Source: Sminthopsis crassicaudata (lineage: Eukaryota). Taken from it: a DNA stretch of 64,000 nucleotides. A program made the position numbers and the translations under genes. The stretch is taken from the NCBI RefSeq assembly GCF_048593235.1, contig NC_133618.1, positions 558,778,465 to 558,842,464 of the forward strand, in the 5' to 3' direction. Positions 1 through 64,000 of this stretch are shown one piece after another. Below the pieces are notes generated by a model. It did not search any database, was not told where the DNA came from, and was given only the letters and a program-made list of their open reading frames with translations. Position 1 is the first letter of the stretch. Every line of letters starts with the position of its first letter.

Positions 1-825
1 AATTCACTATATTTAACAGCTATGTCTTTCCCCTGAAACTCACTACTTCCCCAAACTTCCCTTTTACTATTAAGAGCACTACTGTCCTAGTCACCTAAAC
101 TGTTATTTTCAACTCTTTAACTTACCTTTACTCTCCATATATAATCAGTTGCCAAATCTCTCAGATCCATCCCCTTCTCTCACATAGCCCTTGTTCCATT
201 TTAGATTCTCATTACCTTTTTCCTGGACTATTGTGGTAGCCTACTAATTTGGTACCTCTTCCCGATTTTCTCTTTTTCAACCATCTTGTGGATAGCTGAT
301 AAATTGATATACCTAAAGTGTTCCATGTTACTCCCTTGCTTAAGAAATTCCTGGGGCTTTCTAATGCCTTCAGAATAAAATATATACTCTTCTATTTGGC
401 ATTTAAAGCCCTTTACAGCTTTATTGTAATCTATTTTTTTCAGTCTGATCTTATATTATTCTTCACGTACATCTCATTGTAACAAAATTGGCCTATGCAC
501 ATGGCATTACATCTCTTGCCTCCGGTTTTTACTCAGCCTGTCCCCCTTTCTCAAAATGCTCTCTGTCTTCACTTCTACCTCTTGGATTTCTAGATCTCTG
601 TAAAACTTTGCTCATGCCACTTTTTATAGAAGTTCTTTCCCTCTTCCTCATTTATTGGTGCTCTTTCTGTCTCCAAAAACCACTCTGTATTTATCTATGT
701 ACATCCTTTTACTAGAATATAAGGTCCTTTAGATAGTTTTATTTTTCATTTTTGCCTTTTTATCCCTAATACCTAGTATAATACTTAGAACATAGTAGGA
801 ACTTAATTAAAAATGCCTTTGAGCT
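1..825 (+). mobile_element. L2 (LINE2) 3' remnant
   Basis: Degenerate match to the L2 3' region as remembered (ctcccttgcttaagaaattcctggggctttctaatgccttcagaataaaa...ggcatttaaagccct). Ends in an L2-type tail (agaacatagtaggaacttaattaaa). Boundaries approximate. Confidence 0.6.
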
Positions 826-1089
826 GAATACTGGTAATTAATCTTGTTTAAAATCTACACTCACAAAATCTACTCACTATATAAATATTTTTTCAGCCTT
901 CTTTTCAAGTCTTTGTATTAGTCTACCAATGGGCACATGCAGCATTCTGTATGAATTATCTCCATTCATCTCATAGGATTATAAAATCAGGCTCAAAAAT
1001 GTATCAATTGTTTCATGTAGTTTAGAGAATCACACCTACCTACAACAGAATGAATACATCAGCCTGCTTAGATTATGGGATGATATAAT

Positions 1090-1245
1090 GAAAAATAAAT
1101 GCTGATTCTGAATTAAAAAGATTTGAAGGAATTCTATCTTTGCCACCTGTGTGACCTTGGACAACTCTCCTTATGTGTAAATTGAGGGAGTTGAATGAGA
1201 TGATTTTTAAATTTGCCTCTAGTTCTAATTTTCCAAGCCAATAAC
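1090..1245 (+). mobile_element. MIR3-like CORE-SINE fragment
   Basis: CORE motif ctgtgtgaccttggacaa followed by tgtaaattgagggagttgaatgagatgat (L3-type tail). Confidence 0.4.
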
Positions 1246-3049
1246 AATATTTCATTTGGATGAAGGCAGCTATGAAGGAAACATAAATAACATGTTAGGG
1301 GATTTTGCATTTATTTCCACTAAAATAATTCATTTGAATTAGAATTCATCAAAAGAAGTCAAATATCATACATTACTAGGGCCTCTTTTTTTTTTCTGGG
1401 AATTCAACAAGAAATGGTTAAAAGGTGGGGGGGGGGGAGAAAGCAAGTGACATAAAAACTAATAGAAGGTTGGGTTGAATTGAACACTGGCACCTTGCCA
1501 GGGAAAGATAACCCCATCACTGACAAGGGCATCTCCTGCATCACGTGGGCTAAGCAAGTTTAATCAGGTGTACCTTGTAAGGCATTGTTATGTAGAGCAG
1601 GCTCTCTGCTACATTGAGCCAACAGAACTAAGTCTTAAATGGAATGGCAGACTATTCACCTGGGAGGTGTTAAATCTTCAGTCTATTCCTAGAGGGACTT
1701 CATGTTCCCCATAATTAATTTCTTCACTGTATGTCTCTATATCTCTACACTGTAGTGGTCATTATGAACTTGTGTGATAGCTCCTGAAGACAGCTCAGAC
1801 TCCCTAAACTTGGTGGTTTGGAAGCAAATAGAGGCACATTCATTGGAACTAATGAGGCTCTGACAAGAATATGGCCCACTTGTAATCCACATATATAAAT
1901 GCACACATACAAATCCATATGAACACACTCACAGGAGAACTGCTGATGCTGCTTTTATTTTGGCAAAGGATATACTTGTCAGACATGTCAGTTGATAGCA
2001 TCCACAGAGCTGGAAGACTGAAAATGAACTGCATTGCAACAGAGATTTCACAACTGAAAGCTGCTCGCTGACATTTATATTAGCTTAGTTTGACATGACC
2101 TGATGGTTTGGACTGGATGAAGAGAAACTATCTTCAGCATTCATCCACTATGCTTTTCAAGAGTTTGTGATTGTTCCTGTAAAGTGCCCCTTTCAGTCCC
2201 AACCCATTTAGGCAATAAATCATGCAAAATGTTGCAATTCTCAACCTAGGCTCTTGTAGGGGTTTGTGGAAGGGCAGTGGTAGTGAGATAATAAAAAAAG
2301 CATCAAGGTTTAAACAGAACCAGACCTTCCAAAGTCGTTCTTTTAAACATAAGTGTAGAATGGCATCTCTTTATGTATAAGGTAGAAGTTTTATAGTATT
2401 CTATAATCCAACCCTGAAAGTGATAGTTTGCTATCACAAGGCCAGGGGCAATTTAATTTGGTTCTGTATATCCAAAGACTAGCATAGAACCTAACACATA
2501 GTAGGCCCTTAATAAAGATCCATACTTTGAGAGATGGATTCATCTATAACAGGACAATCACCAAGACTATTATATCGCATTTGCTTGTTTTTGACCAGGG
2601 AGAAGGGGTTGGTAAAGAAAGATTCTGGAAGGCATTGGAGTTTTTTTCTCTCAGCTTCTGACTATTCCTGCCACACAGAAAGTTGGAAAGCATTTATTAA
2701 GTTGACTGACTAATCAATCAGTTGGTTACAAAGAATATGAATTAGAGAATTCCATTTACATTAGGTAGGAGGGGCCAGACAATATGTCTTGGAGGTGACT
2801 GATGTATGTGGAGTTCTTTTTCAGGCAGGATCCAACCATGCTTCACTCTACTCCCTATTCTCCAAATGCCTTCTCAACAGTTTTGCCACTTACCTTTCTT
2901 CTCTCTACCCTCTGCTTTAAAAGCAGGATAAAATTAAATCTGTCATCCTTCCTTGAAGAGATATGTCAGTTTATTCCTTTCCCCTCACTCAGTAACTTTT
3001 CAAAATAAAGTATTTTTCCCTAGCCCCCTCCTCAGTGTGTTATCATTAC

Positions 3050-3135
3050 CTAGTGCTTATTAGAATGTAAACTCCTTGAGGGTTAGAACTATCTTAATTT
3101 TTGTTTCTGTCTTCTCAGCACTTAGAATGGTAATT
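3050..3135 (+). mobile_element. L2 3' end fragment
   Basis: tagaatgtaaactccttgagggttagaactatct...cagcacttagaat resembles the L2 terminus. Confidence 0.45.
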
Positions 3136-3139
3136 CACA

Positions 3140-3395
3140 CACAGGAAGAGAAGAGGGATTGGGGCTGGATCTCTGATTTCATTGGTGTACAAAATTCTAA
3201 ATAGAAGAAATTCCTTCTACTCACAGAGGATGGCATCTTCTTTGCAACTTAAAGCCTTTATGTTGATGAGAGAGAGCACTGGGACAATAAGTGACTTGCC
3301 CAGAATCATACTTCTATTATGTCAGTGATAGAGCTTGAATCTAGGCCCCCTCTCTGTCTTTGATGTTGACTTTCTTTCCAGTATCATGCTATCTC
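3140..3395 (-). mobile_element. marsupial CORE-SINE (WALLSI/MIR-related)
   Basis: Reverse CORE (aagtgacttgcccagaatcatac...gagcttgaatctagg) plus the marsupial-type tail gaaattccttctactcacagagg...tctttgcaactta. Confidence 0.5.
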
Positions 3396-5319
3396 TCTAG
3401 TATATAAGTATTTAATGATTGATGTGATTCCTTCATTCACGACAAGTTAGAACTTAAAATTTTATTAGAGATAATATAACCCACCTCCTTAATTTGATAT
3501 GGACAAAAACTTAAACCTTTCCATGGCTAACCATGACCAGTTCTTGAATTATCCTTATTATCATAGGCATAGACTCAAACGGACATTGGGACAAAGGTAG
3601 TTTAGAAACATGATAAATAAGCAAAATTGTCTTTTTTATTTGGGGACAAATAATGTTGACAGCAACCAAAATGATTGTCTATTCTCAAAAGTATATTTAT
3701 TTATTAACTTTAGTTAAGAAAAACAGTGACTATATTTTCTGTTGTTATTCAATACCAAATATGATCTCCAGCATTATACAAGTGCTAAAAATCTGGTATT
3801 ACTAATGAACCTCTAACAAAATTAAATAAAGAGGATTATTTTGTGCCTTCTAATGAAGATGACATGTATCGGTAAATTTTACATCAGCCCAAGGAATAGA
3901 GCAATTAATTGTTCAATTTCATAAGCTAATAATATTGTTGTCCTTCATATCCCAAGACAATATTAAGGTATTATGATATGGTATGGTATAGTGGATAATT
4001 ACTTACCAACACCAGAGTCCAAGTTCTGAGTTATTTTTCTAATAGTGGTGTCCAGTTGCATTGGACAATTCATACTCATCTGTTTGTTATTGTGACCAAA
4101 AGCATGGCTTTATGAGCCACCTGGTCAATACTGAGGTTTTCAATGGTGGCTAGTGAAAAGAGCCATATTAGTAAGATTCATTTTACATGGCTCATTTGGA
4201 GTTTATATATAAAACAATAGTTTTCAGACACTATTAGAATGTTCATTGTTTTTTGAGAGTTGATCATAATGATCTTAATGTTTCAAAGAGCCATGATTTC
4301 ACTGGCACAAACATTTCTGCCCCCCCACCTCCCTTTATACACTGCCACATCTTTTTACCTTTGTAGACAATCTTCATAGTTTATATGGCTGAAAAAAATA
4401 ATTTTCTGGTGAAAAGTCATACTAAATTTAGGTATATGAACCTTTAAATGAGACACATAAGTAGTTCCTCTGCCTATACTCACAGATTTCCCAGTTTGGT
4501 AAGACTTGAATGTTCTACTATCACATTCAGGAACCCAGGATTCCCTTCAAGTCAAAATGAGGAATTAAGCAGGATTCCAATGAGAAAATTTTAATTACTG
4601 TTTATAGAAAAAATTTATCTTTCTGCATAAATCATTCTGGAATATGGAGTCTGTTCCATGAAATTATGTCTTGACTTTCATCTTACGTTATCAGCTCACA
4701 TTATGTTTTTATTTTAAAATATTTATGTCACTTTTAAATGTGAGTCCTGGGAAATTTAAAATGTGATATCTTGTATCATAGAAATCAGAATTGGAAGGTG
4801 TCTCAGTGCTAGAGAGGGTAAATAATTGGTCTAATCAAAAATTGTGTCTCGTAGAAGAATCCAGTCAAATAATTCAAATTGAACCTGACTCAATAAAAAT
4901 ATTTTAAGTCATATCAACAGGAAAACAATTATGGATGTAATTCTTGATAAACATAAATAGACCAGGCACTAAACTACATATTATAAAGCCAGATTCTAGC
5001 TCCAGCTCTGTAAAAAATTTTGCTATATGTCTTTGGACATATTTTATTCCACATATTTGTATCGTTATTTTCTTATCTTTAAAGTAGGTATATCCATTCA
5101 TTCCCACTCTCTCTCAGAATTAGAACTGAGATCAAGGGGGGAAATGCACATATAAGTATTTTGGTAGGAAAAAAAATATTAAGTATAAAGTATTAATAAT
5201 AAAAAGATATTAAATATAAAATTATAATATAATATTCAAGTAGTAAAAATAAGTCAAATACAGCATTGCCCAAATTTCAAATTTAAAAATTACATAGTAT
5301 TTGTAAGAGATATTCTTAT

Positions 5320-5545
5320 ATATAGTTGCTGCAGTAGTTAGAATTCTGGACATGGAGTCAGGAAGAATTGAATCACTACTAGCTAGGAACTTTGAACAAG
5401 TCATTTGAACTTTCCCAACCTAAATTTCCTTACCTGTAAAATGAAGGTGATAATAGCACTTTACTTCCCAGGGTTGCTGTGAGGATCAAATGGGATAATG
5501 TTGTAAAATTCTTTGTACAACTTTAGGCACTATATATAAATATCC
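5320..5545 (+). mobile_element. MIR/Ther-type CORE-SINE
   Basis: ggagtcaggaag...actagctaggaactttgaacaagtcattt...acctgtaaaatgaaggtgataatagcactttacttcccagggttgctgtgaggatcaaatg. Confidence 0.65.
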
Positions 5546-5589
5546 ATGGATAGTTTTTTGCTGAAAACAACATATATGTGCATTCTTTT

Positions 5590-5590
5590 A

Positions 5591-5646
<56 letters not shown>
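5590..5646. repeat. (TA)n(TG)n compound microsatellite
   Basis: Read directly from the sequence. Confidence 0.95.
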
Positions 5647-5648
<2 letters not shown>

Positions 5649-5685
5649 TCTATGCAAATGAATGCATCTACATAGAGAAGAAGGG

Positions 5686-5945
5686 AATAAGCATTTATAT
5701 AGTGCTTACAATGTGCCAGACACTGTGCTAAATACTTTTTTTTTTTACAAATATCACCTCATTTGATTTTCAAAATAAACTCTGTAACATAGGTGCTATT
5801 GTTATTCCCATTTTACAGTTGAGAAAATTGAGTTATAGATTAAGCCCAGAGTTACATACAACTAGTAAGTATCTGAAGCCAAATTTGACCTTAGATCTTT
5901 TAACCTTCAGGTCTAATCTTTATCCATTACCTTACTAACTGCCTC
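5686..5945 (-). mobile_element. marsupial CORE-SINE with L2-type tail
   Basis: aagcatttatatagtgcttacaatgtgccagacactgtgctaaa...cccattttacagttgagaaaattgag...ctagtaagtatctgaagccaaatttgac...actgcctc. Confidence 0.7.
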
Positions 5946-8244
5946 ATGTATATATGCCAATTTACATCAGTCAAAATCACAGCTTAGCAAAAAGCTGAAA
6001 ACATAATGAAAAAAAATTAAGATAAAATATAAATGTTCAAAAGAATAGAAAGAAGAATATAGACAAGATAGATTGAGCTGTCTGAGAGATTTCTGTAGAA
6101 AAAGCTGGATTATCTTTGCAGCCTGGCTAGTTTGGAAGCAAAATTTCTTCTTTATGCATCTATAATTACCTACCCTATTGTATCCTCACACCTGTAGGTT
6201 GTGACTAACCAGGGATTATGTTGCTATCAATGACTTACTCTGGAGGAAAGGCAACACAAAAAGAAAGGTCATGGACCAGAGGAAGATGTCTCCATGTCCT
6301 CTTGTAATAGCAACAGAGGGAGCGGAAGAAGGAAACCTGGGGTCCGGGGTTTCATCACACAATGTGTAGGATGCTAGATCCAGGACACAAGATGCACAGT
6401 GAGTGCTGCTCTACGAAGCTTGCTCTAATTTTTCGGTCCAATTTCTAGTGGAAGGGTGACAACATCAGAATATGCTCCATCATACTCTTAGCAGAAGCCA
6501 CAGTTGGATGGACATGGGGTCTGAACTTGTTGTCCCTAAGGAAAGTTGCTCTGGGTCAGGGTGAGGGACGTTGGCAGGGGTCACTGAGGAGGAAGCCTGA
6601 AGTGGTTCAGCTCACACAGAATCTGGTCTCTAATAAACAGGAGTCCAGGCTCAAGGGATTGTCATTCCAGAACCTTTCACTAGCCCTGAATGGGAGAAAA
6701 ATAAAGCACAGTAAAACATACTCATTTTCAAAGGTTCCAAACTGTTTACTTAAACACTATTCACAAAGGGAACCACTCAGAGTGGCAGGAAGGCAAAAGG
6801 CAGGCTGGATGGATAGGCCAAGAGGAGTTGTTCATGGTTGGCTACCTCTGGATATTTTACTGCAATTATAGGAAATAGCCCTGTATATTGGTGAAAAGAA
6901 AAAAAAAGAAATATATCTCCAAATATATCTGTTTATTTGTGTGCATGTAAATACATGCGATTTTAGACACACATGTGTATGCATATGTGCTTATAAAATA
7001 CATATGCATGTGTACATACATATATACATGTGTATATATAATTATTGGACATGTATAACACATAGGTACTTAATCACACCCCTAAAGTGGACAGATGCAT
7101 CTCCTTTTACATGGACAGAGCTAGTTAATTTCCCCTCTCATTGCTGAGAATGTAGTTTTGCCTTGAAGCATTAAAAGTAGTATACAGGCAAAATACAAAG
7201 GCCTGAAGGGCCCTGAGCCATACTTCCCATTCTCTCATCTCCTAGGTAGTTGGAAGATGCACATATCCAGGACAAGTGAAGTGACATGTCCTGCTGGAGA
7301 GAAGGGTCTGTTAGCTAACTAGCAGTTTGTACTCTTAGCAGGTGCTTCAAAGTCAAAAGTATTAAAGCTTGTTATTTTCTGATCTCTACTCTGGGCAAGG
7401 TGCTCTCCCCATCTCATTCCCCATTCTAATTAAGTTTACAGTCAATAGTAGAGCTGCCAAGATGAGCCCATGAAGCTTGTTGCACATGGGCCATTCCAAC
7501 TGGAAAGAAACAGGACACGGCGGTAGCCTTTCCATATAGAATCAGTGATACATTTCTCATGTCCAAATATATCACATATTTGTAAGTAAATTAAACCTGA
7601 CATCAACTATATTTGCTCTGTTTTGGTCCTTCACAAAGGAAAAAAGAGAAAGAAAATAATTAACGGGAATATAATTCCATGAAGTTCTGCATTCCATATC
7701 TGCTGAATTATTGAATTCATTGATTTACTTATTCATTCCACAAATATTTATTGAGCCCCTACTATGGCTGGTGACTTTGTTTTTGTTTGAAAGATGTATA
7801 AATCTCCACAAGATTGCTTTATATCCCAGCTAATGATATATATACATATAATTTGTTAAAGATTATTTGATATAACAAAATTCAAATAAAATAATTGGGA
7901 AAGACCAAGAGTTACTGTAACAGATTTCACCCATATAAAGCATGTATTTAAAACTTCAAAATGTTTTCTAGAATTTTTATCTGTTTTTTTCTCAAATTAT
8001 GTATTGGGTGCATTCTCTATTCTAGATAAACTGCTACTTTTCAAAATTTAATGAACACATTTTCCCTTTTAATTCTTCTGTGCCAATGCTTATGTCACTC
8101 AGTTCTTATTCCTACCTGCAGAAGTCTTAACATACTTCTAGATTCAGATAACACAATATTTTTATGATGCTTTCCCTAATAAAGATGCAGTATAACAGAG
8201 TGAAAAAAATCACTGGACTATTAACCAGCTGATTCATGTGGTAA

Positions 8245-8470
8245 TAAGGAGTATGTTGGTATCATCTTGAACCAGCCCTAGAGAACCAATTGTTAAAATT
8301 TCAATATAAATATTCGTATCTCAGAAATCAGAAAGTGTTACAAATCAGGGTTTGATCTATTATTTTATTCTCTGAACTTAAAAAAAGATGGAAAAATATT
8401 AAAAATTTACATTAAACTTTAAAGTGTTGTGCATGCATTTTTTAGGGAATCAGTTGAGCATACTTCTAGT
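8245..8470. mobile_element. MER63-like hAT MITE remnant
   Basis: agagaaccaattgttaaaatttca...tacaaatcagggtttgatctattattt...attaaactttaaagtgt resembles the MER63 family as recalled. A second copy lies at about 32095. Confidence 0.5.
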
Positions 8471-9501
8471 TCTAGGCCTGCCTTGGTCATTTTTCATCTC
8501 TATGATCTTGGTGGATTTAGTTAACCAACCTAAATTTCAAATCACTCATTTGTAATAATGATGAATGAATAAAGAAAGAAAGAAATAAGAGTAGAGAATT
8601 ATGCTGTGATTTGAAGACCTGGAATTCCAAAAGATAGCAAGTCAACTAAGTTGTAAATAATGTTTCCCTCCTTGGAATTGCTAGATATCTCTATTTTGCC
8701 CCCGTATCAGATTTCTGTGAAAAGTAAATTTATGCAGGTATGAATAGGGAATACAGTCTTTGTTATACTTGTGCTATTATCACATAACAGATGACTCCTC
8801 CGTGTTTTAAGGTATACCCTGGCCTTTTGCTGCTTTTAAACATGGTAATGTACACTAGACCTTTCCATAGGAATATTCACAGGAACTCCTAAACAGAAAG
8901 GGAAAGGCAGTAACACCTATACTTCAGAAACAGTTTTATCTGTTGTAAAGAGGATATAATGCACTAGAAAACAGGGGTAATTTAAAAATAATGGTGGTAA
9001 TTCTGCCCTTCTCAATTAGCTGTACTAGCTGAAACCCCAACATTGTGATCTATAGAGGCTTGTTGGTCATTTTTTTTCTCTCAGCTCTTCATCCTCATGT
9101 CTCTCTGCTTTTTCTGTATAATGCTACTATGTTTTCATTGCCATGATGGAAAGGGTTATTGTTATTGTTATTGTTGGTGTTGGTGGGGGGAAGAGAAGTG
9201 GGGGGGAGTAGAATGACATTCTAAGGGACTGAAAGCAATGGTTATATATATTACCGACTCCATGTGCTCTGAAAATAGTAGTGGAAACCCTAAAACACAG
9301 TCCAGTTGGATCCTAGTGATACTACTAATACTGTCAGCATCTAGACCAATGTGATGACAACTCCTTAGAATTTAAGAAATATATTGGGTAGCAGAAAGTT
9401 TCAGGCCAATCCTAGCTGAAACTTTCATGGTGGTCAATTTGAGACAGAGAACAGTTGAGTAGGTAGTACTGCTTTGTGCTCTGTTACCACAGGAAGGTAA
9501 G

Positions 9502-9562
<61 letters not shown>

Positions 9563-9583
9563 CACATACATACATATATACAT
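9502..9583. repeat. (TA)n/(CA) microsatellite
   Basis: Read directly from the sequence. Confidence 0.95.
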
Positions 9584-10346
9584 ACTTGCCAAAATACTTT
9601 TCTGTAGATGTGTACCTCCAATATGGACAAAGTATAAGTGTATTTATGGATTGAAGATCTTAATGTTCCTATTGTATATTATTATGACACCACCAACTGG
9701 AAGTAGAATTTTGCCATTTATAGGCAAAGAGTTGATACTATTTTTTAATCTATAATATCTATTCCTCCAAATTATACAATGACAGATCAATGCAGAGTAA
9801 TCTTGGATAATTATTCCATTCTTGACTATGTTAGATGAAATGAGAAAAAATTATATACCTACTAAAATCTGTAAATGGAGCCAGGTAAGAACTTAAAAAA
9901 ATATATGCCTTGAATGATTTAGAAAAAAGGAGATAGGCATAGTTAGGGTATAATTTCAAAGCTCTATTTTTTTTTTTTTTTTGGTTACAAGACATAAATC
10001 TAACCACAGACCAACTATCACAAAACAGAATGATTAATATAGTCATCACAAATGAGCATATCTTCCCAAAATATTTGGCAATGTATAAAATATCTTAGAA
10101 CCTACACACAAAACCATATTCTGTGACCATTTTCTTGGTAATGACTATGGAAAAGTAGATTTACATAAGAGTACTTAGAGAGAATTGTTGAAAACAGACA
10201 CTCAAATTTAACATTATTTTCTAGCCATAATACACAGAGGAAACCATGAGATTCAAGGTCCTTGATTTAAAACAATATTTTAAAAAGCTTAGAAAATGGA
10301 CTTCCTATACAGGTATACAAATATATTTATTGTAAATATTTATATT

Positions 10347-10380
<34 letters not shown>

Positions 10381-11112
10381 CATACATAGCATACATGTTT
10401 ATAAATGTTATATTTGTATTCTGATATCTTAAAGTAATAAAACAATAAAAAATAGTAAAACCCAAAGGTTTAAGGTTAATAGAATCATAGAATTAATAAT
10501 ATAATCATAAGAAACAGAATAAGCAATTCAATATCAATTTAAAAATTTATATCATAGGAGACTTGAATAATAACAAAATTAAAAGACAAAGAGAATATAT
10601 CTGAAAAGAGAATGTGAACAATTTATGATCATGTATATGTTCAAAAGAAATCCATCATAGCAAAAACAAAGAGTAGAAAACATAAATCATGCATACTGTT
10701 AATTTAATGAATAATGGAAGTTATGTCAATGGAGGTGATTAAAACCAGTTTCTCTGAAAAATTGGAAAATTAAAGTTCTAGATAAGTTTCATAATTATTG
10801 GCTCAAATGTTTCACAGGAAGGCATTGATTGCAAAGTATATTTTGTTTTGTTTTGTTTTTACCAGCTTCTCATCTGATGCAAGCCTGATTTCATTTAAGA
10901 AATACCATATATTTATTACTAAAAATGGCAATAAAAATGACCCCTTCAAATAGAGAACAATTAAATATCACTGTATTTTATACAAAACAATCACATTCTG
11001 TAATGCTCAATAAAAAGAATTTAGGGGAAAATAAACATATATGTGTATCCATATCTATATACAAATGCATATACACAAACATATATTATCTTAGAAACAA
11101 AAAGAGATGGCT

Positions 11113-11116
<4 letters not shown>

Positions 11117-11183
<67 letters not shown>
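11117..11183. repeat. (TA)n microsatellite at the L1 tail position
   Basis: Read directly; sits between the left TSD and the L1 3' end. Confidence 0.95.
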
Positions 11184-11186
<3 letters not shown>

Positions 11187-12578
11187 TTTATTTACCAGAT
11201 ATACACATGGGTAATTTTACAGCATTGACGGTTGCCAAACTTTTTGTTCTTTCCCCTTCCCTCCCAGATGGCAGGTTGACCAATGAATGTTAAATATGTT
11301 AAAGTATAAATTAAATACAATATATGTATACATGTCCAAACAGTTGTTTTGCTATACAAAAAGAATCAGACTTTGAAATAGTGTACAATTAGCCTGTGAA
11401 GGAAATCCAAAATGCAGGTGGACAAAAATAGAGGGAGTGGGAATTCTATGTAGTGGTTCATAGTCATCTCCCCGAGTTCTTTCACTCGGTGTAGCTGGTT
11501 CAGTTCATTACTGCTCTATTGGAATTGATTTGGTTCATCTCATTGTTGAAGATGACCACATACATCAGAATTGATCATCATATAGCATTGTTGTTGAAGT
11601 ATATAATGATCTCCTGGTCCTGCTCATTTCACTCAGCATCAGTTCATGTAAGTCTCTCCAGGCCTTTCTGAAATCATCCTGTTGGTCATTTCTTACAGAA
11701 CAATAATATTCCATAACATTCATATACCACAGTTTATTCAGTCATTCTCCAGTTGATGGACATCCACTTATTTTCCAGTTTCTGGCCACCACAAAGAGGG
11801 CTGCCACAAATATTCTTCCACGTACAGGTCCCTTTCCCTTCTTTAAAATCTCTTTGGGATACAAACCCAGTAGAAACACTGCTGGGTCAAAGGGTATGCA
11901 CAGTTGGATAACTTTTTGAGCATAGTTCCGAATTGTTCTCCAGAATGGCTGGATGTATTCACAATTCCACCAACAATGTATCAGTGTCCCTGTTTTCCCA
12001 TATCCCCTCCAACATTGCATATTATCTTTCCTGGCCATTCTAGCCATTCTGACAGGTGTGTAGTGGTCTCAGAGTTGTCTTAATTTGCATTTCTCTGATT
12101 AATAATAACTTGGAGCATCTTTTCATATGGCTAGAAACAGTTTCAATTTCTTCATCTGAGAATTGTCTATTCATATCCTTTGACCATTTATCAATTGGAG
12201 AATGGCTTGATTTCTTATAAATTAGAGTCAATTCTCTATATAGTTTGGAAATGAGGTCTTTATCAGAATCTTTGACTGTAAAAATATTTTCCCAGTTTAT
12301 TTTTTCCCTTCTAATCTTATCTGCATTAGTTTTGTTTGTACAAAAACTTTTCAATTTGATATAATCAAAGTTTTCTATTTTGTGATCAATAATGATCTCT
12401 AGTTCTTCTTTGGACATAAATTCATTCCTCTTCCACAGGTCTGAGAGGTAAACTATCCTATGTTTCTCTAATTTATTTATAATCTCATTCTATCTCATTC
12501 TTTATGCCTAGGTCATGAACCCATTTTGACCTGATTTTGGTGTACGGTGTCAAGTGTGGGTCAATGCCTAGTTTCTGA
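11184..12578 (-). mobile_element. 5'-truncated L1 (ORF2 C-terminus plus 3'UTR)
   Basis: ORFs 12040-12417 and 11742-12047 give the L1 ORF2 C-terminus (CWRGxGKTGTLIHCWW, HSPIDKWSKDMNRQFS). Probable 12-bp TSD agatggctcttt (11105-11116) / agatggcttttt (12579-12590), followed by aa (TTTT/AA endonuclease site). Confidence 0.95.
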
Positions 12579-12669
12579 AGATGGCTTTTTAATAACAGGA
12601 ATCTAAAGAAATACTTATTATTTATTTGGTGCTTAGTCAAGTCATCCTAAAGTATTTTAACATTTATAC

Positions 12670-13800
12670 CATATGGACATCCCTGGAAAGTATACTGCCA
12701 AGGTAAGTGAAGTTATCTACAGCATCCAATGGTATAGTGCTGGCTGTTGGAAAACTTCCATTTCCTTGGTCTTAATTATCTGGCTAAAATTAGTACAAAC
12801 AGCAGAGAATCAATTCATAGTTATATCTCAATGTCAGGGACTACATTGAGTATACAATAATTTTTGAATTAAAAAGTTGCATACTAACTGTCCTTCCACT
12901 TTAGTCTTGGCTTGTATTTTAAGCTAAATAATTTCCCATCACTGTGGTAGCTGACTTTGATGCCATTTTTATTTTTGAAGGGGTCAGATGACACAATTGA
13001 AAACCTTAAGCTATAAACGTATTGCAACAATCACACAGTCCTGCTTCACTCTACTGGTGACTGGGAAAGCCTGAGAATATCACTCATTACCTAGTATCTA
13101 AGCATGCCATTTTTATTTGGAATTGGCATACAGTGCTGATGAACTTTGGGCAACCAGATTTTGCAATGGCCTTCCACAAATCCTCATGACTGATAGTATC
13201 AAAGGCCTTTGTCAGATCAATGAATGTTTTGTGTTCTCTCTTCTGCTGGCTTTCTCCTGGCATTTCTCCTGGATTTGTTAAATAGCAAACATCTTGGACT
13301 TTCTTAGCCACATTGGTTCTTGAGTAGATGATCATCTTCCAAGTAAAGGATCACTTGTTAAGGAGAACTGGCAAGAATCTTGCTGGCAATGATTTAGATA
13401 CCCCACTGTGATCATGACAGAATTACCTCTTCCCTTTCCTTTTTTAGAGATAGATAATGATGGCATCTTTGAACTTCTGAGGAATAACATCTTTTTGCCT
13501 TATAACAAGGAGAATCTTTGTCAGCTTTTGCATAAACAGTGGATCCCCTGTCTTGTAAATCTCAGCTGGAATAAAATGAGCATTAGGTACTTTGCCACAT
13601 GAGGGGAGCCTAATGGAGTTCAAAGTCTCTTCTTCAGATGGAAATCCATCTAGGGAGGCATTGAATTCAACCTAAGGTATATGATCAAAGGCTTCAATAT
13701 TTATTGAAGAGGGTCTATTGAGAACACTTTGGAAATATTCATCCCATCTCTCCAGGATCATGTCCTTACCACTAATCAATATAGCTTCATCAGCACAAAA
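12670..13800 (-). mobile_element. RTE-clade LINE, degenerate reverse-transcriptase fragment
   Basis: ORF 13087-13335 contains FIDLTKAFDTISHEDLWKAIAKSGCPKFIS, typical of RTE-1 RT. Flanking DNA continues as a decayed RTE ORF. Confidence 0.85.
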
Positions 13801-13824
13801 AACGCTCTGAATCAGGTACTATAC

Positions 13825-13960
13825 CAATCTCCATTTTACAGATAAGAACACTGAGGCTTAAAGACATTGTGATATGTCCCTGGTTATATAGGTATTAAAT
13901 GTAAAAGGCAGCATTTGAATCCACATTTTCCTGATTTTGAGTACTCTTGATTATCACATG
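13825..13960 (-). mobile_element. MIR fragment
   Basis: ccattttacagataagaacactgaggcttaaagac...ggcagcatttgaatcc. Confidence 0.5.
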
Positions 13961-16179
13961 ATTTGTGATATAATGCTTTTAACTATTTTAATCACATACA
14001 CTATTGGGCAGTATCAGTTATCTTGTTATAGTAGGATATAGGAATAATCAGAAATAACTGAAATGGAGAAATAAGCTAATGATACTATGATGAGAGTCCC
14101 ATGGTAACTTTGGTGACACTATGAGATTGCTGCATTTCTATGAAATAATTTTTTTCACTGAGATATTGCAAAGAAACAGTATAACCCAGAGGTAGAAATA
14201 AATGCATTAGTAAAACAATTGAATTGGGAGAAAAAAGTTCAACCTTTTTGCTTTTCAATTTGCTTGACACTTCCTAATTTACAATTTGCGCTATGCAGTA
14301 TGGGTAATTCAACTTTCCTGTCAGCTATTATAGACCCCACAGAAATCAAATTCAGCTTTTCCCACTGCCACTCTTTTATCCTCATGTTCTTCCTAACAGG
14401 ATATTCCTGTCAAGAGAAATGATGCTTTTGTCTAAAATGCTTCAGTTTTGTCTCTCTTTCTGACTGAAGGAAAAGATTCCTATGATATATTTCTGAAAGG
14501 AGTGAGGAAAGTGAAGTGATATTTCTTATCTTTGAGTCTCACCCAGAATAGATGTGACCCATGAAACAGTTCATATAACTCCCTAGAATAGCACACTACA
14601 ATTGCTTATATGGCTAGGGAAGACATTTGGGGGTGAGAGCCCTATTCGTGCACTACTGCTTCCTCTCTCTAACGTTGCTTAACTAGGAAAAGGCACCCAA
14701 AGGATATCATGTATCTCTGCCATATACAGGAAAAGCAGGAGATTGCCATGGTATTGAAGACATCTGGAAATTAGTGACTGGAGCTGGTGGCCAATAAGAG
14801 AATGAAGTGCTTGTGGAATGTAGTAAACAGTGAGTGTAGGATTCACCATTGAGAAACTCAGGTTCTGACTTCAGTTCTTTTTATTAACAACAAAGGTGAT
14901 CTAGATCTAGAGTAAATCATTTACTTCTTAAGTCCTAACCATCTCAAGCATTGATGTAAAAAGAAAATGAAATAACAGATATGAATAAGTTGTGAAGTAC
15001 AAAACATTATTATTAAACAATTGCTTTTTTATACTCACCATAGTGAATTGCTTCATACACTACACTTCTATACCATTTTGTTAGCCTCTAGTATGATAAT
15101 CATATTCAGTAGACACTTACATTTTCAATCTTTTTCTTCTAGAACAGGCAGAAAATGTAAACCTAATTTTCACCAAACTTTTTCTAAACAGAATGAAAGA
15201 AATAGACATATGAAGTATTGTTGCTTCTTTCGGTTTTATTAAAATAAAAAAAAATCTTACTAGTCTATAATCTTTTACTCTGAACTGATACAAAATTATC
15301 ACTCTTTATAAAGTGGGCTGAATGTCCCCTATCCATTGTAGCAGCCAACAAACCATTTGTTTTATTATTAGAATACATGATACATAGCCTCAGACTAGTC
15401 TCCTAAAATTCAGAGAAAGAAAAGGTTGACAGAGTCAGTCCCTTCTGAAACAAATGGAAAAGAAATTGTGTTGGGATGGGGTGAGAGTGGAGTAAGGTAA
15501 CAGATGTGGATTAGTCTAAAGCAAACGATAAAGAAGAGAAAAAGAGATTAAGTTCTTCAAATAGACAGTTTATTCTGTGAAAAATCCCCCAGATATAATT
15601 GAGCAATTTAGGAACATGTAACATATAAGAGAAATTTTATGAAAATGGGTTGATAAGAGACCTAACTTCAGACCTGACACCTTTCTCAGGGTCAATGATT
15701 GAAGCTCTTTAGAACCATTAACTGGGCTTTTGCTAATAAAGCTTGAGTTTTGACTGTTGAAGAGTTTTAAGCTATTCAATAAAAGTCCCTTGTCATGTTC
15801 ATTTTCCAAAGGATATAATTTCCCATCCAAACTGTAACATACCAACTTTCAAAGGAAGCTACCGTGGGTAGGTGGTGATGGCAGTGTGTTTCCTAACTGG
15901 TGATTAGCAAATTTATTGCATGATAAACCTTTTTCAGAGCATTTTTGAAAAATAAAAACATGCTTCATCCCAAGTAATTAGTTGCTCTTTACCTCCAACA
16001 AACTGTAATTTTTATTCCTTTTACCCAAGTCCATTTATTAGGAAAGAGAGCTGGCAAGCATTTATGCTTTTGTGTTTATCTTGCAATGGAAATATGGTAT
16101 AAAAAAAGCCTGCTATGAGAATTCTGAATGCTGTTATATTTTAAAATCCACATTAATTATATATCCATTTATTCTTCAA

Positions 16180-16641
16180 NNNNNNNNNNNNNNNNNNNNN
16201 NNNNNNNNNNNNNNNNNNNNNNNNNNNNNNNNNNNNNNNNNNNNNNNNNNNNNNNNNNNNNNNNNNNNNNNNNNNNNNNNNNNNNNNNNNNNNNNNNNNN
16301 NNNNNNNNNNNNNNNNNNNNNNNNNNNNNNNNNNNNNNNNNNNNNNNNNNNNNNNNNNNNNNNNNNNNNNNNNNNNNNNNNNNNNNNNNNNNNNNNNNNN
16401 NNNNNNNNNNNNNNNNNNNNNNNNNNNNNNNNNNNNNNNNNNNNNNNNNNNNNNNNNNNNNNNNNNNNNNNAAAAAGNNNNNNNNNNNNNNNNNNNNNNN
16501 NNNNNNNNNNNNNNNNNNNNNNNNNNNNNNNNNNNNNNNNNNNNNNNNNNNNNNNNNNNNNNNNNNNNNNNNNNNNNNNNNNNNNNNNNNNNNNNNNNNN
16601 NNNNNNNNNNNNNNNNNNNNNNNNNNNNNNNNNNNNNNNNN
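16180..16641. other. assembly gap (N run) with a 6-base island at 16472-16477
   Basis: Read directly from the sequence. Confidence 1.
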
Positions 16642-18409
16642 GAAAGCATCTGGGACTACCTGGAGTCTAAAGTGGTAGTACACTGGGGCTGGAAACCACA
16701 GGGAATATTGCACCATGCCCTAACTCTTCATTTACTTAAGCAATATATTTTGGTGGAAGGTTGAGCTGGATGGCTATATTCACTGAGATTTCATTTCAGC
16801 ACAACAATTTCAAAAGGATGTTAAAAAAAAGGCAAACTCCTAGTCCTAGTATCTTTTCTTAAATGAATAAGAATCCCCTCCCTGGTGTTCAACATAAAAG
16901 TTATAATTACTTTCTAAACAAGAGAAAGAACTCCTTTGACCTCTTATGAATGGCAAATTATGGATTTATTGAAAAATGGAATCTACTACTCATTCTTTTC
17001 CTGATTTAGATAAGCCAAAAGTTCCTGTCACTATAGCATTTTTACAAATATGCCATAGAAAACTGAGAAAAATGAAAAGAGGGAAGAACAATCTGCTGAT
17101 TTGCCTTTAACTCAAATTGTCCTGGATTATGTTTAATGAAGAGAGATTGAAAAATCAAATTTATAATGAAAATTCCCTCTCCACACCTAAATGAAGCCAA
17201 AACTATTCCTGAATAGTACTAGAATGTTCATTTGTAGTTTAGAAATTATCAGAGCCTTCCATGGTGTTTTAGGATCATAGATTTAGACCTGAAATGGATT
17301 TTAAGAGGCCATAGAGGCCAATCTCCCCATGTCATTACATGAAGAAATGGGCACAGGGAAGTTAAAAGACATCTTTTTGCCTGGTAAAAGAAACTTTGGG
17401 GTATAGAAGTTAAGGTTTTTGTTTGTTTGTTTGTTTTTTAATTTGGCTTTTAATCAGTTCAAGGTGATATTTGAATTTATCTTCCTGTTTCTTAATCCCT
17501 TCACTTATCAGGGTCTCTTTTCTCATGTGTAAAATCAGGGGATGAATTATATGATCGGTGATTGTAAGTATGAAAAAAAAAGGTCTATAATAACAGGGCT
17601 ATCTTGATTTCTCCTGACCAGATAGATGCCTTAGTATGAACTTATATAAGAGAAATTAAAAGTAATTGATGGAGCCCAACAGGCCAAAGTGTGAGAAGAA
17701 AGGATGTAATCAGTTATTGCAATCATTTCCCACATTCCAAAATTCTCTTCCCTAATTGCAAGTACTCACTGCCCTTATGGAGCCCTTTTCTCTCCTTTAA
17801 GGGAAGAAAGCCATCTACTAATACATTATACTCTCCCTAAAAATATTTTGTAAAAGGGATAACTCTTAATCCTTAATATGAATGCATTTAACATGAAAAT
17901 GCTGGACTGATATACTGGACTGAGTAGCCAAATACCTGGAGTCTTACTAAAAACTCTGGGATTCAAACTACATACAAATCCCTTAAACCTTCAGGACCTC
18001 AGTTTTCTCACAAGTTTTCTAAGATGTGGAAACTAAACTAGAATACAATGATTTCTCTTCCATTATTAGCATTATGGGATTTTTTAAACTAAAAAGATGA
18101 AGCATAATAGAAGTGGAAACCTCCTGTATCCACCAAGATGATGCAGGCTCTTTTTCCTCACATCTAACTCCTGACTTCTCTGATTGTTTTTCAAGCCTCA
18201 AATAACATTCCACCTTCTGCAACAGGCTTTTTCCATCCCTTATGCATCTCAAGTACTTTCCCTTGAGATTTTCTTCCATTTATTCTAAATATTTCCATAT
18301 TATCTTCTTCACTTTGTAGCCATAATCATATACTGTGTGATTTAATGTCTTAACCAAAGTTTCCCTAACTTTAAAATAAGAGAGTATAGTGAAGATCCTT
18401 TTTAATTCA

Positions 18410-18556
18410 TTTTTTCCCCTCTGAGGCAATTGGGACTAAGAGATTTGCCCAGGGTCACACAGCTAGAAAGTAATTAAGTATCTGAGGCCACATTTGAACT
18501 CAGCTCCTTCTGACTTCAGGGCTGATACTCTATTCACTATGCCATCTAGCTGCCTC
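18410..18556 (-). mobile_element. WSINE1-type SINE
   Basis: tgaggcaattgggactaagagatttgcccagggtcacacagctagaaag...atttgaactcagctccttctgacttcagggc...ccatctagctgcctc. Confidence 0.8.
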
Positions 18557-20539
18557 TCCTTTCTAATTCTAAATGTATGATCTTCTTACTAGTTCTATTC
18601 TCTAACCAACTAGAAAGTTCCTTGAGAGAGGATCATTAATTTGTAATCAATTTAGAGATCCACTAAAGGTTTAAGATAAAAATTAGTACTTGAAGAGGTC
18701 TGCCTGACTTTATAGATTTTTATGTCAAAAGAGATGAGCACAATACCATAAGGTCCCCACACCAGTATTAATGGCCACATATTCCCCATTCTCAATGGGA
18801 AGAATGAAAGCAATACCTCACTCATATCAAAACAAAATGCAACAAAAGTTTATTGCTAAGCAGACTAAAATTATTTTACCACAATGATAGGGCTTTTTCT
18901 TTTCATTTTTCCCCCACCTTAAACAACTTCAGGATATTGCCCAGGGGCCATGGGAGTATTTTGTTATTTTCTGTGTGAAATATCATATTCCCTAGTGGAA
19001 ACAGCAAGATTGTATTACTGTCTAGTGATTCTCGTAGTTGACACAACAAGCTGTACTGGTGACCTCCGGACTTGGGACTGCATCTAAATGTAGGGCTTTT
19101 GTGCCAAAGGATCCAGAAAAGCAGAAAAATTGGAAGGGGACATGGCAAAAGAAAAGAACTTCATTTATGTAACCCTAGAGTGGAAGAATGGAATCATTCA
19201 TAACTCTAGTTGCTCAAGGCATCAGCATCCTTGGGTAATGTGACATGTTGCTCTTTTATAATGCCTTATAATTTATCATTTTTCAAATATAAATAATAAG
19301 CATCATTTTAATCATGAGTTTTTTTAGGTAGAATTCAACTAAGTTCTTTTCTCCCTAGTGCATAACACTGTTTTCCATTGGTCAGATTAAGTTGTACACA
19401 GAGAAATTTAATATTTTCCTTTTCTGTTTATTTAATAATAAATTCTTAAATGGTCTTTTTTCCCCTGTGGAAGAAAAATCATCCTTTTCTCCCCTTTTTA
19501 GGGGAAGAGTGTAAGCAGTACACTAAAGAGTGTTATTACATTGAATTTCTCTAGGATGATTCTCCCCAGGGTTCATTTATTATTATTTTTTTTGTGGTGC
19601 ATTAGGTTTGTAATTTTCTCTGTGATGATGATGTAGAAGACTGAGGGTTTATTTAAGAAGTGAAGAATATAATGTTGAAAAAAATACCTAAGCTATCTTT
19701 CTCTTTCTCTTGGGTAGATCAGTTCTAGCATGACTTACTGAACCTAAAGTCAGTCTCAGAGAAACAAGTGGAAAAGTGTGTGTGGCACAGGGTTAAGTCT
19801 GTGGGTTCCTTCTCTGCACCTGCTCTGTGACCAGCCTAGCCAGGTCCCCTCCCTAATTTCACAAAGAGGTTTGGAAGTACAGTGGATCCAGGGGTCACTT
19901 TGATGGTCCTTGTTCAGACACCTGTGAGCTCCATATGTAGTCATTTATTATTCTGAAAGCGTGTGTGTGTAGGTGGGCTAAGAATGAGCCTCAAAGGGTT
20001 GAGGGGTGGGGGATGCTGACTTCTCCGCCTCTCAGTCTGTAAGATGCACTTCACAAAAGCACCTTGAGGACTTGCCAACAGCAAGTGGAAAAATCTCTGA
20101 ATACAGAAATTGCTTTTCAAGAGACACACAAAAAATTTGCTTTGATTTAAAAAATCATTATAAAATGCATTAATAATTTGAAGTTCTTCATGACTTGCTG
20201 ACTAAGTATCTAAAAGGCCTTTTTCAAAAGTGACTAAATCTCAAAATGTGCATCATTCCCATTATAAAAATGAAAAATTTATAAATTTAAACTACTTTCA
20301 AAAATATCATGATAAGCCAATTCCATACCTTTTTTTAGTGTATGGCTAATAATAATAGCATAAAATATAACTGGATAGTAGCAGGATAAAAGCTATTCCA
20401 GGACCATCTCTAGCTGGACTCCATTGAGTAAAAGATGGCAAGAATGAGAATCTTTCTCATATTAATTTAAATTGATATAGAAACTGAAGATTTGCAAAGA
20501 TCAAAATGATTTCCTATCTGTGTCATTTTATCTAGGTAA

Positions 20540-20757
20540 TATAATGGATAGAATTCCAGGCCAGGAGTTAGGAAGAAATGAGTTCAAATCTGGTCTTGGA
20601 TCATCTGGGCAAGTTACTACTTAACCCTGTTTGCCTTAGTTTCCTCATCTTTAAAAAGAGCTAGAGAAGGAAATGCCAAAGCATTTTGTATCCACCAAGA
20701 AAACCTTAAAAGGGGTCATAAGAAGTTGGACATTACTGAAATTATTGAACAACAAGA
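20540..20757 (+). mobile_element. Mar1-type SINE (CORE plus BovB/RTE-like tail)
   Basis: gagttcaaatc...acttaaccctgtttgccttagtttcctcatc...gagctagagaaggaaatgccaaag...ccaagaaaacc. Confidence 0.7.
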
Positions 20758-21469
20758 AAATCTGTGCCATTATCTACTAGTATACAGCATAGAATAAATA
20801 TGGCAGTACTTATTGAAAGAGATCTAGAAAAAGTGACACAAAAAGTTTGAGGAAGAAGAGGTCATTTGTAGTAAGCAGAATCAAGAGGTCCACTGAGTGT
20901 CTATAGACATATAAGACATTCAAAACTGTAACTAGACGTTTTTGCATATAGAGTGAATACCACAGACTTTCATGGTCTACTACACAAAATACACCCTCAT
21001 TTGTGGTGAGATTGGAAAGACAAAGTTGGAAGAATTCATCCCAGACTAACATTTAGTAGCCTTTTATTTTAACTATGCAGTTTTTCTAAATTGGCAATTA
21101 ATTCTCTTTTCCTTATGCCATTGAAAACCTTCAAGTGTTATGATTTCCCTGTACATTGCACATCCTGTGACAAAGTCACTATTGCCTCATCCCTAGTTCC
21201 AGCTCTCAATATCTTAGAGAAAACATAAAATACATGTTCAGAGACAAATTGGCCATAGGATGCAATGATATATATAAGCAGATAAACAAGAGACTCATTT
21301 GTTTTCATGAAAAACCTGTAAGATTTTAAATAGTACTAAGTGTATGTATATATGGAAAAACAGGGCTAGGATTTGCTATTTGTATTCTCAGGCAGGAGAA
21401 TAATAACAGCAACAACAACAATAATATGATGATGGTGATGATGAGTTTACAAAGTATATATTCATTGAT

Positions 21470-21735
21470 GATGATAAAGTGTGTAATGGGTACACAAATC
21501 TCAATCTGAGTATCACAATATCCTTGTGAAGTGAGTATTATGACTATTTTACAGATGTTGAACTTCCTGTGTAGTTGGTACTAATGGCATTATTATCTCC
21601 ATTTTGCAGGTGGGGAAAATAAGTTTCAGAGATGTTAAGTAAACCCTGGATAGATGCTTGCTGATGATATGGTCCCATAACTGTAAGCAATAGAGACAAG
21701 ATTTGAATGGAGGACTTTCTAACTTTGGCACACCC
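21470..21735 (-). mobile_element. MIR-type SINE
   Basis: atctccattttgcaggtggggaaaataagtttcagagatgttaagtaa...agatttgaa. Confidence 0.5.
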
Positions 21736-22057
21736 ACAACAAGGTGATCCATTGGATACAGCACTGGCTTGGAGTCAGGATGAGTCGAATTCCGATCTGG
21801 ATTAAGACACTTGGTAGTTATATGACCATAAACAAATCATTTAACTCCAAGAGCCTCAAAAGAAATCCCTCTCCCCCTGAAAAAAAAGACTTCCTGCACT
21901 CTATGCAACACACTGGGCTTCTACTCATATAATGTAAGGCTTTGATTAGGAAAGATGATGAAAATCAGTGAAATAAATAGGAAAGGAAAAGAAGGAAGCA
22001 AACTTTTAACTATTTAGAATTTTGTGTCCACTGAATTATTCATAATCTTTAAAGCAT

Positions 22058-22089
<32 letters not shown>

Positions 22090-23212
22090 TATGTGAGTTA
22101 TTCTTCACAAACCCTTCAATATGGAAATCCCAGAACATGTATATTTACCATGAGCTATACTTACTTAGCCACATGATACTGAAGTGAAGGTTTCACGGAC
22201 AGTGTTTTCTCCTACAGTCCCTACATCTTCTAACAGAAGAGAAAATGCTGACTTTTAGGGGAACATGAGTCTTCATCAATCTATTCTTGCTCAAGTAGAA
22301 ATAAAGAGTGGTGTTTACATTGCATCTCAACAAGAACATGTAAGTAAAAAGTTCACTAAAATATCCTTAAAGAAATAGCTAAAGACCCCCTGAGTCTCCT
22401 TCAAACCTGGATACCCAGAATTCAAAAGGAATTCTTAAAAAGAGCCATCAGACAAAGAAGAAAGAGGGAAAGAGAAGAAAACAGAAATAAATAAAGAGCT
22501 TCCCTCTCCTTGGATAATCCATTTATTACAATTATATCCAAGGAAATAAGCTACTATGAACAAGGTAAGAAGCTGAGCAAAATAGTGGGAAGAAGGCAGG
22601 CTTCTGAATCACAGAACCCAGAGTTGTAGTCTTGTCTTTGATACATGCTAGCTCTGAGACCAGGGGTAAATCATTTACCTTATAATGCCTGAGATAATTC
22701 TCTGGCTATAAGTTATAGTTCCTACAGTGGTGGAAGTTTCCACAATGGGAATTCCTTACATCAATGAAATCACAAATGTGCACCAAAAATGGAACTAGGT
22801 ATGGTTATAAAGGTGAAAAAAGCCATAGTCCATGTGGCAAGAAACATTTATTCTATGAGTGGAAAGAGAAGACCAGAGACACATACATAAGCATGGAACA
22901 ATGTAAAATATGATAAGGTCAAGGGAGAGACCTAAACAAAGGCTTAAGAAAATTCAAGAGGAACATTTTCATCTAGAGAAATATGAGAAGATTATGTGAA
23001 GAAGACAGTAGGCAAAATCTTGGAGGAAGAGAATTCCAATAATAATGATGCAAATATTATAATATATGTAATATGAATAAATACATGATAAAATAATAAA
23101 ATAAATAATAAGAAGAGTACTTGTTGCTTTAATATGGTACAAAGTTTGGGGCACTGCAGATCCTCAATAATCTAATTCATCTAGTGCTTTTTCCACAATA
23201 TAGGTTAAGCAT

Positions 23213-23446
23213 TTTTGTTTTAGCCATGTCCAACTCTTTGTGACTTTATTCCGGATTTTTGTGGCAGAGGTAAGGCTTTGCCATTTCCTTTTCCAGCTCA
23301 TTTTACAAGTAAGAAAACTGAACCATATAGAGTTGTGACTTGCCCAGAGTCACAGAATTAGTAAATTTCTGAAGCCAGATTTGAATTTAGGAAGAAGTCT
23401 TCTTGATTCAGGCCCAGAATTTTATCCATTGTACCACCCACCTGCT
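23213..23446 (-). mobile_element. Mar1-type SINE
   Basis: gtccaactctttgtgac...ttgccatttccttttccagctcattttacaag...gtgacttgcccagagtcacag. Confidence 0.7.
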
Positions 23447-23589
23447 TGCAGGTAAGTATTATTATGCCCATTTTACAGATGAGAAAATTGAAACTTAATT
23501 AAATGATTTGCCAAGGGTCATAAAATATAGGCAGAGTTGTGGAGTGAATAGCAGGTATGAGATGATAGTTTTGCAGGAATAAATGGTGG

Positions 23590-24070
23590 TTGGACCCAAT
23601 GCAGAATAGATAATATCTTATAGTCTAGAATGATGCAAAAATAGCATTATTAATAAAGAGAATGGCATGAAGTACGTCTGAAAATTTAGGAGATAAAATG
23701 TGGAGGGCCTTAAATGCCAAGGCAAGTGTATTTTATTCCATAAGCAAAATTGGACTTTGAAGAATCTGAGCATGGAACTGACTTGGTGAGATGTCTGCAT
23801 TAGGACAATTATTTTGTTAGTTATGTGAAGAACAGAATAAAAAAGCAGTGGCAATGAGTTATGGATTCAGGAAACAGTTATGAAAGCCATGATGAAAGGT
23901 AAATTGGGTTTAAACCAAGTTGTTGCCAGTGTAAATAGAGTGGGAAGAAAAAGGAAAGAGATATTATAGCAGTGGAATAAAGTACTTGGCTATTGAATGT
24001 GGAGGGAAAGACTGGTGGATTCCTAAATTTCAAGACTGGGTGTCTATGCTGATGGTGCCATCTACAGGAT
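23590..24070 (-). mobile_element. L2 remnant
   Basis: gtggagggccttaaatgccaaggcaag...ttttattccataagcaaa...gctgatggtgccatc (reverse L2 3' region). Confidence 0.55.
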
Positions 24071-24289
24071 CTTTTCATTGGGATGAAGACTTCGTTCAGG
24101 ATCTATTGAGTCTGAGACACAGACAAGACATCCAAATGGAGATGCTTTTGTTCTATCACTCACTGCTTCAAAAAGAATTTACCCAGCTCCCAAATCTGGC
24201 TTTCAAAGCCTTTGGTAGAGTAACCCCACCACTTCCATTCACTCTTAAAACAAAAACAGCAACAGCAATAACTACACATCTCTTCAAGT

Positions 24290-24660
24290 GTTCTACAAAC
24301 AAGCCCTATCTGTCCTGTCTCGGTTCCTTCACTTTTGTTGCTCCTGAGACCGCGAATATTCTTGTCAGTCCCTTGTACCTATCCAGATTCTCTCCATTCT
24401 TAACACCCAGTTAAAATTTCAACTTCTCCATGAAAACTTCTTTTAGTATTCTACTTCACAGTAAAATCCTCTTTCTCTGAACTCCCCCAGTACTTTATGC
24501 ATAGCACACAGTTTGGCATGTGAATCTTATATGCATGTTATTATTATCTCATCTGTGTTAAACATGCCTTCCAAGTATATTACAAACTCCTTAATAGAAA
24601 CAGCTATGTTTTATACTCCTTTTGTTTCTACCATACCATCACCATTGCATTAAACATGGA
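24290..24660 (+). mobile_element. L2 3' remnant
   Basis: cccagttaaaatttcaacttctccatgaaaacttc...ctctttctctgaactccc...attacaaactcctt. Confidence 0.55.
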
Positions 24661-25923
24661 CTAGAATCAGCATAGATTTTCACTAAAAGTACATTCCCTA
24701 AGGCTCAGATCTCAACCATCTTCCCTCTATATAGTCACTTTGTTAACAAGTAACTGAATCCACTTCTTTTTTCTATGCATATGGCTTCAAAAATTATATA
24801 ATACAACCTAGGGCCCCCTTACATGGGTTTTTATTTAACATTACACCCGATTTTATGCATGTGGTTGATATGATTTAACATACATTCAAAAATACATGTG
24901 TACCCTTTCCCAAGTATTTCTTTTGGGGCATTTAGGTGGTATAGAATGGATAGAGTGATGGTGTAAAATGAACTGAAGGAGGAAACACAAACTTCAGGAT
25001 CTTTGTCAAGAAAATCCCAAAATGGGGTTACAAAAAGTTGGATTTGAATAAAATATTTATACAACAATAATTCAAATGTCATTTTACTGGTGAATAAGAA
25101 GAGAAGTATCCACATGTTGTTTTTAATCAGTGAATAGGAAGACAAGTCAGTTCAAGGTCAAAGACATTTAACTAAAACAGAATTTCAAAAGTGACAAAAA
25201 GATTTCTTCCATATAGATGTGAGCAAACTTTTCAATAGACTACTAATACCAACAGAAGAAAGGACATATGAAGAAAATACATATGGTAGTAGTCAATATG
25301 GTCAGAGATTGCATATTATGCTTGCAGAACTCTCATTTTTTTTTTTTTTTTTAATAGGAAATATCTGCCCATGTCTTCTGGTAATATAACTAGATGAACA
25401 TCTTTCTCCATTCACCCATAGTACTGTTGTTCTCTACTAACATGTTCTGTATTTGCATAACAGGTAGTCTCAAGTTGAAAAATCTGCTATCTCTTTGGCT
25501 TGATGCCTTATTGACCCACTTTTAGCTTTTTTTGTGATGCAAACCCTCAGCCTGCAACACCTAGAAAACTAGAGAATTCCTGAGGCATTTTTAAGTCTCC
25601 CATTTGAGACTTATTGAACTTAGACTTCTGGATTTATTTATGATCAGAAAATTTATTTTATTTCATCATAGTTTATTCGTTAGTCTGTGTGCATTCAAAA
25701 CATCCTGGATACTCTCCATAACAAAACTATAAAGGAGTCATGCCGAGTGTATTTCCTTAAACTTCTAGAATTCTCTTGATTTTCATGTAAATCAATTTGG
25801 AGTAATTTTTGAAAGGGCCAATTTGAGCTGGTGACTTCTTATTTGTAATTCTATAATTCTGAATTTTAAAAAAAATCCTGTAGGCAACAAATTAGGCAGA
25901 GATATTTCTATCCCCAATTTATC

Positions 25924-26083
25924 TTTTTTTTTTTTTTTTTTTTTGCTATTGCTATTGGGGTTAAGTGACTTGCCCAGGGTCACACAGCTAGGAAGTGTTA
26001 AGTTTTTGAAATCAGATTTGAACTCAGGTCCTCCTGACTTCAGGGATGGTGCCCTATCCACTGCACTAGCACCTAGCTGCCCC
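25924..26083 (-). mobile_element. WSINE1-type SINE with long poly(A) tail
   Basis: poly-T then ggggttaagtgacttgcccagggtcacacagctaggaagtgttaag...atttgaactcaggtcctcctgacttcaggg...cacctagctgcccc. Confidence 0.88.
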
Positions 26084-29000
26084 TCCCCAAGTTATCTTTA
26101 AGTATCAACATTTACTATCAACAGATCCCTTCTAGCTTTTATAATCACTGTGATCTTTATATCTCTTAAAATATTTCTGCTAAATGGGATTTCGTATTTC
26201 TATGAATGCAGACTCATAAAGCTTTTTGTTTGTTTATTTGTAAATTAGTCATGACACAGATTTTATTTAAATAGCATGTACCTGGATTTGCCATGCCTTC
26301 TTAGATATGGTTCTGTGAGAATTGTTTGTTTCTTTTAATCTTAGAAAACAAAAGCAATTTTTGTGGGAAAAGTCCAAATGAGCTCACCTCAAAAAAGGAT
26401 CTTCAGAAACATTCTGAGATAGATAGAGGATATCAGGGACAAGCTGAAGTTAAGGTAGTAATTTCTGAGACAGATAGGACAGCACCTTGATTATCAGCAT
26501 TGAAAAGCATTTTCAAGGTTACTTTTAACATCAGAGAAGTAGGAGCAAATAACTCTGGGTTTCCAATCGGTTCCAGTGATTGTACTTCAAATTTACTAAT
26601 CTCAGCAACTGAAAACAAAATTGTAGGGTAGCAGACACAGCACAGGGTAACCTTTACTTGTAATTACTTTAAGTGTGGGGCAGGAGAGAAGAAAGAAACC
26701 TCCATACCAGCTTTCCCAGAATTCACACTGAGTTAAGAGTGCCCCAAGGTACACAGTGACCAGATTGCAAGGGGCTGCTATGTGGAAAAAGACAGAAACC
26801 AAACAGTCAATCAGGGATATGAGGTGATGTTGAAACCCAATATTTTGGTTTGACGACTGACTTTTTCTTTGTTTTCTAACTATTCCAGGAGCTTCCAGTG
26901 AGAATTTTTAATTTCATTTTCATAAGGCATAAATTACATACTTCTCTATGTTGTATGGAAGAGGCCATTTACCTAATTGCCTCAGAACAAGTGTATCTTT
27001 CAATGTCTGGATTAAAAAACTGATGATGTTCTATAATCTTGATCTTCAATACCTTTCGTTTAAATACAAAGTAACAGGGGCATCTGTATTAGAGAGGTAG
27101 AATGGTAGAATACCAATAGATGCTTATTTGTTTTCTTACCATTGGCAAACGAAGTAATCTCTTGAAGTCTGAATAGCTATGTGTAAAATTTGTTGATACA
27201 TTCCGGGAGACTTGTTGTGATCAGAGTACTTTGTCTACCTTAAGGTGATTGTGGGTATGATTTACCTCTCCTTCAAAGCTAAACTCAAACACTAATGTTT
27301 ACGTAAGGATCACCCCAGCTGTGAATGTGTCTCTTTTCTCTACCCCTTCCCAAAACTTCTACCTTATATACCTTATGTATTCCTAATAAAGAATGTAAGT
27401 TCCTGTTGTAACTTTTTTCCTGTTATAAGGTTCCAGGAACATTTTGATTTTAGTCTTTGTTTCATTTTACACTGCCAGGCACATAGTAGGTAATTAAATG
27501 ATTGATTATGGCTACTGAAACCTTTCTCTGTGGTTGAAGAGCATAAAAGGAGAATAAGCTGTGCAAGGCTGCTTTGACTTTTGAAATAACCCCAAAGGAG
27601 ACTTTTGAGTAATTTCCTTTTTTTTTTTTTTTTTTTTTTACCCAATGTTCACATCTTGTCAGACAAAAAAACTTTACTCAAAAGAAATTCCAGAAAATAC
27701 TTATGGAAATATCAGGATTAAACACATTTTATCCTTATCATCTGACTATTCCTTTCACAGCCCTACTTGGTGGTAGGAATTTGAAATGCCAATTCCTTGG
27801 AAAAAGAGAAATAGAGAAACATCTGTGTGCTTGAGCAGCACTCTTCTTCCTTGACCTTATGCCCATCCCAATCCCCAATCCTACAGTAACATTTGTTTAA
27901 GTATTTAAATAGAGTTGGATTTGAACTAGAAAGGAATAATTCATACTAAAAGAAAATAAAGATTCTAGGAGAAGGATCAGAAGAAAATGAGAATGAAGAA
28001 AGTATTAATGAGGGAAGAATTTGACATTACAAGATTCCCAAGCTTTAGAAGAGAGAATTCTGATGATCAGAGAACTGAAATTCATATGGAAAGAGTCCTG
28101 CAGAATCTGCTACCTCTAAGTCCTCCCCCTTTTAAAAGTGAACTACCAGACAGGTTTGCTCACTCTCACTTTATTTTTTTTTTTTCTGCTTTATGAAGAT
28201 ATACCATAATTCTGATCTTGCATTTATCATGGAAGAGAAGAACCAGTGCCCCAGACAGGTTTCTTCTGCCTTACCACAGGGAACAATTTATTGTGATTTG
28301 TAGCAGAAGCAAATACTGAGGTAATTTAGAGACAATGTTCATGAATCTCAACCCCCTATTTAAAAAGGGGGAAAAGGTGTACTCTCTAAGGCAATGTGAT
28401 ATGGAAAACAGAATCAAAGGATTACAACATTTGATATTTGGAAGGGACGTTAGCAGCAATCTACTCCAACATAAACACAAAAAAATCCCCACCATCATAT
28501 ATCCTACAAGTCAAATCAAGACAAACACTTATGAATAATGAGCTGTCCATAATAGATTTGCAATTTCATGTGCAATTGTTTTTTTTAAATTTTTATTATA
28601 TTGTTACTATACTATGGTTATTCCATAAGTTAAAGATTAAATATTTTAAATGCCTGTTATATGCTAGACACTGGTGCTAAGTCCTGAATTACCAAATGAT
28701 CAGTGAGTTTTTGACTTGAAAATCACCTTTCTAGGTGACGCATTGTACTTTTATTCATCTTTAATTACTGGGAATGTTTTCCTGATATCAAGTCTAAATA
28801 CACCTCTTTGCAACTTCCACCTAATGTTTTTTCTTCTTTGGTTATCCGAGGATGACCACAACAATTCTCTTCTATTCTCCACACAGAAGTCTTTCAAATA
28901 CTTGAAGATAACAACCTGTAGGGTCTCCTCTTATTCTAGGAGAACCATGCCTAGTTCCTTCAACCTATCATTCTATGTCATGATCTCAAAATGTTTGTTG

Positions 29001-29474
29001 TATTCTTCTGTTTGTCAAAAGTTCTTCCTAAATTATGGTGCTTGGATCTGAACATAATTCTTGAGATGAGGTCTGGCCAGGAAAGAGTATAATATTACCT
29101 GCCTATTCTTGGAAGCCAGGTTTCTCTTATTGAACTATATTAATGGTCCAAGATCACATTGGCTTTTGGGACCATTACATCAAACTGTTCACTCTTATTG
29201 AGCCTGAAATACACTAAGACTTTTTTTTTTAAAGAACTGCTAACTAATTATACCTTCCCCTTCTTATATGTGCAAAGTTAAATTTTGTTGTACCTAGGTA
29301 CAAGATCTTACATTTATCCTTTTTGAATTTCATTTTATTAGATCAGTACCAATATCCTAATCTGTCAAGAGCCATGGTATCATAACTCTCATCCATTGTG
29401 TAGCTATTCTTCTCATTTTCATGTCTCCTGCAAATATGATGAATATATGACATCTATATCTTTATCCAAGTGTT

Positions 29475-29712
29475 TCAGTTTAGTTGTGTAGTTGTTCAGC
29501 TATTCCAACTCTTCAGAAATCCATATGAAGTATTCTTGGCAAAGATACAGAAATGATTTGTCATTTCCTTTTCTAAAGGATAAAGGCAAACAGAAATTAA
29601 ATGATTTTCCCAGAATCTACCCAGATTGTGAATATTTGAGGCTAGATTTGAACTCAGTCTTTCCTAACTCCAGGTCCAATACTCTATCATTTAGTCATAG
29701 AACAACTCTTTC
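29475..29712 (-). mobile_element. Mar1-type SINE nested in L3
   Basis: gttgttcagctattccaactc...ttcttggcaaagatacagaaatgatttgtcatttcc...agatttgaactcagtctttcctaactccaggtcc. Confidence 0.65.
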
Positions 29713-29789
29713 ATAGTAATATTAAATAGCACAGGAACAAGCCTGGAGAACTTATCACAGTGAAATAAACCATTGAAGATTAGTTATTC

Positions 29790-29995
29790 TTTGAAACTAG
29801 CCATCCAACCAGTTATACATCAGAAGTATTAAAACAAGCTGAACACTTTTGAGTTTACTGAATCAGATTAAAATATGATTGAAATGCATGTAATAAAGTA
29901 AAAATATAATGCAATATAGATGATGTCAATTTTTGGTTTTCTAAATCAGTATGCTTCTCACAGGGACCCTTTTCCATTTGAATTTAACACTACTA
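29790..29995. mobile_element. hAT-type MITE nested in L3
   Basis: cagattaaaatatgattgaaat...ttttggttttctaaatcagtatg...gggaccc...tttgaatttaacactact resembles marsupial MER58-like MITEs as recalled. Confidence 0.45.
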
Positions 29996-31069
29996 AATTC
30001 ATCTATATCACTCCATCTTTTCCACAAGAAAAATGAAAGGTATTTCATCAAAATCTTTGTCAAAACCCAGTAAACCATATTCATACAATTCTTTTTATTT
30101 CCTCATTAAGTAAATCTGTTTTTAAAAGAATATAATCATTTTTCTATTTGGGAAAATGAGATTTCTTAAGAGAGTATTTCATGGGGAACCACAAGTTAGA
30201 TAATTCCCAAAAATTGGGAATTTCCAGATTAAGATTTCTGTTGAAAGAAGAGAATTTCATGATTCATTAAACTATTGTACAGGTGTCATGTGGACAATCC
30301 TCTTCTTTCTCCAAAAAGTTTAAGAAGAGGATGTGAAAGAAATCAAACTAAATGAAAAAGAAGAAGAGAAGGAAAAAAATCAAGGTGAAGGAAAAAGATT
30401 CAATGAGGAAGAAAAACATAAAAAGAAATTTTAAAGGGAAAATCTATATATTTGTCAAAGTGCTAAGAAAATGAGAAGAGTTTTCAAGGGGGAGTTAGGT
30501 AAATCTGTTACTAGTAACAAAACAGAGAAGAGTATTATTGGATTCTTAACCTAGAAAACATGTATGAAAGAAGGTATTTTAGAGTATCCTAGGAAAAAAT
30601 ACATGATATTTGTTTTTCTGCCATGAACAAAATAGGTGTATATGCTAAAAACATCACTTCATTTCCTTTTCATCATTTAAGAAAGTAGACTTGAAAAAGT
30701 ACCTGCACATGTTAGATAAAATGAAAAGCTTCTTTAAAGAAAAAAAAAAAACAGCTTACAAATAGAAGAATGACTTCTGCTTGAAAACATATGAAAGAAA
30801 GTGAAAGAGCAGACCATAATCTTGAAGACCTTGTTGGGAGTTGTTTAACATGGTGTCCAGGGACACATACAGCCTGCAATAGTCCTGAGTTTGGTCTTAA
30901 TCATCCATATTAAAATTTCACTGGGAAATATTTTTAAAATAAAAAAGGAACACAAAAGATGGTAATATGTGGTTTTTCTAAGTCAACACTTATTTATATT
31001 TAGTGGCTCCTATTTCTATTTGATTTTAACAACATCGATTTAGAGTAAAATAATATTCCATAGAGGGGA

Positions 31070-32090
31070 AGGGAAACCAATTTTATTTTATTTTCAATTC
31101 TAGATTCTCTCCTCCCTAAACATATCCCATATTTTAAAAACACAAGACATTCAAAACTCATTACAAATATGAGGTTATGTAAGACAAATTTCCACATTAG
31201 TCATATTCTGGCATGGGGAGGAGAGGAGAGAAAAAAAGAAAAAATAATATTCTATAATTTGAATTCATTAGTTCTATATCTGGAAATGGATAACCTTTTT
31301 CATTAATCTTTTGAAACTATAGTGTATCATTGTGTTGATTGGTAACTAAGTCTTTCACAACTGATTATCTTTACAAAATTATTACTCTGTAGATTTTTCA
31401 CTTGATTCTGTTCACTTTACTTTCCATCATTTCATATAAGTTTTCCCATGTTTCTCTAAAACTATCCTCTTCATCATTCTTACAAGACAAAAGTATTCAA
31501 TCACATTGACATATTTTGTTCAATAATTCCTTAATTGATGGGCATCCCTCAATTTCCAATTCTTGACACCACAAAAAGACCTATTAAAATATTTTTGTAC
31601 ATATAGATTCTTTCTTTGTTATTTGATCTCTTAGGAGATAGACCGGATATTTCTGGATCACAGTTTAGTAGATTTTGGGGGTAGTCCCAAATTGCTTTCC
31701 AGAATATTTAAACTAGTTCACAGAAACACCAACATTGTATTAATGTATTTATTTTCCCACATCTTCTCTAGCTTTTGTCATTTTTTATGTCATTTTAGCC
31801 CTTCTGTTGGTTATAAGATGGTACCTTTAAATTGTTTTCATTTGCATTTCTCTATTAGTGATTTAGAACATTTTTTCATATGATTATTGATAGCTTTGAT
31901 TTCTTCATCTGAAAACTTTTTATTCATATTCTTATCCACTTATCAATTGAGGAATTCCCCTTGTTCTTACATTTTTGTTTCAGTCTTTTGGAGAAATGAC
32001 ACCTTTATTAAGGAAACAGGCTGCAAAGATTTTTCCACATTTTACTGCTTTTCTTCTAATTTTAACTACATTAATTTTGTGTATATTCCT
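31070..32090 (-). mobile_element. old L1 (ORF2 end plus 3'UTR)
   Basis: aattgatgggcatccctcaatttccaattcttgacaccacaaaaag and ttgcatttctctattagtgatttagaacattttttcatatgattattg are reverse L1 ORF2 C-terminal motifs. Confidence 0.8.
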
Positions 32091-32094
32091 TGCT

Positions 32095-32230
32095 TTCTCA
32101 AATCTAAATAATCAACAAAGCAATAAACTAAACCTTGATTTGTTGTATTTTTAGCATGTAAATGCTCACATTGAAAATTTAACAATCACTTTTGAAAGAC
32201 AGTTTTGAACTGGCTCTAGAATATTTCTGG
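32095..32230. mobile_element. MER63-like hAT MITE remnant
   Basis: tgtaaatgctcacattgaaaatttaacaatc...tttgaactggctctagaa; inverse of the element at about 8245. Confidence 0.45.
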
Positions 32231-32811
32231 AGTTAAGTAATTGATATGAAGCTCTTCTTAAAGAGGAGACTGCTATGCTATGATATTCATGACAGACACA
32301 GTCCTAGTGGAACAGCCATGAGGAATCCAGAAAACAATACTAGAGATTATGAAGTTAAAAGACAACTACATAGTACATTGGATAGAGTCGGGAGGACCTG
32401 AATTTAAACTCAGGTCTTCCTGACAATACAACAGCACTGTGTTTGTGTATTACATAGCTGCTTAGCAATGCATTACATAGTAAGCTACAGGATGCTTGCT
32501 CTCTGATTGAGTAGAAGGAGCTTCCCACACCAATGAAATGACAAAAATTAAAAAGATATTTTTGTGAGAAACTGATGACAAGAATTTAAGGGAAGATTAA
32601 TGTAGACAGAAAAAAAAAAAACTTGTTACTTGAATATATAATCGGCCAATTAAATGAAAAAAAAAAGTCTGATGGCTTCTGAAAAAAAGTCACAGCAATT
32701 GGAAAAATGAAATGATAGAAATGAAGGGCTGTAATTACTCTGCTATTAATTTGTGCTCTGTGTCAAAGGCTAAACAGATCACACTACTGTGACTTGCTTC
32801 AAATACAATTT

Positions 32812-32935
32812 TGTATTTCCTTTTCTCCCTCTTTCCTTCCCTCCCTTTTTCCCTCCTTCCCTCCCTCTTTTTCCTTCCTTCCTTCCTTCCCTCCCTCCCT
32901 CCTTCTCTCTTTCCCTTCCTTCCTTCCTTCTTTCT
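32812..32935. repeat. (CCTT)n-like polypyrimidine low-complexity tract
   Basis: Read directly from the sequence. Confidence 0.9.
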
Positions 32936-33149
32936 TATTGGGAAAAAGATGAGGAATAAAGAAGAGATAAGACAGCTATATGAATTAGATGGAATAATGA
33001 TAAAAAAAAAAAAAAAAAAGTTTGGGTAGGGTTCCCCAAACTATTTTTGGTTCTTTTCCAAGAAGAATAATCTTTAGAAAGAAAATAAGCATGATTAATA
33101 GAAAGTTGAAGCTCAGAAATATCTAGAAACATATTAAAATATTTATTCT

Positions 33150-34895
33150 TCCTGCCCTTAATGAGGTTTAGTCACCAGGAGCAGATGGGTATTGAGAAAA
33201 CTAGCAGATATGATTAACAAACTACTGCCAGTGATCCTTGAAAAACTATGGAGAATGGGGGAAATGCCACTGTATTGGAGAAAGACAAATATTTTCTTGA
33301 TTTTCAAAAAGGAGAAGAGAATCGAATAAACAAATTGTAGTCCCTAAGATCTGGAATTCTGGCAAATTATATACTTGTGGACTTTGATTCTTTATAAAAT
33401 TCCATTAATTTACATTTGAGAGTTTTAATCTTAGGTCTGTTTTTCTTACCTTTTGATATAATTGCTTTCCTTTATAATTTAATTTATATTTAATTAATTG
33501 CATTTGAAAACATTATTTTGAAAGAGGTATATAAGTTTTACTAGACATCCATAGAAGTCCATGACACAAAAAAGCTTAAGAAGTTTTCATCTAGAATAAT
33601 TTATTCTATATATATATATTATAGAATATTATATCTATATATATATTCTATATATATTCTATTATATAGAATAATTTCATCTAAGGAATAATTTATGAAA
33701 TTTATGAAAATATGTTAAAGGATCACATGATCACAAAGATCTAAAATGTTTTTTATTAAAAAAAAAAAAAAAACGATAGCTGCTAATGCCACAATAACTA
33801 TTTCTTTTTCTGTTGAATCTCTGGAATGACATTTCAAAGAAATATTGTAGATATATTCTATTTATATTTTAGAGGAACATTTGATAGATTCCTTAATTTT
33901 GTTATTATGGACACAATGAAAAGATCTTGGATGGTGAGATGCATTAATGGTTTGATGTTAATATGGAAGGAAGTTTCCCTTGGAGTGCCTTGGGACCTGT
34001 TTTTGGCACTGTGCTTTTAACATTTTTATCAGTGACTTGGATAAAGATATAGAGGGCACATTTATCAAATTTGTGAATGACAGAGCTAAGAGGCATAGTT
34101 AACAGACTGAATAACAATACCAGGATCAAAAAACATCTTGACAATTTAGAACACAGTGCCAGTTCTAAATGGATTAAATTCAATAAGGATAAGGGTAAAG
34201 ACAAAATTGAATTCCCAAATGTCAACTGTTGCACAGGCACAGTGTTAAGGAAATATGAAGAGAAAGAACTTCATGTGGAAATGACTTGGACAGGGAGTGC
34301 TTTGGACCCTTTAGGGATTTTAGTTTGGCATGAGTTAACAATGTGTTAGGTCAGCCCCAAAAGTTGATATGATCTTAGGCTGCATTAATGGAGATGTAAT
34401 TGTCAAATGTAGTACCATTGTACTATTCCTAAATCAGATCAGATCCAGAAGTTTTGGGGGCCACATTTTGGGAAGAACACTTACAAGATGAAGAGCATTA
34501 AGAAAGGGCCAATCTAGGTGAAGAACTCTAATCTAAAGGCATGAAGAGTTACTGAAAGGATTAGCGATGAGTAGTGTGGATTTAGTGGGTTTAAAAGGAA
34601 TGTGATAGCTATCTTCAAGTATCTGAAAGATAATTATGTACAAAACAGATTTTACTTGGTCCTCAAGGCAGAAGTTGGAACAAAGGAATGAAAGATGAAG
34701 AGAAAGATTTAGACTTGAAATAAGGAAAAGTTTCTTAGGACTATCAAAAAGCAAAATAGGCAATCTAGGGAGATGGTAGATTCACTCCCATCAGAAGTTT
34801 TTAAGAGATGACTAGGTGAATATTTATCAGATGTGTTATAGAGTGGATTATTTTTCATGAGTGGCAAGGACTATAGAGCTGCTGAAGTCCCTTTT
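33150..34895 (+). mobile_element. L3/CR1 LINE, degenerate RT to 3' end
   Basis: Decayed CR1 RT motifs (KLADMINKLLPVILEKLWRMGEMP.YWRK..IFLIFKKG; tttaacatttttatcagtgacttggataaag) and the L3 3' end (atagctatcttcaagtatctgaaag). Confidence 0.8.
33415..33590. mobile_element. hAT-Charlie/MER5-like MITE nested in L3
   Basis: aaaacattattttgaaagagg...gtccatgacacaaaaaagcttaagaa terminal motif. Confidence 0.45.
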
Positions 34896-35702
34896 GAAGA
34901 CATCTCAAAGAATACACACAAAGATGTCATATCTGCTTTTGCCTTACCATATATGTAGGCAGAGTGCCCAAATTCTTTGGGCCTGAGCCAGCATATGAGA
35001 TTAGACAGAATGAACAGCTCTGTGCATGCTCCATTGGGGACAACCCCCATTAAACATAAATATTATCCTCTTTTCAATGACTTTACTATAGAAAACAAAC
35101 TTGATTTTTCTGGTATGCTCCACAATCTTTTATTTCTTATCTCTAATCCCAATTTCTTCCAGGTATAATTAGTAAAAACAAACTGTATCAAGCTGAATTG
35201 GTATTTTTTAGGTGTTGAAATATCAGCCTCTTCCTTGGAGCCTCTTCATAAGCTAGTTGAAATTCAAATAAAGCTCTAGCAGATAAATGCTAAACACAAC
35301 CCTTATCTCTGAGCATAGGTTTTAAAGGCCAACTCCAATATTGTAGAATAAGAAAATTGACTCAGAGAATTCAAGTGATTGTCCCAAGGTCACATAAATG
35401 GCAAGTACCAGGGATGAGATTTGAACCCAGGTTTTCTGATATTCAATCCTAAAGTAATTCATTATACATCACACTTGAAGTTATTTGTTGGAATTTCAAG
35501 GATATATTTCCCTAAAAATATGTGGGATGTTTTCATTTTAATGATAGGAGGCCCAAGTGAGAATATTGTTAGTGGCTATCAAAAGCGACTGAAAGACTAA
35601 TGTTGAAATAATCTGATTTTTATTCATATTTAGTTATGTATTTATTGTTCCTTTGAAGAGTTTAAGACATAGATTGTGAATTTTTTTGGTCACTGCTTTG
35701 GA

Positions 35703-35727
35703 AACACACACACACACACACAAACAT

Positions 35728-35781
<54 letters not shown>
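35703..35781. repeat. (CA)n/(TACA)n microsatellite
   Basis: Read directly from the sequence. Confidence 0.95.
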
Positions 35782-36153
35782 ATATCTTGTTTTCTTCCAT
35801 AACTGTTGTGATAGTCTAATGGTAATAAAATTTTTCTCATTCTTTCTACTCCATTTTGATTTTACTTTGTTTTCACTTAACTTAGATTCATTCAATACTC
35901 TTTAAATTTTAAAGTTTAAACTTACTTTAACTTACTGCACCAGAAATTAAAACCAGACTTAAATATTAAAATCATATTGCTTTGTTTCACTCTTTTTTGC
36001 TCTCCCTTTCTCACCCTCTCCCTTTCCTCTCCTTTGCCCTCCCTTTCTCCTCTTTCCCCTCTCCTTTCTCTCACTATTTTACTCTCACTGTATTAGCCAT
36101 GTCCCTTGGCTGTCACCAAAACGGTGCTGGAAGTTCCTTTTTTTCTATTATTT

Positions 36154-36189
<36 letters not shown>

Positions 36190-38039
36190 CTCAGCCCAAG
36201 GTGAGATGGACTGAGTGATGATGATGAGGTTCTCAGAGATGTTAGAAACTGAACTGCTACAAGAGGTCAGCAGGAGCAGAAACCAATAAAGCAAAAGAAG
36301 GAAGCTTGATACCTATGAACAAAGTCTTCCGTAATAATGTGAAGCAGGTCAAACGAGTGCTGCGCACAAAATGAAAAGATTCACCTCCAAACATCTGGAA
36401 AAGTTTATCCAACTTGCTTCTCCTTGACAGGACTTTGGGCTCTTCCCAGTCATTTCCTGCTAAATGCTATACATTGTTTTATTTGCAAATTCTCAATCTT
36501 GTATACAAAGATGACTCAGAGGGACAAAGAAATAAAACAAAAAACCAATCTGTTCACTAGCATTCACTAGTCTGATTGATAAGTGCTTCTCTGTATTCCC
36601 CTTATCGTCTACAATTTAACATGTATAATCACTTAAATAGCATAATGGATATGTGATCTTACTGATGTCTATTCTGTCTAATGATGCAGATCACAAATCA
36701 GTCCATGGCAGCTTATTTTGGACCTGCCCTTCCCAGAGTTTTCAGCATCCCTTTTTCCATCACTGCCAATTTCACACCGGAGAAGCAAATAGAGGTTCGA
36801 AAGAATTGAGGGCCATTTAAACAAAAAAAAATTCTCTCTAGTTTTTCAACACTATATTCAAATGGTATTTTAAAACAGCATAGTTTCTAAAGCTAGTTTG
36901 ATTATTTTTTTTTGTCCCTTCAACCATAAAGTTGGCAATAGAGGATGTTATAAAAATATGCAGACTGAAAACATAGTTAAATTATATGAAAATGTTGCCA
37001 TTTGTTGTTCTTTTTGTTCCCAATGACAAATCCTAATTGACTTATAGCTTCTAGACTTTCCTAATCCAAGTAGAAACTGGACTCTATCTTGCTATAAGCA
37101 TATGCAAATTAAAAGGATTTTTATTATTTTATGTAATAGGTTTTGAGATTTTTTTTTGCACAAAACAACTATAACCCAAGCAAAGTCATGTGAGCAACAG
37201 AATTAAAACCCAAACTTTGAGACAAAGTGACATCATTTAGGAATACTGTTGAGTTCTTTGTTGTTTTCTATATGGATTTTAGCTGCATCTTAAATATGTC
37301 TATAAGAAGTTAATACCTTTCAAAGGCATTTGTAGCTATGTTTAGGTCATCACAGAGTGCTTAAGCATCTATAATTTGCATATGGTAATTCAGCTCCTAC
37401 TGTAGGGAAAGGTATTATGTAGAAGAACCTCAAATGAAAGATTATCATTTTCTATATTAAAATGTGGGGTGCTCTCTCCACAGGTTTGGCCAGATGAGAT
37501 GAAAGAAAGTAGAAAAATGCTATGTGGCTTACCTGTTTCCTGCAGAGTTATTAACTGAAAAATGACAAGTCATCTCCTTTAGAAAACTGACATGTCAGAT
37601 TCTTTTTGCATATTACATTTGCATTGATAACACTAGAGTCTTTGCACAATAAAGGTGTTTTAGACTCATAAACCATGTAGTCCTTGACAAAGAACTCTTT
37701 ATTTGAAAATTTTTATCATTTCACCTACAAAAGTTTTTATTTATTCATGAAATGATGTATTTCCCATTTAGGGCTTGAACTTGAAGCACTAATTGTGAAT
37801 ACTCTAACACCACTGCAATTAGCACATGCCATGCTAACAATAAAGATACTTGTTTTTCTTCCAGAATTATAAACTTTCATTTTTTTCCCTGATGTTTCTT
37901 CCTGTCTCATTCTACTCTTAGCTATCTTAATCCTGACTTTCTTCACCTTAACCTCATAATAATATAATATTCTCTTAGCTGACTTCATTGATTCAAGACT
38001 TTCCTACTCCTACTTATATCTTCACACTGAGGCTAAATA

Positions 38040-39052
38040 AACTTTTTTTTTTTCCCCAATTAAAAGCTTTTCATTTTTTCTCCCTCATTTTACCTTCCCC
38101 ATCACCAGGGGCAAAAGAAATTCAAAACCTTTATAACAAATGTGCATAACCAAACAAAATAAATTCCCAAATTGGCTATTTCAAAAAATACAAGATGTTT
38201 CAAAAGGTTCATTCTGCTTCTCGGGGCTATCTCTCTGTTAGGAGGTGAATTGCATGAATCATCACCTGTAGCCGGGAAGTGTGAGTGTTAATTATATAGA
38301 TCACAATTCTTAATTTTTTAAAAATAAAATTAAATCTTACCAATGTATAAATTATTTTCATGGTTTTGCTCACTTCAGTCTGCATCAATTAATAAAAGTC
38401 TTCCCAGGTTTCTCTGAAATTATCCTTTCTAGACTAACCTTTTCACTTTTTTCTTTTTTTTTTTTTAATTTTAATTTTCCCCAGTCATACATAAAAAACA
38501 ACTTTGTTGTACATTGTATATTCTTTTTGTAACTATTGCCTCATAAAGGATGTTGGGAGAGAAAAATCAGAACAAAAGGAAAAACCATAAGAGAAAAAAA
38601 AAAAAACAAAAAAAAAAAGAAAAAAAACGTGAACATAGTATGTGTCTATGTTTGTTCTCTATAGTCCTCTCTCTCTATATGCATATCATTTTTCATTCAA
38701 AGTTAATTGAGATTGTCTTGGATCACTACACTGCTGAGAAGAACCAAATCTGATATAGCTGATCATTATACAATCTTGCTATTATTGTATATGGTGTATT
38801 CCTAGTATTGCTTGCTTTGCTCAGCATCAGTTCATGAAAATCTTTCCAGGCCTTTCTAAAATCAACTTGTTGATATAATAATGAATAATTATGAATAATG
38901 AATAATAACACATAGAATAATAATATTCCATTATCTTAATATGCCACAGTTTAGTCAGCCAATCCCCAACTGATGGGCATCTACTCACTTTCCAATTCTT
39001 TGCCACCACAAAAAGAGCTGCTACAGTTTTGCACAGATAGGTCCTTTTCCTT
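38040..39052 (-). mobile_element. L1 3' fragments (probably two copies)
   Basis: ORF 38827-39009 gives VAKNWKVSRCPSVGDWLTKLWHIKIMEYY (L1 ORF2 end). L1 3'UTR motifs with poly-T at about 38041 and 38450. Confidence 0.75.
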
Positions 39053-40903
39053 CCATACTAATCTTTCTTAAGCACAGTTGCACCATGTTACTTCTTCAGT
39101 ACTCGAAAGATTTTAAGAACTTTGTGTTTCCCTCATAATGAACTTCAGATTCTTCTACCTTATTTTCAAGATCTTCCAATATTTGGTCACATTTTAATCC
39201 TCCAAGTTTATTTTGTACAATTTCCTAATATGTCTTTCCATTCTTCCTGACATGTTTCATGGACTTATTAATGTTCCTATTTTATGGAATGCTCTACCCT
39301 TTCTTTCATACCTATGTGTTAATCTGATTTGAATTCCAAGAAAGAGGACAGCTATACTTCTAGATCTAAAATTATTCTCCTCTTTCCTTTGATTTATAGA
39401 ATTCCTCACATCCTTCAAGATATAGCTGATATACCAACTTCTCCATGATGCCCTACAACAGCAAATGTTTTCCCTTCACTACTTTGTATTTGTTCTGTAT
39501 ATATTTATTTTATATATACTCTTGTATATATGTATATGTATATATATAATCTTTAAATATGCTAGAAGAGCCAGATATTGAATACTTAAATGATGAAGTA
39601 GTGAAAAGTACTAATATACTTTTGTATATTAACTACTTTTGTAAAGTAAAATAATTGGGCCTACTTTTCCCCCAATTTAATCAAATGACATTTACATACA
39701 TGAATTTTATAAAATATATTTATAATTTTCAAGAGTTTTAAAGTCATGTTACAATTTCATTTTTTGTTAGTCATTCAATTGTTTTTTGATCATGTCCAAC
39801 TCTCTTTGACCCCATTTGTGGTTATCTTTGATTGCATAGAGCTCTGGAAAATTACAGAGCCTTCAAAATGAGCTCTATAATCACTTAAAGGATTTTGACA
39901 TATCTCTCCATACAGTCCTTAGGCCTTACACATTGTAGGCAGATACTATGGCTGGAACCAGGATTGAACAAAAGAAGGAGAATGGCTGCATCTACAGCTT
40001 TTAGAACATCATGCAGTGTTACTAATGATAATGAATCTCCCTATGAAATAAGATAAAAACTCAATAAAAAGAAACAAAAATAAAAATTTTCAATTTTTTT
40101 TCTTTCAAAGCTATATTTCTGTGAGATATGGGATAAATACTTGGAACAATTCTTTTTAGGTGTTTTCCAGAAAACAATGAAGATACACATGATGACAGAT
40201 ATGAGTAAACCGCAACATATTGCCATAGAAAAATTGCATTGGAAGAGTGCCATAAAGGATGTCATCAGAGAGCTGTCTCACAAGAAAGGGAGATAGATCT
40301 GTTAGTAAAAGCAGATAGTCTGCAAGCTCCACTAGTATTTGTGCAATGCTAAAAAAAGCAAACTCCCCACAAGGTTTGATGACTGCTTCCTTTCACGAAC
40401 TTTCAGTTAGAGGTTAGTGAGAGTAAAGATTCAATATTTTTACCCATCTGATTCATGACCCCAAGAAGTACAGGTTGAGAAACCCTACTCTACATATTGT
40501 ATGGTCCAAATAGAACATATCACAGCGACTGCATCATGCACTTAGGCACTTCAAATGTTTGATGAATTAAATCTGGACATTATGATTCTTAGTACCCAAA
40601 TGTGTACTAAGATGTGGTTAACTGTCTTAGCAGTCACATTATTCATATTGAACTTGCATTGAACTAAAATTATTTTTTCCATTGATTTGAGCTAAGGTCA
40701 TCTTTCTAATATGCAGGGTTGACCACGTTCCATGATTGACATCCTCTCCCCCAACTTCAGTAGCTCCCTATTTCCTTTATGTGGTTTAAAATTCTTTACA
40801 ATATATGCCTTTCTGGCCTTTATTCTCCTCCATATATTCTAGGATCACCAGGATTGACATACTCGCTATTTCTTATACAAGACATTTATTTCCTGACTCC
40901 ATG

Positions 40904-40935
<32 letters not shown>

Positions 40936-40939
40936 TTTC

Positions 40940-41200
40940 TTTTTCACAGTGCTTCTCCCCAGTGCCCCAAATCCTATTCTTTATCATATCTACTGCCTGG
41001 CTTCTCTAGCTTCCTTGAAAACTCAGCTCAAATCTCACTTTCTACAAGAGCCTTTCAAGCCTTTCATGGAATTTTCCCTCACTCCTTCTCTCAGAGATTA
41101 CTTTCCTTTTGCCTTGCTGATAACGTTTATCTAATAGTTGTTTGCAAGTTGCTTTGCAAATCTTAAAGCATAAAGCTTACATAAAAGTTAGCTATCCTTC
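40940..41200 (+). mobile_element. L2 3' remnant
   Basis: ctagcttccttgaaaactcagctcaaatctcactttctacaagagcctttc. Confidence 0.5.
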
Positions 41201-41829
41201 CTCTAGTGATGATTGTCACAAAGCCAGTGCTCCCCCCAAAAAATTAGGTCCTTGTTTTATTGATTTTTGGACATAAATGTAGAACTTTTATTGACTTCCA
41301 TTAGGTTTCATATTATCAAACTGGACTATTTTTTCCAGCTGAAATTATTTCCAACCTTGAGTCTATAATCCATTTTATTTCTATTAATCCTAATTTTGTT
41401 TCTTTCACAATTTTTGAAAAGTATAGATTCTACATTTTTAAATAGATTGATTTGTTAAAATGCCACATACTTATATGAATTTAAGCTGCTTCTAGTTTCC
41501 ACAATTGCACATTGAGCTAATTCCTTGTCAATTACTCAAAGAATTAAAATAAATTATTAATAAGTATTGTGGATGATTAAATTAGTTTTATGAAGTCCAA
41601 CTCTATACAGAGACCACACCATTCTAATTAAAGAAGATGATATGACCAGTCAAACCTTCTCCTTAGGAAAAAGAAAACAGTTTCTTCTGGGGGTAGAGAG
41701 GATGTTGCAACTGAACTAGTAGATGGAATGGTGTTTTGGTTAAATGAAGTCTCTTAGAAGGAACTTGACCTGTTGGTCACAAAGGACGGATAATTCATTA
41801 TCTTTATAGTCACCTGTGCAGCAAATGGT

Positions 41830-42050
41830 ATCATGACATAGTGGATAGAGAACTGGCTTTGGAGTCAAGAAGAACTGGGTTGAAAAATCATTTCTGGCAC
41901 ATATTGTTACTGTGTACTTCACCATTACATAACATCCAAGAAAACTTTCCCAGTCTCTTAAGTTGAGAAAAATTTTCCATCTTAATTGGTAAATTCTTCT
42001 CATTGGGAACTCTCTTTATGAAAACAGTAAAGTCACAAATTCAGTCCCCA
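41830..42050 (+). mobile_element. marsupial CORE-SINE (WALLSI-like)
   Basis: atagtggatagagaactggctttggagtcaagaagaactgggttg (A/B-box head) with a gggaactctc...aaagtcacaaat tail. Confidence 0.5.
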
Positions 42051-43824
42051 CTCTGACCCTATAACAATTTCACTTCCAAATCAATTTTCCTCCAAAATCT
42101 GCTAAGATCAGGTATATTTAATCATTTATTTCTGGAGACTCTAGATAGTTCAGCACGATTGCTATTCTTTTGAAAAAATATCAACCAAAGCAAGAAATGG
42201 AGATTTCTTAATGCCTCCACAAGATAACAAATATTTCAAAAGATTGTGATGATATTGATATAGGTATTTCCTCCACTGATTGTGGCCACAATCTCTCCAT
42301 ATCTTATTAAGGGTCAAAAAATGATAATAATTCTCTCCAAATAAAAAGTAAAATGGTTATCAAATGTCACAATATGGCTGGTCATTGTCCTTTTGTAGGT
42401 GCTGTTAGAGCATATGATCTGCAAACCAAACCTCTCAGAAGGTGATGGTTATCTTCATGCCAGCAAGGGCTACTGGAGAAAGATGTAACAATATTAACAC
42501 TCAACTGATTTTTCACTAATGTCATATCTAGTATGTAATCTGTATCTAATAATGACATTCTCAGTGTTTTCTAAGATAGGCATTTATTCTCTAGAAATCC
42601 TTAGGGGCAAACTTCTGTCCTTTTTTCATATTGTTTGTATACTTATAAATCAATTAACATCATCAGTTTATGCAAATTTTACATTTACATGGCACTGAGA
42701 AAATAAACAATGATGTCTATGATATCTGAGCAACATGGGAAAAGAATTATTCTTATAGAGAATAAACTTCGGTTTAACTTGCATTTTCAGTTACTTTATA
42801 CAAAGAGGAAAGGTTAACAATAACTTTAATATATGAAAGTATATTTTTCAACTTTGGTCACATATTTGTTCAAGTCCAGGAATAGTTACACTGTCTTTCT
42901 TATTTCTACCTTGATATTAATACAGAGTGGAGTTCAGCCTGAAAAGTTTATATTAAGTAGAATACACACTTCCTTCAGGGCCCAAAAAAGAAGATTTTAT
43001 TTTGTTTTGTTTTCATTAAACTACAACTAGACCATATGATGAAATTCAATATTCTGGGCATGCACCCAGAGAGTCATAGTATCATTTTGTGCTGATGACA
43101 TTTATAGAATTATGTTGTATCCAGCTAAGTTCAGTGATTAGAAAAATCATTAGAGATAAGGGGCAATCTTTTCATGGAAAAAGCAGGGCAGGATGAACAT
43201 TTATATCCAAGTAAGGAAATCAGGGAACTAATTTATGAGATAGGATAAAATCCAAAAAAATGAACTGAAGTGGAAAAGCTAGAGGTCAACATTGAGATTT
43301 CTATTCAGAATCATGCAGAACCACCAATGAAGAGCTGGAAGGGATCCCTCAGGTCTTCAAGACCAATCACCTTATTGTACAATTGAAAAAAAAATCCTAT
43401 AAATACTAAATATAAATATATAAACCCTAAAAAGTATCTAGAAACATGTTACCAATAGTTTGAGCAAAGTGATAACTCGACTGACACTAATATGTATGGT
43501 GTGTTTGCACCTTCCGGATTCGGCTAAACTGGTTAGGCCATGGGTTCAGAAGCATATTTCTAAATATATATTATATGCCATATATACATTATTTATATGT
43601 GTAGATATATACAAGATGGCAAGTAATCTGAAAAAGGTTAAACATGTTCAATCCTTTTAAACATATTTCCATATCTGTCATGTGCAAGAAAAATCAGATA
43701 AAAAGAAAAAACACATGAAAAAGAAAACAAACAAACAAACAAATCCACATTTAGTCTCCATAGTTTTCTCTCTGGATTTGATTGGCATTTTCCAACCCAA
43801 GTCTATTGTAATTGCCTTGAATCA

Positions 43825-44035
43825 CCACATTGTTGAAAGAGCCAAATCCTTTGGGGCTTTCTTGACAAAGATAATGGAGTGATTTGCCATTTCCTTTGTC
43901 AGTTTGTTTTATGCATGAAGAACTGAGGTAAAAAGGGTTAAGTGACTTATCCAGGGCCACACAACTAATAAATATATCAGGAAGAAGAGTCTGCCTGATC
44001 CCAAGCCTAGTGCTCTACCATTGTGCCACCTAGCT
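43825..44035 (-). mobile_element. Mar1-type SINE
   Basis: ttttggggctttcttgacaaagataatggagtgatttgccatttcc...gggttaagtgacttatccagggccacac...cattgtgccacctagct. Confidence 0.65.
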
Positions 44036-44079
44036 TTTCAAACTATATGCAGATGAAAACAATTGTTGTTGTTGTTTTT

Positions 44080-44305
44080 GTACAGGGAGGTCTGGACTTG
44101 TAATTTCATTATTATAGAGATTTTTGTAGTGAGAGAAAACTCTCTATTCTTGTGCCCATCAAGTGTTCTCTAATTTATTATCTTAGAGAGGTGATTGGGG
44201 AACTAAGAAATGATTATCCAGATCATAGAATCCATACATGTGAGAAGCAGGATTTGAAATCAGGTATTTCTGACTCTGAAGACAATTCTCTACTATATCA
44301 TGCTA
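44080..44305 (-). mobile_element. marsupial CORE-SINE (WALLSI-like)
   Basis: tggacttgtaatttcatt...gaagcaggatttgaaatcaggtatttctgactctgaag. Confidence 0.5.
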
Positions 44306-45761
44306 ATATATATCTATAGATATACAAAATAATCTGTATATCTGTATATAAACTTATGTCAAGTAGCATTTCTTTTTGGAAAAAAAAAACTGTGGGTACA
44401 TATGTACACACAAATACATATATATACACACATTTAATTTTTCCCCTAAAATAATAACACTACTTAAAGAACAGATGATTTTGCTATTAGGAGTAGTTTC
44501 TCCATAAACACACAAACTATAACTTAATGACTTAATAAACAAATCTTGATAATTAACTTGGCTCAGAAATTCTTCAGCCTCTAAGTTACCTGATAATAAG
44601 TATTTGAAATGACACCTCAGCAAACAGGTTAACTGTATGTCCACTAGCTTTCTCATAATTCATGTTTTCAATTTTGGTGTTACCTATCAGAGTTTGTGGT
44701 CTGCTAGCAAAGACTTCAAAGAACCAGGGTCATATCCACATCATGTATTCCATAAAGCAAAGTAGTAAAAATTTTTAGAAGTCCTCAGCTATCAAGCAAC
44801 ACCATGAAATAAGAAAGGAAGAGATTGTTTGACTTAAGAATTGCTTAGTAGCACAAACAAGAACGTAGATCTCCATACTGTTAGTTTGTGTTCAGGTTAT
44901 TAGCTCTCAGCTTGGGATGATTCAGAGGAAAAACAATGAAATATTTGAAGGGAAATAGATGTAAGAAGAGAAATTGCTTTAGCTAGTAGATTGTGGGAAT
45001 AGATCTTGAACTTTGAATTAGAAGTACTGATCCTTGACTTTTCTGCACCCAATTTGTTGGAGTGGGAATAATTCCAATATTTTAGGGTGAAAATAAATAA
45101 TGAATACATATATTTGAAAGGAAAGTAATATATATGCTTATGGAAACAAAGATAGGAAATAATAATATACTTCAGGAACTCGTAGTCTCTGAGGGAGTTT
45201 CCACAGTAGATTTCATAATTTCATCTTGAAGAAATGGTGAGAAAAAAGGCATTGTCTTGAAATGGTAGAAAACCTGGCACTACAAAAAAATCTTAGAAAA
45301 AATTAATCTAACCACTACCTCTTATCTCCTCAACTTTCCTTTGAAGAGAAGGAACAATTCATACCAAAAGAAGGGTACCACAAATTATGGGAACACACCC
45401 ATAGAAACACATACAAGCACACACACCTGCATATACATACACACATATACATCAGATTTCAGATTTATCAGTATATCTACATCTCTAGTATTATGCATTG
45501 AGACATATTCAGAAGATTGAATAGCCTAAAGTACTTCAAGAATTTCAATCATCAATTTAATTATGCTCAGCACACTGCTCTGAGGCAGCAAACTAATTTT
45601 CTTTGAAAACATTTTTTAATAAAAAGGCAGATTATTTAAACAATTGTCTGAATGATACTCACTTAACTAGAAAGCTCAGTTAAACATGACTACTCCATCT
45701 TGGGATATTTTGATAAGTCTAGGTTTTTGTCAATAAGAATACAGATAAGAAAGTGTATACT

Positions 45762-46017
45762 TTAGGGGCAGCTAGGTCCTGTACCTGTGCCTCTCCTATA
45801 CCTGGAGTTAGAAAAACTCATCTTCCTGAAATCAAATAAGTTTTCAGGCACTTATTACCTGTGTAACCCTAGGCAAGTCATTTAACTATGTTTTCCTTAT
45901 TTCCTCACTTGCAAAATTGAGCTGGAGAAAAAAATGGCAAAATCACTCCAGTACTTTTGCCAAGAAAATCCTAAATGGAATCATGAAGAGTTGGACAGGA
46001 CTGAAAAACAAAACAAT
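45762..46017 (+). mobile_element. Mar1-type SINE, near full length
   Basis: ggggcagctaggt head, CORE gtgtaaccctaggcaagtcatttaac, tail gagctggagaaaaaaatggcaaaatcactccagtacttttgccaagaaaa. Confidence 0.75.
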
Positions 46018-46501
46018 GGAAGTTTAGGATAGATTGATAGCTATAAATAGAACATTTATTAAGGAATATAAATACAAAGGAGAAAAAGCACAGTCTCTAA
46101 TGTTGAATGGCATATATTCTAATAGGGGAAGATAACACATAAAAGGGAAATTGGAAAGAAGGTGATTAAGGTGGGCAAAACAGATCCAGACATTCAGGAG
46201 TGGAGCCAAGAATGAAATGATCATGAGATGATACTTTAAATATTAAAAAAATACTTTCTGTTCAAGTATCTCAAGATACTTGAGATATCTCAAGATATTT
46301 GAGATATCTCAAGAAAAGAACTACAGGCAAAGGACTAATCAATTAGAAAAAAGAACTACAGGATGGATGCATCTCTAAGGAGAGAATGTTGCTGGTAAGG
46401 AGGCAGAAAAATACAGAGAATTGATAATAGAGTTCTGTGAGTAAAGGAAAATTTGGATAGTATGAGTATTAAAAAATTACCTGTACTAGAAATATGTGTG
46501 A

Positions 46502-46546
<45 letters not shown>

Positions 46547-46680
46547 TACATATGTGTATATATATATACACAGATTTATATACAGATTTAAATACAGATG
46601 TATTTATATACATTACATGTATAATTACACACATATATGTAAATGATTAAGTATATGCACATACATATATCCATAAACAT
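46502..46680. repeat. (TA)n and TA/CA-rich low-complexity tract
   Basis: Read directly from the sequence. Confidence 0.9.
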
Positions 46681-48969
46681 ACATATACCCCTATACTACC
46701 ATTTTGAGTCAAACTGTATGAGTATGGGCAAGTTACTAATCCTCTTTGGGCCTCTGTCATCTTATTTTAAAACAAAATAATTGGACTACATGATGTCTAA
46801 AATCCCTTTTTGGATAGACTATAAGATTGGTCTTATTTGTTTTATCCCAGTTTTCAAAAAGATTAAACTGCTATCCTAAGGGAAATAATAGCATTATATC
46901 AATAACCCCTATGAGGTGGCTTTAGAGTACACTTGAAGAATCATTTGATAATGAAAAAATATCTTACAGATATGTTCATAATTGAAACTTTATTTGGAAA
47001 CTAGTATCAGGCAGCAAATAGAACTGGCTATTCCATTATTGAAAGAAATGGACAAGGGATGGATATCACAGGTTTATCTGAAGTTCAAATCAAGGTTAGT
47101 TCCTTCAACCCTGTAATGCTCATCAGCCTGGGCGTTTTATTTCATCTGATGTAGTTGCCAGTTGTGCCCAGGACTCGATGCCAAGGCAAAGAAAAGGCTT
47201 TTAAAAGAGATTTGTTGAATTTGTATAACAAGGTCCCATAAACAACTTCTGTCTCCTTCCTGTATCCTGTTATAAATTGTAATCTATATTTCACCTACTA
47301 CACAAATGCCATCATTCTTTTGTAGGATATTACAAATATCTTAGCTTGATTGCTTTTAAATACTTCTCAAATTATTGCTACATCCCTTCTATTTTTCTTT
47401 GGTTTGATGGCACTTTTTTTTTTTAGTATATAGGTGATCTTTTTATTCTAAGACTAGCTAACCTTTGATTCTTCTTTCCATTCTCTAGGGACAAATCATT
47501 CTGAAATTCCTCTTTCCTCATGAGTTTGGATATGTCTGAAAACCTAATTTTGTAAAGGCTAATGTTATAACATTTAAAATGAACTAATCTCCTAAATTCC
47601 TCCCTCATCCCCTACATTTGAGAAACTTTTAATTTTGTTATTACATCATTTTAAGTGACTATAAATTGAAGTGGTTCCTGCATCAAAGTAAGTGAAAGAA
47701 GGAAGAGTTTAAATTATAATGCATTGAAGTGTGGTAGAGTTCTGTTCTATATTTAATTCGAGAGGCCCAAGTTTGAATCCCAGTTCTGTCATTACCTCAT
47801 AGTCACATTGCTGTAAATGACCTCTAGTTTTAATGTTCAAGGAAGTTTGGTGACACAGAACACAGTTTATTCCCTTTTTTTTCTCACATCTTCAGATTAT
47901 TATACTAAGTGATAAATTACCAGGTTCTTGAATCATCAATCCTTATAACATGGTACTTACTACTTGAACTCAATACCTCCCATACTCTCTTCTATGCACA
48001 CTCTTCATTATCAATTTTCTTCCAGTAAGCATGTTGTTTCTTGAACCATCTTCTACATAGTCACCCCCAAACTGTTGTGTTTCTCCTTCAGACACTGAAG
48101 GCCGACTCTTCTTTACACCCATTTTTTTTTGCCCTGTACTCTGTATCTTACTCTTTTGTAAAATAACTTACTCTTCTAAGACAGGATTGATCCATAGGTC
48201 CCAACACTTAGCATGGGTGAGAACTAATAGCTGCCACCTATAATACCAGAAACAAATTCTAAGATTTTTTTTCTCACTAGTTCTGGGACAAAATGGTCAG
48301 CCACAGAAGGCTACATGCTATTGTGATACAGGGAATACACAGGATATCATTCTGTTAGAAAGCTCTGAAGTTAAAATCCCGTGAGTCAGTTTCCTCATCT
48401 ATTATGTTTGACTTTTGATGCAGACCTCTCTGAATATGGCAGCTTTGTGCATTCTTAGATGTCCAGAACAGGAAGAGACTGTCTTCCCACTTTCGCAGAA
48501 ACTCATGCTATTGTAAGATCTGAGTTGTAAGAGCTGTGGAGTCCAAAAAATTCAACAAATTTCCATCATTGCAGGAGTACTAGAACTACCCAGGTGGCAT
48601 CAGGAATACTTAGTTTGGGAATCAACACTGCCAGCCACATGAGTTTTCAGTGAGGGAGATGATAGAATGATAATGGGGGTGATAGTAAGGAGATCATAGA
48701 TCTGGGAACCAAGCATTGAGTCTCAGTTGCCTATGGGCTCCCTTTTAGAGCTCTGTGCCTATTGCCACTTCTTCTTTCAAAGTGAGATGGTGGTTGCTGA
48801 CTTCCCACATAGAAAAATAAATTTTAGATCCTCTTCCTTTCTCTTATCTCTGATGAATAGAGTAGTAAATGGACTTAGTAATTATTTAAAACACAGCAGA
48901 GTGAAAGTGAGCTCAACTTAAGAGACTGGAAAACTGGATTCATATCTCTCCTTTAAAACTTTAGGAAAG

Positions 48970-49180
48970 TCACAGAACAGAGTATCACAGCATAGCAAAG
49001 CCAAAAGAGCTATTTAGTCCCATTTATACCTATGAAGAAAAATATCATTCTGTAATATACCTGACAAGTGGTCAGCTTGTCTTTGCTTGAAGACCTCTAG
49101 TAAAAGGGAATTCAATACCTCTTGAGCCAGCCTACTCTTCTGGTAACTCTACTTGTGATGACATTTTTACTTATGCTGAT
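48970..49180 (-). mobile_element. L3/CR1 3' end fragment
   Basis: gtggtcagcttgtctttgcttgaagacctctagt...caatacctcttgag (reverse L3 terminus). Confidence 0.5.
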
Positions 49181-50629
49181 GCGGGTAAAAATCAAAAGCT
49201 TAGTACTTCAGGTCTTTTTTAAAAAGCTCAAAAACTTAAATCTCAAAGACCATTTCTACAACCAGATTAAAGAGTAAATAAAGTATCCATTTCTATTTTC
49301 CCCACTTATATTCATAAAGCATCAAAAAAAGTTCTAATTTTAAGTGGCCAGAATTAAGGAGTTCAATTGTGAGAACCATCATAGTGGTGATCTCCCAATT
49401 CATCTTGAGGCAGGTTATATGGAGAAATGCTGCCTTTTGTAAATAACATTGTAGGAACAGAATGCTTGGGTATCACTACCTGGAAAAGTCTGCCTGTGAC
49501 CAAGTCAAACACTTGCAAACTTGCAGACTTGCTGCAGACTGATTATGGCATGTCTTCTGTTGATCAACTTCTGCTATCAAAAATATGAAATTTTGTTTTT
49601 TGTTCCTAATCATCAAAGCAGTTCCTCTCATCTAACCAAGTCATGAATTACAAAAGGAATTACTAATATATGCAATAGGTCATTTGTTAAATGAGTCCCC
49701 CCAGATGTCTGGATAGGCAGGAGAAACTATAGTTCTACTAACAAGAAATATATTAGGAGAGACATTGCAAAATATTGAATTCAGAGTTTTTCTCCCCTTG
49801 TAGTCCATGAAAAAAGAATAGAGATGTATCTTTAGTTGGCATAAGATCAAAATAGGTATTGTACTTTTAATATGGTTAAAAAAAAACCAAAACTGCTAAT
49901 TAACTTCTGATCCATGGCAATAGAAGGAAAAGTAGAATAGAAAAACTCATATAAAGTATTTATCAGCAATGGTCAAAGTATTGGTAGTTCTCAATAAATA
50001 CTTGTTGACAGGTTAGTTTAAGGTGAAAAGTTTTTCAAAGATCAAAAAATGCTATGATTTAGTCCTATTGTTCAGCAAAGTTTTGAGACATAATGAGCTC
50101 ATCAGAGAACAAATAATACATATAGCCAATGCCCTTCTTGTTATTGTTCCCAATATTTCTACATAAATTACTAAAATATTTTAAACCCTCCTAAAATTAG
50201 GTTCAAATCCCAATTGGTTCAGAAAACCCATATTAATAAGGGCATTATTTCAAAATAGTAGGCAACAAAAATTAAGATCTTTAATTATTTTTGTAATATT
50301 GGGGTTGAGTTTAGACTTCTGAATTGCCCCATAATGCATAGTGCTATCTGTGTTTGAAAGCAAAACCAGGTTGGTGCCTACTTTAGCAGCCCTTTCCGTT
50401 TCCCTTTGAACAAAGATTAAACTTCATAGTAGTGCATTCCTATCTTATTAAACACTGAGCTGCCCCCAACAAAAAATTCAGGAAATGAGGCACATAGCAT
50501 CCAACACAATACAAATTCTTTTGTGTTTCTTCTGCATACAATGAATTGGGTCTTCCAAAAGGGGATGAGGCAGCTTTAATAATATTTTTTTTTTTTTTAA
50601 GAAAAAGAAAAAAAGAAAAGAGAAGAAGG

Positions 50630-50859
50630 GAAGAAAGGTGCCTTGGTTGTCTCGGCAGCTGATCAACAAAGGAGCAGTCGTGAGTTGTAACCTCTTGGAG
50701 CTGCAGTCTGGAACATGACACATGTCAGGCTATGATAAATGGTGCGGAGGGTGTGCAATTTTCAAACGCAATGCCCTTGAGATGCGCAGGCCCCGGATCG
50801 CAAATGTTATTGTTAAATTAAACCTTAAAGGAAGGATTGGGAAGGGGCGGGGGCAGGGC

Positions 50860-50860
<1 letters not shown>
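50630..50860. promoter_or_regulatory. putative conserved non-coding or enhancer element
   Basis: Eight CpGs in about 220 bp within a CpG-depleted window, non-repetitive, with clustered E-box, SOX, TALE, GATA and GC-box motifs. Function is inferred. Confidence 0.4.
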
Positions 50861-50861
<1 letters not shown>

Positions 50862-50914
<53 letters not shown>

Positions 50915-50942
50915 CACACACACACATACACATACACACACA
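50862..50942. repeat. (TA)n(CA)n microsatellite
   Basis: Read directly from the sequence. Confidence 0.95.
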
Positions 50943-53900
50943 TCTATAGAAATGCACAAAGAAGAAAAAATAAAATGCAAAATAAAGAAAGGATACTTAG
51001 CCTTTAAAAAAAACTGGTAAAAGATTCTCTGAAAACTATCCAAAATATGAGATTTCAGTTTTTTTTTTTCTTGACATCCTACATTCTAAATTAATGTGAT
51101 TGGCTTAGCTAGCTTACCCTCTGGGTTATATATTCATTCTTTTTCTCCTTCTCATTTTTGTCTGTTCTTGACAGCACAGGAAATCTAGTGCATTTAATTT
51201 TATTTAATGGTCTTAATTTCTCAAAATATCTCCCACCCTCCACCTCTCCTTTTAACCTCCTCATTCCAAGTTAATTCATTTAACTCAGGAAACAATGGGT
51301 AGAAAGGAATGTGTGAAGCCAAAGAGGGGAGAGGATGTTGAAGGAAGGAGATATGTGTTTTGAAAATTATTCAGCTATCAAAGTAATCAGTTAAAATGCG
51401 CAAAGAAATGATGAAGAGTCTTGGGATAGAATAAAATGTTGCGTACTGGGAACAATATAACCCATTTTAAAAAACTTTAAAAAATGAAACCCAAAAGACA
51501 AGAGACACAAATAATTAATTTGATGACCACTGGTGAAATTTTTCATTCACTATGCAGGGCAAAGGATGAGACAGGCAAGGTAATTTACTAGCCATCTGCA
51601 TCATGTGATCTCACCTGCCAATCACAACTTGAAATTCCCCAAAGTACTGAAATATTGTTTTGCTCTGGCAATGATTGGGACAACCAATTGGCTGGTGAGG
51701 GTAAGCACACTAAAGACTTATGGGTAGGAGTCATGCTGGAAGAGCCTATTTACTTTTTTCCTTTCCCAGTATACATACAGATGAAAAGCATTTATTAAAG
51801 GAAAAAACCAGAATCACAATGAAGTGCATCCAGGGTTTGTTTTGTACATTTTGGCTTGGGTTGCCTAGCATCATTGAAAACTAAGATCTTTTTTTGGTCA
51901 TTTGGAAAAGTTCCCCCAGGTTTCTTGTTATTAAAGAAAATAAACATTAGACAAAACAGGACTTTATCAGAACTATAAATAATTCAATGCAGATGGACTT
52001 TTATAAAGAAAAAAAAAAGCAAATATCTAGAGAACAGAATGCTGCAGGGTTTGGGTAGAAACAAAAAAAAGGAACATAAACAGAAAGAAAAGGGGAATAA
52101 AATTATGGACTTGTTGAGGAAAATAAATAGACACATAAAACTAATTGAAAAGAAAATATAGTGGTAAGGAAAACTTAAAAATAAAACAAATAAACAAGCA
52201 AGATTCTCAGGGATTTGTGAGTTGAAGAGTTGCTTATATCTGTTGGCTCAAGTTAGGACATTAAAGTCACTTATATGAACAGCCTTAGCCCCTCCATTGA
52301 ATGGCTAGACTTACAGTATGTAAATGTGTACACTAAACCATAATTCCAACCTTCAATGTGCAGAGTCTGATTTTTTCAACAGAAACTAAGCATTTCAATG
52401 GGTTTTACAATATACATACATGGCTTAAGTGCCAGTTTGTTTACTAGCAAAGTACAGCTGTCTCAACATGGTAACTAGTTAGCTTCCTAAAAGTAACACA
52501 ACCCTGCATTATGGAACCCAGAATGAACACGGATCCTCCATCCCACTTAAGCTTCTGGAAAAGACAGGTATTGCCAGGTCAAGTCTAGACAGAATTATCA
52601 GTCCCTGAATGCAAGTGCCAAAGAAAAACTTATTATTTCAAATGTATTCTGCAATACCATGGACCATTAGTTAGAGGGAAGATCAATCTCATTAAATTAA
52701 AAAACAAACAAAAACTACACCAGATAGTGAAATAAATAACCTTATTCAGCATCAAGATTTGGAATATTCCCATCTAACCACTTTAATAATGCTTGGCATA
52801 TGGAAAAATGGTAGTAGGTTAAAGCTACAGCAAAAGGTAGATTCCACTCTTTGACAAGTTAATTAATGTAGTAAAGGTGTCTTATAGGCCACTCCCAACT
52901 TATCTCAAGTTGCCCATGAAGATGCATAAACTTACTAGGATTTCTATTTTGATAGTTTTAGCTGTTCTTTATCATTTTGAATTCAACCATAATTGATCAC
53001 AAACCTTTCAGGACAAGGAGAAGCAGGGAAGAGGACCATACAAGAAAATATGATGTTCTGTCATCTATAGTGTTTTTCCAATTATATTTGTACATATATA
53101 CATTCACACAAATGTATACATACACTTATATAAAACACATGTATTTCCTGTATGCTTATATATGCATTGCATATGTATGTAGCGAAATAGGTACATAGAT
53201 AGATACTAGACAAGAGAATAATAACTTACTTTGTTTCCCCTTCTGTACTTCTCTTTTCCTTTTGTAAAATTCCCCTACTTTCCAGTAGAAGCCAAATATC
53301 ATCATGAGGTTCTGCTTTAGAGCTGCTGCCCATTTCATTTCTTTTTTTTTTTTTTTTTCTGTAAATTCTCTGTTATTGATGTATTGAAATTGATTTCACC
53401 AAGTTTCATACTTTCTAAGTAATGGCAATGAAGATTTTTAAAATCTTGCAGTATTAGTAAATCCAACTTCACACTATAACAGCAAGGATTAGTATTAGAA
53501 GATTATAGGAAATTCATGCATTAAAAAAAGAACATCTACTTGCAGAGCACTGTGTTATATTTAGTAACGATTACAAAGGACTAAGTATATAGACATCTTA
53601 CTTTCAGGGAGCTTACAATTTATTTCAGTGATAAGACATGTGTCAAAGAAAAGTTAAATAACAATACAAAATACTGTGAGTAGCATAAACAACCTAAAGA
53701 CTACAGCAGCCTAAGGAAAGAAAAAAATGTGATAGGAATTATAAAGATAACAGGATTTTAAAAGCAGAGTGCCATTTCAGAGATGTTGTCTACTCCCAAT
53801 CATAACTAAGCTAGAGAAGTTGGCCTAATAGAATTATAAACCTCTCAAGCTCCATCAACCATCCAACCTAAATTCTTCATTTTAAAAGGAATGGAAGATC

Positions 53901-54280
53901 TTGGTCCAATAGTGTCAGTTTTGTAAACTTTTATTAAGTGCTCATTATATTCAAAACCTTGTGTGAACCACAAAGAAAAATATACAATGGCATTGCCTTT
54001 CTCCTGAGGTATAACTATAACTATAATTATTATTGATACTTAGATAGTACTTTAATGCTTATCAAATGCTTCACATGTACATGTATTTCCCCTTCTGTAC
54101 TTCTTTCCTTTTGTAAACTTTAAAAAAATATTTTATTAATTTATTAATAATACATCTTAAAAATGTCATTCACTATACCAACTCTAATTCTCCTATTTTC
54201 TAGTAGAAGCCAAGTATTATCATAAGACTCTGCTTTAGAGCATTGTCCATTTCATTTCATTTATTTTATTTTTTTATAAA

Positions 54281-54439
54281 NNNNNNNNNNNNNNNNNNNN
54301 NNNNNNNNNNNNNNNNNNNNNNNNNNNNNNNNNNNNNNNNNNNNNNNNNNNNNNNNNNNNNNNNNNNNNNNNNNNNNNNNNNNNNNNNNNNNNNNNNNNN
54401 NNNNNNNNNNNNNNNNNNNNNNNNNNNNNNNNNNNNNNT
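54281..54439. other. assembly gap (N run)
   Basis: Read directly from the sequence. Confidence 1.
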
Positions 54440-55369
54440 AATTTCTCAGGCAAAAAAGAGGTCAAGAAGCCCTACTACACCAATACACCAATAATAACTT
54501 TGGAACCCAAACTCAGATTTTCACACTACCAGTTACAGGTTTTAGTGGCACAAATGAGACCATAGCTTGTAGAATGAACATTGGATTTTTAGTCTCAATG
54601 AAATCCAGTGTTCATTCTACAACATCACAATGCCTCTTTCCTTCATGGTGGGATGTTTCAAGAAGATTATATATTTCATACCATAGAATGAGGCTCCATT
54701 AAGTTTTGGAAAGTAGGCTAGATTTTTTATAAGAAAGAATCACCATACTACAAGTATAAACATGTTATGATTATGTTTATATTGGTTATCTCCACACTAC
54801 TCATGTTTGGGTATACAACTTCAAAATAGCTACCACTAAAAATTAAAAAAGGACAACCTAAAATACATATCTTACTTTCTTTTAGATTTCTTTCCCAGGA
54901 AGCTCCTCAGTACTGGAACCTGAAAGACAACTCTTCAGTTAGTAAGTAATAACCAATTGATACATTAAGCTGGTTCCTTGTGAGTGTGAACTTAGTTTCT
55001 CACAGACTTAAAAATTTTTCCTTTCTGCATTGAAATAGTCAGCTTAATGTTATAGCAGGAAATTACACATTTGCAACAAAATTTTATTTTTGAATTATCT
55101 CAATAAGTGGCTTGACCCCAGAGTACCTTACAAAACATATTTGGATTTTTGGTACATTGTTTTAAATTGTAATAAATTTCACTAAAATTAGCTTTTGTGA
55201 TATTATAACTTAAAATACTCATTTACCACATATAAAAGTGATTTTTTCCCTCTTTAGATGATTTTTTTTTTCTCTTTTGCTACTGTACTTCTTATCCTAT
55301 CACCAGAGCTATAACCATTTTTTTGGACCCATCCAATTTCTACTCATTTGCAATAATATTGATGCATCC

Positions 55370-55799
55370 TGTTAGGATTACTAAGTGAGAACTGAGGTTG
55401 TCTGGATAGTTACAAGGTGAGAACTCAGGTTGACTTGATAGAGGGGGCAAGCTCATTGGCTGGGGTGGTTCTTCCCAGAAGCCCTTGCATTATCCCACGC
55501 CCATTCTCTGGGAGGATAAAAGAGACAGCACTGGGCGCAGAGAGCAGATCGGCCTGGAGAAGGATAAGAGCTGGAGGAGATTCAGAGCCAGGATTCAAGA
55601 GAAGACTCTGAATTGCATCAGGCTTGACGGGGCTCTCTGCAGGAAGGGAAGTCACTTCTTTGGACAAGAGTTAACAGCAACTGCCTGGAGACAACGGTTC
55701 GTTACAGGAAGAAGAATCTGTCTGAGAGATTTGAGTAGACACAGCAGATCTCTTCCCAGAGAGCGATCCGGCAGCTTCTGGAGACGACAGCTCGCTACA
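55370..55799 (+). repeat. 5' LTR (430 bp)
   Basis: Starts tgttagg and ends gctaca; homologous to 58387-58760. Reverse CCAAT (55455-55459), GC/KLF box ccacgccc (55495-55502), TATA-like gataaaa (55515-55521). Confidence 0.95.
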
Positions 55800-55801
55800 A
55801 T

Positions 55802-55820
55802 TGGCGTCCACACGTGGGGC
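55802..55820 (+). promoter_or_regulatory. primer-binding site 1, tRNA-Lys1,2(CUU)-like
   Basis: tggcgtccacacgtggggc versus canonical TGGCGCCCAACGTGGGGC: one substitution (G-U compatible) and a 1-nt insertion; 2 nt from the LTR end. Confidence 0.85.
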
Positions 55821-55871
55821 AAGGACTTTTGCTTATCCTGACAAGAGGAGCTAGACCAGACCTTCGCAATT

Positions 55872-55889
55872 TGGCGCCCGAACAGGGAC
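55872..55889 (+). promoter_or_regulatory. primer-binding site 2, perfect tRNA-Lys3(UUU)
   Basis: tggcgcccgaacagggac is an 18/18 match to the canonical Lys3 PBS (as in HIV-1); 72 nt downstream of the LTR end. Confidence 0.9.
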
Positions 55890-55954
55890 AGACACAGTCC
55901 TGATTCCAGTGGAAAAGCTTCCAATCTAGATCTCAGTCTCTCTGACCCAGAACC

Positions 55955-55960
55955 GTGAGT
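55955..55960 (+). promoter_or_regulatory. candidate major splice donor in the ERV leader
   Basis: cc|gtgagt between the PBS and the gag ATG, the usual position. Confidence 0.5.
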
Positions 55961-56057
55961 AACGAGGAAACTTTGTTAAAGATTAAGTGAGCGTGCTAAT
56001 AGATAAATAAGGAACTTAACTTGTTAAGGGCTAAACCAGGAATCTCTTATAGCTGAA

Positions 56058-57881
56058 ATGGGGCAGATGTTAGCTATATTCAATCCCTGGACCTCAGCCG
56101 ACTCAACCTCAGCCCCAGACGCAACCTCAGCTCCATTCAGGAGTGGTACTATAGAGAGTATAATCAACATAATTGAGGAGCAGAGTTTACTTGTAACCTG
56201 GGTACAGATTGCTAAACTCTTGGCTGCATTAAGACGCACATCCCCTTGGTTCTTAGAGGAAGAAAAGATAGATGTAGATAAATGGAAGCTAGTGGGATAT
56301 GAAATGAAAGAATTTCAAGCAAAAAATGGGCCTCGTTCAATTTCTGCAGAAGTATTTTATATCTACAACATAGTTCAATTAGCCTTAAACTATCAAGCAA
56401 GTTGTAGGAGAAGGAAAAGTTCTAAAAATGAACAGAGGAGGAAGTGTGAGGAAAAAAGGAAAGATCAAGATCTTTCCCTAGAGCAAGAGGATTTAAATGA
56501 GGAATTATGGTATGATTCTCTTGAAGAAGCTTCAACCCTGCCTAGAGAACAGATTATTGACAGGCCCACATCAACCCCACCTTCAGAGATGGAGGAAGAA
56601 AGAGGGGAAGAGGCAGAAACACAAACAGAATTGCCTGTGAAGCAGCCTAAGCCTATGACAAGATTAGAAAAAGCATTGGTTAAAGCTAAGAGAGAAGGAC
56701 AGGATATAAGTGATTTTATACATGCATATCCTGTGATTGAAGAGTTTGATTCTGTAGGTAAAAAAAGGAGAAGATATGCACCTTTAGATTTGAATAAAAT
56801 TAAGGATTTGAAAAAAGGTTGTACCCTTTATGGGGCTACATCAGCTTATGTCAAAATGTTACTAGATGGTTTGTCTTATGAAGTCCTAACCCCGAATGAT
56901 TGGAAATCCATAGCAAGGACATGTCTGGAACCTGGAGAAAATTTATTATGGCTTGCGGAATTTCATGAATTATGTAAAATTCAAGTCAGATGCAATTTGG
57001 AAATAGGAGTTAACACACAATTCACTTTTGAGCACTTAGCTGGTGAAGGTCAGTATGGAGAGAATTCGGAACAGATTCATTATACCATGACAATATATGA
57101 ACAAATTGCTAAGGCTGCAATAAAAGCTTGGGGTGTCCTTCCTGGACAGAAAGATCATGGAGAGGCTTTCACTAAAATACAGCAAGGTCCCAATGAACCT
57201 TTTGCAGATTTTGTGGGACGTTTGCAAACTGCTGTCAAAAGAACTATTGGAGAAAATTCAGCTACAGAAATAATGACCAGACATCTGGCTAAGGAAAATG
57301 CCAATGAGATTTGCAAAAGAATTATATGGGGATTAGACAAAGATGCTCCTTTAGAGGAGATCATAAGACGCTGTGCTACAGTGGGAACAAATGCTTTTTA
57401 CACCCGGACAATGATGAATGTGGAAAGACAGGGTCCCTCCTGGCAAGGGACTTCTAGAGAAACTCGGCGATGTTTTCAATGTGGAAAAATTGGGCATCTA
57501 AGAGCTCAGTGTAGGTATGGAGATACAGTGAGAAGACAGGGTGAAAGAAGACCTAAAACCCCATGTCCAAAATGCAACAGAGGACTCCATTGGGCATCAG
57601 AGTGTAGAATAATTCAGGGAAATGGGATGAGGGGCCCAGGTCCAGGGCCCCAGGCAAAAAAGACTTGGGGCATGATGGCAGCTGATGTTACACCCAAAGA
57701 GCCTTTAGAAGGTCAGGACTCTGATTTGATCAACCAGCAGAAACGCAATCACATGGCAGAAAGGGATTACCTGATAAGTGAGCCAAAAGGCAATCAGATT
57801 GCAAAAATGGATTACACTTGGGGAGAATACAGGCCTTTTAAACCAACAGGGCTGTGCCCAGTGCAAACAACTCCAATGTAA
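56058..57881 (+). CDS. gag: betaretrovirus-like Gag polyprotein (MA-CA-NC), intact, 607 aa
   Basis: MGQ start in a strong Kozak context; MA motif SPWFLEEEKIDVDKWKLVG; CA start PVIEEF; MHR IQQGPNEPFADFVGRL; two CCHC knuckles CFQCGKIGHLRAQC and CPKCNRGLHWASEC. Confidence 0.97.
   Translation: MGQMLAIFNPWTSADSTSAPDATSAPFRSGTIESIINIIEEQSLLVTWVQIAKLLAALRRTSPWFLEEEKIDVDKWKLVGYEMKEFQAKNGPRSISAEVFYIYNIVQLALNYQASCRRRKSSKNEQRRKCEEKRKDQDLSLEQEDLNEELWYDSLEEASTLPREQIIDRPTSTPPSEMEEERGEEAETQTELPVKQPKPMTRLEKALVKAKREGQDISDFIHAYPVIEEFDSVGKKRRRYAPLDLNKIKDLKKGCTLYGATSAYVKMLLDGLSYEVLTPNDWKSIARTCLEPGENLLWLAEFHELCKIQVRCNLEIGVNTQFTFEHLAGEGQYGENSEQIHYTMTIYEQIAKAAIKAWGVLPGQKDHGEAFTKIQQGPNEPFADFVGRLQTAVKRTIGENSATEIMTRHLAKENANEICKRIIWGLDKDAPLEEIIRRCATVGTNAFYTRTMMNVERQGPSWQGTSRETRRCFQCGKIGHLRAQCRYGDTVRRQGERRPKTPCPKCNRGLHWASECRIIQGNGMRGPGPGPQAKKTWGMMAADVTPKEPLEGQDSDLINQQKRNHMAERDYLISEPKGNQIAKMDYTWGEYRPFKPTGLCPVQTTPM
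57617..57671 (+). promoter_or_regulatory. gag-pro -1 ribosomal frameshift signal (slippery heptamer plus stem-loop/pseudoknot)
   Basis: G GGA AAT (57617-57623), 7-nt spacer, stem ggggccc/gggcccc (57631-57651), downstream tggggc (57666-57671). Same architecture as the SRV-1 gag-pro signal. Confidence 0.75.
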
Positions 57882-58078
57882 TTGTCAGATGATGAGAAGA
57901 GATTTAGAAAGTGGTAAATAGAAGGAAATTAGATAGGTTAACTGCCTGGGAGAGAGGGTTTGCTTGTATTTCTTCAGCAGGAGAAGGAATCAGATGGGTG
58001 CCAACGAGTCATATTCGCCTTGTCCATCAGAGAGAGACAGAAAAAGAGAAAGACCTCAAAATAAAGGAGAAGATCTAA
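57830..58078 (+). pseudogene. pol: decayed integrase C-terminal remnant
   Basis: RLTAWERGFACISSAGEGIRWVP matches the betaretroviral IN CTD. Relative to 63257-63518 it has an 8-bp deletion, TGG>TAG (57919-57921) and a +1 frameshift. Left boundary approximate. Confidence 0.85.
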
Positions 58079-58370
58079 GAAACATCTGACACTGAAAGAG
58101 CATGGATAATAAGAAGACTGTTAAAGAACTTTAAAAACCAGCAGGAATTATTGGACTTCCTCACACAAGATGAGACTAATGGACAATGGACTTATGGACA
58201 TTTATAAATTTTCAATTTATGATTATTTGATTATGATTATGTTATATACTTCTAGCATGTGTTATGTTACTATGTTACTATGTGCTTATGTAATTTATGT
58301 AATTATCTGTAATACTTCCCATATTGATGGATTTATGTTTCAAGGTCATGACTGTCCTATGTTCTAAATC

Positions 58371-58386
58371 AAAAGAAAGGGGGAGA
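58371..58386 (+). promoter_or_regulatory. polypurine tract
   Basis: aaaagaaagggggaga immediately before the 3' LTR. Confidence 0.95.
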
Positions 58387-58760
58387 TGTTAGGATTACTA
58401 AGTGAGAACTGAGGTTGTCTGGATAGTTACAAGGTGAGAACTCAGGTTGACTTGATAGAGGGGGCAAGCTCATTGGCTGGGGTGGTTCTTCCCAGAAGCC
58501 CTTGCATTATCCCACGCCCATTCTCTGGGAGAATAAAAGAAGAGGACTCTCAGAGAAAGAGGAAGACTCTGAATTGCATCAGGCTTGACGGGGCTCTCTG
58601 CAGGAAGGGAAGTCACTTCTTTGGACAAGAGTTAACAGCAACTGCCTGGAGACAACGGTTCGTTACAGGAAGAAGAATCTGTCTGAGAGATTTGAGTAGA
58701 CACAGCAGATCTCTTCCCAGAGAGCGATCCAGCAGCTTCTAGAGACGACAGCTCGCTACA
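58387..58760 (+). repeat. 3' LTR (374 bp)
   Basis: First 145 bp identical to the 5' LTR; last ~200 bp differ at 2 positions; central block replaced. Confidence 0.95.
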
Positions 58761-59089
58761 CATCCTATACATTCTGCCCTATAAAAGAAAATAAAAAATG
58801 GTTATGGTGCATTACATAATTATGTATGTAAACTGGGTAAGAGATGCTACATTGCAATATAATATTAATATAATATCCTTTGTTTTTCTTAATCCACTCT
58901 GGGCTAACCTTCCCAAAATTTACCCTGGCAGGTTGGGTACTCCCAAAGGCTTTAGTCACCTACTTTATATTCAAGTTATTCTGTTTATATTCAACTTATA
59001 CAAAACTATAACTGATGAGCCACCATCTCTGAGTTTACTTTAATAATAAGCCAATTGATAGAATTACCTTAAAAAGAATGACATTTGCT

Positions 59090-60050
59090 AAAATGTCACA
59101 GTAACATGACATACATAAAAGGTTATATCAAAAAGATATAAATGAGCAAAGAAGAAATTGTTTTTCAGACCTACTACTAGAGGAAGATTTCATGATCAAA
59201 CAATGGACATAGAGGATAAAAGAAGATAAAACAGATAATTTTGAGTACATAGAATTAAAAATCATTTGTTCAAATAAAATCTGTGTAGTTAAATTTAAAA
59301 GGAAAATGAATAACTGATAGTGAAATCTTTGTAATAAGTTGCTTTGATAAATGTTATAATATGGGAGCCACTTGCCAGTGATGGCTGGAGGTCTAACTCA
59401 GACCTGTAGAATGGATCTCTTCATGTGACAGGACGATGATGGTACAAGGAGATTGAGAAGCAGTTGCATTCTCTGATCTCCCAAATGAGAGGCAGTTGTG
59501 TTATTTGACCTCTCTGCTCTTTCCTTTTGCCCCCAATTTATTTCATTCTCAATTCACAAGGAACATCTGTGTTAGTAAAGGCTGGTTTGCAACTCCTTCA
59601 AGTGTTATGATTCACAATTTGTAGGCTCTAGGAGAATTGACCTGCCCCTTTACTTAGGCATGGTCCTTAACAGATAAAGTTCTCAGTCCTATAACATTTA
59701 AAGAATTGATTCAATGTATAAGAATGAGTCATTTTTACAAATAGTCAAATGATATGAGTACACAGTTTTCTAAGGAAAAAAAATCACATTAATATATGCA
59801 TTGAGAAAAAAACTGCTCTAAATCCCAAATAATTGTAAAAATGTAAAATAAAGCAACTCTGATCTTCCATCTTCCATCCATAAGAATGACAAAGTTTGCA
59901 ATGAAGGAAAATGAAAAATATTAGAAGGGTTACAGGAAAAAAATTCATTGTTGGACAGATAGGACTATATGAATTGATATAGACTTTCTGGAAAAAAAAG
60001 ATTTAGAACTTCATACCAAGAATGACTACAAGATATGCATTATTGAATGG
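59090..60050 (+). mobile_element. old L1 ORF2 fragment, interrupted by a solo LTR
   Basis: gataattttgagtacatagaattaaaaatcatttgttcaaataaaa...tttgataaa[LTR]gttctcagtcc...ataagaatgagtcattt...aaagcaactctga are L1 ORF2 motifs. Confidence 0.75.
59352..59672 (-). mobile_element. solo LTR (321 bp), ERV2-like
   Basis: tgtta...taaca termini with a perfect 6-bp TSD gataaa (59346-59351 and 59673-59678); the L1 continues on both sides. Strand inferred from the TGTTAAGG start and ATAAA position, less certain. Confidence 0.88.
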
Positions 60051-62549
60051 GAACACAATAAGTAACAAGATTAATTAATAAGCATTTATTAGGCATGTAT
60101 GTGTACAAAACTGTGCTAAGCCTTGAAAGAACAAAAAGAAATCAATCAAATCCATTGCCATCAAGAAACTTACATGTTAATTCAGAGTTCAACAGCTGCA
60201 TTAATCAGTATTTACAAGATAAATATATAGTATAGGAGAGAGATCCTCAGAGCTAAAGGCACTAACAGTCACTAGCAAGACAATTTGAAATGGGGAAAGA
60301 GTATTATCTTGCTATGGGTATACAACAATTCCAATTCTGATGACAAAGAGGGTTAGTCTTAGAACTGTACGGTAATAATGACTCACATTTATATCAGTAG
60401 ATTTCTAGGATATGCTTTAAAATACCCTAAAAGGGACAGTTAGTGTTATTCCATCTGAAATCATCTTTATACCAACTCATTTAAGAACCAGAATGCAACT
60501 TTTGCTCTAAGCAAAAAAGGGAAAAAAATGAAGAATTTAAAGATCTAATCAAATAAGAGCTCCTCAAGCCAGATAACACATTCTTGATAGCTATAACAAT
60601 TATATTGATATTAAAAGCATAATGACATTATGAGCCTTTATAGATATAATTAATGTAAGGTTACTAAGCACTTAAGTAGAATATATACCCAATATCTATG
60701 GTCAATAATTATTATTTTTCCAATTTTTCTGAGGGAAAAATCTATTCAAAATTTAACTTTTTCCAAACTTAACAATAGATAATTTTTCACATGCTACCTA
60801 AAACGTTCAATGAACAGTTACTGAAGGACATTTTGTGTTAAATACCTTCAATTCAGAATTGACATTATCCATAGGATTTTCCAGGACTTCATTAAAATAC
60901 CACTTTCTACTATTCAAAGTATAGTTTGATATTTGATGTCTTGACTATGAGAATATTCAATGATCATCTAGTGGGAAGACTTCAGGAAATTATGTCATTA
61001 TAATATGCCAGATAGTTGAATGATAAAGGAGACATGTCATATAACTTCTAGAATCCGAGTGAGTACTTGGACAGTTCTGCTGTCATTCAGTTAACCTTGA
61101 TCATCCATGATGCTCTTTCCACACTGAGCAAAGAAGGTTCTTCTGGGTCTACTCAATTTCAACTATATTTTTCATATTAGGAGTCTACAATTGCTGAAAA
61201 TGCTTTTGTATCTATTAGGAAAATATATCCCATAGAACTGAATTGATGAGCATAAAAATGCTTTCTGGAATGTCAAGGACCATTATTGATTTCTGGTTCT
61301 GTGCCAATATAATAATAATGAACTTAAATCTTACTACTGATGTTTCACTTTGGAGTTGAAACTCTGGCTGCTTACTACAAAAGAACAATGTTATCTAACA
61401 ACAGAAAAGGTTGGATTTTGTTTTTGTTTTTGTCAATCTATGTGAGTAAAAAGGCCTGCAACTACCCTTATAACCATGTCATTATAATGTATATTGATCG
61501 CCAGTCCCCTGTGGGACTCTTTCTAAGAATAAACTTACACTTTTAATTATGTCAACATGGATGCATGACTTTAGTCTTTTGTTCATTTCTTATGTGCATA
61601 TACTTGCCCACAAACATGGAAATTCAATATTAAATGCTATTTTCCTGGGCCATCTATGACAGATTCCAGATTCTATTATGGAAGTCTTGATTTTCGAAAT
61701 ATTTCCAGTTCTAACTTTTCCAACTGATTTTTGATGAAACATTGAATAGAATCCCAGTTTATCCTGCTTTCACCTGTATAGCCAAAGTATATAGTAGGGA
61801 AATTAGATGGAAAAGTCAGATCATGGATAGTTTCATTTAAAATGACATAACACCAATGTTCTTTCATTATTTATTTAATTATTATTTTATACCAAAGCAT
61901 CCACATGGCACAAAGTACATCTAGGGATTATTTTCATTTAAGTATTGACTAGAGACTGTCTGGTGATTCAGAAATGATTCTGATATTGAAAAGAACAAGG
62001 CAATATAGTATATATCAGGCTGCTTAGAATAACCAGATAAATATACTTACTTTTTAAAAGGAAGTCAGGCTGAATTTTTAATAAGAAAAGCTTTCCTTGA
62101 CTCTTTCCAGGCAAATGTAGTGTAGGATATCTACAACTAATAAGAATAAATCACAAATGCTACTCTATGTACCTTCTATTTACTTATTTTTACTATTAGC
62201 ATGAGATCTCAGAACTTTAAGTTTGAGGAACTAGGTTCCTACTAGTATAACTGATGTCATAAATCTTGTAGCATAAAAGTTTTATAATATGTGTGCTATG
62301 TTACCTTGCCATACAGATTAAATGTAAAAGTATTTTTTTCCATTTGAGTTGGTAGCAATAGGATTTATAGAGAATTTTTTTTTTCAAGCCATCCAGTTTT
62401 TTTTTTTTTTTTTTTTTGGTTGCATTTCTTTGAGAAATTATTAGAACTACAATGTGATACAAGCAAGAATAGTTCTAGGGGTCACTTCAACTACTGAAGT
62501 GATATCATTTTAATATTTCTATTCCTACTCATTATACAGATTGCCTAAC

Positions 62550-62948
62550 TGTAAAGTTCTTGAATTGAAAGGGTCCAGTCATCTGCTCAATTATAATCCT
62601 TCTCTGGGAGGAGATCTGTAAAATCTTTTCCTCTGTGCACAGGTTTCTTGGGAGCTCTGAATCTCCTTCAGCTTTTGTCCTTCCCCAAATCAGACTGGTC
62701 TCCTTTCAGCCTGCCTGGCATCACAACTCTATCCCAGAGTAGATTCTCTCAGACCCAATGCTGCTCTTCTTTTATCCTCCCAGAGAATAGGCATGTGAGA
62801 ACTCAATGGGGCGTGGGGAAATACTTCCACCAATTAACTTGCTCCTCTTAGAATTCCTAAGGTGTAAACTCCCTTTAAAGGCCCGAACCAAAGGTCTGAG
62901 CCAGAGAACTATCAAGTCAACCTAACTTCTCACCTTGTAATCCTAACA
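62550..62948 (-). repeat. 3' LTR (399 bp) of a second, related ERV
   Basis: Reverse complement starts tgttaggattac, shares ctctgggaggataaaaga and ggagattcagagc with the first ERV's LTR, ends ttaca; PPT adjacent at 62949-62964. Confidence 0.9.
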
Positions 62949-63518
62949 TCTCCCCCTTTCTTTTGATTTAGAACATAGGGTGGTCATGACCTTGAAACAT
63001 AAATCCATCAATATGAGAGGTATTACACATAATTACATAAATTACATAAGCACATAGTAATATAGTAACATAACACATACTAGAAGTATGTAACAAATAA
63101 CATGATCAAATAATCATAAATTGAAAATTTATAAATGTCCATAAGTCCATTGTCCATTAGTCTCATCTTGTGTTAGGAAATCCAATGATTCCTGCTGGTT
63201 TTAAAGTTCTTTAACAGTCTTCTTATTAACCATGCTCTTTCAGTATCAGATGTTTCTTAGATCTCCTTTGTTTTGATGTTTTTCTCTTTTTCTGTCTCTC
63301 TCTGATGGACAAGGCAAATACGGTTCGTTGACGCCCATCTGACTCCTTCTCCATCTGAAGAAATACAAGCAAACCCTCTCCCCCAAGCAGTTAACCTATC
63401 TGGTCCCTTCCATTCACCTCTTTCTGCGTCTCTCCACATCACCTGGCGATTATCTAAGGACAATGGAGCTGCTCGCACTGGACACTGCCCTTCTGGTGAG
63501 TTATAAAACCTGTCTGCC
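62949..63518 (-). mobile_element. pol: env-less ERV 3' internal region (IN C-terminus, 3'UTR, PPT)
   Basis: 63257-~63518 reads ADRFYNSPEGQCPV...MWRDAERGEWKGPDRLTAWGRGFACISSDGEGVRW...*, an open IN CTD. About 290 nt of UTR then the PPT, so no room for env. Confidence 0.9.
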
Positions 63519-64000
63519 CAATTCTCAGATAATGAAATTGAAACTATATCCACTCATATGATAGAGTGTTCCAAATCACTACTGATCAGAGAAATGCAAA
63601 TTAAGACAACTCTGAGATATCACTACACACCTGTCAGATTGGCTAAGATGACAGGAACAAATAATGATGAATGTTGGAGGGGATGTGGGAAAATTGGGAC
63701 ACTAATACATTGTTGGTGGAGTTGTGAAAGAATCCGGCCATTTTGGAGAGCAATATGTAACTATGCCCAAAAAGTTATCAAACTGTGCATACCCTTTGAT
63801 CCAGCAGTGCTACTACTGGGCTTATATCCCAAAGAAATACTAAAGAGGGAAAGGGACCTGTGTGTGCCAAAATATTTGTCGCAGCTCTTTTTGTAGTGGC
63901 TAGAAACTGGAAGTTGAATGGATGTCCATCAAATGGAGAATGGTTGGGTAAATTATGGTATATGAAGGCTATGGAATATTATTGCTCTGTAAGAAATGAC
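63519..64000 (+). mobile_element. 5'-truncated L1 (ORF2 C-terminus) inserted into the second ERV; runs off the window
   Basis: QFSDNEIETISTHMIECSKSLLIREMQIKTTLRYHYTPVRLAKM...CWRGCGKIGTLIHCWW. The junction is preceded by an endonuclease-type site ttat/aaaa (63501-63508). Confidence 0.92.

What the first reader, a model, noticed from the sequence alone, without database searches (positions are those of the whole stretch)
55370..58760. Young gag-only betaretrovirus-like element: intact Gag but a long-decayed integrase remnant
Seen: a complete TSD-flanked provirus of only 3.4 kb with one intact 607-aa Gag, no protease, RT or env, and LTRs differing at only 2-3 point positions outside one block. 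Its short integrase remnant carries an 8-bp deletion, a nonsense change and a frameshift relative to the open copy at 63257-63518. Inference: that much pol decay is hard to fit into the short time implied by the LTR identity while 1.8 kb of gag took no hit. The element probably belongs to a lineage that has replicated as a non-autonomous, Gag-retaining retrotransposon. It would supply its own capsid (cis packaging preference) and borrow Pro/Pol from a helper. Alternatively, or in addition, its Gag could act as a dominant-negative or restriction factor or a co-opted capsid, by analogy with Fv1 and the transdominant enJS56A1 Gag. I am not aware of this configuration being described in marsupials but cannot check.
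Basis: partly seen in the sequence, partly recalled or inferred. Interest (0 to 1): 0.78.

Follow-up and report, generated by a model that had tools for sequence, protein, structure and literature searches.

The report
Mobile Gag-only retroviral subfamily in dunnart
This is one unfixed copy of a many-copy dunnart retroviral element that has lost its enzymes but kept a whole capsid gene, and it likely still spreads by borrowing those enzymes from intact relatives, a strategy known from mice and plants but not found described for marsupials in my searches.

Summary
In detail: a 3,391-bp provirus with a 5-bp TSD, one 607-codon gag ORF and no pro, RT or env. It is a ~3-kb internal deletion derivative of the env-less dasyurid ERV family MEBrv3; gag runs in frame into a short integrase remnant. 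It is a lineage, not a one-off. Six RefSeq Sminthopsis crassicaudata Gag proteins on four chromosome-scale contigs carry the same integrase-derived tail. One other individual has the empty site (a second probably), so this insertion is unfixed and recent. The integrase decay is inherited and confined to 100 bp after the junction; the LTR block difference is family variation, not a clock. Trans-mobilisation by intact MEBrv3 is inferred. Selection on Gag is suggestive only: three stops in the overlapping pro frame against none in gag (p=0.125), shared variants avoid conserved sites (p=0.007), variant-table dN/dS about 0.5-0.7 (not significant). Host co-option of this locus is unlikely. It works like mouse IAP 1Δ1 and plant TR-GAG/RLG_Quinta, and my searches found no marsupial description. 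New variant of a known kind.

The parts
55365..55369 (+). 5' target-site duplication CATCC (a 6-bp reading would need the LTR to lack its first base)
   Evidence: single copy at the empty site
55370..55799 (+). 5' LTR, TG...CA, 430 nt, long block variant 55524-55600
55802..55820 (+). PBS 1, imperfect; resembles the PBS of the published MEBrv1/MEBrv3 records (tRNA-Lys1,2 label recalled). Inferred to be the site used, because the LTR ends just before it
55872..55889 (+). PBS 2, perfect 18-nt tRNA-Lys3 site
   Evidence: identical to the Lys3-TTT PBS quoted in 10.1101/2025.05.12.650695
55954..55960 (+). Predicted major splice donor; a contig of the RNA-like run leaves the element exactly here
56058..57881 (+). 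gag ORF, 607 aa: matrix about 56160-56387, capsid about 56775-57368 with intact major homology region, zinc knuckles 57471-57512 and 57564-57605, C-terminal tail partly integrase-derived
57617..57829 (+). gag/pro overlap from the predicted -1 slippery site; pro frame broken by stops at 57683, 57722, 57779, gag frame open
   Evidence: the pro frame is open here in the published parent (by eye)
57829..57830 (+). Deletion junction, start of pro joined to the end of integrase; about 3.0 kb of pro-RT-RNaseH-integrase core missing
57830..57930 (+). Lineage-specific decayed integrase segment: 25% diverged from the neighbour, 3-bp and 8-bp deletions, nonsense codon, 1-bp insertion; the Gag stop lies at the 8-bp deletion
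57931..58078 (+). Helper-like integrase C-terminal end, frame open, about 10% from the neighbour
   Evidence: (loose ends before 57931)
58079..58386 (+). Short 3' untranslated region without env, ending in the polypurine tract
58387..58760 (+). 3' LTR, 374 nt, short block variant 58541-58561
58761..58765 (+). 3' target-site duplication CATCC
62550..63518 (-). Separate, helper-type relative: integrase C-terminus, 3' UTR, PPT and a different 3' LTR (end at 62550 inferred); abuts an L1 fragment at 63519

Best explanation
The element is one unfixed copy of a multi-copy, Gag-only deletion subfamily of the env-less dasyurid retrovirus family MEBrv3, and it likely spreads by making its own Gag while borrowing protease, reverse transcriptase and integrase from intact family members. 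Shown: one old ~3-kb deletion joined the gag end in frame to the integrase end; the lesions beside the junction are shared by other copies; the element inserts with a TSD at new sites; two matrix types occur on the same junction. Inferred: its RNA is co-packaged with helper RNA and Gag-Pro-Pol in intracellular particles; template switching refreshes the 3' end, the LTRs and the matrix region but not the 100 bp beside the junction; and the Gag frame is likely kept open because it favours packaging of its own RNA or adds capsid mass.
For: Junction tail in 6 of 12 dunnart proteins with this capsid type; the other 6 end or diverge before the junction, and none shows the parent's Gag end. The six lie on four contigs of 479-757 Mb. 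Empty site: run X3 contig 25 (1,602 nt, depth 46.8) reads 54900-55364 straight into 58761-59300. In the lineage-specific segment 72-91 different contigs per DNA run (X1, X3) carry a variant at 57857 or 57885. P0002, 89% identical, shares the junction, and its reading frame implies the same 8-bp deletion and nonsense codon, so the lineage spans old and new copies. Parent family and intact env-less helpers in the dunnart are published (PMC11334065). Decay stops sharply at 57931, where 43 and 58 contigs of neighbour-like sequence join. Matrix 33% identical between the window Gag and P0027, capsid 97%. For a working Gag: 3 pro-frame stops vs 0 gag-frame stops in 71 codons; 12 shared amino-acid variants lie at less conserved sites than the 296 sites scored (p=0.007); zinc knuckles and major homology region intact; run X15 (RNA by guess) covers gag and the junction segment but not the flanks, with a contig leaving at the splice donor.
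Against: No DNA of other copies could be fetched, so no proper dN/dS. The 27 gag variants among the 40 listed rows (315 not shown) split 9 synonymous and 18 non-synonymous, dN/dS about 0.53-0.73, p=0.09-0.29, and mix subfamilies. 3 vs 0 stops is p=0.125, and a 71-codon frame stays open by chance 19-62% of the time. Shared vs singleton variants differ only at p=0.07, and singletons also avoid conserved sites (p=0.046). RefSeq proteins are preselected for open frames; 6 of 12 are truncated or diverge early. The helper was not seen directly: the search for longer Gag-Pro-Pol forms found none. X15 is RNA only by guess and its gag contigs differ from this copy.
Confidence: 0.6

Rival explanations
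1. Same mobile non-autonomous lineage, but Gag is a passenger: the frame is open because the bursts came from few master copies and gag is refreshed by recombination with helpers, as in cattle D-type or mouse ETn elements that need no protein of their own.
For: Variant-table dN/dS not significantly below 1; recent recombination is evident (P0003 has the other matrix on a capsid identical to P0001); a one-step join of live gag to an already decayed integrase copy would also explain the 100-bp decayed patch.
Against: Three pro-frame stops show that the last 150 nt or more of gag before the junction did not come recently from a competent helper. No dunnart protein with this capsid type shows a helper-type end (0 of 12). 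A stop-free 607-codon frame has probability 0.019 at 5% and 0.001 at 10% neutral divergence, although the right divergence is unknown.
Confidence: 0.3
2. The Gag is, or is becoming, a host-beneficial dominant-negative or restriction factor (Fv1- or enJS56A1-like; both recalled), and that is why it is intact.
For: Complete Gag without protease and with an unusual tail; probable transcription of some copy, including a spliced contig.
Against: This locus is absent in at least one other individual and is one of many near-identical copies; the family behaves as an expanding parasite.
Confidence: 0.06
3. A single recent deletion in one provirus, or an assembly collapse of a full-length provirus.
For: The window holds N gaps; the two LTRs are different family variants, so some internal mosaic assembly is possible.
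Against: The same junction is in six independently annotated proteins; a contig of run X10 spans 57683-57928; TSD and empty site match exactly.
Confidence: 0.02
4. Copies arose by segmental duplication or L1-mediated retroposition rather than retroviral integration.
For: L1 pieces lie nearby.
Against: Two complete LTRs with TG...CA ends, a 5-bp TSD, no poly-A tail, and a clean empty site.
Confidence: 0.02

Closest known systems
MEBrv3, marsupial endogenous betaretrovirus 3 (PMC11334065; text parts 1-4 of 7, passages, and supplement parts 1, 3, 4, 5 of 12 read)
   Same: Gag, pro start and integrase end are clearly homologous (compared by eye); env-less; abundant in dasyurids; intact copies reported in the fat-tailed dunnart.
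   Different: Published form is 7.3 kb with gag, pro and pol. This one lacks ~3 kb, has another capsid subtype (about 60% to that group), other LTRs and a short 3' UTR. The paper's main text has no 'non-autonomous', 'nonautonomous', 'in trans', 'truncated' or 'polymorphic'.
Mouse IAP 1Δ1 (PMC6466679, PMC7411935; passages read)
   Same: Env-less class II ERV deletion subtype, non-autonomous, in-frame gag-pol fusion, source of most new insertions; its fusion protein acts in cis.
   Different: 1Δ1 loses part of gag and needs Gag and Pol in trans; here Gag is complete and only about 17 residues come from integrase. A cis effect is untested here.
Plant TR-GAG (PMC4350172, abstract and outline) and wheat RLG_Quinta (PMC11302176, passages)
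   Same: Under 4 kb with a single gag ORF (TR-GAG); gag kept, RT and integrase lost, mobilised by an autonomous partner, recombining gag variants (Quinta).
   Different: Plant Copia/Gypsy elements; this is a vertebrate betaretrovirus-like ERV.
Cattle ERVK[2-1-LTR] D type, mouse ETn/MusD, koala recKoRV (PMC10924933, passages)
   Same: Defective morph trans-complemented by a competent morph, co-packaging, recombination, fixed variants near the boundary.
   Different: D-type elements have no intact ORF, and these pairs swap in a foreign central segment; here the centre is simply deleted and gag is whole.
Fv1, enJS56A1 Gag (recalled, not read)
   Same: ERV-derived Gag without its own working replication machinery.
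   Different: Those are particular host loci with restriction activity; this is an unfixed member of a large family.

Membership tests
MEBrv3 | Gag, pro and integrase sequence related to the published representative | tested here: met
   by eye; dasyurid proteins are the only close hits
MEBrv3 | No env ORF | tested here: met
MEBrv3 | Intact gag-pro-pol, about 7.3 kb | tested here: not met
   3.39 kb, pro broken, RT absent: a derivative, not a canonical member
MEBrv3 | RT phylogeny | not testable with these tools
   the element has no RT
MEBrv3 | LTR like the quoll representative | tested here: not met
   no likeness by eye; sister subfamily
Betaretrovirus-like class II ERV | Betaretroviral matrix, capsid, two CCHC knuckles, gag-pro -1 overlap, Lys PBS | tested here: met
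Betaretrovirus-like class II ERV | 6-bp TSD (recalled as typical; 6 bp in the published MEBrv3 record by eye) | tested here: inconclusive
   5 bp with an intact TG end
Non-autonomous trans-mobilised ERV subfamily | Same internal deletion at several loci | tested here: met
Non-autonomous trans-mobilised ERV subfamily | Integrase-type insertion with TSD and an empty allele | tested here: met
   this locus only; TSDs of other copies not seen
Non-autonomous trans-mobilised ERV subfamily | Autonomous partner with matching LTR ends, PBS and PPT | tested here: inconclusive
   neighbour shares LTR start, PPT and 3' UTR but is a fragment; intact helpers reported in PMC11334065, not seen here
IAP 1Δ1-like | In-frame gag-pol fusion made by the deletion | tested here: met
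IAP 1Δ1-like | Fusion protein promotes retrotransposition in cis | not testable with these tools
   needs a cell assay
TR-GAG | Under 4 kb, LTRs, single gag ORF, no enzymes | tested here: met
TR-GAG | Plant Copia/Gypsy-type Gag | tested here: not met
   betaretroviral Gag: analogue, not member
Gag under purifying selection | dN/dS below 1 among junction-bearing copies | tested here: inconclusive
Co-opted host gag gene | Fixed, orthologous single locus | tested here: not met
   empty site and many copies

The most novel reading that the evidence does not exclude
A mammalian TR-GAG: in the dunnart this whole capsid lineage survives only as Gag-only elements. It has no autonomous form of its own, evolves under selection on Gag (stem 0.17 changes per site, two exchangeable matrix domains), and hijacks Pro-Pol from a helper whose capsid is only about 60% identical, perhaps out-numbering it while still inserting today.
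Probability: 0.3. Interest if true: 0.72.

Novelty: new variant of a known kind. Interest (0 to 1): 0.52.

Why it matters
It points to an apparently still-mobile ERV subfamily in a laboratory marsupial, in a family proposed to destabilise dasyurid genomes. It offers a natural test of whether a non-autonomous vertebrate ERV gains from keeping a complete Gag, which is described for plant elements and only partly for mouse IAP 1Δ1. Polymorphic insertions are also likely mutagens and population markers. The concept itself is not new.

Tried and rejected
No whole genome is held for this window, so no genome-wide junction count, TSD list or codon-level dN/dS. Scans for related DNA found nothing: viral contigs 0 of 48 stretches, metagenomes 0 of 592 and 0 of 151. 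Search for longer Gag-Pro-Pol proteins: 0 of 1,254 candidates, weak evidence. Longer integrase relatives: 1 of 86. Rfam: 0 matches. No structure model was obtained, so the fold of the tail is untested. No run is on record as RNA; runs of organisms B, C and D held next to none of the words, which is no proof of absence. Summed contig depth (about 1e6 against about 50 on the flanks) is not a copy number and was not used as one. LTR dating was rejected because both block variants are common in the family. G-to-A hypermutation as the cause of the decayed patch was considered and not supported: 9 G>A but also 6 C>T among 25 changes; the three LTR differences are all G/A, too few to judge. No PTAP/PSAP, PPxY or YPxL late motif. 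Earlier scan notes: none in 3 look-ups. Literature searches listed no paper on a Gag-only marsupial ERV; the library lacks most subscription papers, and Repbase/Dfam entries could not be checked. Supplement parts 2 and 6-12 and text parts 5-7 of PMC11334065 were not read in full.
Full report
Observation. The element runs from 55370 to 58760 between two copies of CATCC. The LTRs are 430 and 374 nt and differ at 3 of 353 aligned positions plus one block. A single long ORF, 56058-57881, encodes a 607-aa Gag with matrix, both capsid domains and two zinc knuckles; the best matches among solved structures are Gag and capsid p27 chains, including HERV-K capsid. There is no upstream ATG in the leader, and the major homology region and both CCHC motifs are intact.

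Host and parent family. The closest proteins are named Sminthopsis crassicaudata (97-98% identical), then Tasmanian devil, so the host is inferred to be the fat-tailed dunnart. PMC11334065 describes MEBrv3, an env-less betaretrovirus-like family that makes up about two thirds of dasyurid ERVs, with intact 7.3-kb copies in the dunnart. Its supplementary record, compared by eye, matches the end of this Gag, the start of pro and the end of integrase. The junction lies at 57829/57830, where the pro start joins the last part of integrase; about 3.0 kb is missing. The parent's Gag ends a few codons before the junction. This Gag reads on across it in the integrase frame and stops at the 8-bp deletion. 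The LTRs, capsid subtype and 3' UTR differ from the quoll representative, so this is a sister subfamily.

It is a lineage. Of 12 dunnart proteins with this capsid type (clusters 1-3), six reach the junction and all six carry the integrase-derived tail: P0001, P0019, P0025, P0021, P0027 and P0002. They lie on four contigs of 479-757 Mb. The other six end or diverge earlier; none shows the parent's Gag end. P0002 is 89% identical, holds 26 of the 50 singleton changes, and its tail frame implies the same 8-bp deletion and nonsense codon, so it looks like an older copy of the same lineage (inference). Public runs agree: 20 of 24 listed runs, all organism A, hold 71-96% of the element's words. In DNA runs X1 and X3, 72-91 different contigs carry a variant at 57857 or 57885, inside the lineage-specific segment. 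Copy number cannot be read from these depths; tens to hundreds is my inference.

This insertion is unfixed. In run X3 one 1,602-nt contig at single-copy depth (46.8) reads 54900-55364 and continues directly at 58761, leaving one CATCC. In X1 a flank contig stops at 55364 with 50 letters left over and the next starts at 58781, which fits the same empty allele (inferred). Each run also differs from the window at a flanking base, so neither appears to be the window's own individual. The insertion is therefore recent and made by integrase, although the element encodes none.

Where the decay is. Against the neighbour, 57830-57930 differs at 25 of 100 aligned positions, the remaining 3' part at 31 of 452 (p=1e-6). 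From 57931 the integrase frame is open, and 43 (X1) and 58 (X3) contigs with neighbour-like sequence join exactly there. I infer an old deletion whose distal parts are refreshed by template switching with helper RNA, like the boundary effect reported for cattle C/D elements (PMC10924933, passages). Recombination shows elsewhere too. The window Gag and P0027 share the junction and 97% of capsid but only 33% of matrix; P0027's matrix groups with devil P0008, the window's with the other subtype. Both LTR block variants are common in the runs, so this copy's LTR pair is probably recombinant or partly mosaic, and is not a clock.

Is Gag working? For: the pro frame in the 71-codon overlap has three stops and the gag frame none, and that stretch cannot have come recently from a competent helper. 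Twelve amino-acid variants shared between copies fall on less conserved sites than the 296 sites scored (p=0.007). A stop-free gag has probability 0.019 at 5% and 0.001 at 10% neutral divergence. Run X15, RNA by guess, covers gag and the junction segment but not the flanks, and one contig leaves at the predicted splice donor at 55954. Against: 3 vs 0 is p=0.125; shared vs singleton variants p=0.07, and singletons also avoid conserved sites; 27 gag variants from 40 listed rows gave 9 synonymous and 18 non-synonymous, dN/dS 0.53-0.73, not significant, with no stops, from mixed subfamilies; annotated proteins are preselected for open frames. The capsid clade has a stem of 0.17 changes per site from its nearest relatives, one of which is pro-linked, but I cannot tell whether that accrued before or after the deletion.

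Mechanism. Shown: shared deletion, in-frame fusion, many copies, TSD, empty allele, two matrix types. Inferred: LTR-driven germline transcription, co-packaging with helper Gag-Pro-Pol in intracellular particles, priming at PBS 1, and integration by helper integrase. I put about 0.9 on a trans-mobilised lineage, split 0.6 for a selected Gag and 0.3 for a passenger Gag. Co-option of this locus is unlikely, about 0.06.

Comparison. It works like mouse IAP 1Δ1, a non-autonomous gag-pol fusion subtype whose protein acts in cis (PMC6466679 and PMC7411935, passages), but keeps all of Gag. Its layout matches plant TR-GAG (PMC4350172, abstract) and wheat RLG_Quinta (PMC11302176, passages), of which it is not a member. 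MaLR elements are non-autonomous mammalian LTR elements (PMC5538554, passages); that they carry a gag-derived ORF is recalled. Seven literature searches listed no marsupial description, and the MEBrv3 paper's main text does not mention non-autonomous forms. Repeat libraries and subscription papers were not searchable.

Verdict. Real, mobile, multi-copy and apparently undescribed in dasyurids, but of a known kind. New variant of a known kind; interest 0.52.

Noticed in passing
window 55802-55889: Two primer-binding sites in tandem, 70 nt apart: an imperfect one next to the LTR and a perfect tRNA-Lys3 site. Contigs skipping the first exist at low depth (joint 55800 to 55871, depth 236 and 183). 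Possibly a captured second leader or a primer switch in progress.
   Followed up: partly
window 62550-63518 (-) and 63519-64000 (+): Helper-type 3' fragment abutting an L1 piece; its integrase homology begins only about 7 nt upstream of the point where the Gag-only element's remnant begins. Coincidence or shared breakpoint unknown; the rest may lie beyond the window.
   Followed up: partly
window 55954: A contig of RNA-like run X15 leaves at the predicted splice donor into 255 nt of other sequence: probably a chimeric ERV-host transcript from another copy.
   Followed up: partly
window 55515 and 58532: One of the three LTR differences gives a canonical AATAAA only in the 3' LTR (GATAAA in the 5' LTR); no other such hexamer was found in either LTR.
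   Followed up: no
window 56742-56750: Five listed variant positions within 9 nt; the window's two residues here are private among 13 sequences, suggesting a small recombination or conversion patch.
   Followed up: no
P0003, P0026, P0027: A second matrix type joined to the same capsid; P0003's capsid is identical to P0001's, pointing to recent matrix exchange.
   Followed up: partly
window 11685-12165, 31659-31915, 38919-39053: Further L1 ORF2-end fragments, 68-84% like the one at 63519.
   Followed up: no
window 16180-16641 and 54281-54438: N gaps; the second lies about 930 nt upstream of the element.
   Followed up: no
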